Part shown: in pieces, positions 1 through 36,291 of the stretch
How the letters are laid out: each line of letters starts with the position of its first letter
Numbering within the stretch: the stretch's first letter is position 1
From: a virus
UHGV virus genome: UHGV-0200858
DNA length: 36,291 nt
Strand: one strand, 5' to 3'
Position numbers and translations under genes: made by a program
The notes under the pieces: model-generated
What the model was told of the DNA's origin: nothing
The model's database searches: none
The model's input: only the letters and a program-made list of their open reading frames with translations

Positions 1-30
1 GTACCCATCAACACACGAGAGGATACAACG

Positions 31-300
31 ATGAACATTACCAAAGCAATCCATAACTATGCTCGCCGCCGTGGAATCGAACTTCAACTCGAAGATGAGC
101 AGGTTAGATTCTGGGAGATAGAACAAGATTGTGAATGGATGTTCAGCTATTCGATTGCTCAATGTGGTTGCTTGTTCTGGAAAGGTAATGTGTATCTTCC
201 TCGCGATATTAAAGAAGAACTTCCGGCGATGATTGGCACCGATAAGAAGTTAAAGGAAGTCTTAGATTTTATCTACAAAGAGTTTATTAGCAAGAAGTAA
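31..300 (+). CDS. hypothetical small protein (89 aa)
   Basis: ORF with a good Shine-Dalgarno (GAGAGGA) upstream of the ATG, followed by a hairpin terminator; no recognisable domain. Confidence 0.5.
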   Translation: MNITKAIHNYARRRGIELQLEDEQVRFWEIEQDCEWMFSYSIAQCGCLFWKGNVYLPRDIKEELPAMIGTDKKLKEVLDFIYKEFISKK

Positions 301-310
301 TTTCTAATTT

Positions 311-337
311 GGTGGGTGCAATTCCCACCGCTTTTTA
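311..337 (+). terminator. rho-independent terminator (approx coordinates)
   Basis: GGTGGG / CCCACC stem with 7 nt loop followed by CTTTTT, directly after the 31..300 ORF. Confidence 0.55.
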
Positions 338-353
338 AACTGGAGAATCAAAC

Positions 354-434
354 ATGTTAGCTTTTATCTCATTCGTGGGAGGTAGTCTCACAACTATGAT
401 CAGCCTTTCTTATATTGTCGTTAGTATGGGGTGA
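354..434 (+). CDS. possible tiny hydrophobic peptide (26 aa), approx coordinates
   Basis: ATG preceded by GGAGA; translation MLAFISFVGGSLTTMISLSYIVVSMG is almost entirely hydrophobic; below ORF-track size cut-off, hand-translated. Confidence 0.15.
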   Translation: MLAFISFVGGSLTTMISLSYIVVSMG

Positions 435-437
435 GCA

Positions 438-563
438 ATGAAACAATTTCATGATGGCATTTCATCTAAGACATTCAAGAAAGAATATAGCGGATTGTGT
501 ATTAACTGGATTGATTTGATTGGTGCGGTTGTGTTTGGTCTGGTAATTAGCATCAATTTTTAA
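438..563 (+). CDS. possible small membrane peptide (41 aa), approx coordinates
   Basis: ATG preceded by GGGGTGAG; hand translation MKQFHDGISSKTFKKEYSGLCINWIDLIGAVVFGLVISINF has a C-terminal hydrophobic helix. Confidence 0.2.
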   Translation: MKQFHDGISSKTFKKEYSGLCINWIDLIGAVVFGLVISINF

Positions 564-604
564 CGATATAAATATATCGTAATTCATTCAAAGAGGATTC
601 AATT

Positions 605-946
605 ATGAAAAAGACTATCTACGCAATTATTGTTTCTGTGTGTGTTGGTGGCATCGGTGGATTTGTTTGTGGGTATGACTATTCCGATACTCAACATCAA
701 GAGACTATCCGGTCAACTAAGGCTGAGATTAAGGATCTGAATCAGGAGATTAGCCAGTTAGAAAATGCTCTCTCACTCAAAGATAGTGAATATAGCGAGG
801 TTTATGCAGAGAAACAAAAATATTGGAAAGAGAAAGATAATCTCGTCGTTTACGGGATGAAATTGTGTAAGAGCATGAAGGATGAGCGCAGTTGCTTAAT
901 GGAACTTGCCCTTAAAGGTAACGTGACCATCGACTTCAAAGACTAA
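605..946 (+). CDS. membrane-anchored coiled-coil protein (113 aa)
   Basis: N-terminal hydrophobic helix (IYAIIVSVCVGGIGGFVCG) then a heptad-like coiled coil with C-terminal Cys residues; AAGAGGA SD; architecture resembles i-spanin/Rz-like or superinfection-exclusion proteins. Confidence 0.5.
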   Translation: MKKTIYAIIVSVCVGGIGGFVCGYDYSDTQHQETIRSTKAEIKDLNQEISQLENALSLKDSEYSEVYAEKQKYWKEKDNLVVYGMKLCKSMKDERSCLMELALKGNVTIDFKD

Positions 947-977
947 TTAAATTCTAATAACAAGAGGAAATTCAATT

Positions 978-1223
978 ATGAAAAAGATTATCGCTGGTAT
1001 CGTTCTTTCTTTAGGTCTGGTTGGTGCTGCCACTGCCGATCAATATGTACAGGGTGATAGTGTTAAACGTGCAGCCGTTGTTACTTCCCTGAATCAATTG
1101 TGTAGTGAAATAGCTGTACTGGCTGGTCAACCTAATGATGAAGAACTTATTACCGCGTGTATCTGGAGTCATGTAGAGGATATTAATATTCGTGATGCTC
1201 GACTGAAAGGTAAAAAATACTAA
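978..1223 (+). CDS. small secreted protein with signal peptide (81 aa)
   Basis: N-terminus MKKIIAGIVLSLGLVGAATA-DQ is a typical Sec signal peptide with AxA cleavage site; no lipobox Cys; shares N-terminus and RBS context with the 605..946 gene. Confidence 0.5.
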   Translation: MKKIIAGIVLSLGLVGAATADQYVQGDSVKRAAVVTSLNQLCSEIAVLAGQPNDEELITACIWSHVEDINIRDARLKGKKY

Positions 1224-1239
1224 TGACTTACTAACCAAT

Positions 1240-1275
1240 GCCCCTATCGTTATAATACGCGGTAGGGGCTTTTTT
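1240..1275 (+). terminator. rho-independent terminator (approx)
   Basis: GCCCCTATCG ... CGGTAGGGGC stem followed by a T-run, after the 978..1223 gene. Confidence 0.6.
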
Positions 1276-2968
1276 GTTTGGAAATGGTATGAAAACTAAA
1301 CTGTATTCGTATATTCGCTTCTCGTCTATGCGTCAGAATGATGGTTCGAGTTATGAACGACAAATCAGGATGGCTAGAGAGATTGCGGCAAAGTATGACC
1401 TTGAACTGGTAAATGATTATCAGGATCTGGGTGTATCTGCGTTTAAGGGTGCTAACTCTAAAACAGGTGCGCTATCTCGTTTCCTTGATGCAATTGGTAG
1501 ATCCGTTCCTGTTGGTAGCTGGCTATTCATTGAAAACTTGGACCGTTTATCCCGTGCCGATATTGTCAGTGCGCAGGAGTTGTTCCTTTCGATCATTCGT
1601 CGGGGGATCACTATCGTTACGGGTATGGATAACAAGATCTACTCGCTGGATACTGTTACCGCTAACCCGATGGACCTGATGTTCTCCATCCTTCTATTCA
1701 TCCGCGGTAACGAGGAAAGCCAGACTAAGCGCAATCGTACTAACTCAAGCGCATTGATTAAGATTAAAGCTCATCAAGAAAATCCACAAAATCCGGCTGT
1801 TGCAATCGAGGAAGTTGGAAAGAATATGTGGTGGACTGATACCACATCTGGTTATGTGCTTCCTCATCCGGTCTTCTTCCCTATTGTTCAGGAGGTTGTG
1901 GAATTACGGAAGAATGGACGTTCAACCGCCGAAATACTGGATCACCTTAACGAGACATATACACCACCACCAGCGGTTAGTAATAAGAAACATTCAAAAT
2001 GGTCACGGGCAATGGTTGAAAGATTGTTCCATACCCGCGCTTTGATTGGTATCAAGGAAGTCTCGGTAGATGGCGTTAACTATGAGTTAAACAATTATTA
2101 CCCGCGTGTTATTGATGACCCTACGTTCTATCACCTTAAGAAAAATATTGGTGCTAGAGCATGGAACTTCGGAGACAAGGAAGAAGTTAAACCGATCCCC
2201 CTGCTTAGTGGTATTGGCCTATTGAAATGTGATCATTGCGGTTGCGCTATGGTTAAAGTGAAGGGAACGAACAAACGTTCTGACCAGTATCGTTATACAT
2301 GTGATGCGACCCGTTCACGTAGACTTGATTGCGAGCATCCAAACTGGAGTTTTCGAGGTGATCAATTAGAGAAAGCTGTATTGCAATTGCTGGCTGATAA
2401 AATCTGGATTGCTGAGGATAAGGCTAACCCGGTTCCGGCGTTGAAAGTACAGATTGATGAAATATCACGCAAGATTGATAACCTGATCGCCCTTTCTGCT
2501 ATGACAGGAGCAACGAAGGAACTAGCCGATCAGATTACTGCCCTTAATAGCGAGCGTGAAACACTCTACAATCAGATTAAGATGGCAGAAGAGGAAATGT
2601 ATTCTGTAGACTCTCAAGGCTGGGAGAAGCTCGCAGAATTTGATTTAGAAGATGTTTACAATGAGGAACGAATCAAGGTTAGATTCAAGATTAAGCAAGC
2701 TCTAAAGCGGATCGGGTGTAGCAGGATTGACAGAAACAAAAACTTGTTTGTACTGGAATACATCGATGGAAAGACCCAGAGAGTTGTAATAGAAAATTCA
2801 AGAGGAACGAGGAAAGGACAAATATTTGTCGATTTGAAGACTATCAATGATAGGCAGATTCTGGAAAGTAACGGGCTTGTTTTGCATCCATGTTTAGACA
2901 TGCTGACAGATAAAGACTGGAAACCAGAAGAGGAAATACCAGGTCCATTACAGGAATTTGGAATTTAA
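1274..2968 (+). CDS. large serine recombinase (resolvase/invertase N-terminal catalytic domain + recombinase domain + zinc ribbon + coiled coil)
   Basis: N-terminal YSYIRFSSMRQ...R motif typical of serine recombinase catalytic domain; central Cys cluster CDHCGC...C...C (zinc ribbon); C-terminal coiled coil; 564 aa is typical of the large serine recombinase family. Track start is a TTG; first ATG is 15 nt downstream (about 1289). Confidence 0.85.
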   Translation: MFGNGMKTKLYSYIRFSSMRQNDGSSYERQIRMAREIAAKYDLELVNDYQDLGVSAFKGANSKTGALSRFLDAIGRSVPVGSWLFIENLDRLSRADIVSAQELFLSIIRRGITIVTGMDNKIYSLDTVTANPMDLMFSILLFIRGNEESQTKRNRTNSSALIKIKAHQENPQNPAVAIEEVGKNMWWTDTTSGYVLPHPVFFPIVQEVVELRKNGRSTAEILDHLNETYTPPPAVSNKKHSKWSRAMVERLFHTRALIGIKEVSVDGVNYELNNYYPRVIDDPTFYHLKKNIGARAWNFGDKEEVKPIPLLSGIGLLKCDHCGCAMVKVKGTNKRSDQYRYTCDATRSRRLDCEHPNWSFRGDQLEKAVLQLLADKIWIAEDKANPVPALKVQIDEISRKIDNLIALSAMTGATKELADQITALNSERETLYNQIKMAEEEMYSVDSQGWEKLAEFDLEDVYNEERIKVRFKIKQALKRIGCSRIDRNKNLFVLEYIDGKTQRVVIENSRGTRKGQIFVDLKTINDRQILESNGLVLHPCLDMLTDKDWKPEEEIPGPLQEFGI

Positions 2969-3004
2969 GCGGCCTAAATCGACGTATAACGAGCTAAAAC
3001 AGTT

Positions 3005-3030
3005 AAGGGGTACAGATGTACCCCTTTTTA
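3005..3030. terminator. bidirectional hairpin terminator between convergent genes (approx)
   Basis: AAGGGGTACA GAT GTACCCCTT hairpin flanked by A-run and T-run, between the recombinase (+) and the 3042..4226 (-) gene. Confidence 0.6.
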
Positions 3031-3041
3031 ATTTAATTGCG

Positions 3042-4226
3042 TTAGGCAGCGTCTAAAGGGCTTAAATCAAGTTCTAGGTCTTCCGGTTCCAAATCAGCTA
3101 ACTGTGCATTCATCCACTTAGCTAAATCTTCATCGGTTACGACAAAATCCGGTTTTTCTTCCCATTCATTAAGATACATCGGACGATCTGGATTTGCTGC
3201 GATATATTCATTAATGAAGTTTAATGCTTTCTTGAGAGTTTTAATCGGGCGTGTTTCCGTCCATCCATCCGGTACATCATGTTTTGAGGCAGTCTTACCC
3301 TTAACATGAATCTTTAACCCTTTCTCTAAGTCGATTGCTTGCCATCCCTTTTCAAACAGATGATTGAATATCAATTCATGTTTGTATGTGGATAATTTGG
3401 CTTGTTGTTGCATTCTCTTTTTAGAGTTGGAGGCGAAACCGATTTTAATAAATTCATCTCCTAATTTCTGAATATAGAGATAAGTCGGACGTGTCTTGTC
3501 AATTCTTCTTAGATTATATTCACCTGTTTCTAATGAACGTTGGTTTGAAAGGCAATCTGGACAAATCAGGATTCCACGGTCGCAAGGTTCACGGGTAGTT
3601 AAATCCCAATCCCCATGATGCGGACAATTACAGCGCAAGAGTGTCTCTCTTACTCCCTTCTCTTCTGACAACCAACAAACGAAGGTGTATCCGAATTCTT
3701 TACACAATTCCTTAATCTGTGCTTCTCTCTTAGCTCTCAATTCAGTGAGCGTATTACATCCGTTTCTACGAGCCAGATTGCTCTCTTTGGTGCAGCATGA
3801 ACAGTTTAAATTTCTACGGAATGCCAGATTAAGAGGGATAGTGAATTCTTCGTTGTGATTCAAGCAGAGAAATTTTGCTTTGGTTCCTTTGACGTGATTG
3901 TATTCACCATCCCAACCTAAAAACTGTTTCCCTTCCTGTTTCCCTCGTTCGGTTAGCTGGATTTTATATCCTTCCTCATTCCTTTTAAGGCTTCCCCCAT
4001 TGATTTGATTTAACTGTTTCAGTGCATGAATGCTGGAAAGTCCGGTAGGTTGATATGACACCTGAAAACGGGCTTCTACTCCTGATACATACGGTAAAAC
4101 AAAACCATCGAAGGTTAATCCGTGTTTCTCACACTGTTTAATGATTCTGGCTTGCACTTCTTCCGGTGTCTTCTGGTTTGGGTGAGTCTTAACAAAAACA
4201 ATCTCGTTTGCAAATGCTAGTTTCAT
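3042..4226 (-). CDS. GIY-YIG-like (T5orf172-type) domain protein with N-terminal Cys/His zinc-ribbon-like repeats; putative homing-endonuclease-like nuclease
   Basis: C-terminal half contains YLYIQKLGDEFIKIGFASNSKKR...E motif resembling GIY-YIG/T5orf172 fold; upstream CxxC/CxC/HH clusters (LNCSCC, RCNCPHHG, CPDC); paralogous to the 4381..4950 product. Confidence 0.55.
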   Translation of the reverse strand: MKLAFANEIVFVKTHPNQKTPEEVQARIIKQCEKHGLTFDGFVLPYVSGVEARFQVSYQPTGLSSIHALKQLNQINGGSLKRNEEGYKIQLTERGKQEGKQFLGWDGEYNHVKGTKAKFLCLNHNEEFTIPLNLAFRRNLNCSCCTKESNLARRNGCNTLTELRAKREAQIKELCKEFGYTFVCWLSEEKGVRETLLRCNCPHHGDWDLTTREPCDRGILICPDCLSNQRSLETGEYNLRRIDKTRPTYLYIQKLGDEFIKIGFASNSKKRMQQQAKLSTYKHELIFNHLFEKGWQAIDLEKGLKIHVKGKTASKHDVPDGWTETRPIKTLKKALNFINEYIAANPDRPMYLNEWEEKPDFVVTDEDLAKWMNAQLADLEPEDLELDLSPLDAA

Positions 4227-4279
4227 AGTAGTTTCCTCAAAAATTATAAGTTCACTACTATTTATTGAAGAGAATTATC

Positions 4280-4310
4280 TCACTATTGCATCCTCACTAA
4301 CTTTGATATA
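4280..4310 (+). promoter_or_regulatory. sigma70-like promoter candidate for the 4381.. operon (approx)
   Basis: TTGCAT - about 17 nt - TATAAT upstream of the 4381 start, in the divergent intergenic region. Confidence 0.35.
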
Positions 4311-4380
4311 TAATCCGCGACCCTAAAGTTACAAACCAACCATATTGAGGGTTTTGCCTATAAGTTAAAGTGAGGTCTAT

Positions 4381-4950
4381 ATGATTCCAGTAATGGCTAA
4401 AGATATTGTTTTTACTCCTAAATCATCCCGTGCTGTAACTCCACCAGCATTAGAACAACGCATTCTTACTCACATCAAAGATAATGACTTACCGTTAGTC
4501 TTTCATGGCTTTCTGGGTGAGTTTAAAGGGCTTCACACGAGAATTGCTCTTACATGTACTCGCTGCGGTGATAGAGCCGACAAATCAGCTACTAACCTGC
4601 TTAATGAAGGCAAACGCTGTGTATGTTTCAAGAGTGATTATTTTCAATATAAAGCGGGTGTACCATATCTCTATGTGATGCAATCCGGCGATATTGGTAA
4701 ATTTGGTGTAACAAAATCGATTATCAAACGTAGGGTTAATCTGGGCTTACGTAATCCCGGTCATAACTTTGATATTGTCTATGCTCGTGAAATGCCATCA
4801 ATGAAACATGCGCTAGCCACTGAGCGAACAATAAAGAGAATGTTGGATGTGGGTATAGGCGGGATTGAATACGGCAAAACTGAAACATTCCACTACTGCA
4901 ATAAATCACTAAACAATATAAAGAATATTGCAAGTGTGGAGTGGAACTAA
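4381..4950 (+). CDS. GIY-YIG-like (T5orf172-type) domain protein with zinc ribbon (189 aa)
   Basis: CTRCG...CVC Cys cluster followed by YLYVMQSGDIGKFGVTKS...RRVNL...E motif; stop overlaps the start of the downstream helicase gene (TAATG). Confidence 0.55.
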   Translation: MIPVMAKDIVFTPKSSRAVTPPALEQRILTHIKDNDLPLVFHGFLGEFKGLHTRIALTCTRCGDRADKSATNLLNEGKRCVCFKSDYFQYKAGVPYLYVMQSGDIGKFGVTKSIIKRRVNLGLRNPGHNFDIVYAREMPSMKHALATERTIKRMLDVGIGGIEYGKTETFHYCNKSLNNIKNIASVEWN

Positions 4951-6440
4951 TGCAAGATATTAACATTCATTTTCAAGATTACAGTTTCGTTAAGGTTGAA
5001 TGCTCTCCTTCTATCGGAATGGAATTAAGAGATTATTTCTCGTTTGAGGTTGAAGGGGCTAGATTTAGCCCCCGCTACAAATATTCCGGCTGGGATGGAA
5101 AGATAAGACTGTTTACGCATGAGAACACCTTACCAATCGGATTATTGAAAACATTGGGTATCTTCGCTAAAAACATGGGCTATAGCGTATGGGTAGACCC
5201 CAGATTGCTTGAGAAGGAAGATGTAACCAAAGAATCAATTGATTCATGGATTGACTCTTTAGAAGTGTATTCCGGTAGCAATAAAATCAATCCTTACTGG
5301 TATCAAAGAGAGGCAGTATTTCAGGGTATCCATAATCGCCGTAGAATGCTGGTTCTTCCTACCAGTGCCGGAAAGTCATTGATTGCTTGTATGCTGTCTC
5401 GTTGGTACTTAGAGAACTACACCGGAAAGATTCTAATCATTGTCCCGACTACATCGCTGGTGGTTCAAATGAGGGATGATTTTGTCGATTATAGGCTATT
5501 CCCTTATGAAGCAATCCATACAATGATGAGTGGTAGCGGGAAACATCCGGGAGACAGGTTAATCACTGTTTCAACATGGCAATCAGCTTGCAAGATGCCT
5601 CCTGAATGGTTCCGACAATATGGAATGTTGATAGTTGATGAATCGCATCGTGCCAGCGCAAAGAATATCACCAATATCATCAACGGAATGAATCATTGTC
5701 AGTTTAAAATCGGTATGACTGGTTCCCCGAAAGAATCAAAGTGCCATTTAATGCAATATGTCGGGTTGTTCGGTGATATTCAGAAGATAGTAGCAATCAA
5801 GCAATTGATGGATGACGGACAAGTTACCCAGCTTAAAATTAATGCTCTCTTCCTTAAGTACAAAGATGAAGAATGTAAAGCAATGCGGGGCAAAGATTAT
5901 CAGGAAGAGATTAAATTCATCAATGCTCATAAGGTAAGGAATAAACTGGCTTGTAATTTGGCCTTAAAACTCGCCAGGAAGCAAGAAAACGTATTTTTGA
6001 TGTTCCGGTACTCTAAGCATGGAAAAATGCTTTATAATGCGTTACAGCGCGTTTACGATAAGGTTTATTACGTTTCCAGTGAGATTACCACCGCCGAACG
6101 CGATGCCTTAAAGAAAATGGCTGAAAATGAGAAAGGATTGATTGTAGTTGCCTCCTATGGTGTTTTCTCTACTGGCGTTTCAATTAAGAATCTTCATCAT
6201 GTCATTTTCGGTCATCCAGTGAAGGAATCAACCATTGTCCGGCAATCAATAGGACGTGCTCTTAGGAAACATGGTAGTAAAGCAATTGCGTATGTGTGGG
6301 ATTTGATAGATGTGATTTGTTCGAAAGACAAGAAAGGAAAATATACACGCAAGAATTATGCTTTAACTCATGGCCTCCAGAGAATCAATACTTACATATC
6401 AGATCGCTTCGAATATGTAACGAAAACAATCGAGATTTAA
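4941..6440 (+). CDS. uvsW: SF2 DExH-box helicase, UvsW-like
   Basis: Walker A LPTSAGKS, DExH box IVDESH, motifs ILIIVPTT, VYYVSSE, IVVASYGVFSTG, QSIGRALRKHGSK; overall layout and several motifs recall T4 UvsW (from memory, not searched). Track start is GTG; likely ATG start at about 4950 overlapping upstream stop. Confidence 0.8.
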   Translation: MELMQDINIHFQDYSFVKVECSPSIGMELRDYFSFEVEGARFSPRYKYSGWDGKIRLFTHENTLPIGLLKTLGIFAKNMGYSVWVDPRLLEKEDVTKESIDSWIDSLEVYSGSNKINPYWYQREAVFQGIHNRRRMLVLPTSAGKSLIACMLSRWYLENYTGKILIIVPTTSLVVQMRDDFVDYRLFPYEAIHTMMSGSGKHPGDRLITVSTWQSACKMPPEWFRQYGMLIVDESHRASAKNITNIINGMNHCQFKIGMTGSPKESKCHLMQYVGLFGDIQKIVAIKQLMDDGQVTQLKINALFLKYKDEECKAMRGKDYQEEIKFINAHKVRNKLACNLALKLARKQENVFLMFRYSKHGKMLYNALQRVYDKVYYVSSEITTAERDALKKMAENEKGLIVVASYGVFSTGVSIKNLHHVIFGHPVKESTIVRQSIGRALRKHGSKAIAYVWDLIDVICSKDKKGKYTRKNYALTHGLQRINTYISDRFEYVTKTIEI

Positions 6441-6483
6441 TAAATAGGGGCTTTAATGCCCCTTTATTCTACGGAGATTAAAA

Positions 6484-6747
6484 ATGATTAGCTTTAAACG
6501 TTTTTTGGTTGAGGCCGCTATTGACGGTTTTATGAGTAAGATTTATTCTTGTAATACTATCGAGGGATTAAATGAACTTGAGGCATATTATGAGAAGCGC
6601 AAGAAAGAAACAGAATTGAAACCTGCTGATGATATTTCGATCCGTGATGCCATCGCCGGACGACGCAAGCAACTGGAAGCGGAGAACGAGCCGGATGAGG
6701 AGCCAGAAGAGGATTTTTCTATCATCAATTTGTGCCAGATAAAATAA
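6484..6747 (+). CDS. small acidic protein, possible UvsW.1-like helicase partner (87 aa)
   Basis: Immediately downstream of the helicase, acidic C-terminus (EAENEPDEEPEEDF); position and size recall T4 uvsW.1; followed by terminator. Confidence 0.35.
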   Translation: MISFKRFLVEAAIDGFMSKIYSCNTIEGLNELEAYYEKRKKETELKPADDISIRDAIAGRRKQLEAENEPDEEPEEDFSIINLCQIK

Positions 6748-6775
6748 AAGCGCCCATGTGAGGCGCTTTTTTGTT
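6748..6775 (+). terminator. rho-independent terminator (approx)
   Basis: AAGCGCC CATGTG AGGCGCTTTTTTG hairpin plus T-run after the 6484..6747 gene. Confidence 0.65.
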
Positions 6776-6791
6776 ATATGTGAATTGATGA

Positions 6792-7145
6792 TCAGCCATT
6801 CCATCGAGATTTTTTCGACCTGCTATCAATATGCGTAAAGGTTTTATATTTGCCTAGACCATATTGATTGGGATATTTCCCGTTAAGATAAGCATGGACA
6901 ATATCAGGAGAAACACCCTTGATCACAATGTCACACGCTCGACCGCGAACATGGTAGCTATTGGTTGCCCCGCCTACATTCTTGTTATGAGTCGGACAAC
7001 GGTTCCCACTGTTAATAATTACTGGTTTCCCGAAGTGTTCTCGTACATCCTCAAGAATTACCAGTAATTCAGCATCGATAGTATCATAATCACATTTTCC
7101 GCATTTACATTTGAATTCCTTGCGGGAAAAATGCTTACTTAACAT
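6792..7145 (-). CDS. endolysin, peptidase M15 family (L-alanyl-D-glutamate / VanY-like zinc peptidase)
   Basis: Motifs SRKEFKCKCG, SGNRCPTHNKNVGGATNSYHVRGRACDI and FTHID match the H-x6-D ... H zinc site of M15 peptidases; no signal peptide. Confidence 0.8.
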   Translation of the reverse strand: MLSKHFSRKEFKCKCGKCDYDTIDAELLVILEDVREHFGKPVIINSGNRCPTHNKNVGGATNSYHVRGRACDIVIKGVSPDIVHAYLNGKYPNQYGLGKYKTFTHIDSRSKKSRWNG

Positions 7146-7154
7146 ATTACCCCC

Positions 7155-7502
7155 TTAGATCATTTCGAAGATATAACCAATAAAGCGCATACCCTTGATA
7201 TAATAAGGAGCAGTGCCTACACACACCGCGCGTGCATCGCCCAGACAGTTAAAGCTATAAGGATTAACTACATCAACTTCTTGCCCTACACGAAAACGAT
7301 ACTTAGGACGTTTAGCCAATGTGGCGACACAAAACACGGTCCCTTTTTCATGATCGCGGATACATTCTTTATATTGTTTATGTTTAACTCTCTTTGCCTC
7401 AAAATCATGAGTCATGGATTCTGGGCTAATGCCATTAATAAAAATACCGGAAAGCTGATCGACCGGATAAGTAGGAAATTCAGTAAAAATATTTTTAGCC
7501 AT
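7155..7502 (-). CDS. hypothetical protein (115 aa)
   Basis: ORF tightly packed between endolysin and upstream gene; no recognisable motif. Confidence 0.4.
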   Translation of the reverse strand: MAKNIFTEFPTYPVDQLSGIFINGISPESMTHDFEAKRVKHKQYKECIRDHEKGTVFCVATLAKRPKYRFRVGQEVDVVNPYSFNCLGDARAVCVGTAPYYIKGMRFIGYIFEMI

Positions 7503-7541
7503 GTTATACCCCCCATAAGATTCTATGAGGGTATTTATGGA

Positions 7542-8225
7542 TTAAACGTATCTCATGCGCGATTTAATGTGCTTATTGATGTTTTTAAGCATCATTTCCT
7601 CGTTGCTTTCCCATGATCCCATTGTCGAATAACGAGTAGAAATTTTGTCCGACTTAACGGCAACAATTCGCTTACTCTGTTTCTGTGTGCGTTTCTCTAA
7701 GCGACGTTTTGCCACCGCCGATCCATTCTTAGCGCGTTTAGTTCGGGATTTCTTAGGCTTGTACTTCTTCATGATAAAAGTCCCTTCCTGGTTCTCTACC
7801 TTGATGAAGTTGCCGTTTTCGATGTTACGCATCATCTTACCGCCTTTGATGGCCTTAATGTTCCCGTGGGAGTCTAAGACCTTGCCGTTGGCGATTGGAA
7901 CTAGCTTATTGATTTTGCCCCCATCGAAATAGTGTTTCAGATAGTCGTCCTGACTGCCGATCTTCTTATCCTTATCCCTTGCGCCCTTAATGAAGATTTG
8001 GTGTCTGGTCCCTGATCGGTTCTTATAGTTGGTATTACCTACAGCTTGTTGAGTCCAGCGAGTAGGTCTATCAACATTCTTGTTAATCTTCTTCTGGAGT
8101 GCTCTGGAAGCAAAGATCGCCCCTTCCCCTAGTGCCCTTTCGAATGTATCGGTTGCCTTTTCAGACCATTGCCGTAACGCTTTCTTAGTCCTTAGAGCGT
8201 TTCGTTTATTGGTACTGGTTGCCAT
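7542..8225 (-). CDS. hypothetical highly basic protein (227 aa)
   Basis: K/R-rich throughout (KRNALRTKKALRQ, KKYKPKKSRTKRAK); start overlaps the stop of the upstream small ORF. Confidence 0.4.
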   Translation of the reverse strand: MATSTNKRNALRTKKALRQWSEKATDTFERALGEGAIFASRALQKKINKNVDRPTRWTQQAVGNTNYKNRSGTRHQIFIKGARDKDKKIGSQDDYLKHYFDGGKINKLVPIANGKVLDSHGNIKAIKGGKMMRNIENGNFIKVENQEGTFIMKKYKPKKSRTKRAKNGSAVAKRRLEKRTQKQSKRIVAVKSDKISTRYSTMGSWESNEEMMLKNINKHIKSRMRYV

Positions 8226-8226
8226 G

Positions 8227-8397
8227 TTAGCCCCCTAATAACGAAAAGACCCCCGCCAGTGTCCTTAGCAATTGTTCATCCACGGTCATAGCCGGGAGTT
8301 CAAGCCCAAAGGACGTTAGCAGAGGTCTAATAGCTACGTTATAAGTGAGGGCGACAATCAAGAGATAACCAAAATATTTCTTAAGTTTATTCTTCAT
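8227..8397 (-). CDS. possible small membrane protein (about 56 aa), candidate holin-like
   Basis: Hand-translated MKNKLKKYFGYLLIVALTYNVAIRPLLTSFGLELPAMTVDEQLLRTLAGVFSLLGG; one hydrophobic helix; stop overlaps start of 7542..8225; below track cut-off, coordinates approximate. Confidence 0.25.
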   Translation of the reverse strand: MKNKLKKYFGYLLIVALTYNVAIRPLLTSFGLELPAMTVDEQLLRTLAGVFSLLGG

Positions 8398-8417
8398 ATA
8401 TTCACCCCTTTTTATTA

Positions 8418-8696
8418 TTATTTTTGCTTGAGTAAATCAATAACTTGGTCAAATTTAGCATCCATTGCAACCACTTTCTTTTCTATACCGTGAAGGGTTT
8501 GTTCCATGCGATAAACTCTTTCGGCAATTTGATCGTGGTTATTCTGCATCGTTTCAAACTTTTGATTAAACAATGCATCATTGGATTCTAATTTAGACAA
8601 TCTATTTTCTGTGGCTAATTGATTTCGGTGGAGTCTCCAAAGCCCACCACAAATTAAGGCGATAACACCGATACCGCCATATATAATTTCAGTCAT
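8418..8696 (-). CDS. membrane-anchored coiled-coil protein (92 aa), candidate lysis/spanin-like or holin-associated
   Basis: N-terminal TM helix (IIYGGIGVIALICGGLW) followed by coiled coil; located between tail fiber gene and endolysin region. Confidence 0.4.
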   Translation of the reverse strand: MTEIIYGGIGVIALICGGLWRLHRNQLATENRLSKLESNDALFNQKFETMQNNHDQIAERVYRMEQTLHGIEKKVVAMDAKFDQVIDLLKQK

Positions 8697-8798
8697 TACG
8701 CCCCCGATATTTTATAATTTAATGGCAGAATTATTTAGATAAAAATAATCCCGCCTAACTCAAAAGAATTAAGCGGGATTAATTATTAGAATTAAATT

Positions 8799-11700
8799 TT
8801 AAGAAACAGAAATACCAGTAGCGGCTTTCTTAGTTACCATTACCGTTAGATCGCTGATATATGCACTTGGGGTATAGTTGTTAACGCCCTTACAGTAAAC
8901 TTCAAAAGTCATTGTTACTGCCCCATGTCCGGCTGGCATGTCAATAACTCCACTGTACATACAGCCAGAAGTTGCAGTGCGATCATATAGAACACCACCA
9001 TTTTTCTTAATGATTAGTCGGCAAGTATCCCAATGATCGCTACTTTCGCCACGACGAACAGACCCGTTATGATGAATCGCTGGAATCACTATTTGGCGAT
9101 CGAATGGATGATCATCTTCGACCCTTACAGTGATTGCACCATCAGGCCAGTTTGGTTGGCGATGCGGGAAACTCCTACCAACCACTTTCACGAAGTCACC
9201 ACGCACCTGATTAGCATCAAGCATACCCAAAATGCGGCAACTTGAATTAATCGTTACGTTGTTCATTTCGCCGGAATCAGCCACCAGATGACCACGAACG
9301 TTAGCGTGTCTAAAATGACAAGTGCCATCTTTGCCAATATACCATCCATCGTTACCATTCCAGTTATAAGACTGGATATAGTTACCAATTTTAGCATTAT
9401 CGATAGAGCCATCAATAATATGACCAGTTCCGATCTGTGCGTGCTGGATGTGAGCGCCGTTAATCTGGGCTGTTCCGATCTTAGCCGTGGTAATAGCCGC
9501 ATCGTTAATCTGGGCTGTACCGATCGCCGCATTACGAATCATCGCATTATCGAGATAAACCTTGTTACCTTCGATACCAAACGGGCAAACTTCCGATCCG
9601 TCTTGTGGAGCTACCGCGATTTTATCAGCCGTAAAGATGATTCTCGTCGGTTCTGCCGGATCATTGGTTGCGCTCATGTGAATACCAGCCACACGACCAT
9701 CTGCATTAACTGCCAGATTATATTTGCTGTTAATGGTTCCCTTCAAAGCATCGATCTTAACGTCCGCTTCTTGGTTAACACCAGCAATCTTGCCATCCAT
9801 TTCTACCCGAACTTGATCAATCTTACTTGCGCTTGCTGCCTCACTGGTAGCAATTGCTTGTTTCAGCGTAGTAGCAGATGCGCTAACTTCCGACGTAATA
9901 TCGCCTTTCAGTTCAGCTTTAACCTGATCAATCTTAGTAGAGCTTGCTTGCTCACTGGTAGCAATCAGACTCTTGAGAGTATCGGCTGAGGCTTGGACCG
10001 TCTGTCCTGTCTCGGTAGTAATCTGTTTATGCATTGCATCAATCTTAGCATCGGCATTAGCGCCAGCTTGAGCAATAGCATCAGCGATAGTTTCATCTAA
10101 GCGATCTTGTAAACCAATCAGGTCTTCCAGTGCTTCTTTGTCCTGATCGTCCCAGCTAATCGTAGACTTCATCGGCATGAAATAAGGTTCAGACCAAACA
10201 GCATCATCCATCCCGAAAATATCGTAATGTGCCGCACGAAGATAATAATCACCATCAGCCAAATCAAAGGAAGTATGGCTAACGCTGTTAGTAGTCACCG
10301 CCCTTGCATCAGAGAAAGTATTGTCGGTTGCATACTGGATGATTGACCCTGCATAGTCATGTTCTACGTCATTAGCCCAGCTAACAAACGCAGTATTAAA
10401 GCCACCACGCGCACTAAATCCTTTCATTGGCTTATGTTGTGGGTTAATAGCCACTAAACGCGCTGGGGCGCTTACAGAGTTGTTATAACCTTTAGCGGAT
10501 ACTTCTACCGTCAATTCACGGGAAAGGCCGTTAAACTGGTTCATATCAAGCGTATACGTCCACGATTCAGGATCGCGGGTACGGTACTGAATAGACTTAC
10601 CAGCCTTGTTAGTTACCTTGATAATGTAGGCTTCAAACAGGTCACTAAACTTGTTAGTTTCACCGTTGATAACCACATCTAAGGATTGCTGATTGTCCCA
10701 TTCAATAATCAGATCATTGCCTTCGAAAGTACCAGGTGTGCTACCCTGATTTTTGATGCGAATCACTGGAGTAGGCAGTTCATAGGTAACTTCTGGATTC
10801 TGGTTAACCAGTTCTACCCAATCAGAACGGGCGATGATACCGAAAGCACACACGCGGTAATCGTAGGAACGATCTTTTGCCAGTGCATTGATATTGAAAA
10901 TTTGCTGTGAAGTCTGTCCCAGCTTAATCCAGTTAGGTGATCCACTCACTTTGTAATCAATCTGGAAGCCGTAACGGTTGAAGTCTTCCGGTGCATCCCA
11001 TGTCAAAGTAACGTTTTTACCGTGGATTGTCTCACCAGTTGCCTTAATTCTGAAATTAGTCGGTTTCTGTACTGTCATTGAATCCGGTAAACCAGTTGGT
11101 CTATTGTCTGGATTCGCCGCATAGTTCAGGTCAGTATAAACCTGAGAATTATATTCTGTGGCGGTGATAGTCATCATCCCAGCAATGCCAGAATCAATCG
11201 AGCGATCAATTGCAGTAATACGCCATAAGGAATTATTCAGCTTCAATTCATCATAGGTTACGCTGATAACATCCCAAACTTCGGCAGTGAATGCGTCAGT
11301 AGTCATAAAGCTGATAACCTGAGTGATACGAGATTTATTTCGCTCAATGCTCGCGAGTTTATCAATCTGATCTTTAGACTTAACGAAACGATATTCTACA
11401 TCCTTAGCAATAATTCGACCATCTGCGCGAACAGTAGCATCGTTTTCAGCATCAGCCGGATAACGTAGCATTTGCTCTGAATAGTCAATTGATGGTTCTT
11501 GATACATCGCGTTAATGGTATTGAAATAACCGTTAGTGCCACCTGTTTTCAGTGATACCTTACCCATCATGATATTGTCTTCATTGAAGGTATGCTTAAC
11601 AATATCAGGAGCATCCAGTTTCAGCGTAATACGTCCAAAGGATTCGAACATCACCCCGCCGAAAGTCTGCATAAGATTAGTCAAGTTCTCTTTAAAGCTG

Positions 11701-12545
11701 GCGTTCGGATCACATGCACCGTTTGAATGTAGATCCATCTGGCGTACTTGTTTACGTACTTTCAGGAATGAATCAACGTTAATGTTTTCAATTGGTACGG
11801 ATAAGCCATATTTTTCATTTGTTAGGTAGTGGAAAATCTGATCCACGCCGTTAGTGCTAGCCTCAATAGCATTGGTTTCAAGGTTACGGATTTTAAGGCC
11901 GCAAACGTCTACTGCTACCTGGCTATTTGGCTGGAGAATATCAACACCAGCAGCAAGAGATTTGTCATCACGACGTAACACAATACACATGGTCGCAATG
12001 CCGTTACCCTTGAAAGCGTCGGTCCAGTCTGAGCCTAAATGACGTTTTGCCAGCGACAAAGCGGTGTTAGGATTCTTGCCCGTGCGGAACTCGACTTCTA
12101 ATACTTTACGATATTCTTCTTTAATGTTGCCCTTATCGAGAATACCATCACGGATCGTCATGTTCTTACCAACAAGAACATTTTTATTATCAATAAAGAG
12201 TGCTTTGTAATGGTCGATTTCACCCTCGGCTACAGAGAAGATTTGCACTAGCTTATTGTTTTCTTGCTTAGAAACTGCTTTGTAAACACAGTTTGTGCCA
12301 GTGCGGGTAGTACCGAAAACGACTGGTATCACCGCTTTCGGATCGTTTGATGTTCCTAGTGTCACCGCATTATCTGGGCTTTGTACTTTAGGTGTTTTTG
12401 GTGCGCCTACAGTGGAAGCGATCAAAGTCATTGCACCAGCAGCCATACCGATAGCGACTGCGGTCATAACAGAAAATGTTGCAGCAGCAGCCATCCCAGC
12501 AGACGCACCAGCAATAACCGCGCCTACCAATATTTCAAATCCCAT
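8799..12545 (-). CDS. central tail fiber / host specificity protein (J-like), 1248 aa
   Basis: Size, position at distal end of tail module after NlpC/P60 K-like gene, Ala/Gly-rich hydrophobic N-terminus, fibronectin-III-like repeats in the middle (by composition), divergent C-terminal receptor-binding region. Confidence 0.7.
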   Translation of the reverse strand: MGFEILVGAVIAGASAGMAAAATFSVMTAVAIGMAAGAMTLIASTVGAPKTPKVQSPDNAVTLGTSNDPKAVIPVVFGTTRTGTNCVYKAVSKQENNKLVQIFSVAEGEIDHYKALFIDNKNVLVGKNMTIRDGILDKGNIKEEYRKVLEVEFRTGKNPNTALSLAKRHLGSDWTDAFKGNGIATMCIVLRRDDKSLAAGVDILQPNSQVAVDVCGLKIRNLETNAIEASTNGVDQIFHYLTNEKYGLSVPIENINVDSFLKVRKQVRQMDLHSNGACDPNASFKENLTNLMQTFGGVMFESFGRITLKLDAPDIVKHTFNEDNIMMGKVSLKTGGTNGYFNTINAMYQEPSIDYSEQMLRYPADAENDATVRADGRIIAKDVEYRFVKSKDQIDKLASIERNKSRITQVISFMTTDAFTAEVWDVISVTYDELKLNNSLWRITAIDRSIDSGIAGMMTITATEYNSQVYTDLNYAANPDNRPTGLPDSMTVQKPTNFRIKATGETIHGKNVTLTWDAPEDFNRYGFQIDYKVSGSPNWIKLGQTSQQIFNINALAKDRSYDYRVCAFGIIARSDWVELVNQNPEVTYELPTPVIRIKNQGSTPGTFEGNDLIIEWDNQQSLDVVINGETNKFSDLFEAYIIKVTNKAGKSIQYRTRDPESWTYTLDMNQFNGLSRELTVEVSAKGYNNSVSAPARLVAINPQHKPMKGFSARGGFNTAFVSWANDVEHDYAGSIIQYATDNTFSDARAVTTNSVSHTSFDLADGDYYLRAAHYDIFGMDDAVWSEPYFMPMKSTISWDDQDKEALEDLIGLQDRLDETIADAIAQAGANADAKIDAMHKQITTETGQTVQASADTLKSLIATSEQASSTKIDQVKAELKGDITSEVSASATTLKQAIATSEAASASKIDQVRVEMDGKIAGVNQEADVKIDALKGTINSKYNLAVNADGRVAGIHMSATNDPAEPTRIIFTADKIAVAPQDGSEVCPFGIEGNKVYLDNAMIRNAAIGTAQINDAAITTAKIGTAQINGAHIQHAQIGTGHIIDGSIDNAKIGNYIQSYNWNGNDGWYIGKDGTCHFRHANVRGHLVADSGEMNNVTINSSCRILGMLDANQVRGDFVKVVGRSFPHRQPNWPDGAITVRVEDDHPFDRQIVIPAIHHNGSVRRGESSDHWDTCRLIIKKNGGVLYDRTATSGCMYSGVIDMPAGHGAVTMTFEVYCKGVNNYTPSAYISDLTVMVTKKAATGISVS

Positions 12546-13120
12546 TATTCACCCCCGAATCTATAAACTTGTTCATAGTCAATGTCTGAAACAGGAATGG
12601 TCATCCAGATACCATCTTCTTCAACGAGGCCATAACCGGAATAATGAGGAACTACGGAATAATAATTACGGTTTCCTAATTTGTGGGCTGTGACCAGTAA
12701 GTCGCCGTCCTGTAAATCATCAGTGACTAATTTGAAATGTTTCTTTATTGGTTGAAGGATGTTTGAATATCCGCTTAATTCTTTGCAGATTTTCAAGCCT
12801 TCTTCTTTAGTTGAATATTTTTTATAAAGAGAATTATATAGGTCAGTACCAGCGAGAATATCGATGATCTTACATGCAATGAGATTGCAATCATTCTCGC
12901 CTTGAACGAACTCCTGACCTATTAAAGAATTGATGTAATCAGTGATAAGCCTAGTTTTTAGCATGTTGAATACCTCCATGCTGTTATTTACTAGGCTTAG
13001 GGAGAAGGGATTATTTCTTCGATGAATGCCACTTGCTTTCCGATTGCCAGCGACCCGCCCTTGAGAAGAATAGATCGTTCTCGTTTCCAACATAGGATCG
13101 GTGGATACCATCGGAAGCAT
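12545..13120 (-). CDS. tail assembly protein, NlpC/P60-family (lambda gpK-like)
   Basis: QGENDCNLIACKI contains Cys in an NlpC/P60-like context with downstream His; sits between L-like and J-like genes. Track ORF overlaps upstream gene; probable true start at internal Met about 12966. Confidence 0.55.
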   Translation of the reverse strand: MLPMVSTDPMLETRTIYSSQGRVAGNRKASGIHRRNNPFSLSLVNNSMEVFNMLKTRLITDYINSLIGQEFVQGENDCNLIACKIIDILAGTDLYNSLYKKYSTKEEGLKICKELSGYSNILQPIKKHFKLVTDDLQDGDLLVTAHKLGNRNYYSVVPHYSGYGLVEEDGIWMTIPVSDIDYEQVYRFGGE

Positions 13121-13664
13121 GACTACGAGCGTTTTTATCTAGAACTTCCCAGATACTATTAAGCTGAAATTCCGATTCGTTTTTACACTCATCATCTTCA
13201 TGTTCGATGTTAATACCGATGGAATCGACTACCCCACGGAAAACAGGGTAAGTTGTTTCAACCTTGCCCGTGTTGGGGTTAAGGAAAACCATCTCGATTT
13301 TTACATCAGATTTATCGAATTGCTTGTTACGAATGAGAGTTACATACTCTTCACGGACGTTAGAAACAGTTACGTTAATCCCGTTGTTGTTGATCTCCTT
13401 CTCTTCGGTATTCGATGAGATTTGAAGAAAATCACCCGTTGCGAGATACGTAAATCCGTTATAGTCCAAATCGAAATACCCATCTGTAAGCCGTAGAACG
13501 TCCCCTGACGCTGTTATCACTTCGATAATGTGAAACATCGATCCAGTGGAAAAAAGCTGCGGTAGCGTTAATCTAGACACGTTCTGACCTGTCTGGTCGT
13601 TGTAGACCTCGATGAAGTCAAGATTAGTGCATAGTTTGCTGAATGATTCCTGAATAGTTGCCAT
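13011..13664 (-). CDS. minor tail protein (lambda gpL-like position)
   Basis: Position between distal tail gene and K-like gene; 217 aa; C-terminal Cys/His region; call by synteny only. Confidence 0.45.
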   Translation of the reverse strand: MATIQESFSKLCTNLDFIEVYNDQTGQNVSRLTLPQLFSTGSMFHIIEVITASGDVLRLTDGYFDLDYNGFTYLATGDFLQISSNTEEKEINNNGINVTVSNVREEYVTLIRNKQFDKSDVKIEMVFLNPNTGKVETTYPVFRGVVDSIGINIEHEDDECKNESEFQLNSIWEVLDKNARSHASDGIHRSYVGNENDLFFSRAGRWQSESKWHSSKK

Positions 13665-14224
13665 TATACATTCTCCACTAATTCAAATTTCATCTTGCCG
13701 ATTTGGGCGATCTTCCAATCGATATTTTCAGTTTTGAGAACAAATTCACCTTCTACGTTCTGATACTTGATCACCTCACCCGCCAGGACGTTCTGCCGCA
13801 AGTTAGGGAAGAGTTTCATTTCACCACCTGATTTCACGTCTTCGGTGATCGTGTAGATTTTCTTGTGGTTCTCAAACTGGATGATAGTTCCTGCTTTCAG
13901 TGTTCCGGTGAAGTTGGAGAGTCTTACCTTACGCCCACCGCGAGCAGTACCAGTAGCAGACGTAACCATCTGGCGTACATCACCTGTATATTTTGAAAAG
14001 TAAGACAGTGGCACACTAAAAGGACGACCAAAAAGGTGACGTGCTACAAATTCTTTTACTTCGTTAATATCCTGAGCCATGAAATTAGCTGTAAATTCTG
14101 CTTCATAAAAATGAATGCCAGTAAAGCGACGCTGGAACTTACCGGAGATAGATTGCGCCTTGAAGAAAGGTTGTTTTGATTTAAGAGTAAAATCTGTGAT
14201 TTTAATATTCTTGGATTTGAACAT
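13664..14224 (-). CDS. minor/distal tail protein (lambda gpM-like position)
   Basis: First gene after tape measure; start overlaps next gene stop (ATGA-type coupling); synteny-based. Confidence 0.45.
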   Translation of the reverse strand: MFKSKNIKITDFTLKSKQPFFKAQSISGKFQRRFTGIHFYEAEFTANFMAQDINEVKEFVARHLFGRPFSVPLSYFSKYTGDVRQMVTSATGTARGGRKVRLSNFTGTLKAGTIIQFENHKKIYTITEDVKSGGEMKLFPNLRQNVLAGEVIKYQNVEGEFVLKTENIDWKIAQIGKMKFELVENV

Positions 14225-14228
14225 AGAA

Positions 14229-14273
14229 AAGCCCCCATAGTTTTATGATTATTTATGACTATGGGGGCTTTTA
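14229..14273. terminator. hairpin with flanking A/T runs between tape measure and distal tail gene (approx)
   Basis: GCCCCCATAG ... CTATGGGGGC 10 bp stem with long loop, flanked by AAAA and TTTT. Confidence 0.4.
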
Positions 14274-14274
14274 A

Positions 14275-16701
14275 TTACATCTTACGACGCTGTGCGTCTT
14301 CTACCGCCTGAGCAACTAACTTAGCGTGACGTTTGATAGCATCCATAACCATCTTGTCTGAGCTATTAACGTTGCCGTTAATGTTCAAAGGCGCATTAAC
14401 TTCAATCGGCTGAGAGTTACCACCGCCTGATTTTTGAGCAGATAAGAAGTCTTTCAAATCACCGTTAGTACGCTGATCAACTACTCGTTCACCCTTATCA
14501 AGCAACCATGTACCCTCACGAGGGATGTTATCGATACCATCATGAGCCATACCACTAACGTTAGTAGACTTGATGTTTGCGATGTTCCCCATGTTCTGAG
14601 AAACAGCCAATGCAGCAGCAGCGATCTTTTGTCCTGTGGTAACGTTGGTTGGATCGTTCCATGCATCGGTAGCAGCCGTCCACATGTTCACCGTCGCTTG
14701 TCCAATGGAGAATGCCTTATGAGCATTGAAAGCCATCTGCATAGCTTTAGTGTTTTCCTGCCCGAAGAGAGTCATTGCAGCAGCAAAACCGCCATACATA
14801 TCATCGGCTATTGACTGTCGAGCATCAGCGTATTTCTTCTCAATTGCAGCCATTCGTTTTTGATGGTTTTCATTGAGTTTTTCTAATGCAGCCATCCGTT
14901 TAGCCGGATCATTAATACCATCAATCTTGAGTTTATCGGTTTTATAATCTTGTTCAGCGTCCGATTTCTCTTTATCGATTGCATTAAATTTAGCAAACGG
15001 GTTATTCGAGTCCTGATAGTCTAAACCATTGGTCAACTGATTGGTTTTAAAACCATCCATTCCATGCAAAGAATCTTCAATCTGTGAATAACTTTGTTCG
15101 GTATCATTCACACGACGCATATATTCTTCGTAGGAGATAGCCTTACCATCAAGTAACCGTTTATGGCTTTCTAACTCGTTGTCCCTGATTTGTTGTAATT
15201 GTGTTAAAGCATTCAGAGCATCAACAGGATCAGCACCTAAAACCATTTTGTATACGTTTTCAGTATTCTGATCGATTAAGGATTGGCGTTTCGCGGCTGC
15301 GTCTTGCTGCGAGATTAACCCCAGATCTAAAGCAGTGTCCAGATCTTTCAAGCTGGCTTCTAACTGCTTATTCTGAGAAGCAATAGACGCGGCAACCTGC
15401 CCTTGCAATTTAACATCAAGTGCATTCAGTCGCTTGATTGCATCCTCACGTTCTTTCTGTGCTTTCTCTGCGGCTTCCTTAGCTTTTTTAGCTGCCTCTT
15501 CCGCTTTCTTGCGTTTTTCTTCCTCGGCTTTCTTCTCTTCGGCAGACGGACCCAATGAAGCTGGTCTGACTGGTTTATTTGGTAGAGTCAAACTACCGCT
15601 TGATTTGGTTGTCAGATGTTCACCAGCATCGACTACAATCAGAGCACCACTTGAAGTTTTATAAGACCCACCAAAACGTTTCTTAAATCCTTCAACATCA
15701 AAGCCAGCAGTACGAGGATCGACACCAGCACCACGGATCGCGGCCTTTTCCCAATCTGCCAGATTATTCCAACGCTTTTCTTTATTGTACTTGTCAATAA
15801 TCTTTTGAGCGTCTTTATGGTTGGCGTTAAGAATACCACCAGTTGCGGTCTTACCTTCTTTATTCAGTCGGTCTAATGCCCTGAATAGAGAACTCTTTTC
15901 CCAATCAATATTAAACCATTCAAATAACCAGTTTAAGCTATCAACCAAAGGACCAGTAATGGTCATGCCGACACCTTTCAGGTTATTTTCCAGCTTATTG
16001 ATATTTTGAGAAAATTTATCATATTTTTTAGCGTTTTCTTCGGTGACGTTAACAGATTGATTCTGAATAGCGATCATCGCCTCTTGAGCAGTATTATATT
16101 TCTCAAGCTGGCTGGTCATATGGCTTGAATCACTGGCTAAAGATTCCATCATGAACTTGATTTCAGCCATTGATTTTCCGGCTTTCTTCATGTCATAGAA
16201 CACTTGGATCGCCGCTTTCATACCACCTTGCGGATCTGTCATGAAGTGAGCATAGTTTTCTAACTTAAGACCAACCGATTCTAAGTCATCAGCAATACCA
16301 CCACCATTAGCCCACGCATCACCCATTTTATCTAAGGTGTCTTTGTTGATATCGCCAAATTTTTCAACTGTTAGGCCAGTGCCAGAAAATTCCTTTTCTA
16401 GTCTTTGAAGGGATTCAATCGAGAGTCCGGTCGCCTTAGATACTTCTGAATACTGTTTAACGTATTCCGCACCAGCTTTAGCGGCTGCAACCACTGCGGT
16501 CGCAACTAAGCCAATACCACCAGCAGCCAAACCAGCAGAGCCAGCAATACCACGAAGAGATCCAGTCAGACCAGACAAGCCACCACCAAAATCAATATTA
16601 CTTGCCTTTTCAGACAAACTATCGAGAAGGTCAGCGGCTTCATTGGTGCTTCTCCTTAGACCTTTATTATCCCCTTCTATTGTTACTATATGTTTTGTCA
16701 T
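14275..16701 (-). CDS. tail tape measure protein (808 aa)
   Basis: Large protein after tail chaperones; Gly/Ala-rich hydrophobic N-terminal segments, long K/E-rich coiled-coil centre (AEEKKAEEEKRKKAEEAAKKAKEAAEKAQKERE), C-terminal region. Confidence 0.8.
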   Translation of the reverse strand: MTKHIVTIEGDNKGLRRSTNEAADLLDSLSEKASNIDFGGGLSGLTGSLRGIAGSAGLAAGGIGLVATAVVAAAKAGAEYVKQYSEVSKATGLSIESLQRLEKEFSGTGLTVEKFGDINKDTLDKMGDAWANGGGIADDLESVGLKLENYAHFMTDPQGGMKAAIQVFYDMKKAGKSMAEIKFMMESLASDSSHMTSQLEKYNTAQEAMIAIQNQSVNVTEENAKKYDKFSQNINKLENNLKGVGMTITGPLVDSLNWLFEWFNIDWEKSSLFRALDRLNKEGKTATGGILNANHKDAQKIIDKYNKEKRWNNLADWEKAAIRGAGVDPRTAGFDVEGFKKRFGGSYKTSSGALIVVDAGEHLTTKSSGSLTLPNKPVRPASLGPSAEEKKAEEEKRKKAEEAAKKAKEAAEKAQKEREDAIKRLNALDVKLQGQVAASIASQNKQLEASLKDLDTALDLGLISQQDAAAKRQSLIDQNTENVYKMVLGADPVDALNALTQLQQIRDNELESHKRLLDGKAISYEEYMRRVNDTEQSYSQIEDSLHGMDGFKTNQLTNGLDYQDSNNPFAKFNAIDKEKSDAEQDYKTDKLKIDGINDPAKRMAALEKLNENHQKRMAAIEKKYADARQSIADDMYGGFAAAMTLFGQENTKAMQMAFNAHKAFSIGQATVNMWTAATDAWNDPTNVTTGQKIAAAALAVSQNMGNIANIKSTNVSGMAHDGIDNIPREGTWLLDKGERVVDQRTNGDLKDFLSAQKSGGGNSQPIEVNAPLNINGNVNSSDKMVMDAIKRHAKLVAQAVEDAQRRKM

Positions 16702-16712
16702 AAATTACCCCT

Positions 16713-17054
16713 TTAACCGCTTCTGAGTTTCTCAAGCAAAGATGGATCAAACATGTTCAGCATTGCCGCTTTACGTTCTTCTTCTTTCTTGCGTGCAATT
16801 TCTTCCAGTTCTTCTTTAGTTTTAAAGAGTTTTTCTTCTCTAATTAATTGGAATTGGCTAGGCTTGAGTTTGCGTGCAGTTTCGCGTGTCATTCCTTGCG
16901 AAGTCATATACATGGAATATTGCAACATCGCATTCTGCATATCATGAAACGCGGGGCTTTGTGGTTCTAAGTAGGTGTCGAAAATGTATAATTTCCAAAA
17001 CAGAGTGATTGGCATATTATCCATTTCATCTTTACTAAGCCCCGATCTCATCAT
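16713..17054 (-). CDS. tail assembly chaperone (lambda T-like position)
   Basis: Small ORF immediately upstream of tape measure and downstream of acidic G-like chaperone. Confidence 0.5.
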   Translation of the reverse strand: MMRSGLSKDEMDNMPITLFWKLYIFDTYLEPQSPAFHDMQNAMLQYSMYMTSQGMTRETARKLKPSQFQLIREEKLFKTKEELEEIARKKEEERKAAMLNMFDPSLLEKLRSG

Positions 17055-17083
17055 TTGCCGGAAATAGAAATTCAGAAGCGGGT

Positions 17084-17392
17084 TTACTTTACCTCGTTTT
17101 CAATTACTGCCGGATCTTGCATCAATGACGCTTGAGCAACCAAACCGATTAATTCACTTCGAACGTTAGTATACAGTGCCTTAACTTGTTCCATAGATTC
17201 AAATACTGGCTTACCATCTTCATCTTCAATACAACGAAGAATAGAACGTTCATCACGGTCTTCTTTATCGGTATTGAAAACATGTTCATTAAATTCTTTT
17301 ACTGACATAGGGCGAGCATAGAAAGTGAATCCACCGATGGTCAGAGATTCGCGTTTAGGAGAAAGTGCGGCTAACATTTCATTAATATTCAT
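17084..17392 (-). CDS. tail assembly chaperone (lambda G-like), acidic
   Basis: 102 aa acidic protein between major tail tube gene and tape measure. Confidence 0.5.
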   Translation of the reverse strand: MNINEMLAALSPKRESLTIGGFTFYARPMSVKEFNEHVFNTDKEDRDERSILRCIEDEDGKPVFESMEQVKALYTNVRSELIGLVAQASLMQDPAVIENEVK

Positions 17393-17441
17393 TATTGTTT
17401 CCTCTTAAGTTAATTAGATATGTTTATTTAGAATTGGAAAC

Positions 17442-17468
17442 AAAAAAAGCCACCCCGAAGGATGGCTA
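17442..17468 (-). terminator. rho-independent terminator after major tail gene (approx)
   Basis: On minus strand AGCCATCC UUCG GGGUGGCU hairpin with UUCG tetraloop followed by a run of 7 U. Confidence 0.6.
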
Positions 17469-17475
17469 GAGAATA

Positions 17476-17946
17476 TTAGACTTTCTGGAAAACAGCTTGT
17501 TTAACCGGAGCACCATCTACTACAAAGGTGAAGGTACGGCCTACTACAGCATCCTCACCACCAGTCATGGTAGTTTTAGACAGGAAGCCGTTATAAGCGA
17601 TGTGCACACCAGATTTTTTCGTAGCATCGATGTAGTAAGCAATTTTAAGCTGTACGCGCTTACCGTCTTCGGTTGCTTTAATCAGTTTTTCGTGTACTTC
17701 GTTACCCGGCATGTAGTTGATCGAAAGTTCGATATCCGGTACAGACATACGACCAACCAGCTTACGGTTATAAGCACCAGAGAAGTTAGGAACATCGATA
17801 GTAGAACGTTCTACACCAGTTTCCGGGAACGCTGCGCATTCTGGAATTTCCAGATAAGTTTCAGCGTCAAGATCAACGTTAGCTACATCTTCTTGCAGAA
17901 ACAGACCAACGAGGCCACCAGAGAAAATATCAAATTTAGTAGTCAT
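17476..17946 (-). CDS. major tail tube protein (156 aa)
   Basis: Position directly upstream of G/T chaperones and tape measure; strong SD; followed by strong terminator; codon usage typical of a highly expressed structural gene. Confidence 0.6.
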   Translation of the reverse strand: MTTKFDIFSGGLVGLFLQEDVANVDLDAETYLEIPECAAFPETGVERSTIDVPNFSGAYNRKLVGRMSVPDIELSINYMPGNEVHEKLIKATEDGKRVQLKIAYYIDATKKSGVHIAYNGFLSKTTMTGGEDAVVGRTFTFVVDGAPVKQAVFQKV

Positions 17947-18034
17947 TATTCTTTTCCTTCTATTTTTAAAACAATAGGGTACATGCCCGTAATTCTATTT
18001 ATTTAGTTAAATGGGGGTGTTCCCCCCATTTATA

Positions 18035-21000
18035 TCATTTACAGGATTTAATAGCCGCAAGTTCAGCTTTAACAGCTTTCAACTCTTCGTTCATCGCATC
18101 ATACTTAGTCGTTAATTCCTGAAAGGCTTTCACGAAAAGAGCATTGATACTAGAAACAGAAATAGTTTTAATTTCTCCTGGATTTTCGGTATCTCCATCG
18201 CTGCAAACGTGCACAGCTTCCGGCATAACTTTTTCCACATCTTGAGCAATGACACCTAATTCGCGTCCAACCACTGTATCATCAGAAAGTGATTTAACTT
18301 TATCGTAGGAATATACGGTTAAGCTGTTTAATTTATCCAGCGCACCTTCTTCCAATTCTTCCTTGTTGATCTTAAGACGTTCATCAGATCGAATATGCAC
18401 ATCGTTAAAGCTACCGTTACCCGGCGTGTAAAAGAACCCATCGTGATGGAACTCAAATACAGCTTGAGGGTGTCCGTTATCAGGTGAGTTTTCCGCAGAT
18501 CCAACACGAATAATTGCTTGTCCCCAATTGTTAGGGATACGACGCATACCAAAATCGACGGCAGTTGTATACCCTTGATTGGTGATTAAACTTCTTGCTT
18601 TAACAATCGGATAATAACAGTCTTGTCCAACATAGCCATGATCGACGAATATTGGCGCTTCCACTCGCCACTGATTACCCCAATCACCTGGTTGACTAGC
18701 GGTCCAACGTTCACCATGAACATATAATCGAGCGTTATTAACATGAACCATTTCGACGCCTTTTGGACTTAATGCAATATCCCCAGCGTTCGTAAGATTT
18801 ATCGCGGCATTAGTAGCATAGCTATAGAACGCTAATCCATTATCACCACCGCCTTTACCAATATACCAGTTGTTGTTGTCAGCACACGTACCCAACAAAT
18901 ATACAGACGAATCACCACTTTCGGCATTCATGATAATTGCATCAGATCCGCGATTAATTTTAAGTTTACCAAAGAAGGAGTTTTTAATGGTATTATCACC
19001 CAATCGTTCAAATTCTGCGAAAAATCCTTTTGAGTCACGAAGACTTAAAACGTTATTTCGACCTGTATTGCTTGCCCCCCAATGGACGAGTTCCATATAG
19101 TCCATAGATTGACGAGAACCAGCTTTAAAGAAAAGATTGTCCTCAAGACGAGTGCTACCATCAATCCCCAGATGTAAACACCGAGCGGTTTCAGTACCAC
19201 CTAAATATAATCCACCGTCCGCAAAATCATAGCTGAATGGTCTGCGATTATTCCAACTACCAAAAGAATCTTTTAAATCGGTAGTAAGAATATGGAAGCT
19301 AGAACCATCATTGCGTAACATCAAACCATAGTTACCGCCTTTGACAGCCAAACGAGCATTTTCAGACAATGCGACTTCGCTATTCATTACAATTTTCTGG
19401 CCTTTACCACCAGTAATATGTAATTCACCATCTTCAATCAGGTTTATCGAGTTTTGACCGTTATCGTTCCACCAAATAAAATCTTTGGTCTGCGCATCAC
19501 CGAAGCCAAACCAACCATTACGAACATCTGTACCAGTTCGATAATCAAAGAAGTTTAAGTGGCATGATTCGTTTGGACCACGACGAAAATCAATTGCTGA
19601 GTTTCCACCTAAACCGCCATCAATGGTCATTCTACGAATATGCAAACCGGACGATGCCGAAAGCAATAATTGTTGGTTAACATCTTCATAACCAGTTGCA
19701 AGGCGATATGACTGATCATCAACAGTTTCATGCCAGATTGTAGCTGGTGCAGAACTACGGAAGCGACGCAACATTTTCTTAGCATTTGTTTGTTGTTCGT
19801 TCAAATGCTCAATGTCATATTGGCCTTGATGGTTTCCGCCAAAATTTAACGTCCCACGGTTGCTAAAGTTATTAAACGATGAAATGTTAAGAGCATCAAA
19901 AATTTCATCTGCAACAGGTTTTTCACCGCCCAGGTATTCAGGAGTATCCAACAGGTTTAAAGAAACACCACCGGAAGAAACTTGATATTCTGCTAAAACA
20001 AATCCTGTATGTGCACCATAGTAAGCGTAAAGATCGTAATTATCACCATCGGTAGGAATTGCGCAAAAATATTGTTCGTAATACCAAATGCTATAATAAG
20101 CATTGAATACAACACCTTTCGGGCTATTGTTGCCGCAACGGATCACCAGTTCAATAACATTGGCTTGTCCATTCTGTCCGACGTTATAACCGTTACCACC
20201 CACTAAACGGATCTTAGCCGTACGACCGTGTTGTTGTGGCATTGTCAAAGTGCCTAGTTTAAACCAACCGCCCTCGACCCCAAAATTAAGCGTCTTCTGG
20301 AAAAGTCGGTCAATTTCTGCTTTCGAATATGCGCCAATTTCGGCAGGAGTAGGTTTATCACCCTCGTGATACATGCGGTGAGAATATGCCAAATGACCCA
20401 ATTCATCATAGCCGTATGTTCTTACAGTAGCATGTGGATTAGACCCATAAGTGAACTCGAAGCCACGAGCATGATTAACACCGGATGGATGTGGAACATG
20501 CAAGATCATAGCAATATGATCAGCTAGATCATTGGTACGGAATGCACCAAAGTAATCAAGATTACGCGCACTTGGATCATCAAAATAGTTTGCGGTCTTA
20601 GACAGCAAATAACCATCAGTGTAAGTGTTTACGTGTTTTTTGATGTACTTACCGTCACTCGATCCGTCGGCTGCATCAATACGGCTTTCTAAGCGCGCCA
20701 GTTCAGAATCAGTGTAAGACTTGTTATTGTCAACTTTGCTATGAATTGCCGTATTTTTGGCTTCAACATCACGGGTTAATGCTGCGACGTTATCCGCTGC
20801 CTCTTGCTTATTGGCTGCAATCACACCAGTAAGGTTATTGTAAGTGTCGGTTAATTGATTTTCCGCATAAGTTTTATTATCAGCGATAGTGCGATCAGTC
20901 TCGGCCTTAATCAAATCAACTTTGTCATTGATTGCTTTGTCATTGATTGCGATGGTTGCATCAGTACGGGATTTAATATCATCAACTTTTTTATTGATGC

Positions 21001-21463
21001 GGGTGTCCAGTTCCTGAGTTGCTACAGCAGCCGCATTTTTATTAGCGGTGATGGTATCGGATAATTCAGATTTAACACCAGCCAGTTCGGAAGCTGCTTT
21101 ATTTTTATTGGCTTCGATTGTCGCGTCGGTTTCGCGTTTAATTACATCAACTTTATTGTTAATTTCTGCGTGGTTGTTGGCAATAGTAGAATCGGTAGTT
21201 TGTTTAATTTCATCTACTTTAGCGTGAATATTGCGGTCGTTTACTGCAATTGTGCTATCTAATTCTTGTTTGTTAGCATCAACTTTAGATTCTAGTGCCG
21301 CGTGAGTTTCAGGAGAAACAGAGATTTGAACTACTTCATGATCTCGGTCTTTGGTGAAAATAACATGGTCTTTAAGGTTGATTGCTACCTCACCGACCTG
21401 TAATTGTTCCGGCGTTGGTTTTTTGCCAGAAACACTAGTTCGTTTAAATTGGATTGATTGCAT
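18035..21463 (-). CDS. side (L-shaped-type) tail fiber with C-terminal S74-family intramolecular chaperone domain (1142 aa)
   Basis: N-terminal tail-fiber anchor-like motif (KKPTPEQLQVGEVAIN), tandem about 22 aa repeats (xVDxIKxxTDxTIAxN), C-terminal SDERLKINKEE ... LGVIAQDVEKVMPEAV motif characteristic of self-cleaving intramolecular chaperone domains of endosialidases and T5 pb1. Confidence 0.75.
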   Translation of the reverse strand: MQSIQFKRTSVSGKKPTPEQLQVGEVAINLKDHVIFTKDRDHEVVQISVSPETHAALESKVDANKQELDSTIAVNDRNIHAKVDEIKQTTDSTIANNHAEINNKVDVIKRETDATIEANKNKAASELAGVKSELSDTITANKNAAAVATQELDTRINKKVDDIKSRTDATIAINDKAINDKVDLIKAETDRTIADNKTYAENQLTDTYNNLTGVIAANKQEAADNVAALTRDVEAKNTAIHSKVDNNKSYTDSELARLESRIDAADGSSDGKYIKKHVNTYTDGYLLSKTANYFDDPSARNLDYFGAFRTNDLADHIAMILHVPHPSGVNHARGFEFTYGSNPHATVRTYGYDELGHLAYSHRMYHEGDKPTPAEIGAYSKAEIDRLFQKTLNFGVEGGWFKLGTLTMPQQHGRTAKIRLVGGNGYNVGQNGQANVIELVIRCGNNSPKGVVFNAYYSIWYYEQYFCAIPTDGDNYDLYAYYGAHTGFVLAEYQVSSGGVSLNLLDTPEYLGGEKPVADEIFDALNISSFNNFSNRGTLNFGGNHQGQYDIEHLNEQQTNAKKMLRRFRSSAPATIWHETVDDQSYRLATGYEDVNQQLLLSASSGLHIRRMTIDGGLGGNSAIDFRRGPNESCHLNFFDYRTGTDVRNGWFGFGDAQTKDFIWWNDNGQNSINLIEDGELHITGGKGQKIVMNSEVALSENARLAVKGGNYGLMLRNDGSSFHILTTDLKDSFGSWNNRRPFSYDFADGGLYLGGTETARCLHLGIDGSTRLEDNLFFKAGSRQSMDYMELVHWGASNTGRNNVLSLRDSKGFFAEFERLGDNTIKNSFFGKLKINRGSDAIIMNAESGDSSVYLLGTCADNNNWYIGKGGGDNGLAFYSYATNAAINLTNAGDIALSPKGVEMVHVNNARLYVHGERWTASQPGDWGNQWRVEAPIFVDHGYVGQDCYYPIVKARSLITNQGYTTAVDFGMRRIPNNWGQAIIRVGSAENSPDNGHPQAVFEFHHDGFFYTPGNGSFNDVHIRSDERLKINKEELEEGALDKLNSLTVYSYDKVKSLSDDTVVGRELGVIAQDVEKVMPEAVHVCSDGDTENPGEIKTISVSSINALFVKAFQELTTKYDAMNEELKAVKAELAAIKSCK
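20684..21301 (-). repeat. in-frame tandem coding repeats in the tail fiber N-terminal shaft (approx)
   Basis: Protein shows 8 or more consecutive repeats of the pattern N-K-x-x-x-D-x-x-I-x-x-K-V-D-x-I-K-x-x-T-D-x-T-I; corresponding DNA shows repeated GCGATGGT / GTTGATTTG-type units. Confidence 0.6.
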
Positions 21464-21536
21464 CTAATCACCTCACATAAAACAGGAATAAGGGAGGCGT
21501 TAACCTCCCCGCGTCATGTTTTATTTAGCGAAGCAA

Positions 21537-22370
21537 TTAATATTCACCGAAGTCGATCCGGTCATGGATAGAAACGGCTTCAATCTCGGCTGGTGTCGGT
21601 TTTTCTTCTGTGGAATACACTTTCACCCATCCCGAATTACCGTCTTTCTGGACTGTGCGAACTCGTAAACGTGGTGCGCCGGAAGCGGTGCAAGTTAATT
21701 GCCATCCACCATCTTCATTAGGTTGAACGTGAATTAGTGAAGTATCAGCACTAAATGGATTAGATGCGCTCGATCCCTGATAAGTTACGAAACGGTTTCC
21801 GGCTAATGCTTCGCTATCAATCGGACCTGTGAATGGATGTACACCAGCACCCAAACCAAAATCACCTTGACGTAAGATCCGGCCTTCGGTGGCAATACCA
21901 CGGTCGAGAATCCCACCATCAGGATCTAATTTAAATTCGATGGTAGTAACTTTGTTATCGCTACCACGGGTTTTGTGTGATGTGACGTATGCATCAAAAA
22001 TGACGTAGTATCCTGTGTTAGCAGCACTGTAACCAGAGTTCACAACATAGAACATACGGAAGCGTAAAGGAGTTTTATCATTCACCGCTTTCATCAACAT
22101 GTCTTGATGTTCATCATCCAGAACACGGTTTAACGTGAGTGTCGTCGGTTCCAGTTTACGATAACCAGCAAGTTTCCCCGTAGCGTCCTGATCATACTCT
22201 TCTAACGTCTGGATCTCTGTGGATTCGGTGATCGTAGGGAATGCTGCGATGTTCTCGATAGGACTAAATGCAGGATCGAAAAAGTCCGGCTGGTTATCCA
22301 CCATAGTAGACACGGAGACTTCAACATGCGACCCCGTGAAAATGTCTAAGTTATCTTGTGTAATATTCAT
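21537..22370 (-). CDS. virion structural protein (277 aa), fiber- or neck-associated
   Basis: Located between head-completion genes and tail fiber; shares a KPTPAEI(E/G)A motif with the tail fiber; Gly-rich beta-like composition. Confidence 0.4.
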   Translation of the reverse strand: MNITQDNLDIFTGSHVEVSVSTMVDNQPDFFDPAFSPIENIAAFPTITESTEIQTLEEYDQDATGKLAGYRKLEPTTLTLNRVLDDEHQDMLMKAVNDKTPLRFRMFYVVNSGYSAANTGYYVIFDAYVTSHKTRGSDNKVTTIEFKLDPDGGILDRGIATEGRILRQGDFGLGAGVHPFTGPIDSEALAGNRFVTYQGSSASNPFSADTSLIHVQPNEDGGWQLTCTASGAPRLRVRTVQKDGNSGWVKVYSTEEKPTPAEIEAVSIHDRIDFGEY

Positions 22371-22379
22371 TATTACCCC

Positions 22380-22808
22380 TTAAAAACGCGCTAGATAAGA
22401 AAATTTAAGGCTAAGTGTCCCAACGATACCACCATCACTAGAATCATCGTCATAATCGGTATTAGAAGCTACTGGAGTGATATCTGAAATAGAGAAGCCC
22501 AAATCTTTAAAACGTGGATTATCCGGCTGAATCTGGATTATCTGGCAAATACCCTCATGAATTTTGGTTTCATGATTCTGAGAATACAACTGCATTTCGA
22601 TAACGCATTCAGCTTGCATTGCATTACCACCACGGACCCTAGTGTAAGTCTCATTCATGCCAGTAATCCAACACACCACGTCATCACTAAAGCCTTGCTG
22701 AGTTTGTTCTACGTTTAAAGCCAGACCTAGATCTTGTTCGATAATATCCTGTAAAGCACGTTTAATCTTAAGACGTGGCATATTATTAACGGTAGCGAGC
22801 ATGAGCAC
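22380..22808 (-). CDS. head-tail joining / tail completion protein (by position)
   Basis: 142 aa ORF in the head-to-tail junction region; overlaps upstream gene by about 20 nt; synteny only. Confidence 0.35.
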   Translation of the reverse strand: MLMLATVNNMPRLKIKRALQDIIEQDLGLALNVEQTQQGFSDDVVCWITGMNETYTRVRGGNAMQAECVIEMQLYSQNHETKIHEGICQIIQIQPDNPRFKDLGFSISDITPVASNTDYDDDSSDGGIVGTLSLKFSYLARF

Positions 22809-23076
22809 CCCCTGCTAAAGTGATAAAGCAATCACTGGTATTGTCACCATTGCGCTTAACGTATTGAACTTTGAAACGCTGGTTTTCTACAATGACAACA
22901 TCACCTTGCTTTAAATCTCCCTCACGACAGAATAAGAATTCTGTTTCTGTCATTACCCCTTGTTCGTCGGTAGTAGTAATTTCATGGTAAGCACGAATTG
23001 ATTTACCACCTTCCACCACAAAAACAGGAGCACTCTTAAACATTCGATTTAATTGTGATTCTGATAATTTGAACAT
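22786..23076 (-). CDS. head completion / connector protein (by position)
   Basis: 96 aa ORF directly downstream of capsid gene terminator; synteny only. Confidence 0.35.
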   Translation of the reverse strand: MFKLSESQLNRMFKSAPVFVVEGGKSIRAYHEITTTDEQGVMTETEFLFCREGDLKQGDVVIVENQRFKVQYVKRNGDNTSDCFITLAGGAHARYR

Positions 23077-23106
23077 AGTTACCCCCTTTTATGGAGTATT
23101 TACATA

Positions 23107-23133
23107 CAAAAAAGCCCCACCGTTAGGCAGGGC
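23107..23133 (-). terminator. rho-independent terminator downstream of capsid gene (approx)
   Basis: On minus strand GCCCUGCC UAAC GGUGGGGC hairpin (with G-U pairs) followed by UUUUUU. Confidence 0.5.
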
Positions 23134-23226
23134 TAATTATTATTTTGCTTTCGGCGGGCGACCCGCCTTTTTAGCTGTGGCTTTCACCGTAACTACCGGA
23201 ATTTCTTCCGGCAATTCTTCGTTATT

Positions 23227-25230
23227 TCATTCAGCGCCAATCTGAAGAACTTTCAGAGCTTCCGGCTGAGTAACAACATAATCCAGATCTACCCAGATAC
23301 GCGGAACGATAGCAGACTGTGCACGGTAGGTAGTGTCGTCCATATCCAATTCCAGACCGCCCCACTCACCGATAGTGATGCCGGAGAAGTCACCCAGAAC
23401 GATGTGATCTGCCGGAATAACACCAGAAGTAACTACTTCGTAACCAGCCAGTTTGCCGTTTTCGATGATATAACCGGAAACGCCGTTATCTTTCAGGGTA
23501 GATTCCAGTTCGGCAGCAGTTGCACCGCTCATCGCAAACTTGATCGCCTGAGCAGGAACGCCAGCGTCGGTCAGTTTAGCAATTTCTTTCAGGAAATCTT
23601 TGTAAGAGAAAGCAGCTTTCTTCTCAACGCGGCTAGCGTCTACCAGTTGTTTAACCAGACCAGCCGGACCACGAGCGTTATCTTTATCAGACAGAATCAG
23701 TTGTTCCAGTTTGATGCGAACAGCCTGGTTGATGTGATCAGTGATCAGGGTAGCGATACCCGGAACGGTTTTAATGCTCTGACGGCTGATCGGGTTGCCA
23801 CCAGCAAAAGTCTTAGGAGACAGTTTCACGTTTGCAAATTCAGCTTTGCCTTCCGGTGCAGCACCGTTTTCATCAACGAAGCCGAAAGCGTCAACGCTGG
23901 ATTTAGTCATTTTTGGAATAGCGGTCGGAGCAGTCAAGCCACTATAAACAGTCACACCCAGACGACCCAGAACGGATTCCGGCATCAGCATTTCGATGTA
24001 GGATTCAGTCAGCAGTTTTTCGTCGGTGATAGCAGTCAGGTCAGCTTTGGTGTTACCAGCAGCAGCAGCACGCATAGCAGCAGCCGGAACGAATACAGAG
24101 CCACCGCGAGCAGCACGACCACGCTGCATAGTTGCAGTAGCAGCCATTGCGGAAAATTCAGCTTCGTTAGCACCCAGAGCAGCACCATCTACCAGAGAGC
24201 GAATTACGTTGTTCAGGTCAAAAGTTTTTTCCATTTTAGAGTCCTTAATTTGTTCGTTATTACGTTGAGCATTGGTAATGTTATTTAGTGCCTTAGTGCG
24301 GAATGCTTCCGGCGTCATATCTTTAACTGCCAATGCGCGTTTTAATTCTTCGTCGTCAATATTTAGTTCGCGTGCAATTTCGCGAATTTCTAATTCGTCT
24401 TCTTCGGAACGTTCAGCCACTTCAATTTTTTCTTCTTCAACCGGAGCAGCTTCACGTTCTTCTGTCATTTCTTCTTCTTCCCGAACAGTTCCACGATCAT
24501 CATCAGAACTTTCAGAATGTTCAGCGTCTTTTCCGTCTTCGAGATTTTCATTTTCTTCATTCTCTTCAACTTGGCGCTCTTGAGTTTCTTCTACTTCCGG
24601 TTCTTTATTTTCTTCTACCGGAGTTTCTTCAACCTGAGCGACTTCTTTTTCTTCGTCTTTAACTTGTTCGATTTGTTCTTTAGTCATATCGCGTTTAGCC
24701 TCCAAATTAACTGTGATAGTATTTAGAGAGCGATTTAGACCGACAGAATCGTCTGCGGGCACAGACACCCATGAAATCTCATGAGGAATCCACTTAGTAA
24801 CAATCAATTGTCCTTTAGCGTAATCGATGTGATATTCTTTAATGTCATAACCGACAGAAATTTTTTCCATCGTACCTTCAATGACTTTATTACGAATATC
24901 ATTAGCCAAAGTACCATGCTTAGAGAATTTAACAGTAGCACGGCCTACTTTATCCGCATCGATTCGAGCGTTACAGACAACACCAATGTGATTATCGAAA
25001 TTATGATTGAACAGCAACGGAGCGTTATTATTCAGGCGAGACAGATCAACCGCTTCCGGTGTATGTACCAGAATTTCATCTAATACCACCATCTCTTGAT
25101 TTTGCTCATCCCAGAATTGGCGCTGGTAAGGCTGTTCACTGGAGAAAGCAATTTCAAATTCGTATTGATCGTTATGCCCTTCGTTAATAACTCCACCGTA
25201 ACCGTTAAGATCGCGGCGAAATTTAAGCAT
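23227..25230 (-). CDS. prohead protease - scaffold - major capsid protein fusion (HK97-fold), 667 aa
   Basis: N-terminal about 170 aa resembles HK97-type prohead protease (LLFNHNFDNHIGVV ... ISWVSVPADDSVG); central highly acidic E-rich segment typical of scaffold/delta domain; C-terminal about 330 aa has the composition of an HK97-fold capsid protein. Confidence 0.75.
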   Translation of the reverse strand: MLKFRRDLNGYGGVINEGHNDQYEFEIAFSSEQPYQRQFWDEQNQEMVVLDEILVHTPEAVDLSRLNNNAPLLFNHNFDNHIGVVCNARIDADKVGRATVKFSKHGTLANDIRNKVIEGTMEKISVGYDIKEYHIDYAKGQLIVTKWIPHEISWVSVPADDSVGLNRSLNTITVNLEAKRDMTKEQIEQVKDEEKEVAQVEETPVEENKEPEVEETQERQVEENEENENLEDGKDAEHSESSDDDRGTVREEEEMTEEREAAPVEEEKIEVAERSEEDELEIREIARELNIDDEELKRALAVKDMTPEAFRTKALNNITNAQRNNEQIKDSKMEKTFDLNNVIRSLVDGAALGANEAEFSAMAATATMQRGRAARGGSVFVPAAAMRAAAAGNTKADLTAITDEKLLTESYIEMLMPESVLGRLGVTVYSGLTAPTAIPKMTKSSVDAFGFVDENGAAPEGKAEFANVKLSPKTFAGGNPISRQSIKTVPGIATLITDHINQAVRIKLEQLILSDKDNARGPAGLVKQLVDASRVEKKAAFSYKDFLKEIAKLTDAGVPAQAIKFAMSGATAAELESTLKDNGVSGYIIENGKLAGYEVVTSGVIPADHIVLGDFSGITIGEWGGLELDMDDTTYRAQSAIVPRIWVDLDYVVTQPEALKVLQIGAE

Positions 25231-25275
25231 TTAATCACCTTTAATTAATTGGGGGCATTGCGCCCCCGTTGGTTA

Positions 25276-26787
25276 TTAGGGATCGGCTGGGGAATTTTTT
25301 TCTTCACCCTCGCCATTAACGATAATATTTAGTGCGCTCTTTTCGGCTTGAATCTCTGAGAATACTTTTTCAGGATCATCACCACGTTCAAGAATAACAG
25401 CAGTACGTGATTTAAGACCATTTTGAATTAAAGCAATCTCGGCGTTTACGTCTTTAATAGGATCGACGGATTCAAAACGCGGACGAATAATAGTAGTGTT
25501 ATCGATAATATGAGGAATTGCAGTAATACGAATCGGAACAATACCACGCGCGGAATAATGGCGTAGATATGCTTCGAAAATTGGCAATACCACTGTTTCA
25601 ATTAATTTGTTTTGCAGTGCTTTAATGCGGTTACGCTGAGTTAATTCACCAAAACGTGCGGCTGAGTAGTTGATCTGTGAACAATCTCCTGTTAAGCCCT
25701 GTTTGAACACGCCTAAGCCCATTGATACGCTAGTGAACATCGCATCATTGAAGCTGTTAAAGTCATCGCCATTTTGCGATGATTGAATGCTCTTGATTGT
25801 TGCCCCTTCCGGCAATTCCTGAATAGTACCAGGTGCAAAGTCCTGTACTACTTCCGGCGCTTGATATTGTTCATCCTCTTCACCAGTATCAAAATCGTCA
25901 CCAGAATCTTTAGGACGTTCGATAAAGCCCATAGAACTAGCCGCAATACGTTTCTGGACGATCGCGGTTTCGCGGAACGCTTCTTGATGCGCAATATCCT
26001 TAATCACTGGCAGGAAGTCAGTCACACCACGTAAACTTTCCGCGCACAGTGGCTGGTAGTAGTGGCACACCTGAGAAGCATCTACGCGATAATTTTCGCC
26101 AGTGTAGGTCTGAGTCAGTAGATTGATTTTTCTAAACCAGTATGCTACAGGGCGCATTGTGTCTACGTCATACTCAATCCCCTGATAGATCGCACGTTCT
26201 TTGCTTATTTCACGACTAAGCGACCAGTCGCACCTATCAGCAGACAGAATAGAAACTTGTAACTCATTGTTCTCTTTGGTTAAAACGATGAAGCATTCTC
26301 CACCCTGAACACGTTCAGATTCTGCCATTGCCAGCATTTCACGGAAGTTAAAGCGACCGTTGCGAGAGAAGCGTTTAGCACTCTGCGCCCACTTCCAGAA
26401 AGCATTCTCGATCTGCTTATTCAGTGCGGTGTCAAGTTTGCCATTTGATTTAACGATTGATGGTTTCGGATCAAGCCCCGTACCAACAACTTGGTCAACG
26501 ATATACTGCTTGTATCGCTTACCTACAGCATTGTTTATAGCCAGAGTACGACCCTGATCATAAAGGCGCTTACCGTTCGATTTGAGAGCCTTATTGAAGG
26601 TTCCTGTAATGGTGTCTTGTTGAAGCTGTCCATCAATGCGATCACCGACTAAGCCCAAAGAACGCTTAGACAAATCTTTCTGGAATTTTTCTACTTGTTT
26701 GTCGATAAAGATTTTTTGTTGTTGCTGGCGGTGATTAGTTTTAACTGGAGTTTCTACCGCCTTTTTGCGTCGAAAAAGATTAAACAT
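25276..26787 (-). CDS. portal protein (503 aa)
   Basis: Size and position between terminase and capsid genes; basic N-terminus, acidic stretch (DDFDTGEEDEQ); synteny-based. Confidence 0.7.
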   Translation of the reverse strand: MFNLFRRKKAVETPVKTNHRQQQQKIFIDKQVEKFQKDLSKRSLGLVGDRIDGQLQQDTITGTFNKALKSNGKRLYDQGRTLAINNAVGKRYKQYIVDQVVGTGLDPKPSIVKSNGKLDTALNKQIENAFWKWAQSAKRFSRNGRFNFREMLAMAESERVQGGECFIVLTKENNELQVSILSADRCDWSLSREISKERAIYQGIEYDVDTMRPVAYWFRKINLLTQTYTGENYRVDASQVCHYYQPLCAESLRGVTDFLPVIKDIAHQEAFRETAIVQKRIAASSMGFIERPKDSGDDFDTGEEDEQYQAPEVVQDFAPGTIQELPEGATIKSIQSSQNGDDFNSFNDAMFTSVSMGLGVFKQGLTGDCSQINYSAARFGELTQRNRIKALQNKLIETVVLPIFEAYLRHYSARGIVPIRITAIPHIIDNTTIIRPRFESVDPIKDVNAEIALIQNGLKSRTAVILERGDDPEKVFSEIQAEKSALNIIVNGEGEEKNSPADP

Positions 26788-26797
26788 GATTTACCCC

Positions 26798-27292
26798 TTA
26801 TCGCGTAAGACGTAATTTGATATTTTTAATAGGGCTAATTCCCTGTTTACGTCGTTCGGCTTGAATTACTTTAGATAACTGACGTTCATAATCGACTTTT
26901 AGAGTCTGGAGAACACCCAATGACTCATAGGCGAAAGTATTCCCTTTCACGGTCATTGCAGATAATGCGGCTTCGTCCCCAGATAAACGGGCGAAAATAA
27001 CTTGCTCGATTAAGGCGATAGTTTCCCGCAGATATTCTTTTTTGGATTGTTTGGCGAATACTGGCAAAACAGTTAATTCCTGCATTGACACCAGTTCATC
27101 ATCCAAAGTTATTACGATGGTATATTTACCCTCGGCAAAATCTAAGGTTTTAATCTCGTGATTAGCCGGAGAATCATCAACCTGATAAATGATACCTTTA
27201 TTATTTCCTACCTGAATTGTTACACCCTCTTCATTCGCCAGCGTGATTTTTTCGCCTTTACGAATTACTAAGGGAATTAGTTCTAAACTCAT
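26798..27292 (-). CDS. hypothetical protein between terminase and portal (164 aa)
   Basis: ORF with SD; unusual position; no recognisable motif. Confidence 0.4.
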   Translation of the reverse strand: MSLELIPLVIRKGEKITLANEEGVTIQVGNNKGIIYQVDDSPANHEIKTLDFAEGKYTIVITLDDELVSMQELTVLPVFAKQSKKEYLRETIALIEQVIFARLSGDEAALSAMTVKGNTFAYESLGVLQTLKVDYERQLSKVIQAERRKQGISPIKNIKLRLTR

Positions 27293-27364
27293 AATTACCC
27301 CTTATTTAATTGTTATTGGATTAACAATATTTAGGAGTAAGCCGCCCCGAAGGACGGCGAGTTA

Positions 27365-29269
27365 TTAGAACGATGTTACCCAGCTACGGCCTCTATTTGG
27401 GCGTCTGGCGATGTTTTTACGTTGTGGTCGTGTGATTGGCTTATTTTCTTCGATTTGCTCGTCAGATTGCGATTTAGGAGCTTTTACGGGTTCTTCGACA
27501 ACACGGTTTAAGCTGTCTTTCATTGCGATGAGTTTATCCCATGACATTTTTGAAAGGACGTAGCGAGAAGCCGCTGTAGCATACACGGCGCAGTCGAGCG
27601 CCTCGTTCCTAACGCCTGGGTTCTTTACCCATCTCACGCCAGTAGTAGTACGCTTGACAGATTCACTTAAAAGCTGATCGAGATAATCATCAGGAACGGT
27701 GTCTGATATTTCTAAGCCAATATGAGGATTATCTTTCAGGTTCCTAGCCAACATTTCACGAAATGCAGTTTTACCCACATTAACACCCAACATAAGCAAT
27801 TCATGACCACCTGTGCGGGTAGGTTTAACCGGAATGATCGGAGCGTTACCAGCAGAACTACCTTTGATAGCGTGTAAGTTCTTCCACTTGCCGCAAATAC
27901 GGTATCCAGCTTGAGTGAATCGACCGTTCGATGTATCAAGGAAGCTGGCGAGCATAGGAACACGATCACCCGATACAGTAGTAAATCTGGTTTTATGGAA
28001 GTTGATTAATCTATCCCATACAGGGGATTCATATCGTTCACAGTTATGATCGTAAAAGCTGCGGTGATCCAGAATATAAATCTTATCCTTTGCCACGCCC
28101 ATGATTGTAGTTTCTGCGCGATCTAATTGCTGGTCAGTACCCGCACACAAGAAAATCACGTCATCAGGGATATTCTCGATAGAAACATCTGTTTTGAGTT
28201 GTTCCAGTTCATTTGCTTCTACTGCCGTGTCCTGATCGTCGTATACCTTGCCTAACACGGTGTTATAAAATGATTGTAAATCAAAGGATTGCCACGCATG
28301 ACTAAAATCAACCACACAAGCGCGGATCGTGCTGAAAGGTGAATACAGACGGCTGATCCAGAATCCTGCTACTTCACTTTCACGGGTTGCTCTCCACTCG
28401 CCTTGTGCTACTGCCCTGATCCGCTCTCCTTCTGTCCATGCGTTCTTACAGTGGGGGCAAATATAACGAGCGGTATCAGGATCGGGTAAGTTCTTACCAT
28501 CGATGTTACGCCATTCAAATTGAACGTTTTCCCACTCGATCACCTGGTGTCTACCGCAATGAGGACACGGAACAAAAAACATACGCATATCGCTTGATAA
28601 CCATTGCTGGTTAATGCTTCCCAGCTTACTGGTCGGGGTACTGGATACGACTAATCGACCTTCATCGCCAAAGGTAGTTAAACGGTTAGCAGCCAGTGCC
28701 ACCGGATCACCTTCTTCTGAGGCTGTAGCAGCATCGATTTCGTCAAGCAATCCAACCTTTGCGGTCTTACCACGTAGGGTTGATGGACTGGTAAGCGATA
28801 CCATGTACAGGAAGTGATTCGTTTTTAGCTGTAGCTGGTTATTGTTGTTAACCGCATTGCGATCATTCTTGTCTGTAACCACGTCTTTTAATGCATCACA
28901 TGCTTCGATAGACGGTCGGATCTTACCAGCGAGATATTGAGACATTTCTTTAGCGGTTGATTGTCCGATAATCATATTGCATGGATCGTTAGCCATCTGG
29001 TTAAACAGGATGCCGTTCAGGATGGTAGTCTTTCCGATCTGCGCACTGGTCATCAGAACATACTTTTTCTTGTTCTCAAGGAAAGGAGCATCAATCATGC
29101 CTTTCTGGAATGACAGCAATTTAACTTTATCCCCAGCTTGAGGACCATCTACCAGCACCATATTCGCTTCGCACCATTCCGATGGAAGGAGTTTAGGCGG
29201 TGGCGTAATATATTTTGCGGCATTTCTAAGAATTCTTTTTAGTTTTGTTTTGTTCGAAATTAGTTTCAT
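27365..29269 (-). CDS. terL: terminase large subunit (634 aa)
   Basis: Size, position upstream of portal, N-terminal ATPase-like region (Walker A-like MTSAQIGKT, Walker B-like VGLLDEID) and C-terminal nuclease-like region with conserved acidic residues. Confidence 0.8.
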
Positions 29270-29356
29270 TCAAATACCCTCATTACGAAATATGAAGGTA
29301 TTTATTAAATTGTTGATATTTTGATAAATATGGGTATTAAGATTTAAGGGGGGTGT

Positions 29357-29959
29357 ATGCTAATTAACCAACAACAAAGGGATGAATTAGATTTAGCCTT
29401 ATCTTGTACCGATCATGAATATCGTTTGCCAGTCAAGCATAAGCATTTAAAAACCGACTACACAACATCCGGTTTTAGCCGTGAGGAAGCGAAAGAGATT
29501 TTAATAGAGTTTTACCGCGATAATGGTTATACAGACGTTCACAACTTCTTTAAGAAGCATAGAACATCACATACAGAGTTTCGGAGAGTCCGAGATTGGT
29601 TTGATTTTGATATCAAGCGGTTTTACAGGATTGATGACGGTCCGGTCTATCGGTTGCAATGGAAGCCGATCCGAGAAGTGTTGAAACAGAAGAGATTGAA
29701 TCACGCTGTTACACGCTATCGTAACGAGGCATTCAAGAAAGGCTATGGTGATACAAGGGAATTGTTTGTAGAACTCGCTAACGTGCGTTATAGCCACTAT
29801 TACAACGATCCTAAAGGATTCTTCGAAGTGCTTCGCAAGGTTGATATTAGTCGGGGTACATACTATTCACGGTTGAAGAAGTACGGGATTAAGGCAGAGT
29901 TCTTCATGACCGTTGACGACTCACCGATGTTCAAGATAAAATGTAAGTCCTCTAAATAA
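29357..29959 (+). CDS. hypothetical protein with C-terminal small HTH-like module (200 aa)
   Basis: Divergent from terminase; C-terminus GFFEVLRKVDISRGTYYSRLKKYGIKAEFF resembles the two small paralogs at 29962..30219 and 33429..33623. Confidence 0.45.
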   Translation: MLINQQQRDELDLALSCTDHEYRLPVKHKHLKTDYTTSGFSREEAKEILIEFYRDNGYTDVHNFFKKHRTSHTEFRRVRDWFDFDIKRFYRIDDGPVYRLQWKPIREVLKQKRLNHAVTRYRNEAFKKGYGDTRELFVELANVRYSHYYNDPKGFFEVLRKVDISRGTYYSRLKKYGIKAEFFMTVDDSPMFKIKCKSSK

Positions 29960-29961
29960 TA

Positions 29962-30219
29962 TTGAGAATTCACTATTGTTTGGAGGAAACTACTATGACT
30001 ACTAAAGCTACTCGCGGACGTCCTTGCCGTTTTGATCGTGAACAACTGGCAGCGATTGTAAAAGCGTACTATCAAGCACCGAAAGGTAAAGCCGAAAAAG
30101 AACAAGTATTGAGCGAACACGGTATTTCAATCGCTCAATTCTACAAATCACTCCATAAAGTTGATTTGAAATTCTTTGTTCAGGTTGACGGTGAAATGGT
30201 AGAAGCAACAGGAATTTGA
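29962..30219 (+). CDS. small HTH-like DNA-binding protein (paralog family)
   Basis: RGRPCRFDREQLAAIVKAYY ... GISIAQFYKSLHKV pattern; likely true start at internal ATG about 29995 preceded by GGAGGA; followed by terminator. Confidence 0.45.
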   Translation: MRIHYCLEETTMTTKATRGRPCRFDREQLAAIVKAYYQAPKGKAEKEQVLSEHGISIAQFYKSLHKVDLKFFVQVDGEMVEATGI

Positions 30220-30226
30220 TTCTCTA

Positions 30227-30254
30227 GGCCAATCCTTCGGGGTTGGCTTTTTTT
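30227..30254 (+). terminator. rho-independent terminator (approx)
   Basis: GCCAATCC UUCG GGGUUGGC hairpin with UUCG tetraloop followed by a run of 7 T. Confidence 0.65.
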
Positions 30255-30264
30255 ATACCTACAG

Positions 30265-30293
30265 ATACAAAAAAGCCCCTGAAATTCAGGGGC
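30265..30293 (-). terminator. rho-independent terminator for the minus-strand Rha-like gene (approx)
   Basis: GCCCCTGAA ATT CAGGGGC hairpin; on minus strand followed by TTTTTTG. Confidence 0.55.
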
Positions 30294-30301
30294 AAAAATT
30301 A

Positions 30302-31219
30302 TTACAGTCCGAAGTGTTCCAGTGATCCAGCATTCTGACGAATCAGCAAAGCAGTATTATTGACGATTGCTCGTGAGTTGTTAGGTTGTGGCAATTTCAA
30401 AGTTGCTGCCTTTTCTTCTTCAAGCAATCCGAGTTTTACGAGATGCGGGATAGCATCAGCAGTGAACTCGATCTGACCGTGTGCTGACATACGAGCGAAC
30501 ATATAGCCAGGAGGAAGCAGATCATAACCGTTAGGCTTACCAGAAGCATCCAGACGACGCTCAAGAACACCAGCAGCACATAACCCTTTCAGAATCATTT
30601 GTACCTTCACAGAGCCTCGTTTTTCGCCTAATAAGCGGGTTAAGCTGTGTGTGTCGATAGCTTTACGTACATGCAATTCAACCAGTTGATTCTTTTCCTG
30701 AATCAGTTGTTCGTTTGCAGCTTCCAGTTCCATTGCCTCGCGAATCCAATCGAGCTTAGTCATGTTTGCGTATGGGTTGACTTGCTGAGAACGCAGTTTT
30801 TCATTTTCTTCTTTCAGTCGTTTCCATTCCTGAATAACAACCATTCGACGCTTAACATCGTAACCAGTGACAAGAGTCAGAGTCATTTCTTCGTCTAAGT
30901 GATATACTGGTTCTTTAACAGCATATCCTAAGTTATTGATTCTCTCGACAAATTCAGTTTTGAGCTGATCGATAATACCTAAAGATTCGTACATTTCGCG
31001 AATATCGCGCATTACATTGCTGTGCTTCTTATCGGTGAATTCCGCGATCTGACGGGAAGACATGGTAAGCGGTTTGGTGTTATCAACAACCAGAGACACA
31101 GAAGCAGTTTTAGTAGTCATAGTTTTAACAGTATTCATAGTAAAAATTCCCCTTAAACGGTTTTGCGATTGATACTCCATTTTGATTAACTGTCCACACG
31201 CCAACGGCGCGCGGAACAA
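30302..31219 (-). CDS. rha: Rha-family phage regulatory protein (antirepressor-like)
   Basis: LTMSSRQIAEFTDKKHSNVMRDIREM matches the conserved N-terminal Rha motif; C-terminal region with coiled coil. Track start likely over-extended; probable start at Met about 31138 preceded by AAGGGG. Confidence 0.65.
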   Translation of the reverse strand: MFRAPLACGQLIKMEYQSQNRLRGIFTMNTVKTMTTKTASVSLVVDNTKPLTMSSRQIAEFTDKKHSNVMRDIREMYESLGIIDQLKTEFVERINNLGYAVKEPVYHLDEEMTLTLVTGYDVKRRMVVIQEWKRLKEENEKLRSQQVNPYANMTKLDWIREAMELEAANEQLIQEKNQLVELHVRKAIDTHSLTRLLGEKRGSVKVQMILKGLCAAGVLERRLDASGKPNGYDLLPPGYMFARMSAHGQIEFTADAIPHLVKLGLLEEEKAATLKLPQPNNSRAIVNNTALLIRQNAGSLEHFGL

Positions 31220-31241
31220 TTTTATTTATAATAGAAATTTA

Positions 31242-31574
31242 TTACCAATCGATTTCTACCTGATCTTCTTCATAATAAGGAATCGCATATTCATAACGCC
31301 AGTTTTCGATGATTTCACGTTCTTCATTAGTAAGAAGGTGATTGCTAACTGGAGTCGCATTGTGATTACCAGCTTCGAATTGCTCGCGAACTTCCAGCAT
31401 TGCATGAATACCAGTTAATGACATCAGATCAAACGGAACATGCATACTACGGGAGATAGTTTCACGGGATACGCCCCAATCATTTTCTACATGGCTAGGG
31501 CTTACAGAAACGGTTTTGCCGGAGATTTTAACAGTCCAGTCATACAGGGATTTAGTGATGGTAAATTCTTTCAT
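31242..31574 (-). CDS. hypothetical protein (110 aa)
   Basis: ORF with AGAGGA SD; no recognisable motif. Confidence 0.45.
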   Translation of the reverse strand: MKEFTITKSLYDWTVKISGKTVSVSPSHVENDWGVSRETISRSMHVPFDLMSLTGIHAMLEVREQFEAGNHNATPVSNHLLTNEEREIIENWRYEYAIPYYEEDQVEIDW

Positions 31575-31649
31575 GTTACATCCTCTTTACAAATCTAGGT
31601 CAAATAGGTTCAAAGTTGTCAAGTGCGATAATCATAAAAAAGTCAGAAA

Positions 31650-31685
31650 TATTTGTCAATACCCCTTGACAAGTTGCCAAAGGGT
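31650..31685. promoter_or_regulatory. inverted-repeat operator candidate TTGTCAA-N7-TTGACAA with additional TTGACC copy (approx)
   Basis: ATATTTGTCAATACCCCTTGACAAGTTGCCAAAGGGTTGACC in the gap between two minus-strand early genes. Confidence 0.35.
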
Positions 31686-31693
31686 TGACCTCA

Positions 31694-32203
31694 TTAGAGC
31701 ATTTCTAAGCCATCGTGATAGCCGTAGAAGCCATTCTGAGAAGAGAAACAGATAGGAGCATAATCATCATCTTCGTCGTCTTCATCTTCGTCATAATCGT
31801 TTTTAGGGGCTTCCTGAGCGTCTTCTTTACCGTAGTTAAACATGGCTTCGTCAATCTCTTGAAGGGTTACGAAACTACCCAGATCTTGATCACCGGAACG
31901 GACTTCGAACGGCAGGTCATCACGAACAATAATTGCTGGTAGATTCTGGTATTTCGCACGATCTTGATCGGTGAAGCAGTTAACTACGATAGTAGGTTTC
32001 TTGTTCTTGCAAAACGAATACCAAGCACTAGAAAAGCTGGATTCATCGGAATCAAAAAGGATGTTATAACCACGTTCAACGAAGATCTTCATTAAACGGT
32101 CATTGTGAAAGCTATCTGCATCCAGACCTAACAGGATGAAAGGAGTAGTAGTCTTGTTCTTGTACATAGTTGGTAATCCTCTAAAAGAAAGTGAATCAAA
32201 CAA
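31694..32203 (-). CDS. early protein with acidic C-terminal tail (169 aa)
   Basis: First gene of the leftward unit leaving the control region; C-terminal DYDEDEDDEDDDY acidic run; N-terminal alpha/beta-like region without recognisable catalytic motif. Confidence 0.45.
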   Translation of the reverse strand: MFDSLSFRGLPTMYKNKTTTPFILLGLDADSFHNDRLMKIFVERGYNILFDSDESSFSSAWYSFCKNKKPTIVVNCFTDQDRAKYQNLPAIIVRDDLPFEVRSGDQDLGSFVTLQEIDEAMFNYGKEDAQEAPKNDYDEDEDDEDDDYAPICFSSQNGFYGYHDGLEML

Positions 32204-32753
32204 ATTACACTAGTATTTATAACGAGAATTTTTTATCTATTTGGAAGTGATTGGTATTCAGTCTGGCTAAAGCCATCCTTCATGTACTAGAACAAGAATT
32301 ATACAAAACAAATTTTCTTCTATAATAATATTATATAATAGTTCTTCGTTTTGATTAAATGATCATCAAACCAGTATTGACGCTCTCCAGAGCGTCTGCG
32401 AAGCAATCTATTACCTTCTAGTATTATCAAAGTGATTCTAACTACCTTTCTAGTAACCAGTTAGTAACCACCTAGTATTAAATCCCTTTCTAAGAAAATC
32501 CTTTCAAAAGTGAGTGAACGCCGTAGGCGTGAACGTGAGCGAAGCGAACTATCCAATCCCTTTCGAATCCTGCTTGCAGGTCTTAGAAGGTGTTGGTGGG
32601 CGCTACGCGCACGGCTACGCCGTATTCTTTTTGTGAGATCTTTCTTGAACGCTAGTGAGAGAAAGCGAACAAAAAGGAGAACGTTAGTTCGAGTTTTATA
32701 TTCTATGGTCTGTGTGGTCAAATGCTTTTGCAAATCATACACTTACGTGATTA

Positions 32754-32878
32754 AAGTGTAGGGTTAGTGTAGGTGTGTAGGTTTCATAGTGTAGGTTTGG
32801 ACATGTTCTAGTGTAGGTTTACTGGCTAGTGTAGTGTAGGCCAATCCCTTTCATGTGTAGGTTTGTAGTGTAGGTTTT
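32754..32878 (+). repeat. direct-repeat (iteron-like) array, about 8 copies of GTGTAGG(T)TT
   Basis: Read directly: AGTGTAGGGTT, AGTGTAGGTG, TGTGTAGGTTT, AGTGTAGGTTT, AGTGTAGGTTT, AGTGTAGTGTAGG, TGTGTAGGTTT, AGTGTAGGTTT, all same orientation, spacing 10-20 bp, in non-coding AT-rich region. Confidence 0.8.
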
Positions 32879-32896
32879 TCATCAAAAATTTTGATA
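32878..32896. promoter_or_regulatory. near-palindromic site ATCAAAAATTTTGAT (operator candidate, copy 1)
   Basis: CATCAAAAATTTTGATAAAAA immediately after the iteron array; dyad symmetric. Confidence 0.4.
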
Positions 32897-32959
32897 AAAA
32901 ATTCTTGTATATTATTTAACCAAAAAATCATCAAAAAATAGCTGTAAGTTAATGATTTA

Positions 32960-32993
32960 AAAGGAATTGTCAAAAGGTCACCGTGCTATAATA
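32960..32993 (+). promoter_or_regulatory. extended -10 promoter candidate (TGcTATAAT) (approx)
   Basis: GGAATTGTCAAAAGGTCACCGTGCTATAATAGG: TGnTATAAT extended -10 with upstream TTGTCA-like element. Confidence 0.45.
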
Positions 32994-33029
32994 GGTTATA
33001 AAGGTTGATAATCCTGATCAGCCGTTTTC

Positions 33030-33046
33030 ACACAAAAATTTTGATA
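33030..33046. promoter_or_regulatory. near-palindromic site CAAAAATTTTGATAG (operator candidate, copy 2)
   Basis: Second copy of the AAAAATTTTGATA dyad about 150 bp from copy 1 and about 27 bp upstream of a consensus -35. Confidence 0.4.
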
Positions 33047-33072
33047 GTCATTTCTCGCCTAGATCATGGGTA

Positions 33073-33101
33073 TTGACAATAGTCAAGAACTATTTTATAC
33101 T
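33073..33101 (+). promoter_or_regulatory. near-consensus sigma70 promoter (TTGACA-17-TATACT) driving the rightward early unit
   Basis: TTGACAATAGTCAAGAACTATTTTATACT; the -35 lies within the inverted repeat TTGAC-N4-GTCAA. Confidence 0.6.
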
Positions 33102-33428
33102 TTTTCTCACTGGTGGGGGTTGAAATTTTCAAAACAATCCCCATATAGATGATAGGCAAGAATTTCTCTTGTATAAATACATGCATGAAAATGATTGTTC
33201 ACTTCTGAAATCTCCAGATTCACTGTTAATTCATACAGCACTGGTTAGATATACAGTGCTTTTTCGGTTGAATAATGTACGAATTGATTAATTATTAATC
33301 TTCTCTTTAGCAATTCGTGCTCCCACTGATCGGATATACAGTAGTTTTACAGGGTTTTTCGAAAATCATTTTATAAATAGATATGTCGAGAGCGAAAAGC
33401 TCTTTTTAAAGTTTTCATTATTCCACAA

Positions 33429-33623
33429 TTGAGGATTCTACTTATGGCTAGACCTGTTAAATTTACCCGTGAAATGATTGTTGATATTGCTAAACGCTTT
33501 TATGGTGACACTGAACGAGGCGGTGAGAACTTCTTTAAGAAGGAAGGAATTGATAGAAGCGGATTCTACAAACTAATGAAGAAATACGAGATTCAAGTAA
33601 AGATTAACGTTCAAGTTTGTTAA
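33429..33623 (+). CDS. small HTH-like DNA-binding protein (64 aa), paralog of 29962..30219
   Basis: ARPVKFTREMIVDIAKRFY ... GIDRSGFYKLMKKYEIQV pattern shared with the other two small modules; AGGA SD. Confidence 0.45.
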   Translation: MRILLMARPVKFTREMIVDIAKRFYGDTERGGENFFKKEGIDRSGFYKLMKKYEIQVKINVQVC

Positions 33624-33661
33624 TCACCTTTCACTGAGAATTATATGATGGCTTTAAAAAT

Positions 33662-33696
33662 AAAAAAGCCTCCCTGTTGGCGCAAGGAGGCTTTTA
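33662..33696 (+). terminator. hairpin terminator/attenuator immediately upstream of the 33742 gene (approx)
   Basis: GCCTCC CTGTTGGCGCAA GGAGGC followed by TTTT; A-run on the 5' side. Confidence 0.4.
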
Positions 33697-33741
33697 GCAT
33701 GAAACATTAAAAACAAACACAGAGCATTCAGGAGTATTTAT

Positions 33742-34773
33742 ATGAAAAATTCTAAGCGCATCACCTTCAACCTGTTCATCAAAGCAAACGGCAAACTGAA
33801 CATTACTGTCATGGAAGGTAAAGCAAGCAAACAAGACAAATCCTTTGAAGTAGTATCCGGTAAGACTCTGACCGAAATGCGTCAGAATGCTGGCATCAAA
33901 GACGGTGCTGAATGGCAGATCACTAACCGTTTCGACAAACGTCACGTTAAACCTACACTGGTAGAAGGTGAATCCGTTTATTGCTTCGCTCGTGCTGTTA
34001 AAGCTGATGAGACTTACTATCTCGCTGTTGTTAAAACTGCTTCCGGCTTCCGTGCTGTAATGCACCACAAGAGCAAGCGTAACGAATACGGTGTAGAGAC
34101 CCAGGAAGTTGCAAAACGCTTCCGTACTGTTGCTACTGAATCCACTGTAAAAGATGTTTCTGGTACTGTTAACACCGCTAAAGGTGGTTCTTTCTACAAC
34201 CACGCATTACAGGTTACTTCCTCCTTCTTCTGCAAAAAAGAAGCTGTGAAAGAAGTTGCTCCGGTAGTAGTTGAAGAAGTTAAAGAAGAAGTTGCAGTGG
34301 TTGAATCTTCCGAAGTTGAAGCACTGAAAGCACGAATCGCTGAACTGGAAGCTGAAATGACAGCAGTTAAAGCAGAAAACGCATCTCTGAAAGCAGAACT
34401 GGCAGCACAGGAAACTACTTTCGAAGTAGCAGCGGTTGAAGTTGAAGCAGTTGAAGAAAAATCCATTGATGAAGAACTGGAAGAACTCCTTAACTATCGC
34501 TGGGGTAACGGTGAAGTAGAAGAAGAACAGGAAAACGAGAAAGAAGCTGATCCGGTAGTAGTTCCGGTTGAAGTTGAAGCAGAATCCGCACCAGTTACTA
34601 ACTTTGAATCCCTGCGCAATAACTTTATGGCTAAATTCAAAACCACTTGGGAAGATACCGAAGAAGAACAAGAAGAGATTGAAGTAAACGAAGACGAGAT
34701 CCGCGAAGCACAGATGGCACTGCATGACGCTATCTATGACACCAACTACAGCGCCTACGCATACGCAGCTTAA
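33742..34773 (+). CDS. highly acidic early protein with N-terminal globular domain and C-terminal E/V/A-rich coiled coil (343 aa)
   Basis: Strong SD (AGGAG), codon usage strongly biased to major E. coli-type codons (CTG, AAA, GAA, GTT, CGT), C-terminal half dominated by E/A/V repeats (EVEAVEEK, VVPVEVEAE); candidate host-takeover/anti-defence protein. Confidence 0.55.
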   Translation: MKNSKRITFNLFIKANGKLNITVMEGKASKQDKSFEVVSGKTLTEMRQNAGIKDGAEWQITNRFDKRHVKPTLVEGESVYCFARAVKADETYYLAVVKTASGFRAVMHHKSKRNEYGVETQEVAKRFRTVATESTVKDVSGTVNTAKGGSFYNHALQVTSSFFCKKEAVKEVAPVVVEEVKEEVAVVESSEVEALKARIAELEAEMTAVKAENASLKAELAAQETTFEVAAVEVEAVEEKSIDEELEELLNYRWGNGEVEEEQENEKEADPVVVPVEVEAESAPVTNFESLRNNFMAKFKTTWEDTEEEQEEIEVNEDEIREAQMALHDAIYDTNYSAYAYAA

Positions 34774-34788
34774 TAGAGGGGTGAATCT

Positions 34789-35031
34789 ATGATGAATCAA
34801 AACAAAGAATTTCTGGGTAATCTGATGTTAGAAATTACCAAAATTAAAGAAAGAATGGTAGCGATGGAATCAGAGATTAAAACTCTTAAAGCTGATAATA
34901 AGGCGTTGAGAAAGTCCTTAAAGCTGATTGATGAGACTAATGCGGTTATGATGGATCATGTATTCCCTGAGTGGCGAAATGAAACTAAACCTACACAACA
35001 CAAGAAACCTACACTTCGGATTGTTGCATAA
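34789..35031 (+). CDS. small coiled-coil protein (80 aa)
   Basis: GGGGTGA SD; heptad-like region EITKIKERMVAMESEIKTLKADNKALRKSLKLIDE; followed by hairpin. Confidence 0.45.
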   Translation: MMNQNKEFLGNLMLEITKIKERMVAMESEIKTLKADNKALRKSLKLIDETNAVMMDHVFPEWRNETKPTQHKKPTLRIVA

Positions 35032-35060
35032 AAAAAGGGAGTCCCATTTAAGAGACTCCC
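35029..35060. terminator. hairpin terminator between convergent units (approx)
   Basis: A-run, GGGAGTC CCATTTAAGA GACTCCC; T-run on the minus strand, so strongest as a minus-strand terminator. Confidence 0.45.
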
Positions 35061-35133
35061 TATAGTTAGGTTAGGTTTGCACAACAAAGATGAGGTTATA
35101 ATGAACATAATGCTACATTATTCTTTAAAGCCA

Positions 35134-35159
35134 GAAAAATAACCGCCCCGAAGGGCGGG
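35134..35159 (-). terminator. rho-independent terminator, minus strand (approx)
   Basis: CCGCCC UUCG GGGCGG with UUCG tetraloop on minus strand followed by U-run (A-run on plus strand). Confidence 0.5.
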
Positions 35160-35317
35160 AGGATTAATACTCAATCTATACTTGTTATGTTTTTATGTTG
35201 TATAGATCACTGACTATGAAAACACTGTACTGGAGTTGTGTTTTATGGCTTTTAATCGGGAATCCTCAAAGAAGATCCCCTGTTAATAACCATAAGGAGA
35301 AAAGGCAGATTACACTA

Positions 35318-35647
35318 TTATTTAGTACGCTTGAAAATGTGATTCAAAACGACAAACAGACAGTAAAACCAAAATGCGATTAACAACACATGAATTGATG
35401 AAGTCGGTTTAAAATCAAATAAGAACATCGCTAGACAATCCACTGTAAAGGAAATTACTTCGACAATCGCAAACAAACTAGCAATTCCACAAAACGCGCC
35501 TAAAAACAATTCCCAACGTTCTTTTTCATTGGTAGACAGTTTGAAAGCAGAAACGATAGAAAGAACAACGATGATCACGAGATAAGTTAAGAAAGTAGCC
35601 ATTAGTATTTTGCCTCTAGTTAGACAAACATCCTCTAAAAAATTCAA
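35318..35647 (-). CDS. small multi-pass membrane protein (109 aa)
   Basis: Three hydrophobic segments (LMATFLTYLVIIVVLSIVSAF, LFLGAFCGIASLFAIVEVISF, VLLIAFWFYCLFVVL); lies in a markedly AT-rich segment. Confidence 0.4.
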   Translation of the reverse strand: MNFLEDVCLTRGKILMATFLTYLVIIVVLSIVSAFKLSTNEKERWELFLGAFCGIASLFAIVEVISFTVDCLAMFLFDFKPTSSIHVLLIAFWFYCLFVVLNHIFKRTK

Positions 35648-35730
35648 ATCAGAAAAGTTAAGCGGGGGAGGTTATCCCCCGTAGGCGTTGCCCATCAACA
35701 CCCTTCACACATATATTTAGTATCTATTTT

Positions 35731-36291
35731 TTAGGACACATCGAATTCATCATCTTCTTCGGATTCTTCTTGTTCTTCCGGTTCATCCATTAACGGTAAT
35801 TCTTCTTCGTCCTCGTCTTCACCTAATTCTGCATTTTCGAACATATCCCCTACTTCATTTAAACGACGCTCGATGATCTCCCTTAGCTTATTCTTCAACG
35901 TTTTCTGATCGGTTGCAGATTCGAGAATTTCTAAAGCATCGATTGTGGCGATCTGCAAAATAGTCTGCTTCACTTTCCCGCAGTATTCCGCTAGTTCCTG
36001 TTCTACATACCCTACTGGAATAAGTTGGTTCATCGCTTCCTGGTTCTCGCGTTCGGCAGCATCTGCTAAAGCACGTTCACGGCGTAATTTCTCGACATCG
36101 ATTTGTTCCTTAATAGAAGTTTCTTTGAGCGGGTTAATGATATTTTTCAAGACCCATTCTGTACCCTCTTTTGCTGGTACGCGTCGTGTATTGGTATTAA
36201 ATGGCATTCCTCGTTGCTGCCATTTCTTAGCTGCGTTGATTGTATAGCCGTATAAGCGGGAAATTTCTGTAAGGGTTAATTCTTCTTTCAT
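35731..36291 (-). CDS. Nu1-like winged-HTH DNA-binding protein, putative terminase small subunit (186 aa)
   Basis: N-terminal LTLTEISRLYGYTINAAKKWQQRGMP resembles the lambda Nu1 HTH (QNWQEQGMP), followed by EKLRRE coiled coil and acidic C-terminus; the window ends exactly at the start codon. Confidence 0.5.
   Translation of the reverse strand: MKEELTLTEISRLYGYTINAAKKWQQRGMPFNTNTRRVPAKEGTEWVLKNIINPLKETSIKEQIDVEKLRRERALADAAERENQEAMNQLIPVGYVEQELAEYCGKVKQTILQIATIDALEILESATDQKTLKNKLREIIERRLNEVGDMFENAELGEDEDEEELPLMDEPEEQEESEEDDEFDVS

Follow-up and report, generated by a model that had tools for sequence, protein, structure and literature searches.

A Conserved Gene of an Escherichia coli Prophage Lineage Encodes a Putative Interaction Protein with an Acidic Linker and a Constrained C-Terminal Peptide

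Introduction

What could be the role of a strongly acidic protein whose gene lies beside the control region of an E. coli prophage? The stretch of DNA analyzed here (36,291 nucleotides, termed the window) is a 36-kb prophage, and one of its genes (termed the target gene) has been described in an earlier note as the first leftward early gene, whose product would carry a poly-acidic tail. We propose that the target gene encodes a non-enzymatic modular interaction factor, that is, an adaptor or decoy docking on a conserved partner via its C-terminal peptide, and the probability of this reading is put at about 0.4. Three features together suggest the docking mechanism: the head is conserved yet shows no catalytic motif, the spacer varies in length, and the C-terminal peptide is constrained and predicted to be disordered. 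We infer from the sequences that this peptide is a docking motif; which partner it binds, and with what biological consequences, is a matter of speculation.

The gene itself is real, conserved and under purifying selection: 73 homologues share 50–97% identity, all of them are from E. coli or Shigella and annotated “hypothetical protein,” and dN/dS is 0.1–0.4 for the whole gene and for the head in the codon-level comparison. At present, it is a well-defined ORFan and a candidate for interaction and toxicity screens. If the C-terminal peptide indeed docks on a conserved host hub, the hub would gain a natural ligand of a new kind, a peptide, and a function would be assigned to a core gene of a lineage whose early region is almost wholly unannotated.

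The Prophage Lineage and the Distribution of the Gene

Members of the family are found only in a single mosaic prophage lineage of E. coli and Shigella, which has a serine integrase and is carried by about 1% of the complete E. coli genomes. The target gene occurs on the chromosome in 58 of 5,426 such genomes, as a single copy in 56 and in two copies in the other 2. Note that the 38 related loci compared below had been retrieved with the target gene itself; the retrieval was therefore repeated with an independent marker, the neighboring gene p200, and all 26 IMG/VR contigs found in this way also carry the target gene, which is core to the prophage lineage. Where the junctions were seen, the insertion lies in the same place: ycdX is interrupted in FDAARGOS_1267, and a distant relative is inserted at the same ghrA-ycdX site.

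The coordinates of the features are listed in Table 1. Besides these, the window encodes an M15 endolysin and a portal protein, and its TerL and portal genes are of the lambda type, the closest TerL among the cultured phages of the collection being 44% identical. One of the two CapR-domain proteins also matches a PHROG endonuclease family. The TerS-like protein has an acidic C-terminus, and its gene is the rightmost one of the prophage, so that the whole regulatory region lies between it and TerL and the two form no co-oriented operon. Neither a polymerase, a primase, a DnaB-type helicase nor a recognizable initiator was found among 30 ORFs compared with Pfam (20 of them also with PHROGs), a scan that left out several large minus-strand ORFs between 8799 and 26787.

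No informative relative came out of the searches. The sequence cluster has hundreds of members, none of which is informatively named. When 1.84 billion representative proteins were searched with a profile HMM, only 12 matches emerged, which belong to the same family, are fragments of it, or come from one spurious repeat protein. With tblastn, the protein had no match in 50,697 records of phages and 72,556 of plasmids. Megablast with the early region (7.3 kb) found nothing in phages, a scan of the GTDB species-representative genomes with the family patterns was likewise negative, and the literature on the prophage insertion site, the motif strings and acidic-tail early proteins yielded nothing on this protein family. 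Damaged copies were occasionally observed. One locus (L039, 5809–5916) retains only the first ~36 codons, and in the case of the protein P0073 a deletion fuses an upstream ATG, that of the ATGAAGGAGG block, to the C-terminal third of the protein, giving a 102-aa product.

Table 1. Features of the window around the target gene and of the genes mentioned in the text.
Feature	Position	Strand	Description	Basis
Serine integrase	1274-2968			
Two CapR-domain proteins and UvsW-like SF2 helicase	3042-6440		adjacent genes	
TerL	27365-29269	-		
p200	29357-29959	+	200 aa	
p85	29962-30219	+		
p110	31242-31574	-	optional 110-aa protein adjacent to target	
Sigma-70 promoter for p110/Rha	31659..31631	-	TTGACA-17-TATGAT, 11/12	consensus scan
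Perfect palindrome over -35 of p110/Rha promoter	31653-31672	-	TTGTCAA-N6-TTGACAA	
ORF of the earlier note	31694..32203	-	169 aa from TTG	
Probable coding sequence of target	31694..32167	-	157 aa; ATG 32165-32167; stop TAA 31694-31696	ORF list, Shine-Dalgarno site, relatives, RefSeq
C-terminal aromatic/hydrophobic peptide	31697..31759	-	APICFSSQNGFYGYHDGLEML, residues 137-157	translation
Poly-acidic run	31760-31798	-	DYDEDEDDEDDDY, residues 124-136	translation
Acidic linker, predicted disordered	31760..31831	-	GKEDAQEAPKNDYDEDEDDEDDDY, residues 113-136	pLDDT ~35
Alpha/beta head, predicted folded	31832..32143	-	residues 9-112 (about 105 residues)	AlphaFold
Shine-Dalgarno AGAGGA	32177-32182	-	9 nt 5' of ATG	
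Promoter-like box	32208..32224	-	CGTTATAAATACTAGTG; -10-like TATAAA 32216-32221	conserved in all 38 loci
p64	33429-33623	+	basic 64-aa protein	
p343	33742-34773	+	acidic 343-aa coiled-coil protein	
TerS-like gene	35731-36291	-		phrog_57, E=7e-16

Position, Reading Frame and Expression Signals

The target gene occupies the same place in the 38 related loci, with an intergenic region of 1.2–1.7 kb that bears iteron-like repeats on its 5' side and, on its 3' side, a strong operator-flanked promoter followed by Rha. Its description as the first leftward gene holds: in the window, and likewise in 37 of the 38 related loci, no other leftward ORF lies closer to the intergenic control or ori-like region. 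An insertion upstream of it, a CapR/MUG113 gene, is present in L004/L005, and in about half of the loci the gene for p110 is inserted between the downstream promoter and Rha. It should be noted that “early” is a positional inference only.

The open reading frame of 169 codons in the earlier note does exist, but its TTG start is unlikely. The AGAGGA sequence and the ATG are kept across all the relatives in the locus comparison, including the distant loci L003 and L005, while 1-nt indels occur between them, so that the frame upstream of the ATG is not kept. In addition, the RefSeq annotation of a 97%-identical homologue is 471 nt long. On account of the Shine-Dalgarno site, the broken upstream frame and this annotation, the product is most likely the protein of 157 aa starting from the ATG at 32167, with a pI of 4.16 and a net charge of -19.

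A promoter box of its own seems to lie close to the gene. This conserved box, CGTTATAAATA(A/C)TAGTG, is located about 50 nt 5' of the ATG and has no recognizable -35 element, and the promoter consensus scan did not list it. In L005 it directly follows the canonical terminator of the upstream gene, and in L019 it is still present although the upstream hairpin module has been deleted. Since p110 and Rha have a separate strong promoter (31631–31672), they need not be co-transcribed with the target gene. Further TTGAC(A/C) half-sites lie close to that promoter. No other non-coding block of the lineage is as well conserved as the one around it, which is kept in the distant L003 and L005. Counted over the whole window, neither the ATCACTT nor the TTGACAA boxes are enriched.

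Architecture of the Protein

AlphaFold was run on two proteins, the window allele (type A) and a 55%-identical type B allele, and the outcomes agree. Both models contain a confident head with the topology b1-a1-b2-a2-b3-a3-b4-...-a4, which bears out the alpha/beta N-terminal domain of the earlier note, and the last ~40 residues are predicted to be disordered (pLDDT ~35). The C-terminal peptide is likewise modeled as disordered in isolation.

The poly-acidic run itself is hardly a product of chance: 11 of the 13 residues of DYDEDEDDEDDDY are D or E, a density attained by only 6 of 100,000 shuffled versions of the protein with the same composition, and every relative keeps 8–11 D/E in 13. However, it is not a tail, since 21 non-acidic residues follow it in the window protein and 19–22 in all the relatives. 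The acidic tract is therefore an internal linker or spacer. Its composition is kept and its length varies among the relatives, as expected of a spacer. The linker of 24 residues holds 14 of the 33 acidic residues of the protein and has a net charge of -12, compared with -5 for the head.

This distribution of charge bears on the idea that the protein is a DNA mimic of the Ocr/ArdA kind, made first after entry to block host nucleases in an anti-restriction or anti-defence role. The pI and net charge, the position of the gene as the first ORF beside the control region, and the rapid diversification of head alleles within one species (50–97% identity) are in favor of such a role, and Ocr and ArdA are likewise strongly acidic phage proteins encoded beside a control region. 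Known DNA mimics, however, display their charge on a rigid, DNA-shaped surface. In the target protein the charge is concentrated in a short tract of 13–24 residues that is predicted to be disordered, and no rigid DNA-like array of carboxylates was found over the folded body. Moreover, the protein has no homology to these mimics: no Ocr or ArdA family was matched in Pfam, where hits of the protein were considered up to E=10 and those of 22 family members up to E=5, PADLOC reported none, and the tblastn searches of the phage and plasmid collections were negative. The gene-wide dN/dS below 0.4 gives no sign of an arms race, and the most constrained element is hydrophobic and aromatic rather than acidic. 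We thus regard a DNA mimic as very unlikely.

Fold of the Head

The topology of the head resembles that of a P-loop kinase. Could the protein then be an active small-molecule or nucleotide kinase, or another NTPase, with an incidental acidic region? The Walker A motif GxxxxGK[ST] is not present between b1 and a1, where the loop reads G-LDADSFHN-D without GK[ST], and the loop at this position carries a 2-residue deletion in allele B. Because the motif is absent and the corresponding loop carries an indel, we conclude from the sequences that the head is probably not a nucleotide-binding enzyme; an active kinase was rejected, and an enzyme of this kind is hardly to be expected. Compared with the P-loop NMP-kinase fold (T4 dNMP kinase 1dek, APS kinase, and gluconate kinase), the head has only ~10% identity and lacks a lid domain as well as Walker A, and its likeness to these kinases and to their catalytically dead descendants, the GK domains of MAGUK proteins, is limited to a generic three-layer alpha/beta sandwich. 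In the models, it looks like a degenerate domain of the P-loop-kinase type. The evidence from fold comparison is weak, since Foldseek searches against the PDB and viral models found nothing under E=0.2.

Other assignments were tried and rejected. For Toprim and the CheY receiver, the candidate catalytic Asp/Glu residues are not conserved, and the acidic pocket of a receiver (DD after b1, the phospho-acceptor Asp at the end of b3, Thr/Ser, and Lys) was not found. A PIP-box was discarded as the Q and the aromatic pair are not conserved, and mimicry of the FtsZ C-terminal peptide as the alignment is limited to D-Y-x-x-I. No family was matched in Pfam, NCBIfam, PHROGs or PADLOC by searches with the protein and, individually, with 22 homologues. 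DUF4835/PorD (9 of the 22) and BRCT_3 (7 of the 22) came up below threshold and were treated as chance, and the best PHROGs match (E=0.022) is a partial stretch of 37 residues to a family of unknown function. Homology to a housekeeping enzyme, which the earlier note had named as the finding fatal to its own reading, did not appear in Pfam, PHROGs, PADLOC, NCBIfam, the PDB or the profile search of 1.84 billion proteins.

Conservation of the C-Terminal Peptide

The peptide that follows the acidic run is rich in F, Y, L and M, and is the best-conserved segment of the family. The family pattern of the C-terminus is DDDYxP[IV]xF[SY][SA]..[FY]Y..[ND][DE][GA][LF][DEQ]ML-COOH. Even the three distant members, with 31–38% identity to the window protein, keep DDDYxPVVF...Y...[GA][LF][DQ]ML, and Y136, P138, F141, M156 and L157 are invariant in them. 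It is this aromatic/hydrophobic peptide, and not the acidic tract, that looks like the functional element.

The head occurs in two diverged allele types (A and B) plus recombinants, and the tail is kept. Is this conservation due to the protein or to the DNA? The tail carries many synonymous changes, which places the conservation at the protein level; an overlapping DNA element as its cause was rejected on the same ground. In divergent pairs the tail is under purifying selection as protein, with dN/dS of 0.085 for the window vs. L025, 0.11 for the window vs. L008, and 0.087 for L003 vs. L005, two distant homologues. It should be noted that the low divergence of the tail within E. coli has in part another source, a recombination block shared with the conserved downstream promoter, since dS is 0.24 in the tail and 0.67 in the head.

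Such a peptide might also act mainly as a degradation signal, that is, as a degron of the Lon or ClpXP type that makes a regulatory protein short-lived. Its disorder and its richness in F, Y, L and M would suit this role, and the rightward acidic protein and several of its alleles have ssrA-like ends in -AA (YAYAA, DFAA, and RKAA), which suggests proteolytic control in the module. However, degrons rarely need 21 residues conserved across homologues of 31–38% identity, and the terminal DML or EML is, to our knowledge, not a ClpX or Lon C-terminal motif. A degron as the main role of the peptide is accordingly quite unlikely, and docking is the preferred reading of its conservation.

Comparison with Known Docking Tails

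In the proposed mechanism, the C-terminal peptide would fold as it binds in the groove of a partner that is itself conserved, the adjacent acidic run would steer it electrostatically towards the basic rim of the groove, and the head would then block the partner or bring a second activity or partner to it. On the other side, neither the profile of the whole family nor that of the tail alone had a significant match among the PDB sequences. The profile search of the 1.84 billion representative proteins found the tail in no other protein family, and consequently it is not demonstrably a portable motif.

Docking of this kind is the mode of action of SSB tips, clamp-binding motifs and the SspB tail, and these systems have a comparable layout. 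The E. coli SSB protein consists of a folded domain, a disordered linker and an acidic tip (...DFDDDIPF), and SSB tips need a free C-terminal carboxylate. In the target protein, a folded domain is likewise followed by a linker that is predicted to be disordered and by an acidic stretch adjoining Pro and hydrophobic/aromatic residues, and its DDDYAPICF (DDDYxP[IV]xF in the family) recalls the tip DDDIPF. By analogy, a docking role is likely for this tail, and the target gene adjoins an ori-like region. However, the target protein has no OB fold and no sequence homology to SSB, and its acidic head is unlikely to bind DNA. Its DDDYAPICF is internal, with 16 conserved residues after the Phe, and the terminus reads ...GL[DE]ML rather than ...IPF; thus the window protein, which ends in ...EML, does not have the acidic run ending in D-I-P-F with a free carboxylate that marks an SSB tip.

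The adaptor SspB, whose ClpX-binding peptide is LRVVK, resembles the target protein in its three-part build: its folded substrate-binding domain is joined by a long, flexible linker to a short C-terminal peptide, whose counterpart in the target protein is conserved and docking-like. However, there is no homology, and the peptide sequences are unrelated.

A further comparison is that with the proteins that bind the beta clamp, such as Pol II, Pol IV, Hda and MuC, which like the target protein have a short hydrophobic motif at the extreme C-terminus of a disordered region. The clamp-binding consensus is QL[SD]LF (PMC12867686; PMC9690074), and phage proteins that use the host clamp have precedent, for example MuC of phage Mu (PMC12867686). 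Clamp motifs, which include a QLxLxL type, are usually terminal. All the members of the target family end in [GA][LF][DEQ]ML-COOH, which accounts for ~2–3 of the five positions of the clamp motif and lacks its Gln and terminal Phe. In character, x-[LF]-[DEQ]-M-L matches positions 2–4 of QLDLF. Unlike the clamp motif, however, the conserved region of the target protein is much longer (21 aa). By these analogies, the beta clamp and the groove of an SSB partner are weak leads as the docking site.

Neighboring Genes and Candidate Partners

Where could the partner be found? The alleles of Rha, p64, p85, TerL and the rightward protein of 313–371 aa (p343 in the window) assort independently of the head alleles of the target gene and of one another, and the presence of p110 is likewise independent of the head alleles. 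The tail of the target protein is constant across the loci whatever the neighboring alleles. Since the tail stays constant while nearly all the neighboring phage genes swap alleles, a conserved host protein would be the most likely partner rather than a phage protein. Because the gene adjoins the iteron-bearing, A+T-rich, ori-like region, a DNA-replication or repair hub, for example the beta clamp or a protein that binds SSB tips, would be the first guess.

A more far-reaching form of this reading can be imagined. The target protein may represent a new family of hub-protein binders, in which a kinase-like dead head and a poly-acidic tether accompany a 21-residue peptide that plugs the groove of a replication or repair hub of the host (the beta clamp or the receptor of SSB tips). 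In a lineage without a recognized polymerase, primase or DnaB-type helicase of its own, such a protein would redirect the replisome of the host to the phage origin nearby, or it would shut down host replication. We consider this form unlikely.

On the other hand, the partner may be encoded by the prophage. The acidic protein would then bind and modulate the basic DNA-binding proteins of the prophage itself (the p64/p85/p200 family) or Rha, acting as an anti-repressor, anti-activator or chaperone in a lysis-lysogeny or replication switch at the iteron region. The gene abuts a 1.2 kb iteron-rich intergenic region and belongs to a regulatory cluster with Rha and small, paralogous basic proteins (pI 9.6–9.8), and its conserved promoter-like box without a -35 element suggests expression that depends on a phage factor. 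Moreover, p200 is conserved at 84–96% in all the E. coli-type loci, on a par with the tail, and this basic phage protein could equally be the partner. However, no co-variation was seen between the head alleles and those of p64, p85 or Rha, and a disordered acidic run is not specific evidence of binding to DNA-binding proteins. A phage-encoded partner is thus possible, although doubtful; if it is the true one, the target gene would offer a handle on a lysis-lysogeny or replication switch built on iterons, Rha and small basic proteins.

As for the small basic proteins, each half of p200 is related to p64, with pairwise E of 3e-5 and 6e-4, and the family of modules formed by p64 and p200 has no Pfam match. 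The two are candidates for binding the repeats. By eye p85 looks related to them, and BLASTP gives no support for this.

The earlier note had also drawn a parallel with a rightward acidic protein, by which the control region may be flanked on both sides by acidic host-interaction proteins. This parallel is weak. The first rightward gene is that of p64, which is basic (pI 9.8), and the acidic p343 comes second. The positional orthologues of p343 are mildly acidic coiled-coil proteins (pI 4.8–5.5) of several diverged allele types, and these assort independently of the target alleles. Their densest acidic stretch contains 5–7 D/E in 13 residues in the allele families other than p343 (17 of the 29 tabulated loci), and 9 are reached only in the p343 type. 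A search with p343 returned only close E. coli homologues annotated as “hypothetical.”

Some further features of these neighbors were observed. The allele types at the p343 position (the window and L007–L038) share G..RG.[ML][RH]H.S.R despite being beyond tblastn detection, and the relative in L020 has an expanded AYAYAYAYAYAA. The window protein p343 ends in ...NYSAYAYAA, which resembles the end of an ssrA tag and could be a ClpXP-type degron, and other allele types end in DFAA or RKAA. In the six frames of the window, the motif [DE]-Y-A-(IP or PI)-x-[FY] occurs twice, as DYAPICF in the tail of the target protein and as EYAIPYY at residues ~95–101 of p110, near its C-terminus; as the motif was defined after both copies had been seen, its significance is overstated.

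The Intergenic Region

The iteron-like repeat (T)AGTGTAGGTTT occurs in at least 8 copies at 32755–32960, with an irregular start-to-start spacing of 13–44 nt, and is accompanied by an A+T-rich stretch at 32880–32960. Such a combination of iterons and A+T-rich DNA is a classic layout for a replication origin or a complex operator, and may serve as either here.

Inside the A+T-rich intergenic region, there is a G+C-rich island at 32300–32640 with several stable hairpins. On the minus strand, which is that of the target gene, the hairpins have loops of the UNCG type, with UACG in the window and UUCG or UGCG in the alleles of the relatives, and on the plus strand a terminator-like hairpin with a T-run lies at 32611–32623. 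The folding z-score of the island is -2.5 on the minus and -3.4 on the plus strand, and a comparison of the island with Rfam gave no match. The island may thus correspond to a structured ncRNA, or else to a long leader, on either strand.

In addition, a small hairpin, TGGCTTTAGCCA, is located at 32264–32275 on the minus strand, 100 nt 5' of the ATG of the target gene. It is missing in L019, and across the relatives its stem has undergone compensatory changes (GGGC..GCCC, GGC..GCC, and TGGC..GCCA). The hairpin sits within the conserved block ATGAAGGAGG...GACTGAAT.

Follow-up and report, generated by a model that had tools for sequence, protein, structure and literature searches.

The GC-rich island at positions 32510-32690 of the DNA analysed here (virus genome UHGV-0200858, a stretch of 36,291 nucleotides, hereafter the window) is a strongly conserved, non-coding cluster of small stem-loops carried by an uncharacterised prophage. 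Together with a neighbouring array of direct repeats (iterons) it forms a single exchangeable cassette. Judging from its sequence organization, the iteron cassette is probably the replication origin of the phage, and we tentatively interpret the island as an origin-associated DNA hairpin element. This interpretation leads among those considered below because the island belongs with the iteron array and with a type-specific protein encoded downstream.

The window corresponds to an E. coli prophage of ~36 kb whose insertion site is ycdX, and about 1% of complete E. coli genomes carry a member of this family. Island-like matches are confined to the same prophage slot (51 of 5426 E. coli genomes) and occupy one or two places per genome, a distribution that rules out a dispersed repeat of the REP/BIME or MITE kind. 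Megablast and blastn searches with the non-coding region returned nothing from phage or plasmid records. A 16-mer, CGTGAGCGAAGCGAAC, has more than 120 matches in viral contigs, which we attribute to chance because none extends past ~20 nt. Two of three extra matches to the apical 18-mer (L012 and L014) were likewise dismissed as chance.

The island is housed in a non-coding gap of 1.57 kb. Its GC content of 0.503 (32510-32690) compares with 0.304 and 0.335 in the left and right non-coding flanks, and the core (32518-32623) reaches 0.585, against 0.414 for the whole window. The sequence-only reading that drew attention to a GC-rich island with internal dyads and repeats was therefore accurate on these points. 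The palindrome that it named, ACGCCGTAGGCGT, lies at 32518-32530, and its repeats CTACGCGC and CTACGCCG lie at 32603-32610 and 32615-32622, where they are the right halves of the neighbouring perfect dyads GCGCTACGCGC (32600-32610) and ACGGCTACGCCGT (32611-32623). Both copies of a repeated unit that it described are also present, GTGAGCGAAGCGAAC at 32535-32549 and GTGAGAGAAAGCGAAC at 32655-32670, but at 15 and 16 nt they are similar rather than identical. Four of the window's 11 GCGNAGC motifs fall in 32398-32620. Furthermore, only three of the 17 perfect triloop hairpins of the GNA/TNC class in the window have a GC-rich stem closed by C-G, all of them within 106 bp of the island.

Two hairpins make up the left half of the island, both assigned to the + strand. 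P1 (ACGCC-GTA-GGCGT, 32518-32530) has a 5-bp stem and a GNA triloop, and is invariant in the window and in two diverged homologues, L175 and L174; a further copy (L013) carries a C to T change that yields a G.U pair. The second hairpin, hpM (GTGAG-CGAAG-CGAAC, 32535-32549), includes the mini-hairpin motif GCGAAGC, has a GAA loop and tandem G.A mismatches, and is stable on the + strand only. In L174 and L175 the hpM sequence is GCGAA-CGAAG-TGAGC, such that two pairs are changed on both sides and still pair (U-A to C-G and G-C to A-U). The same two changes disrupt an alternative long-range helix. To the right of hpM is a central imperfect hairpin (32549-32599) with the apical element CCTG-CTTG-CAGG, which contains the 12-mers CCAATCCCTTTC and GGTCTTAGAAGG. 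It is predicted in all three homologues, with an apical stem CCAGC...GCTGG in L174, and the strand that folds better varies among them.

The two hairpins of the right half are assigned to the - strand. The first, GCGC-TAC-GCGC (32600-32610), reads GCGC-GTA-GCGC on that strand and includes GCGTAGC; its stem is invariant in cassette type A, which the window represents, in L174, in L175 and in type B, and variation in types A and B is limited to the central loop base (TAC/TTC), while type C keeps the stem with a 4-nt loop. The second, P3 (ACGGC-TAC-GCCGT, 32611-32623; ACGGC-GTA-GCCGT on the - strand), has a stem that is invariant in type A, L175 and L174 and a loop that is TAC or TGC, and its counterpart in types B and C is GGGC-TAC/AAA/TAAA-GCCC. 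Loops of the left half are thus GTA and GAA on the + strand, those of the right half are GTA/GAA and GTA/GCA on the - strand, and GNA-loop polymorphisms affect the central N only. Immediately 3′ of P3 on the + strand is the T-run ATTCTTTTTG (32624-32633), which pairs with a downstream A-run in the AT-rich stem of hairpin hp2 (32625-32678, + strand). A last small hairpin, GAAC-GTTA-GTTC (32679-32690), has a stem that is kept, with a GAA loop, in L175, and is not recognisable in L174.

The covariance analysis across relatives that had been suggested for this island reveals pairing that is kept by compensatory changes. With the local hairpins as a model, 93.8% of cells are paired. Double-sided changes occur at seven pairs, compared with a shuffle mean of 2.8, and none of 500 shuffles reaches seven while slid controls give 0-4, although these statistics are thin because the independent lineages number only three (type A, L175 and L174). 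Within type A alone, covariation is not significant (64/500 shuffles). Four of the double-changed pairs are in hp2, including one that appears as U-A, U.G and C-G, but the L174 alignment columns there are uncertain because this segment is only 40% identical in L174. A single 36-bp long hairpin proposed by RNAfold was dropped, because the substitutions that break its lower half in L174 and L175 are compensatory in the local hairpin. The compensatory changes in these sequences therefore support a string of local hairpins over one long hairpin.

No other segment of the region is as constrained as the island. In 31 type-A loci it has a diversity of 0.014, whereas that of the adjacent spacer is 0.091, that of the iterons 0.034 and that of the N-domain of the downstream protein gene 0.019; within type A, loops and bulges are conserved as well as stems. 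The core (32518-32623) retains 73-75% identity in L174 and L175, compared with 32-48% for the spacer, iterons and protein gene of L174. Rather than the lack of conservation that the sequence-only reading had allowed for, we find conservation far above that of the surroundings. This also bears on the suggestion that the island is a gene remnant, to which could be added a small protein-coding gene. Open reading frames of 83 and 40 aa (+ strand) and 93 aa (- strand) do span the island, but they are the only ones, are Arg-rich, as stated when they were called spurious, all start with GTG and have no ribosome-binding site. The start of the 83-aa frame is lost in the commonest allele (GTG to GCG), island copies differ by 1- and 2-nt indels, tblastn against phage records gives no match, and other cassette types have no homologous frame. 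In addition, a decaying remnant would not be expected to exceed the neighbouring genes in conservation, as the island does. We consider a coding origin of either kind hardly credible and reject it.

The cassette extends as one block comprising island and iterons from a conserved leader to a conserved palindrome. The leader, AAATCCCTTTCTAAGAAAATCCTTTCAAAAG (32480-32510, + strand), marks the left boundary, shows few changes across all cassette types and is 82% identical even in L174, the deepest relative. In all types a -10-like hexamer (TAAAAT, TACAAT or TTAAAT) is located immediately 5′ of CCCTT, and a position-weight promoter search found no good -35 element. The right boundary is an AT-rich stretch (32878-32950; GC 0.23-0.25 over 32850-32950) that is conserved in all types and contains the perfect palindrome ATCAAAAATTTTGAT at 32881-32895.

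Related prophages carry at least five cassette types, with unrelated iterons in the position of the array. Each iteron type goes with its own version of an orphan protein of ~330 aa encoded downstream, while the terminase is nearly unchanged. In the window this protein has 343 aa (33742-34773, + strand). Its versions A, B, C, D and E have no mutual BLASTP similarity, whereas all neighbouring proteins are 55-98% identical. The linkage between island and iterons on the one hand and protein on the other holds in 35/35 type-A loci and 9/9 type-B loci. A chimera (L149) combines a B-type N-domain with a C-type C-terminus and has B iterons, so that iteron type follows the N-domain of the protein. From such sequence associations we infer that the 343-aa protein would bind the iterons. 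Neither a fold nor a family could be recognised for it: PHROG gives no hit, and the sole Pfam match is a sub-threshold coiled-coil match to TSC22. Only five representatives were found among 1.84 billion proteins, and a profile search recovered type-A members only, among the matches listed. A metagenome scan revealed no new cassette types and a genome scan gave no hit for further types. Types A and B occur together in at least one genome.

The contrast between a variable cassette and a constant terminase also speaks to the proposal that the island is a cos or pac site. In lambda-like phages the large terminase subunit reads cosN and the small one cosB, so that a shared terminase entails a shared site, and cos is directly upstream of the small-terminase gene. 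The phage does encode a lambda-type terminase, comprising TerL with gpA domains (27365-29269) and a small subunit, TerS (35731-36291), which is the Nu1-like gene recognised by the sequence-only reading, and like lambda cos the island is GC-rich with dyad symmetry. However, types A and B share 95% identity in TerL and 92% in TerS, the N-terminal DNA-binding segment of TerS being nearly identical, and yet the islands and iterons of the two types are unrelated. Moreover, 3.0 kb separate the island from TerS and 3.2 kb from TerL, and the two genes are 6.4 kb apart. The position of a lambda-like cos is outside the window, which ends at the TerS start codon. Because the island neither co-varies with nor adjoins a nearly unchanged terminase, a cos or pac function is very improbable and was rejected.

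Several features of the cassette are those of a replication origin. Eight direct iterons, GTGTAGG(TTT), begin 65 bp to the right of the island (32755-32877, + strand), and a copy of the 12-mer CCAATCCCTTTC at 32841 is inside their array. The window contains 14 copies of GTGTAGG where 2.0 are expected, and the eight of the array, at 32756-32874, are all on the + strand. Iteron origins have at least three direct repeats beside an AT-rich region, as is found here with eight. Two inverted iterons (AAACCTACAC x2; 34986-35014, - strand) at the end of an 80-aa gene are kept in all type-A loci. DnaA and IHF boxes are not obligatory in phage origins, and the search for them turned up a single DnaA-like site, far to the left and with 1 mismatch, and nothing matching the IHF consensus. 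The 343-aa protein aside, the window encodes no candidate initiator, and it likewise has no gene for a primase, a polymerase or a DnaB-type helicase. The phage does encode UvsW and UvsW.1.

If the island is an origin-associated DNA element, the type-specific ~340-aa protein would bind the eight iterons and open the adjoining DNA, and both halves of the island would become single-stranded. Each half would then fold on its own strand into two GC-rich GNA-triloop mini-hairpins: on the + strand these would be P1 and hpM, and on the - strand P3 and the GCGC hairpin. These hairpins would withstand SSB and mark the start of leading-strand synthesis by host DnaG or a PriA primosome, with synthesis proceeding outward from the island centre in both directions. 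We infer both that the hairpins form in single-stranded DNA and that they recruit priming enzymes. When folded as DNA, the two strands are about equal (z = -2.4 and -2.8).

This scheme resembles the working of the RSF1010 origin, in which RepC binds the iterons and an AT-rich stretch is placed between iterons and ssi. In that plasmid, the 40-nt inverted repeats ssiA and ssiB, which are on complementary strands, become exposed once the initiator has bound oriV and helicase has unwound it (PMC8567376), and mini-hairpins of the types GCGNAGC, CCGAAGG and CGGCGAAAGCCG are described for ssiA and for the primase start site of phage G4 (PMC13037366). As in oriV, direct iterons, here of a presumed dedicated initiator, are located beside a large imperfect inverted repeat (PMC8567376, PMC13037366), each arm of which, on its own strand, folds with a C-GNA-G mini-hairpin (PMC13037366). 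The ssiA/ssiB arrangement is reproduced by the GNA hairpins on the + strand (P1, hpM) and the - strand (P3, GCGC), 65 bp from the iterons, a geometry that would permit outward leading-strand starts on both strands. In contrast to RSF1010, a search of the window shows that the phage has no RepB′-type primase, RepA helicase or RepC homologue; the island has no sequence similarity to any plasmid; its arms have two hairpins each, not one; and the AT-rich stretch is on the other side of the iterons. Because the search of the window found neither a primase nor a replicative helicase, the island is not a member of the IncQ ssi family and is similar only in its working, and with a phage that has no primase the comparison is one of analogy.

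Two further phage systems offer likenesses. According to the published description, the G4 complementary-strand origin and G4-type DnaG-dependent plasmid ssi sites are GC-rich, SSB-resistant hairpin clusters with GCGAAAGC/GCGNAGC-type mini-hairpins marking where primase starts (PMC13037366). A host-primase signal of this kind would suit a phage that lacks its own primase, although the G4 oric belongs to a phage whose genome is single-stranded, and it acts on one strand only. The lambda origin likewise combines iterons, an AT-rich region and a palindrome. Lambda, 434, phi80 and P22 are otherwise alike relatives with exchangeable O-protein/iteron specificities, and the cassettes described here may represent a similar exchange of initiator and iteron specificities among alike relatives. 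Unlike those of lambda, which are inside the gene, the iterons here are non-coding and ~0.9 kb upstream of the protein gene; the 343-aa protein resembles neither O nor any Pfam or PHROG family; and the 28-bp palindrome of lambda is far smaller than the hairpin cluster.

Some observations count against a DNA origin element. DnaA and IHF boxes are lacking, the presumed initiator cannot be assigned to a fold or family, types C, D and E have no GNA loops (D and E having one GC hairpin only), and the AT-rich stretch is beyond the iterons, on the side far from the island. Others count against it and fit an RNA, namely the better + strand fold, the U-run after the last hairpin and the U.G intermediate in hp2. 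The island could accordingly be transcribed into a + strand structured RNA of ~130-190 nt, extending from the leader to a hairpin and U-run at ~32633. Such an RNA might take part in the control of replication, as a primer or as an R-loop precursor running into the G-rich iterons, or as a terminator protecting the iterons from transcription. We regard this as possible but doubtful.

The structure prediction that had been proposed as a check is favourable to an RNA. In type A, the + strand fold of 32495-32700 has a free energy of -71.6 kcal/mol, compared with -55.6 for the - strand and a shuffle mean of -55.3 (z = -3.6; 0/200 shuffles as good), and separate shuffles of 32510-32690 give z = -4.3. 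Type A has ~7 G.U pairs against one C.A mismatch, and four of five type-A stem changes keep + strand pairing, one being a U-A to C-G double change. A terminator scan flagged P3 plus ATTCTTTTT on the + strand, the T-run giving P3, or the long hairpin, the look of an intrinsic terminator, and a GC hairpin followed by a U-rich stretch is present on that strand in all types. The conserved -10-like hexamer is just upstream of the island, and most iteron types are G-rich on the + strand. The UvsW of T4 is a helicase that removes origin R-loops, and this phage carries both UvsW and UvsW.1. ColE1 RNA II/RNA I, the T4 oriF/oriG R-loops and lambda oop are comparable in that a multi-stem-loop transcript, putative for the island, is located just upstream of initiation; here the downstream non-template strand is G-rich and UvsW is present.

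Other observations count against such an RNA. Rfam 15 contains no family matching the window or types B, C and D; nothing matches over the core (32518-32623), and the only hit in the island is a snoRNA model at 32643-32674 that scores 16.7 bits where the gathering score is 95 bits (E = 4.4). A position-weight search yielded no convincing promoter, the candidates being weak and in disagreement between strands, and the window allele has TAGTAA where relatives have TAGAAT. The U-run is kept in L175, absent in L174 and shifted by 7-10 nt in types B-E. A conserved intrinsic terminator is for this reason unlikely, the hairpin with a directly following U-run being restricted to type A and L175. In both L174 and L175 the long hairpin is disrupted in its lower half, homologues differ in which strand of the central hairpin folds better, and fold z-scores are weak for types B and C and absent for D. 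A + strand bias from G.U pairs holds in type A, and does not extend across homologues or, by z-score, across types. An RNA also leaves unexplained the U-N-C loops of the right half, which are GNA on the other strand. Finally, the island is not complementary in a type-specific way to the downstream mRNA or to other parts of the phage: antisense pairing was rejected on finding island/downstream-mRNA matches of 9-11 nt that are the same for cognate and non-cognate combinations, and nothing else complementary in the window. Unlike the known origin RNAs, the island has no Rfam match, and its terminator and strand bias are not conserved. Of the earlier suggestion of a structured ncRNA, the base pairing stands on its compensatory changes, but an Rfam match and a convincing conserved promoter are missing, and the hairpin with its U-run is not kept as a terminator in L174.

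The dyads could instead be double-stranded binding sites for one or more proteins, of phage or host, common to all cassette types, with the hairpins a by-product of operators. Conservation of the type-A loops and bulges to the same degree as the stems suggests sequence-specific recognition, and the short motifs CCAATCCCTTTC, GGTCTTAGAAGG, GAGCGAAGCGA and TAATATCTTT recur across types and orientations; GGTCTTAGAAGG, for example, is found in type B (inverted) and in type C. Dimer half-sites with mirrored changes would also mimic compensatory pairs. However, in type C the spacer between the arms grows from 3 to 4 nt with the arms kept, which is tolerable for a hairpin but not for a dimer site. 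The arms of 4-5 bp separated by 3 nt are below the size of usual operators, which are longer, and hpM, being asymmetric with tandem G.A mismatches, makes no palindrome in duplex DNA. Operators are an unlikely explanation of the island.

The DNA hairpin element that we tentatively favour, or the RNA considered above, may be one part of a larger unit. It is conceivable, if far from assured, that this prophage family carries an undescribed phage replication module, consisting of a hypervariable orphan iteron-binding initiator with at least five specificities and a conserved multi-hairpin element that would either recruit host priming or loading enzymes or act as a primer or R-loop RNA. Such a module would let a phage without primase, helicase loader or polymerase begin replication, and the family would do so with parts that no database recognises. 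The presumed iteron-binding proteins would constitute a family with several specificities and no annotated relative, and the hairpins a cis element conserved above the genes around it. Under the DNA interpretation, host-primase and PriA entry signals of single-stranded phages and plasmids would extend to a temperate tailed phage; were the RNA interpretation true instead, the island would specify a new origin-associated RNA. The core (32518-32623) is a good sequence marker of the type-A lineage and the leader (32480-32510) a marker of the family. The module could also reveal how the exchange of cassettes makes origin specificities diverge and by what means prophages resident in the same cell escape cross-talk, such that the swapping of cassettes would let related prophages share one cell.

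The DNA examined here is a temperate siphovirus-like prophage of Escherichia coli of about 36.3 kb, and identical or near-identical copies of it reside in E. coli chromosomes inside ycdX, adjoining ghrA. Of 5426 complete E. coli genomes, about 50-70 contain a member of this prophage family, and none of the cultured phages is close (the top large-terminase match is 44% identical). The − strand encodes a lambda-type large terminase with gpA ATPase and nuclease domains (27365-29269) followed by portal, fused protease/capsid, tape measure, tail fibre and endolysin genes. Also present are genes for a large serine recombinase (1274-2968), a Nu1-like small terminase (35731-36291) and UvsW and UvsW.1 helicases (4941-6747). 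The latter two, of which UvsW comprises an N-terminal domain and a helicase core, occur in a prophage lacking a primase, a polymerase and a DnaB-type helicase, and their genes are flanked by those of two CapR homology domain proteins (3042-4226 and 4381-4950).

The GC-rich island (32510-32690) lies in a gene-free gap of 1.57 kb (32168-33741) that is bordered by a leftward 157-aa gene and, rightward, by a 59-aa gene and then a 343-aa gene (33742-34773). PGAP annotates nothing in the gap besides the 59-aa gene. From left to right, the gap opens with a variable stretch; next come the conserved leader (32480-32510), the island, a 64 bp spacer, eight direct GTGTAGG(TTT) iterons (32756-32874), an AT-rich segment that includes the perfect palindrome ATCAAAAATTTTGAT (32881-32895), and two sigma-70-type promoters. 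GTGTAGG occurs 14 times in the window, versus 2 expected. Two extra inverted iterons (AAACCTACAC twice, 18 bp apart; 34986-35014) are located 2.1 kb from the main array at the end of an 80-aa gene, are kept in all type-A loci (those with the window's version of the gap), and are closely followed by a strong hairpin (35038-35062). Between the 59-aa and 343-aa genes, a strong 13-bp GC-rich hairpin with a flanking A-run and T-run (33664-33695) looks like a bidirectional terminator. The 59-aa protein (33444-33623) and a 74-aa protein (29995-30219) are small, basic paralogues (31-39% identity in cross-type pairs; N-termini MARPVKFTRE and RGRPCRFDRE), and neither has a family match.

The sequence-only reading had described the island as GC-rich, with internal dyads and repeats, and every listed element is found in its place. 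GC content is 0.50 (0.585 in the core, 32518-32623) versus 0.30 and 0.335 in the flanks, and all three of the window's GC-rich C-GTA-G triloop hairpins fall within 106 bp at the island. The + strand is predicted to fold far better than shuffled sequence (z = -3.6 to -4.3). In IMG/VR, 11 prophage contigs contain an exact 21-mer taken from the island, and protein look-ups and a metagenome scan provided more loci. Across 31 distinct type-A loci, nucleotide diversity in the island is 0.014 versus 0.091 in the spacer; the other values are 0.058 (leader), 0.034 (iterons), 0.13-0.16 (remainder of the gap) and 0.019-0.027 (343-aa gene). Through homologues of the 343-aa protein we found two more distant relatives, L175 (protein 65% identical, same iterons as the window) and L174 (protein 43% identical, iterons TTAGTGCAGGG). 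The core is 75% identical in L175 and 73% identical in L174, whereas identity in L174 falls to 32-48% in the spacer, the iterons, the non-coding DNA on the right and the protein gene. Constraint in the whole region is thus strongest in the core, and it is independent of iteron specificity.

A cos/pac site and a gene remnant had been proposed as further identities, and neither agrees with these comparisons. Type-A prophages and those with a second kind of gap (type B) have large terminases that are 95% and small terminases that are 92% identical, with nearly identical DNA-binding segments at the N-terminus of the latter, yet their islands and iterons are unrelated. The island is 3 kb from either terminase gene. 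The two terminase genes are separated by 6.4 kb and enclose the whole regulatory and iteron region. The start codon of the small terminase is the very end of the window, which would place a lambda-like cos position beyond it, beside the ycdX junction. In the commonest allele, the 83-aa open reading frame that crosses the island has GCG in place of its start codon; indels of 1 and 2 nt distinguish copies, and tblastn against phage records gave no match. The island is also more conserved than real neighbouring genes, which is the opposite of decay. A dispersed repeat was ruled out, and phage, plasmid and Rfam entries contain nothing similar.

RNAfold predicts one imperfect hairpin of 36 bp (32526-32623), a U-run and a second hairpin. 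Within type A, nearly all stem substitutions keep pairing, including one U-A to C-G change, but 53 of 60 pairs are invariant and a covariance test is not significant; the two distant homologues settle the question. In L174 and L175, C.A and A.C mismatches break the lower half of the long helix, and the same substitutions are compensatory (U-A to C-G, G-C to A-U) in a local 15-nt hairpin, GYGAR-CGAAG-YGARC. A series of local hairpins fits better: P1 (32518-32530), hpM (the 15-nt hairpin, 32535-32549), a central hairpin (32549-32599) whose apical stem CCUG/CAGG becomes CCAGC/GCUGG in L174, a GCGC-N3-GCGC hairpin (32600-32610), P3 (32611-32623), hp2 (32625-32678) and hp3 (32679-32690). In this model 93.8% of cells are paired and seven pairs are changed on both sides, a number reached by 0 of 500 shuffles (slid controls, 0-4), in a comparison that covers three independent lineages and in which the L174 alignment of hp2 is uncertain. 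Mirrored half-sites of a palindrome bound by a dimer would give this double-change signal as well. We consider it improbable that the dyads are plain duplex operator sites.

Related prophages carry quite different content in the same slot. The iteron, with example loci in parentheses, is GTGTAGGTTT in type A (the window), TTTCAGGGGCAAAAAT in type B (L132, L140), TGGAATCTTGGGGATTT in type C (L135, L139), ACGGGGA in type D (L151, L152) and CTTGTACATC in type E (L150), and the downstream proteins have 343, 313, 320, 337 and 371 aa, respectively. A GC-rich island of its own is present in each of types A, B and C, and a single GC hairpin is common to D and E. The leader and the ATCAAA(A/T)ATTTTGAT palindrome form the exact limits of the swapped block, and the same island is found combined with different left flanks.

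The downstream protein varies with iteron type (35/35 type-A and 9/9 type-B loci). Its five versions (window, L140, L139, L150, L152, with a further example in L149; about 313-371 aa) have no mutual BLASTP similarity, while all neighbour proteins are 55-98% identical. They have a few motifs in common and are built alike: a beta-rich N-terminal region of ~170 aa is followed by an acidic coiled coil and then by a C-terminal part whose last residues are usually AA. In the natural chimera L149, a B-type N-domain is joined to a C-type C-terminus and the iterons are of type B, so the N-domain probably reads the iterons. The 343-aa protein has no PHROG match, only a sub-threshold Pfam match (TSC22 coiled coil), five representatives among 1.84 billion proteins, and no significant fold match for its low-confidence structure model; none of the type-specific proteins could be assigned to a family, a fold or an annotated relative.

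Several observations accompany these cassettes. E. coli UTME-9 (NZ_CP157110.1) has a type-A and a type-B copy in one genome (3412426-3413992 and 2804797-2805377), which fits compatibility of different types within one cell. In many type-B loci (L134, L136, L137, L141-L148), two or three type-A-like GTGTAGG sites lie at the right end of the iteron block and overlap a TTGACA-17-TATACT promoter just after the B iterons, which suggests either that types have recombined in the past or that a GTGTAGG-binding protein regulates this promoter. In the type-B prophage L132 (E. coli PE15, NZ_CP041628.1), an ISApl1 transposase gene and mcr-1.1 (5203-6832) lie ~0.4 kb downstream of the type-specific gene, indicating that a colistin-resistance transposon landed in this prophage.

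In the window, an extended -10 promoter TGCTATAAT (32984-32992) lies between ATCAAAAATTTTGAT and a second copy of its core (33034-33044), followed by TTGACA-17-TATACT (33073-33101). Because these palindromes and promoters are conserved in every cassette type, the segment 32881-33101 is probably a shared operator/promoter region of the rightward early operon. Positions 32186-32520 and the leaders of all types contain dense short direct repeats in a single orientation (AAAGTGA(T/A)T, CTAGTA/CTAGAA, AATCCCTTTC) that look like binding sites for a common factor; CTAG is normally rare in E. coli. Close to the 157-aa gene start is a hairpin element, CAGTCTGGCTAAAGCCATCC (32257-32277). Its type-B counterpart, CAGTCGGGCAAAGCCCTCC, is nearly identical to the last hairpin of type-B and type-C islands, and the element thus occurs twice per region in direct orientation.

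Whether the hairpins act in RNA or DNA bears on mechanism. The type-A fold is more stable on the + strand than on the − strand (-71.6 vs -55.6 kcal/mol), with seven G.U pairs versus one C.A mismatch and a U.G intermediate in hp2, but the central hairpin favours the + strand in types A and B and the − strand in L174 and L175, and the folding z-scores show only a weak signal in types B and C and none in D. The U-run after P3 counts for an RNA, but it is absent in L174 and displaced in types B-E. A -10-like hexamer is conserved in the leader, yet no good promoter was found, the window's own allele is worse than those of its relatives, and none of the candidate targets is complementary to the RNA. 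Most iteron types are G-rich on the + strand and the phage carries UvsW, a combination reminiscent of R-loop origins. We rate a + strand structured RNA as somewhat less likely than a role in DNA.

With DNA folding parameters, the two strands fold about equally well, and loop polymorphism in types A and B affects the central base only; both findings count for DNA. The loop rule is strand-symmetric: left-half loops are GTA and GAA when read on the + strand, and right-half loops are GTA/GAA and GTA/GCA when read on the − strand. Along either arm, in the 5′ to 3′ direction of the strand on which its loops follow this rule, a 13-nt C-GTA-G hairpin thus comes first and a GCGNAGC-type hairpin second. 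In DNA, mini-hairpins of this kind have unusual stability, and they are documented for the phage G4 primase start and for RSF1010 ssiA (PMC13037366). The RSF1010 signals ssiA and ssiB, of 40 nt, lie next to the iterons in inverted orientation on complementary strands and become exposed once initiator and helicase act (PMC8567376). By analogy, we tentatively favour, over + strand RNA and duplex operators, a mechanism in which the island hairpins would act in DNA as single-strand initiation or loading signals. Counter to it are the absence of GNA loops (the triloop class of these hairpins) in types C, D and E, an AAA loop in P3 of one type-B variant, the phage's lack of its own primase, and an AT-rich stretch on the iterons' far side from the island.

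Very probably, the island is a non-coding cis element with several hairpins that has a function and belongs to the iteron cassette, and it is neither a cos site nor a gene remnant. Given its iteron and AT-rich architecture, the co-varying protein and the absence of any other replication initiator in the prophage, the cassette is likely to be the phage replication origin. Rfam, PHROGs, Pfam and annotated phage and plasmid records cover neither the island nor its partner protein; the logic of iterons, a dedicated initiator and hairpin signals is already known from other replicons.

Follow-up and report, generated by a model that had tools for sequence, protein, structure and literature searches.

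In the plasmids P1 and mini-F, a second set of iterons (incA and incC, respectively) is located beyond the repA and repE genes. The repressor of phage Mu is composed of an N-terminal DNA-binding domain, a coiled-coil part for oligomerisation and a C-terminal tail that may attract ClpXP. The cosB site of phage lambda contains repeated Nu1 sites with an IHF site in between. The iterons of plasmids are mostly direct repeats, which are helically phased and located beside an A+T-rich region (PMC5043065). In the PLE satellites, the DNA-binding domain of the initiator is exchanged jointly with the iterons of the origin (PMC8263062).

In this study, an array of short direct repeats and an orphan protein encoded near it (p343) were analysed in the window, by which we mean the whole stretch of 36,291 nucleotides of the virus genome UHGV-0200858. 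The array-p343 system works like an iteron-initiator pair, but it departs from that family in the homology of its protein and in its accessory sites. The system is similar to those of the iteron plasmids (P1 oriR-repA-incA, mini-F ori2-repE-incC, RK2, R6K and pSC101) in that helically phased direct repeats are located beside an A+T-rich region (PMC5043065), and in that the gene of the putative binder neighbours the array and is followed by more copies of the repeat. It is different from them in that p343 has no sequence similarity to the winged-helix initiators of the Rep_3/RepA type, DnaA boxes are missing, the units are 10-12 bp long instead of 17-22 bp, and the element is an integrated prophage that has never been seen as a plasmid. 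It is also similar to lambda O and ori-lambda, in that the gene of the candidate initiator follows a small HTH gene in an early operon that reads rightwards, the N-terminal domain would set the iteron specificity, the C-terminal domain is exchangeable, the module is mosaic among relatives, and an A+T-rich block is located beside the iterons, where nearby transcription could aid opening (PMC5043065). However, lambda contains four 19-mers as inverted repeats inside the O gene, whereas nine direct 10-12-mers are located 0.9 kb upstream of the gene here, and p343 does not match Phage_rep_O of Pfam. RepA and the origin of the PLE satellites of Vibrio cholerae are similar to this system in that the DNA-binding domain and the iterons are swapped jointly while the rest is conserved (PMC8263062). 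They are different in that RepA is a member of the RepA_N family with three semi-palindromic iterons of ~30 bp, whereas p343 is an orphan and the repeats are short and direct.

The window is an uncharacterised temperate Escherichia coli prophage. Its minus-strand genes include those for a gpA-type large terminase (TerL), a lambda-type portal, a protease-capsid fusion and tail proteins, and further genes encode a large serine integrase and a T4-type UvsW helicase. Of the 5426 complete E. coli genomes, 58-61 (~1%) contain relatives. The placements found are all chromosomal (60 of 60 in one search and 66 of 66 in another), and none is on a plasmid. The copy in ycdX of strain FDAARGOS_1267 is 98.9% identical to the window, and other relatives are located in hicB. 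Among isolated phages, none is close; the best match to TerL reaches 44% identity, and nothing matches the control region. Searches of isolated phages and plasmids by tblastn and blastn find no relatives; the sole plasmid matches are two from Salmonella, which cover 71 bp around 30894-30964 and are unrelated to the array. Among genome contigs, a search with p169 gives no matches and a DNA-pattern search gives only an unrelated Clostridium MAG. A literature search on prophages that integrate into ycdX or hicB gives nothing relevant. Arm sites of attP were rejected as an explanation of the repeats, given that the integrase belongs to the serine recombinases and that att is located at the window ends.

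The sequence read on the + strand at 32754-32878 is AAGTGTAGGGTTAGTGTAGGTGTGTAGGTTTCATAGTGTAGGTTTGGACATGTTCTAGTGTAGGTTTACTGGCTAGTGTAGTGTAGGCCAATCCCTTTCATGTGTAGGTTTGTAGTGTAGGTTTTT. It contains eight exact copies of the core GTGTAGG, which start at 32756, 32767, 32775, 32789, 32811, 32834, 32855 and 32868, and a ninth, partial copy (GTGTAGT) at 32829, all on the + strand. GTGTAGG occurs 14 times in the 36-kb window, whereas 1.98 +/- 1.25 occurrences are expected, and none of 100 shuffles reaches 14. This result bears out the claim of the sequence-only reading that about eight repeats in the same direction are beyond chance. The unit of 10-11 bp given there was real as a repeat, but its consensus is slightly longer (Table 1). 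The exact 10-mer GTGTAGGTTT is present in five of the array copies, and two more differ from it by one base. The copies are spaced, start to start, by 11, 8, 14, 22, 18+5 (=23), 21 and 13 bp, such that neighbouring copies are mostly 21-23 bp apart. Comparison of this periodicity with the helical pitch, which had been proposed as a check, places six of the nine copies at phase 0-1 for an 11-bp period. Conservation in relatives had been proposed as another. The array is kept in ten further type A loci, the surroundings of which are ~86% identical, and a different array is located at the same place in distant relatives. Two of the type A loci (L014 and L015) have a clean 22-bp deletion within the array, which corresponds to one unit. 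As judged by these comparisons, the repeat array is real and conserved, and it is considered functional.

Outside the array, three exact copies of GTGTAGGTTT are present in inverted orientation, whereas ~0.07 copies are expected in 36 kb (2 x 36291 / 4^10). The copy at 35005-35014 contains one mismatch in several of the type A loci scanned. These three inverted 10-mers are absent from the sequence-only reading, which instead named a degenerate copy at 35063-35079. This sequence exists and follows the p80 terminator, but it is also present in a type C locus (L019). It is therefore not type-specific and is not a part of the repeat system.

Table 1. Positions of the array and of the features discussed with it (numbering of the window)
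Feature	Position	Strand	Remarks
Large serine integrase gene	1274-2968		
gpA-type large terminase gene	27365-29269	-	
p85	29962-30219		paralogue of p64
Region without ORFs	32204-33428		1.2 kb; contains the array
Variable cassette V1	32464-32877		holds the array; limits are blastn breakpoints against relatives of other array types
GC-rich double hairpin	~32590-32630		left of the array, within V1
Direct-repeat array, 9 copies	32755-32878	+	consensus (T)AGTGTAGGTTT; unit 10-12 bp
A+T-rich block, candidate DNA-unwinding element	32879-32965		adjoins the array on the right; conserved in types A-E
Palindrome ATCAAAAATTTTGAT	32881-32895		right after the array, within the A+T-rich block
Predicted promoter P1, extended -10 TGCTATAAT	32984-32992	+	rightward
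Predicted promoter P2, TTGACA-17-TATACT	33073-33101	+	-35 inside a palindrome
Palindrome TTGAC-N4-GTCAA	33073-33086		spans the -35 element of P2; kept in all relatives
p64	33429-33623	+	small GRP/HTH-like protein; first gene of the rightward operon
p343	33742-34773	+	orphan protein of 343 residues; proposed array-binding protein; ~0.9 kb from the array
Isolated inverted GTGTAGGTTT	33949-33958	-	within the coding sequence of p343; conserved in all six type A loci scanned, including the window
p80	34789-35031	+	short coiled-coil protein ending in PTLRIVA; short form of the second ORF
Two inverted GTGTAGGTTT	34987-34996, 35005-35014	-	3' end of p80, right edge of cassette V2; kept in the type A loci scanned

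The array was compared among 22 related loci that contain both the intergenic region and the downstream gene. Their sources are genomes of E. coli for L001-L005, contigs of IMG/VR for L007-L020 and assemblies obtained by protein look-up for L022-L025. The array is present at the same position in all 22 loci, and its repeat unit is of seven types. The unit is GTGTAGGTTT with the core GTGTAGG in type A (the window and ten other loci), TAGTGCAGGG with the core GTGCAGG in type F (L022 and L023), TGGAATCTTGGGGATTT with the motif AATCTTGGGG in type B (L004), TGGAATCTAGGGGATTT with the motif AATCTAGGGG in type B' (L024 and L025), TTTCAGGGGCAAAAAT with the motif CAGGGGCAA in type C (L005, L007-9 and L019), CTAATACCGGGGGATTT with the motif AATACCGGGG in type D (L010), and ACGGGGA with the motif CGGGGA, in many copies, in type E (L016). 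The types other than A have 4-13 or more matches to their core motif at the equivalent position. The spacings are nearly all 21-24 bp in types B and B', with one 58-bp gap (L004), and are 22, 24, 21 and 80 bp in type D. In types A, C and F, a spacing of 20-23 bp or double this value is the most frequent one, besides steps of 8-14 bp.

The type of the array motif corresponds one-to-one to the type of the N-terminal domain of p343 (about residues 1-175), with no exception among the 22 loci. This domain is 98-99% identical among all type A loci, and tblastn does not detect the type A domain in types B to E. The correspondence is graded, such that closer domains are paired with closer motifs. The N-terminal domain of type F is 44-47% identical to that of type A, and the F motif differs from the A motif at two positions. 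The N-terminal domain of type B' is 80% identical to that of type B, and its motif differs by one base. This result strongly supports the earlier claim that the array is a multimeric site for a DNA-binding protein. We strongly infer from this co-variation that the array is a multi-copy, type-specific binding site of the N-terminal domain of p343.

Comparison of loci of different types by blastn indicates that the homology is lost at ~32436-32513 and is regained exactly at 32877-32880, at the last base of the last repeat. The homology then extends, at 81-89% identity, up to 33696-33744, near the start codon of the p343 gene, in types B, C and E, and only up to 33183 in type D. It is lost a second time and is regained at ~35007, within the last codons of p80. 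The 865 bp between the array and the p343 gene are conserved across five types. Because the array and the gene are separate variable blocks, simple linkage within one divergent block does not account for their pairing. Two cassettes that always match and flank a conserved segment are expected of a DNA site and the domain that would read it.

TerS, Rha, p64, p85, p169 and p200 were rejected as binders of the array, because none of them co-varies with it. Among the type A loci, the identity over the first 70 residues of the Nu1-like TerS spans 57-96%, as compared with 86-99% in type C. For p64, it spans 55-100% among the type A loci and is 94% in a single type C locus. The small HTH proteins, TerS and Rha were the binders proposed by the sequence-only reading; the co-variation points to p343 instead.

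The same comparison bears on the explanation that the array acts as an RNA, namely as a protein-titrating or structured transcript, or that the repeats are selectively neutral products of slippage. The cores of all array types are G-rich (AGG or GGGG), and the surrounding 1.2 kb contains hairpins and terminator-like elements without any ORF, both of which are compatible with this explanation. However, no predicted promoter on the + strand reads across the array, and an Rfam search gives nothing above chance. The strict co-variation between the array and the domain argues against neutrality. So does the alignment of the type A loci, in which 4 of 53 columns are variable in the cores, as compared with 12 of 65 in the spacers and 19 of 60 in the left flank, although the difference between the cores and the spacers alone is not significant (Fisher p = 0.11). 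A role as RNA or an origin by neutral slippage is very improbable.

p343 is not assigned to any family of known function in Pfam, PHROGs, NCBIfam, PADLOC or the PDB sequence profiles, and the searches with p343 and its neighbours give coiled-coil noise only. A HMMER search of 1.84 billion representatives gives six matches to p343, four of which are close relatives or fragments and two of which are spurious repeat proteins; the four credible ones provide no link to any known family. In a search of 5.8 billion proteins, the named relatives of p343 are all hypothetical proteins of Escherichia, Shigella and Salmonella. Weak matches to LmuB and YabA were rejected, because they fall on the coiled coil. 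The predicted coiled coil of p343 covers residues ~189-254 in the model built with an alignment and 190-230 in the single-sequence model. The pLDDT of the AlphaFold model of p343 is 45 when it is modelled alone and 43 with a 12-row alignment. The only features shared by these low-confidence models and the alignments are an N-terminal part rich in strands, a long helix that starts from residue ~190, acidic linkers and a helical C-terminus.

The analogues of p343 in the 22 loci are composed of 313-371 amino acids. The dN/dS value for the N-terminal domain, between the window and other type A loci, is about 0.04-0.12, indicating that this domain is under purifying selection. The C-terminal part is of three forms, which are swapped independently, such that type C has different C-termini in L005 and L019. 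Independent exchange of the C-terminal part is typical of modular DNA-binding proteins. The ORF that follows the p343 analogue in other types is 197-341 amino acids long. All members of the p343 family end in -AA, and p80 and its equivalents (ORF2) end in -LVA or -IVA. These tails resemble the protease tags of the ssrA type, as judged by their sequences.

The sequence-only reading correctly placed the array in a divergent control region. The leftward operon p169-p110-Rha is located on its left and the rightward operon p64-p343-p80 on its right. The rightward operon is arranged like early replication operons, in that a strong promoter and a leader with a terminator precede a small HTH gene, p343 and the gene of a further protein. 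This leader, upstream of p64, is ~330 nt long and contains hairpins, one of which is terminator-like. The first 60 bp on the right of the array have a GC content of 15% and represent the fourth least stable 60-bp window in the 36 kb, as estimated from composition only. In types A, B, C and E, a low-GC block (15-20% GC) adjoins the array, and in type D, a block that reaches 23% GC is offset from it by 60 bp. The A+T-rich block is absent from L022, L023 and L025, where the GC content is 33-37%. The palindrome next to the array matches an IHF-like site at 12 of 13 positions and is near-consensus when judged by eye. A scan with the exact IHF consensus WATCAANNNNTTR finds no site near the array, and no DnaA box TTATCCACA with one mismatch or less is present in 31089-36291. 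The cumulative GC skew tracks the orientation of the genes and does not single out the array site. The -10 element of P1 and the -35 element of P2, both of which are predicted, are located 106 and 195 bp from the array end, respectively. The promoter candidate for p169 is more than 440 bp from the array, and no repeat overlaps any predicted core promoter within the window. The palindrome that spans the -35 element of P2 is probably the operator of a conserved regulator other than p343.

We consider, with a probability of about 0.45, that the array is an iteron-type replication origin or a replication-control locus, and that p343 is its initiator. This origin reading is favoured because all repeats are direct and helically phased and the deletion in L014 and L015 removes one 22-bp unit. 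It is also favoured because a block of 15% GC is located beside the array, three inverted copies are present, the ORFs searched contain no candidate for another replication initiator, and joint exchange of an initiator domain and iterons is known in the PLE satellites (PMC8263062).

According to the mechanism that we propose for such an origin, several p343 molecules, joined via the central coiled coil, would occupy one face of the helix, with the bound units about two helical turns apart. p343 bound to the array would distort the DNA and thereby open the adjoining 15% GC block (32879-32940), and the negative supercoils behind the outward-reading promoters P1 and P2 may aid this opening. The exchangeable C-terminal domain of p343, together with p80/ORF2, may recruit replication proteins of the host. 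The three inverted copies in and after the p343 and p80 genes may be control or pairing sites that correspond to the incA and incC iterons of P1 and mini-F. We infer the unwinding, recruitment, handcuffing and origin function at the array with moderate to weak strength.

Several observations stand against the origin reading. p343 has no similarity to any initiator family in Pfam, PHROGs, NCBIfam or the PDB sequences. The lack of a DnaA box and of an exact IHF site and the uninformative GC skew also count against it, and the orphans p200, p169 and p110 could conceal the true initiator. Because no relatives are found on plasmids, autonomous replication has never been observed. In L022, L023 and L025, the A+T block is missing and a sigma-54 promoter follows the array, an arrangement that looks regulatory.

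This arrangement bears on the explanation that the array serves type-specific transcriptional control, in which p343 would be an autoregulator, an activator or an immunity-like repressor that coats the array upstream of P1 and P2. Looping to the distal copies would control the rightward operon or the whole divergent region, and the seven types would represent heteroimmunity-like specificities. Both promoters drive the operon of p343 and are located downstream of the array, P1 at a distance of 105-235 bp and P2 at ~200-320 bp. In L022, L023 and L025, a consensus sigma-54 promoter (TTGGCACGG-N3-TTGCW) is located at the place equivalent to P1, 55-140 bp past the array, which is a classical distance for an enhancer, and one repeat of L022 overlaps the start site of this promoter. 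However, p343 lacks the AAA+ domain that an activator of sigma-54 promoters needs, and TGGCAC-N5-TTGC is absent from the control region of the window. That the repeats of the window avoid the predicted core promoters, and that P2 has its own conserved palindromic operator, also argue against transcriptional control by the array.

The variety of specificities is likewise relevant to this explanation. Many specificity types are present in a narrow lineage, and a type A and a type C copy are co-resident in strain UTME-9, which resembles the mosaicism of immunity regions. The array and the N-terminal domain of p343 co-vary as a repressor and its operator do among heteroimmune relatives. The isolated copies, 1-2.4 kb off, recall the looping between OL and OR, and a 6.5-kb prophage remnant (L005) retains the array and an intact p343-type gene. 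The architecture of p343, in which an N-terminal domain that would bind DNA is combined with a coiled coil and a protease-prone tail, is reminiscent of the Mu repressor. The operators O1-O3 of Mu repressor c, as well as those of other multi-site repressors such as P2 C, are similar to the array in that about nine sites are scattered across a divergent control region that also contains a bend site. They are different in that those of Mu are present in both orientations and overlap the promoters of the early genes and of the repressor, whereas the array is in one orientation and overlaps no predicted promoter. Nine phased direct repeats beside a block of 15% GC are unusual for an operator, and the p343 gene is located behind the ~330-nt leader with a terminator-like hairpin, unlike the gene of a maintenance repressor. 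Transcriptional control by p343 is the main rival of the origin reading and has an appreciable chance of being correct. A dual role of p343 as initiator and regulator, as in the autoregulating Rep proteins, would be compatible with the origin reading.

Tandem direct repeats to which a small adaptor binds are a typical feature of parC and tubC, and the gene for the Nu1-like TerS is located 2.9 kb from the array. These features would fit a centromere-like partition site (parC/tubC) or a terminase site (cosB/pac). The array is similar to the sites of the ParR-parC and TubR-tubC systems in that tandem direct repeats of about one helical turn are cooperatively coated by a small protein there. It is different in that p343 is three times larger and unrelated in sequence, the elements are integrated, and no partner NTPase (ParA, ParM or TubZ family) is found among the ORFs submitted to Pfam, PHROGs, NCBIfam and PADLOC. 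The exclusively chromosomal placements also argue against partition. As for packaging, the N-terminal domain of TerS does not co-vary with the array type, the terminase is of the gpA/cos type, and the array is not adjacent to terS. Partition or packaging is most unlikely, although less so than an RNA or neutral origin of the array. The readings other than origin and transcriptional control are unlikely even when they are taken together. Thus, among the functions listed by the sequence-only reading (origin, partition, packaging and regulation), the origin stands as the best single guess, whereas packaging and partition are disfavoured, because TerS is uncoupled from the array, a partner NTPase is missing and the elements are chromosomal.

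We tentatively propose, as a possibility to be held with caution, that p343 and its analogues represent a previously unrecognised family of origin-binding initiators (or master regulators) of phages. A fast-evolving, beta-rich N-terminal domain would read short phased direct repeats, and the specificities of the array and the domain would be swapped as two separate cassettes. At least seven specificities are present in one narrow prophage lineage of Escherichia and Salmonella. The pairing points to the probable DNA target of a protein family that is called hypothetical in every database, and it thereby gives this family a testable role. The seven natural pairs of motif and domain, among which some near neighbours differ by one or two bases, may help to decode a new DNA-binding fold. 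If the origin reading is true, the array and p343 represent the module by which an uncharacterised prophage lineage of E. coli and Salmonella replicates, as well as a new family of initiators. If the regulatory one is true, the specificity (immunity-like) determinant of that lineage is defined.

Some arrays contain single units of a foreign type. These units could permit cross-talk or parasitism between co-resident relatives.

The predicted rightward promoter P2 overlaps, at its -35 element, the palindrome TTGAC-N4-GTCAA, which is kept in all the relatives examined, while its 4-bp spacer is variable. This conservation suggests that the palindrome is likely an operator for a conserved dimeric regulator, which is perhaps either p64, the product of the first gene of the rightward operon, or its paralogue p85. 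The leader between P2 and the p64 gene contains two hairpins, the second of them terminator-like and bearing a T run, and a tandem repeat of ~85 nt (see the table), and gives no Rfam match. The hairpins and the tandem repeat suggest that this leader may be involved in attenuation or antitermination, or may encode a small RNA. Between the array and P2, the three divergent relatives L022, L023 and L025 have a consensus sigma-54 promoter (TTGGCACGG-N3-TTGCW), whereas the window carries a sigma-70 promoter with an extended -10 at the equivalent place. A near-consensus NtrC-like dyad, TGCACCGTATTAGTGCA, is read by eye inside the array region of L022.

Coordinates of the features, in the window unless a related locus or an accession is named
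Feature	Coordinates	Location or remark
Repeat families CTAGTAAC... and AATCCCTTTC	32413-32510	Farther left than GC hairpins
Two neighbouring GC hairpins (GCGC-loop-GCGC, GGC-loop-GCC), then T run	32590-32630	Left of array
Sigma-54 promoter, consensus match	L022 3286; L023 3230; L025 3272	Equivalent to window ~32965-32992
Palindrome TTGAC-N4-GTCAA	33073-33086	P2 -35
P2-p64 leader	33108-33350	
Hairpin	33112-33140	P2-p64 leader
Terminator-like hairpin with T run	33236-33264	P2-p64 leader
Tandem ~85-nt repeat	33239-33263 and 33324-33348	P2-p64 leader
C-terminus of p343	34764-34773	
C-terminus of p80	35020-35031	
Type B/B' unit	L005 6375-6392	Type C array
CGGGGA (type E) units	L010 ~6330-6360; L025 3084-3135	End of type D and B' arrays
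Type D unit	L016 4338	Type E array
Distal type C 12-mer	L019 7757; L008 7883	
Remnant L005	NZ_CP121356.1 2776280-2782738	hicB
Type C and type A module copies	NZ_CP157110.1 2805362-2807295 and 3411875-3415006	UTME-9 chromosome
gpA-type large terminase gene	27365-29269	
Nu1-like small terminase gene	35731-36291	
uvsW and uvsW.1	4941-6747	T4-type
gp37-like segment	18213-20600	Distal long tail fibre

The paired GC hairpins to the left of the array are conserved in types B and C, where their loops differ, and the additional repeat families lying farther left do not track the array type. The arrays themselves are composite, with units of other types mixed in: one type B/B' unit lies within type C arrays, several type E units lie at the end of the type D and B' arrays, and one type D unit lies within the type E array. 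These foreign units could be either recombination scars or sites of cross-talk between relatives. The type C loci L019 and L008 also contain a single exact 12-mer of their own repeat ~2.4 kb to the left of the array, placed by alignment offset near the convergent ends of the p85 and Rha genes. In type A, the inverted copies in and after the p343 and p80 genes are the counterpart of this distal copy.

All proteins of the type of p343, the proposed array binder, end in -AA, and the product of the following ORF, either p80 or its forms of 197-341 aa, ends in -LVA or -IVA. The resemblance of these tails, located in the window and in P0243 and P0247-P0251, to ssrA-like protease tags hints at rapid turnover. 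L005 is a 6.5-kb prophage remnant, in which only the region from Rha to TerS is left; the array survives in it, its type C gene is intact, and its integrase and structural genes are deleted. Two copies of the module, one of type C and one of type A, lie on the UTME-9 chromosome, perhaps along with a third module place, indicating that different types can co-reside in one chromosome.

The small and large terminase genes are 6.4 kb apart and the entire regulatory region lies between them, with the prophage-host junction only ~365 bp from the small terminase gene. The prophage also contains uvsW and uvsW.1, with ~76% nucleotide identity to RB49-like phages, and a gp37-like segment, with 81-84% nucleotide identity to T-even phages. 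These identities suggest that virulent T-even phages and the temperate lineage of the window have recently exchanged genes.

Follow-up and report, generated by a model that had tools for sequence, protein, structure and literature searches.

In the gal repressosome of Escherichia coli, GalR occupies OE and OI with HU at the apex of the loop between them, and the lac, deo, and nag systems are its looping kin. The iteron replicons F (oriS/repE), P1 (oriR/repA/incA), and pSC101 (ori/repA) combine iterons, an A/T block, an IHF-like site, and a promoter with the gene of the cognate protein. Lambdoid phages and coliphage 186 place strong outward promoters around a leftward gene (OL/PL, cI, and OR/PR), with FL and FR as distal sites, and promoters of the glnHp2 type bring together NtrC, IHF, and sigma54. 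The control region of the E. coli prophage described here resembles the first three of these systems in part, and that of its Salmonella relatives the last.

The window that we analyzed, i.e., the whole stretch of 36,291 nucleotides, is a prophage of ca. 36.3 kb inserted in ycdX, and a copy with 99.8% identity lies in the same gene of E. coli FDAARGOS_1267. Of 5,426 complete E. coli genomes, 44 (ca. 0.8%) match the region, and 31 of these 44 carry the cassette studied here, comprising two AT-rich dyads and the promoter P2. Besides a large serine integrase and a UvsW-like helicase, the prophage encodes a lambda-like head module and, all on the minus strand, a tape measure protein, tail fibres, and an endolysin, and its last part (29.3 to 36.3 kb) consists of short genes of alternating orientation. 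Within this part, a spacer of ca. 1.2 to 1.28 kb that is not annotated as coding (32165-33443) separates a leftward 156/169-aa gene from the rightward gene of a 59-aa protein. When sequenced phages and plasmids were searched at the DNA and protein levels, neither the spacer nor the 59-aa protein nor the N-terminal domain of a 343-aa protein encoded downstream gave a match. An Rfam scan gave sub-threshold matches only (STnc250 with E = 0.066, and GcvB), a tRNA scan gave no tRNA, and Pfam, PHROGs, NCBIfam, and PADLOC returned nothing informative for the spacer-flanking proteins except a Rha domain and a terS-like match; matches of these proteins to LmuB and bZIP were rejected as coiled-coil noise. 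A literature search on ycdX prophages gave nothing relevant. Judged by its sequence, the element represents a prophage family without a sequenced phage relative, a recognizable repressor, or annotated regulatory proteins.

Relatives were collected as 14 viral-contig loci via the 169-aa protein, five more loci via an invariant 17-mer of the PR leader, Salmonella and Proteus loci via homologues of the 59-aa protein, and nine metagenome loci. No relative turned up when species-representative genomes were scanned with the 169-aa protein, and a metagenome scan with the PR core recovered near-identical E. coli-type loci only, with no deeper divergence. All collected loci have the gene order in common, and the Salmonella and Proteus elements adjoin a PHP-domain gene like ycdX. 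The features discussed below are listed in Table 1.

Table 1. Positions of the features of the prophage and its control region in the window.
Feature	Position	Strand	Description
Large serine integrase	1274-2968		
terL	27365-29269		Lambda-like head module, with portal and major capsid protein
PL (candidate promoter)	31659-31631	-	TTGACA-17-TATGAT, 11/12; 1.4 kb from PR
Iteron array	32756-32877	+	Eight GTGTAGG(TTT) iterons; ends 3 bp from dyad 1
Dyad 1	32881-32895		Perfect 7-1-7 palindrome, ATCAAAA-A-TTTTGAT
IHF-like site	32945-32957	-	AATCATTAACTTA, 12/13 to WATCAANNNNTTR; about midway between the dyads
P2 (candidate promoter)	32984-32992	+	Extended -10, TGnTATAAT (TGCTATAAT); predicted start ca. 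32999
Dyad 2	33033-33046	+	CAAAAATTTTGATA; between P2 and PR
PR (candidate promoter)	33073-33101	+	TTGACA-17-TATACT, 11/12; predicted start ca. 33108
Hairpin H1	33107-33152	+	5' end of the predicted PR transcript, GGGGTTG...CAATCCCC
Possible antisense promoter	33149-33177	-	TTTATA-17-TATCAT, 9/12, weak; faces PR
T1	33238-33264	+	Terminator-like hairpin, GCACTG-N10-CAGTGC then T5
Invariant 17-mer and T2	33305-33348	+	CTTTAGCAATTCGTGCT, then CCACTG-N10-CAGTAG and TTTT
T3	33389-33407	+	Terminator-like, AGAGC-GAAAA-GCTCT then T5; just before the first ORF
59-aa protein	33444-33623	+	First gene of the PR operon; predicted three-helix, helix-turn-helix-like
343-aa protein (ca. 330-aa class)	33742-34773	+	N-terminal domain, coiled coil, acidic tail

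As in lambdoid phages and coliphage 186, strong outward promoters, PL and PR, surround a leftward gene, and these two as well as P2 look like genuine sigma70 promoters by their sequence. PL and PR have the 12-mer GGGTATTGACAA in common, and their hexamers at 17-bp spacing are conserved through E. coli, Salmonella, and Proteus, with invariant hexamers around a variable spacer in the case of PL. An earlier reading of the sequence alone had placed the -35 box of PR in an inverted repeat and had pointed to a similar dyad in the leftward unit. Both are there: the -35 box of PR is the left arm of TTGAC-AATA-GTCAA (33073-33086), and TTGTCAA-N6-TTGACAA, with a spacer of six nucleotides and not the seven first given, overlaps PL at 31653-31672, with a further TTGACAA close by (31616-31622). 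The PR hexamers and the TTGAC/GTCAAG arms are invariant in the E. coli cassette carriers while the 4-nt centre varies, and the dyads in or beside both -35 boxes are conserved across genera; Salmonella keeps the PR dyad, again with invariant arms around a free centre and with TATAAT as the -10 box, and Proteus keeps a homologous PR but has lost the -35 dyad. PR looks constitutive by sequence and would be controlled downstream and via its own -35 dyad, for which the role of a true operator is likelier than for the AT dyads. P2, of the extended -10 type, comes without a recognizable -35 box, and the corresponding region varies among relatives; 15 of 16 relatives have its TG, and the ATAAT of its TATAAT is conserved, while the first T of that hexamer is C in 6 of the 16. 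The likeness to lambdoid phages and coliphage 186 extends to dyads that overlap the -35 boxes of PL and PR and to distal sites that flank a promoter. However, there is no CI-like repressor here, the AT dyads are not at the outward promoters and many relatives lack them, the PL dyad is divergent (7-N6-7) and the PR dyad convergent (5-N4-5), and both the leftward gene and iteron arrays lie between PL and PR. The product of the 156-aa gene at the "cI position" is predicted to form an alpha/beta domain with a disordered acidic tail and no helix-turn-helix, and this fold led us to reject it as a CI analogue.

The AT dyads (centred on 32888 and 33038) had been described from the sequence as twin near-perfect palindromes that lie about 150 bp apart, flank an extended -10 promoter, and are followed by a TTGACA-17-TATACT promoter. 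Their placement around P2 and upstream of PR is as claimed, and so is the repeat itself: AAAAATTTTGATA occurs exactly twice in the window (32884-32896 and 33034-33046), with no third copy at 0 or 1 mismatch bar the self-overlap on the other strand, and the exact word common to both copies is the 14-mer CAAAAATTTTGATA at 32883 and 33033, i.e., at a distance of 150 bp. The symmetry was overstated, because dyad 2 is symmetric only over CAAAA-A-TTTTG (5-1-5); the dyad 1 palindrome extends to 13-1-13 with one mismatch (32875-32901), and dyad 2 is a copy of its right half, so that the pair consists of one good dyad and a half copy. As symmetric sites they resemble the operators of the OR/OL type (ca. 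14 to 20 bp), dyad 2 only over its 5-1-5 core. Markov-1 shuffling yields an exact direct repeat of at least 13 nt within 200 bp in ca. 1% of cases for the 1.24-kb spacer and in ca. 10% for the whole window, so the repeat is unlikely, though not overwhelmingly so, to be due to chance. Relative to the predicted start of P2, dyad 1 lies at ca. -111 and dyad 2 at ca. +39, and relative to that of PR at ca. -220 and ca. -70, and the TTGATA in dyad 2 precedes PR by 32 bp; neither dyad overlaps a core promoter element, and there is no AT dyad at PL.

Our preferred reading, to which we give a probability of roughly 0.4, is that the AT dyads are paired sites for one sequence-specific DNA-binding protein that would modulate P2. 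As in a looping pair, two similar sites surround a promoter, and the recurrence of an exact 14-mer at a distance that only ca. 1% of spacer shuffles reproduce argues for such a pair, as do the conserved TGnTATAAT of P2 between the copies and their position at the two ends of the segment that sets this cassette apart from its alternatives. Across 16 relatives the outer arms do not vary and substitutions cluster at the centre of dyad 1 (32887, in 6 of 16), as one would expect of a dyad contacted by a dimer. About midway, the IHF-like site reads AATCAT-N4-TTA, and no columns of the block vary more than its N positions (32948-32951), whose flanks are invariant, as expected from the way in which IHF sites vary; it overlaps the invariant TGATTTAAAAG, which could alternatively be an UP-element-like tract for P2. 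The arrangement resembles gal in that two like sites lie around a promoter at ca. -110 and +40, that a bending protein may have a site near the midpoint, and that the promoter between needs no -35 box. It differs from gal in its spacing of 148 to 150 bp versus 113 bp, in its half-symmetric second site, in a helical phasing that is not evident, and in that the present case is made from sequence.

The half-symmetry of dyad 2 also weighs against paired sites. The distance between the dyads is held at 148, 149, or 150 bp in the 16 relatives, which favours a pair, but it does not amount to an integral number of helical turns and varies by 1 to 2 bp; the divergence is too small for a test of compensation, and phasing is neither supported nor excluded. 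With two mismatches allowed, motifs of the AAAAATTTTGATA type are not enriched in the window. The half-site ATTTTGATA is (five found versus 1.1 expected), and one copy lies in the intergenic region of terL and a 200-aa gene, but a shared regulator of late genes was dropped as an idea because this copy is not conserved in Salmonella. A literature search found no paper with the AT-dyad motif in a relevant context, and the motif is not known to fit any regulator consensus; FNR, CRP, Fur, ArgR, Lrp, LexA, NagC, and the 434 operator appear to give partial matches or the wrong geometry.

Mechanistically, the paired dyads would delimit an exchangeable cassette of ca. 180 bp between the iteron array and PR, with dyad 1, an invariant A/T block, the IHF-like/UP-like site, P2, and dyad 2 in this order. 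Occupation of both dyads together with a bend near the midpoint would create a loop of ca. 150 bp that shuts off or tunes P2, and dyad 2 at ca. -70 could also influence PR. That a protein binds, that a loop forms, and in which direction regulation would act are all inferred. Control of PR would be separate and would lie in its own -35 dyad (TTGAC-N4-GTCAA) and in the three terminator-like hairpins of its leader.

The 335-nt PR leader contains hairpin H1 followed by T1, T2, and T3 before the gene of the 59-aa protein, and the stems of these hairpins are invariant while their loops vary, with one compensatory pair in T1. With sequences this alike, RNA covariation is negligible (a term of ca. 0), and Salmonella does not keep the H3 pairing intact. 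H1 is missing in Salmonella and sits at another position in the leader of the L002/L004 loci. All E. coli and Salmonella leaders carry the 17-mer CTTTAGCAATTCGTGCT, twice in the L002/L004 type; a boxA reading of it was rejected, since a match with two mismatches is expected 4.8 times by chance. The possible antisense promoter that would face PR has conserved hexamers around a 17-nt spacer that is the most variable stretch of the block.

On an alternative view that we consider possible yet on balance unlikely, the dyads are architectural A/T elements and not specific operators, e.g., weak sites for IHF, H-NS, or Fis, A-tract bends, or an easily melted segment, which would shape the DNA beside the iteron array either within an origin-like unwinding region or as a site at which nucleoid proteins silence horizontally acquired AT-rich DNA. 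The GC content of this region is indeed 36% compared to ca. 42% elsewhere, and dyad 1 directly follows the final iteron and begins an A/T block that hardly varies (32897-32938). On the minus strand, both dyads read TATCAAAATTTTTG with 12 of 13 positions of the IHF consensus, and the best IHF reading at the dyads is TATCAAAATTTTT (12 of 13); an exact WATCAANNNNTTR is present neither at the dyads nor at 32945-32957, though found elsewhere in the window (e.g., 29306-29318). Dyad 1 fits the UP consensus, yet no promoter follows 3 bp downstream, and dyad 2 lies at ca. -77 to -62 of PR versus -59 to -38 for an UP element, so that neither is placed like one. Iterons, A/T block, IHF-like site, promoter, and cognate gene together make up the layout of an iteron replicon, and the likeness to F, P1, and pSC101 includes repeats at ca. 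11/22 bp (here 8 to 23 bp apart, mostly 11 to 14 or 21 to 23), an operon product that co-varies with the repeats, and further, inverted repeats downstream of its gene (33952, 34990, and 35008). Relatives carry arrays of CAGGGGCAA, GGGGATA, or CTAGGGAT instead, and the iteron type matches the type of the N-terminal domain of the ca. 330-aa protein, whose gene is the second one downstream, in 21 of 21 loci (four types) independently of the intervening cassette, i.e., phased direct repeats co-vary with a linked protein as in iteron replicons. Very probably, judging from this co-variation in sequence, the ca. 330-aa protein binds the iteron arrays.

The locus departs from iteron plasmids in that the dyads, in contrast to the repE/repA operators, have no sequence relationship to the iterons, in that the ca. 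330-aa protein matches no Rep family (and nothing in Pfam, PHROGs, NCBIfam, the PDB, or plasmids), and in that we are dealing with an integrated prophage that has a serine integrase. There is no conserved DnaA box either, as GTTTTCACA beside dyad 2 differs among relatives. Some relatives have these iterons and this protein but do without the dyads, which are therefore not needed for the iteron role, and an exact 14-nt repeat is more specific than an architecture driven by base composition requires.

Who would bind the paired dyads? The AT dyads occur with three of the four iteron/ca. 330-aa types, so the ca. 330-aa protein is not their binder. The 59-aa protein is predicted to form a three-helix bundle (pLDDT 79), has paralogues at 29995-30219 and in the C-terminal half of 29357-29959, and gives helix-turn-helix fold matches that are all non-significant (E above 1); its third helix is fairly conserved. 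Four variants of it (53 to 60% identical) accompany identical dyads and the same variants also occur without dyads, which argues against it as a specific binder. The dyads thus co-vary neither with the four variants of the 59-aa protein nor with the three types of the ca. 330-aa protein, as an operator would with its repressor, and this lack of a candidate counts against paired sites, since no phage protein of the sampled region is left. The dyad binder is neither the ca. 330-aa protein nor, most probably, the 59-aa protein; it could come from the host, or it could be a conserved phage protein whose gene lies elsewhere.

An origin from the host is plausible because the Salmonella relatives use host proteins at this very position. 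Both AT dyads, P2, and H1 are absent there, and the PR core (GCCTAG..TTGAC-N4-GTCAAC..TATAAT) and most of the leader, with hairpins T1 to T3, remain. In the slot of the cassette, these relatives have a canonical sigma54 promoter (TGGCACGGCTTTTGCT or TGGCACGGTGTTTGCA), with a perfect IHF consensus and three NtrC-like dyads (e.g., TGCACTATCATGGTGCA) upstream of it in L073/L074. This is the architecture of glnHp2-type promoters, whereas the window has no sigma54 promoter and its P2 reads as a sigma70 promoter of the extended -10 type. An NtrC/IHF/sigma54 input at the same position suggests that the slot serves regulated promoters that read host proteins, and such host factor-dependent input favours the paired-site reading. 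Manual and MAFFT alignments disagree on a homology of P2 with the Salmonella sigma54 promoter, and we make no claim to it.

The modular distribution of the cassette, like the sequences, positions, and conservation of its parts, is directly observed. Both dyads were found in 16 of 16 distinct type-A cassettes and in eight further metagenome loci that carry the cassette, but not in Salmonella, Proteus, or other E. coli relatives, so the dyads are kept within one E. coli cassette (ca. 32878-33056) and restricted to it. In the L002/L004 loci, the segment from dyad 1 to ca. 33370 is replaced, and the iterons abut a different consensus promoter with a leader that differs as well; the upstream region of Proteus is of yet another kind and has no AT dyads. 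Gene order, iteron arrays, and the operon downstream are all retained in the dyad-less Salmonella, Proteus, and E. coli elements, and the dyads are therefore an exchangeable accessory module and not core operators. Probably, the AT dyads are cis-regulatory and accessory, not lambda-type operators.

It is improbable, in our view, that the dyads have no function at all and are a local duplication in AT-rich DNA or recombination junctions that mark module exchange, kept only because the known carriers diverged recently. Such junctions are suggested by the mosaic structure, as dyad 1 is the left edge of the type-A cassette and a breakpoint: BLAST blocks of six E. coli relatives start at 32877/32878, exactly at dyad 1, as the repeat array to the left of it is of another type there. 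The cassette is also dispensable in other lineages, and across the whole window two neighbouring copies of 13 nt or more have the ca. 10% chance given above. Furthermore, the 306-bp core is 81 to 99% identical in pairs of the 16 distinct E. coli cassette sequences, and ca. 24% of the 16-nt windows of the cassette have at least 13 invariant columns and are at least as well conserved as dyad 1. Conservation therefore does not mark the dyads out from their surroundings, which counts against paired sites and favours an absence of function. However, the non-coding cassette and leader are 88 to 90% identical to the window versus ca. 76 to 85% for flanking coding DNA, so that the cassette as a whole is under constraint that points to purifying selection, and its substitutions avoid the dyad arms; the ca. 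1% chance of the repeat within the spacer speaks against an accident as well.

That the AT dyads are classical immunity operators, at which a small helix-turn-helix phage repressor shuts divergent early promoters, is very improbable: of the repressor/operator control that the sequence-only reading had envisaged, the outward orientation of PL and PR around a leftward gene and the conserved -35 dyads stand, and the first PR gene encodes a predicted small three-helix protein with weak helix-turn-helix-like fold matches and two phage paralogues, but the AT dyads lie far from the -35 and -10 elements with none at PL, they do not co-vary with the helix-turn-helix variants, those fold matches are non-significant, and no cI-like or other DNA-binding fold is predicted at the cI position.

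As an isolated feature, putative regulatory dyads beside prophage promoters are ordinary, and of greater interest is the control region around them, which is modular and belongs to a so far uncharacterised family of prophages. A bolder and distinctly doubtful reading sees the spacer as the control hub of the ycdX-prophage family in E. coli, Salmonella, and Proteus, in which swappable input cassettes wire signals into a constitutive PR and the AT dyads are docking sites for a host regulator. The input would be AT dyads and a sigma70 extended -10 promoter in E. coli, whereas Salmonella would use a sigma54 promoter with sites for NtrC and IHF, and in other E. coli relatives the iterons would directly abut a consensus promoter. 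The terminator-rich PR leader would then gate the helix-turn-helix protein and the iteron-binding protein, the latter with at least four specificity types. If this were true, a host regulator at the AT dyads would couple prophage replication or induction to host physiology. The input cassette, the iteron/protein pair, and the small helix-turn-helix gene assort independently and thus provide natural swap experiments that make the function of each part directly testable. Their assortment suggests that prophage control may be rewired to host regulators by cassette exchange, for example, to nitrogen control in Salmonella.

A row of short direct repeats (iterons) lies directly upstream of the dyad cassette, the stretch that holds the two AT-rich dyads and the extended -10 promoter P2, and inverted copies recur further right (see table). 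In relatives, the GTGTAGG(TTT) unit is replaced by CAGGGGCAA, GGGGATA or CTAGGGAT, and in all 21 loci compared the array type, of which there are four, matches the type of the N-terminal domain of the ~330-aa coiled-coil/acidic protein, irrespective of the cassette that lies between. Because array and N-terminal domain change together throughout, this comparison of sequences implies that iterons and protein would form a cognate DNA-binding pair with a role in replication, partition or immunity specificity.

Features in and around the control region (window coordinates unless a locus is named)
Feature	Position	Strand	Remark
terL/200-aa gene divergent region	29270-29356		87 bp
Paralogous proteins (three)	29357-29959; 29995-30219; 33444-33623		first is 200 aa
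GC-rich hairpin ACCCTTTG...CAAGGGGT	31660-31692	minus	immediately upstream of PL -35
156-aa protein	31694-32164	minus	between PL and PR
Left spacer part	32440-32700		repeated (A/T)CCCTTTC motifs
Terminator-like hairpin	32611-32623		followed by T-run
GTGTAGG(TTT) iterons	32756-32877		n = 8; upstream of dyad cassette
PR leader	33107-33443		335 nt; 5' hairpin H1, three terminator-like hairpins, invariant 17-mer
Promoter-like TTTATA-17-TATCAT	33149-33177	minus	facing PR
Invariant 17-mer CTTTAGCAATTCGTGCT	33305-33321		in PR leader
~330-aa coiled-coil/acidic protein ORF	33742-34773		
Inverted iteron copies	33952, 34990, 35008		
Nu1-like small terminase homologue (phrog_57)	35731-36291		attR end
Sigma54 promoter region, Salmonella relatives	L073 3545-3680; L074 3545-3680; L075 about 3640-3660; L076		

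At the leftward promoter PL, the inverted repeat that the sequence-only reading had likened to an operator may partly be a by-product of the GC-rich hairpin, since its left arm falls inside that hairpin, whose stem differs in composition in its Salmonella equivalents, in L073 and L075 (ACCCCTTG/CAAGGGGT and ACCCCCT/AGGGGGT). In the left part of the spacer, ~80% conserved in Salmonella, several short GC hairpins are clustered; the (A/T)CCCTTTC motifs of this part form TTTCTAGAAA palindromes in Proteus.

In the leader of the rightward promoter PR, the 17-mer is invariant and occurs twice in the alternative leader of the E. coli loci L002 and L004. Read as DNA, the terminator-like hairpins T1 and T2 show a LexA-like resemblance, with CTG-N10-CAG at LexA-box spacing and a perfect right half, ATATACAG. 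The promoter-like element facing PR, possibly an antisense or convergent promoter, has conserved hexamers around a spacer that varies more than any other part of the cassette. P2 may be regulated by iron; just 3' of this promoter (33005-33021) the window carries GATAATCCTGATC, and relatives such as L003 and L007 have GATAATCATTAT or GATAATCGTTATC, similar in sequence to the Fur-box core GATAATCATTATC.

The three paralogous proteins have RPxKFTRE...FF...GI[DS]RS.[FY]YK.LKKY as a common motif and belong to a family confined to prophages of E. coli, Salmonella and Proteus, annotated solely as hypothetical; in the 200-aa member it is the C-terminal half that aligns, and a second copy may be present. 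The 156-aa protein, with numerous homologues in E. coli and Shigella, gave no family match; it is predicted to fold into a flavodoxin/P-loop-like alpha/beta domain, followed by a disordered, highly acidic tail with the conserved terminal motif DDDYAPICFSS.NGFYGY..GL.ML.

Between the Nu1-like homologue and terL (27365-29269) lie 6.4 kb with regulatory genes in mixed orientation, and an alternative role for this homologue may be in excision or as some other DNA-binding factor. The stretch separating terL from the 200-aa gene is nearly invariant among E. coli relatives and has no strong sigma70 promoter; an exact IHF consensus on its minus strand (29306-29318) adjoins ATTTTGATA. Judged by its sequence, this stretch is probably a late promoter that depends on an activator.

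The Salmonella relatives have the dyad/P2 cassette swapped for a canonical sigma54 promoter, TGGCACG-N4-TTGC. In L073 and L074, three NtrC-like dyads (TGCAC-N7/8-GTGCA) and a sequence that fits the IHF consensus perfectly (TATCAATAACTTA) lie upstream of this promoter. This combination of promoter and upstream sites suggests that prophage transcription in the Salmonella relatives would be nitrogen-regulated.

Follow-up and report, generated by a model that had tools for sequence, protein, structure and literature searches.

The predicted terS gene and its location at the prophage end

The window analyzed in this study, that is, the whole 36,291-nt stretch of the virus genome UHGV-0200858, carries at its right edge an open reading frame for a predicted small terminase subunit (terS), together with the following features relevant to its interpretation:

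35731..36291, minus strand: terS, complete coding sequence (186 aa), predicted small terminase subunit of the Nu1 family
35663..35681, minus strand: terminator-like GC-rich hairpin, CGGGGGA-TAACC-TCCCCCG (consensus match only)
29270..35730, both strands: 6461-bp region between terS and terL (from the list of open reading frames)
32513..32880, plus strand: GC island (about 32513-32740) followed by eight GTGTAGG iterons (32756-32874), from sequence counts
27365..29269, minus strand: terL, gpA-type large terminase subunit of 634 aa (Pfam GpA_ATPase, E 4e-56, and GpA_nuclease, E 7e-46; PHROG 15, E 3e-140)
1274-2968: large serine recombinase (integrase)
1..25, plus strand: phage arm of the attachment site, from the junctions with the split ycdX gene in NZ_CP069522.1

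The terS reading frame runs from position 36291 to position 35731; the window's three final bases form its ATG, and positions 35731-35733 its stop codon. The distance between this stop and the start of terL, which is encoded on the same strand, amounts to 6461 bp, in agreement with the coordinates and the spacing of ~6.5 kb given in the initial annotation. The same annotation had pointed out that the gene starts exactly at the window edge. This is indeed the case, and it results from trimming, since the window is an E. coli prophage cut at gene boundaries; the gene itself is complete.

The last 3 kb of the window match 64 complete E. coli chromosomes, the best of them with 96.8% identity (NZ_CP069522.1), and in this chromosome we inspected the sequence beyond the window, as had been proposed, and found a ribosome-binding site (GGAGGA) and 365 bp of phage DNA past the terS ATG. 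Here, the element is inserted inside ycdX, the 3' part of which lies directly left of window position 1, and the 5' part of which starts ~365 bp beyond the terS ATG, where attR is located. The ~365 bp of the prophage right end that are absent from the window thus contain the ribosome-binding site and the upstream region of terS. Window position 1 falls inside the right half of attP, and the reconstructed attP is spanned by an inverted repeat (GTTGA..GTTTGGGTTT / AAACCCATCAAC) around the crossover. The corresponding regions are 23330-23370 of L026 and 11980-12025 of L027. In the excised circle, the upstream region of terS joins the window start, so that terS becomes the gene nearest to attP on one flank, with the serine recombinase 1.3 kb away from attP on the other.

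Within the same att boundaries as terS, the element carries terL, portal, capsid, tail and lysis genes, with terL being the first gene of a 22-kb structural and lysis block. No obvious cI-type repressor or replication initiator was found in the element. A UvsW-type helicase is encoded at 4941-6440 and two proteins with a CapR-homology domain at 3042-4226 and 4381-4950, and an UvsY-like mediator is present in the RefSeq annotation of one relative (L027, 19218-19385). A megablast search of the 9-kb right end against deposited phages gave no match.

The terminator-like hairpin lies ~50 nt past the terS stop codon and is followed by a moderately T-rich tail, and an equivalent hairpin was detected by consensus scan in the 96.8%-identical prophage. 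On this basis, terS may constitute a short transcription unit of its own. Comparison with its relatives yielded dN/dS values of 0.05-0.22, at dS values of up to 2.8, and, as estimated from these substitution rates, terS is under strong purifying selection. Its homologues are labelled 'hypothetical' in most of the listed E. coli and Salmonella records, and some homologues with 71-74% identity are already named 'terminase small subunit' in NCBI or UniRef.

Family membership and predicted structure

To place TerS within the known small terminases, we used profile comparisons in addition to pairwise alignments. The alignment to Nu1/TerS families suggested by the initial annotation returned similarity over most of the protein, residues 1-168 of TerS aligning to positions 9-190 of the 199 positions of the PHROG 57 profile (E 6.8e-16), a group that includes lambda Nu1 itself (E 1.3e-76). 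An exhaustive search among 1.8 billion representatives recovered 53 relatives, 33 of which were aligned to build a profile (A1). The top five PDB matches of this profile (E 4e-12 to 7e-8) are the lambda Nu1 structures 6hn7_B (E 4.2e-12) and 1j9i_A (DNA-binding domain, E 5.5e-11), followed by 7lw0, 7lwr and 7lxs, which are likewise small-subunit terminase entries. At the pairwise level, BLASTP aligned only 27 residues of the two proteins (residues 4-30 of TerS to residues 2-28 of Nu1; 30% identity, pairwise E 1e-4). These profile matches, together with the BLASTP alignment, uphold the earlier proposal of a Nu1-type winged helix-turn-helix (HTH) at the N-terminus.

The Pfam family Phage_Nu1 (PF07471) is reached by TerS with 13.7 bits over residues 63-94 only, below the gathering threshold of 30 bits, and by 11 of the 33 homologues (E <= 0.01) with a best E-value of 9e-18. 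The link of TerS to this family is therefore transitive, as its homologues, and not TerS itself, reach the model. As far as profile similarity goes, TerS is a genuine but distant relative of lambda Nu1. The initial annotation had additionally relied on a shared EKLRRE region. This string is in fact present in both proteins, but the profile alignment pairs the segment IDVEKLRRERALADAAE of TerS with a different segment of lambda Nu1 (IEYERHRLTRAQADAQE), so that the identical hexapeptide is probably a coincidence. Among all window open reading frames of at least 50 aa, only terS is matched by the A1 profile (E 1.6e-61; next best 0.18), and a search of NCBIfam provided no family for terS or its neighbours.

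The AlphaFold2 model of TerS (mean pLDDT 87.5) predicts the following arrangement:

about residues 1-38: winged HTH with two short strands
residues 39-85: long helix of 47 residues
residues 92-156: helical bundle
residues 157-186: disordered acidic tail

A Foldseek search with this model retrieved 7lw0_A and 6hn7_B as top matches, both deposited as small-terminase chains, with weak E-values (0.17-0.39), and MerR, BldC and an excisionase were retrieved as well. In comparison to the 60-100 aa of excisionases, TerS is considerably longer, its 186 aa comprising ~120 further structured residues and the acidic tail.

Gene order and the region between terS and terL

The arrangement of terS and terL was compared across the fetched loci encoding a TerS relative, in each of which terL was located by tblastn. 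In a sister clade represented by 80 IMG/VR loci and Rouxiella sp. T17, a homologue with 29-39% identity to TerS ends within -88 to +32 bp of where a gpA-type terL starts. Three IMG/VR loci depart from this, the aligned part of their terL starting 124-390 bp downstream. In the clade to which the window belongs (~30 loci), terS and terL invariably share a strand, with terS lying 4.9-7.6 kb upstream. Among the members of this clade are close relatives from E. coli and Salmonella, one relative with 57% identity and the P0071-P0075 group with 37-45% identity in TerS, and the separation of the two genes is kept in relatives with terS 37-57% and terL 48-79% identical. In a 52%-identical relative integrated at a different chromosomal site, terS again adjoins the prophage-host junction. 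A rough neighbour-joining tree groups the split loci into one clade, sister to the clade with adjacent genes. (The genome scan with the A5 alignment: two loci only.) In one distant member of the split clade (L112, 2880-4914), homologues of two mid-tail genes (window 13011-14224) are found directly upstream of terS on the same strand, which implies a further rearrangement or a defective element.

The possibility raised by the initial annotation that the packaging genes are split across the control region is supported by full-length homology of TerS to terL-adjacent proteins (80 loci), by its being the sole Nu1-family open reading frame of the window and by the clade-wide conservation of the split. 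A canonical terS directly upstream of terL, which had been named as the observation that would speak against it, was not found: the 87-bp spacer upstream of terL abuts a divergent gene with no terS-family match, and the two genes adjoining terL are divergently transcribed and have no match to a terminase family in Pfam, PHROG or NCBIfam. Adjacency of terS and terL, which is typical of the family and not strictly defining for it, is replaced in the window by 6461 bp with genes on both strands.

The intervening region (29270..35730) comprises a membrane-protein open reading frame, three plus-strand genes, a 1.2-kb non-coding stretch with the iterons, three minus-strand genes including a Rha-type regulator (Pfam and PHROG match) and two plus-strand HTH-like genes divergent from terL. 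It is mosaic, with close relatives sharing some genes and swapping others, and in distant members of the split clade the genes between terS and terL are unrelated. Among the loci compared, it is the architecture (terS, ~5-7 kb of early/regulatory genes, terL) that is conserved, and not its content. Three plus-strand genes (29357-29959, 29962-30219 and 33429-33623) appear as weakly related copies of one small domain with the motif ...F.RE....I...FY....FF.K..I....FY...KKY.I..., present in two copies in the 200-aa protein. Four of the five repeat pairings gave pairwise E-values between 1e-6 and 6e-3, and the pairing of the 64-aa with the 85-aa protein reached only E 0.83. These genes, which flank the control region on both sides, have no match in Pfam, PHROGs or NCBIfam.

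As potential packaging sites, the initial annotation had put forward the GC island and the iteron array. The heptamer GTGTAGG occurs 14 times in the window, compared to two expected occurrences, and eight of these copies are clustered in 32756-32874; two more, in inverted orientation, lie at 34990-35014 inside the gene for the 80-aa protein described below. The iteron type (GTGTAGG or GGGGCAA) perfectly co-occurs with the presence or absence of two neighbouring, unannotated genes, 33742-34773 (a 343-aa coiled-coil/acidic protein) and 34789-35031 (the 80-aa protein): relatives carry either GTGTAGG and both genes, or GGGGCAA (in other cases the ACGGGGA or GATTCCA types) and neither of them. The N-terminal domain of TerS is 95-98% identical across both iteron types, and both types of terL (see below) are found with the same iterons. 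Furthermore, the similarity to the aligned GGGGCAA-type relatives (L003, L009, L010, L022, L023 and L025) stops at position 32513, which places the GC island in the same exchangeable cassette. As this cassette swaps with its two neighbouring genes and shows no covariation with the terminase genes, the GC island and the iteron array were discarded as packaging site; the iteron cassette is probably an origin/initiator or immunity module. An Rfam search of 29200-36291 gave nothing near the gathering score, so that the GC island does not correspond to a known RNA.

The terL product encoded at 27365..29269 is the presumed partner of TerS. Among the window and the relatives L003-L025, terL exists in two types which are ~55% identical over the core and near-identical in the first 16 and last ~35 residues. 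Both types pair with the same TerS tail, and their distribution follows neither terS nor the iteron type nor the neighbouring genes. In lambda, the N-terminus of gpA binds Nu1 and its C-terminus binds the prohead. The conserved ends of terL are compatible with a contact between TerS and TerL, and they could equally mark recombination junctions.

Candidate packaging site, probable function and comparison with known systems

The sequence just upstream of terS, outside the window and between attP and terS, consists of a non-coding block of ~270 bp. Relatives in which the synonymous sites of terS have reached saturation (dS 0.8-1.6) retain 79-85% identity in this block, and its similarity is still detectable at 37% TerS identity (z 7.9). 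An inverted repeat, GGTCGCTACGCGAC, at -138 to -145 of terS is invariant in every close relative and in the 57%-identical one; a look-alike with three mismatches at 32598 is probably due to chance. In the sister clade, the motif GTTTCGGCACC is located upstream of terS in 11 of 71 loci, which accounts for 11 of its only 23 occurrences in 2.4 Mb. As RNAalifold returned a weak energy and a covariation penalty for the block, with no RNA covariation, its conservation is not explained by RNA structure. These alignments indicate a cis element that travels with terS whether or not terL follows.

In lambda, cos lies directly upstream of Nu1, and by analogy we tentatively consider the ~270-bp block as a candidate packaging site (cos), an assignment to which we give somewhat less than even odds. 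The block could instead be a promoter/operator region. Local alignment of the block to lambda cos and to the central non-coding region gave scores no better than those of shuffled sequences, and the GC profiles of the sister-clade sequences preceding terS followed no consistent pattern. The idea of reading cos ends from the ends of IMG/VR contigs was dropped, as provirus contigs are trimmed at gene boundaries.

Taken together, these results suggest, with a probability of roughly 85%, that the reading frame at 35731..36291 codes for the phage's own TerS, distantly related to lambda Nu1 within the same family and displaced from terL. The adjacency to terL in the sister clade, the conserved split, the uniqueness of the reading frame in the element, purifying selection and public annotation all argue for this assignment over a stand-alone regulator. 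By analogy with Nu1, the N-terminal winged HTH would bind a recognition site on concatemeric phage DNA and the central helices would oligomerise, while the C-terminal part, including the acidic tail, would recruit the gpA-type TerL encoded 6.5 kb downstream, which would then cut the DNA and drive it into proheads. The recognition site would most likely be the ~270-bp block upstream of terS, mirroring the cos-Nu1 layout of lambda. What is unusual is the gene order only, with terS forming an apparently separate short unit at the prophage end by attP.

A first alternative accepts the protein as TerS and places its packaging site elsewhere, i.e. upstream of terL, inside terS or in the central non-coding region, with the ~270-bp block acting as the terS promoter/operator. 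We regard this as rather unlikely, if clearly worth weighing. The block does have a regulatory appearance, with its invariant hexamer CTTGAC and with an inverted repeat, TGCG-N21-CGCA, that is conserved near the ribosome-binding site; similarity to lambda cos is missing, and many small terminases recognise sites located inside the gene that encodes them, as in pac phages such as P22 and SPP1. Moreover, three exact copies of the 12-mer CCAATCCCTTTC were counted, compared to 0.16 expected: two in the central region (32553-32564 and 32841-32852) and an inverted one at 113 bp before the terS ATG (L026, 23093-23104). However, several relatives with near-identical terS, e.g. L022, lack this 12-mer ahead of terS, the central GC island and iterons swap independently of terS and terL, as described above, and the short (87-bp) spacer that precedes terL is rich in AT and devoid of evident repeats. 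To our knowledge, every gpA-type terminase studied to date is a cos enzyme whose cosB adjoins the small-subunit gene (established for lambda and its relatives), which likewise counts against a site elsewhere.

The initial annotation had also considered a regulator with a Nu1 fold. In its full form, this reading takes the protein as a former terminase subunit with a MerR-like winged helix that has no role in packaging and serves either as excisionase/recombination directionality factor for the serine recombinase or as transcription factor of the control region. The position of terS, ~365 bp from attP and at the other end of the prophage from the serine recombinase, would suit such a factor, as would its appearance as a separate unit with its own terminator-like hairpin; the fold class is common to excisionases, with the RdfS excisionase retrieved by Foldseek at a probability of 0.51, and both lambda Nu1 and the homologue of Escherichia phage DCP80 also touch PHROG 66, 'excisionase and transcriptional regulator'. 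Nevertheless, we judge this reading to be very improbable. The homology to terL-adjacent proteins spans the whole 150-170 residues, well beyond the HTH, and the protein, with its oligomerisation-type helical region and acidic tail, is unlike excisionases in size. A phage with a regulator at this place would, in addition, keep a gpA-type TerL without any detectable small subunit, and the DCP80 homologue follows lysis genes within 27.5 kb that contain no annotated integrase and no other annotated terS. As a primary role, regulation is therefore unsupported, given the full-length homology and the lack of another TerS; the protein may have a second role.

That terS belongs to a neighbouring satellite or prophage remnant, similar to the terS-like Rpp proteins of phage-inducible chromosomal islands (PICI), is hardly credible: the A1 profile does match the N-terminal domain of RppC (6hlk_A, E 2.4e-7) and the gene occupies the extreme edge of the predicted provirus, yet the RppC match is limited to the HTH, terS lies inside both halves of the split ycdX and thus within the integrated element, every one of the ~30 clade loci with downstream flank combines it with the same structural module, and in the 52%-identical relative it is found by the prophage-host junction at another insertion site.

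Returning to the assignment as TerS, the cis site and terS might together form an autonomous module at attP that is transcribed apart from the late operon and recombines separately from terL, and TerS might moonlight at attP, for instance on excision by the serine recombinase, a combination we consider improbable. Should the upstream block be cos, the start of the virion chromosome would lie by the integration site, and the early/immunity region, rather than the head genes, would be packaged first.

Overall, the analysis assigns a function to a protein labelled 'hypothetical' in the majority of listed E. coli and Salmonella records, and it indicates that annotation rules seeking terS only beside terL will miss it in this prophage clade. 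It further provides a concrete ~270-bp candidate packaging site and removes the iteron array and GC island from consideration. The clades with adjacent and displaced terS, whose partners are homologous, lend themselves to asking whether the neighbourhood of terS and terL affects expression stoichiometry or keeps the specificities of recognition and motor linked.

Among known systems, lambda Nu1 (PF07471, PHROG 57; 1J9I and 6HN7 chain B) is the reference for the protein encoded here. Both share the same PHROG over the full length, a homologous MerR-like winged HTH, a similar size (186 aa for TerS, 181 aa for Nu1) and the predicted domain order of HTH, putative helical self-association region and C-terminal tail, and each has a gpA-type TerL as partner in its genome. 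In addition, a constrained non-coding block is located directly upstream of terS in the window phage, where lambda has cos. In contrast to Nu1, the C-terminus of the TerS described here is a long acidic tail predicted to be disordered, its gene is separated from terL by 6461 bp, whereas lambda nu1 (191-736) overlaps A (711-2636), and the upstream block does not resemble lambda cos in sequence.

The sister clade ('YGYDES' group, uncultivated or prophage) resembles the window element in its TerS, which is 29-39% identical over the whole length, in its gpA-type TerL (35-43% identical) and in the presence of a homologue of the window's 164-aa protein after terL. The two clades differ in gene order, terS abutting or overlapping terL in the former and being 4.9-7.6 kb apart from it in the latter.

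The only TerS homologue among deposited phage genomes is encoded by Escherichia phage DCP80 (PQ671644, XNX25193.1; 32.6% identity over 77%; PHROG 57, E 9e-20), whose terL is also the closest in the phage collection (43.7%). As in the window, the terS homologue is not adjacent to terL; it is found after the endolysin gene at the far end of the structural/lysis block, 22 kb downstream of terL, which differs from the position described here. The DCP80 record (PQ671644.1; L140) is 141 kb long and classified as T4-like Gaprivervirus. Within positions 1-27500, the first ~26 kb hold the terS homologue, the endolysin gene, and a gpA-type terL and a portal gene homologous to those of the window; the downstream genes are annotated as hypothetical, one of them near the size of the window's 1248-aa tail protein, and T4-type early genes such as motA come after the first ~26 kb. 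The record represents either a genuine hybrid or sequences joined in assembly.

RppC (6HLK), a protein of an E. coli PICI that redirects packaging (PMC6739421), likewise has a Nu1-like HTH at its N-terminus and a gene remote from any terL. RppC differs from TerS in that only the HTH matches (residues 5-49), and satellites with Rpp proteins are devoid of terL and structural genes, of which the element in the window carries the full set.

With respect to gene order, the literature searches provided nothing specific on the ycdX-inserted prophage, on a described separation of terS and terL or on this clade. Moderate separations of terS and terL do occur in other phages, and the arrangement is unusual rather than unprecedented. 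A terS-terL cassette is what most phages have, according to the genome paper of Felix O1 (PMC3185647). In comparison to these systems, the new aspect is the presence of a distant Nu1-family member in a conserved, atypical gene order, the function itself being ordinary.
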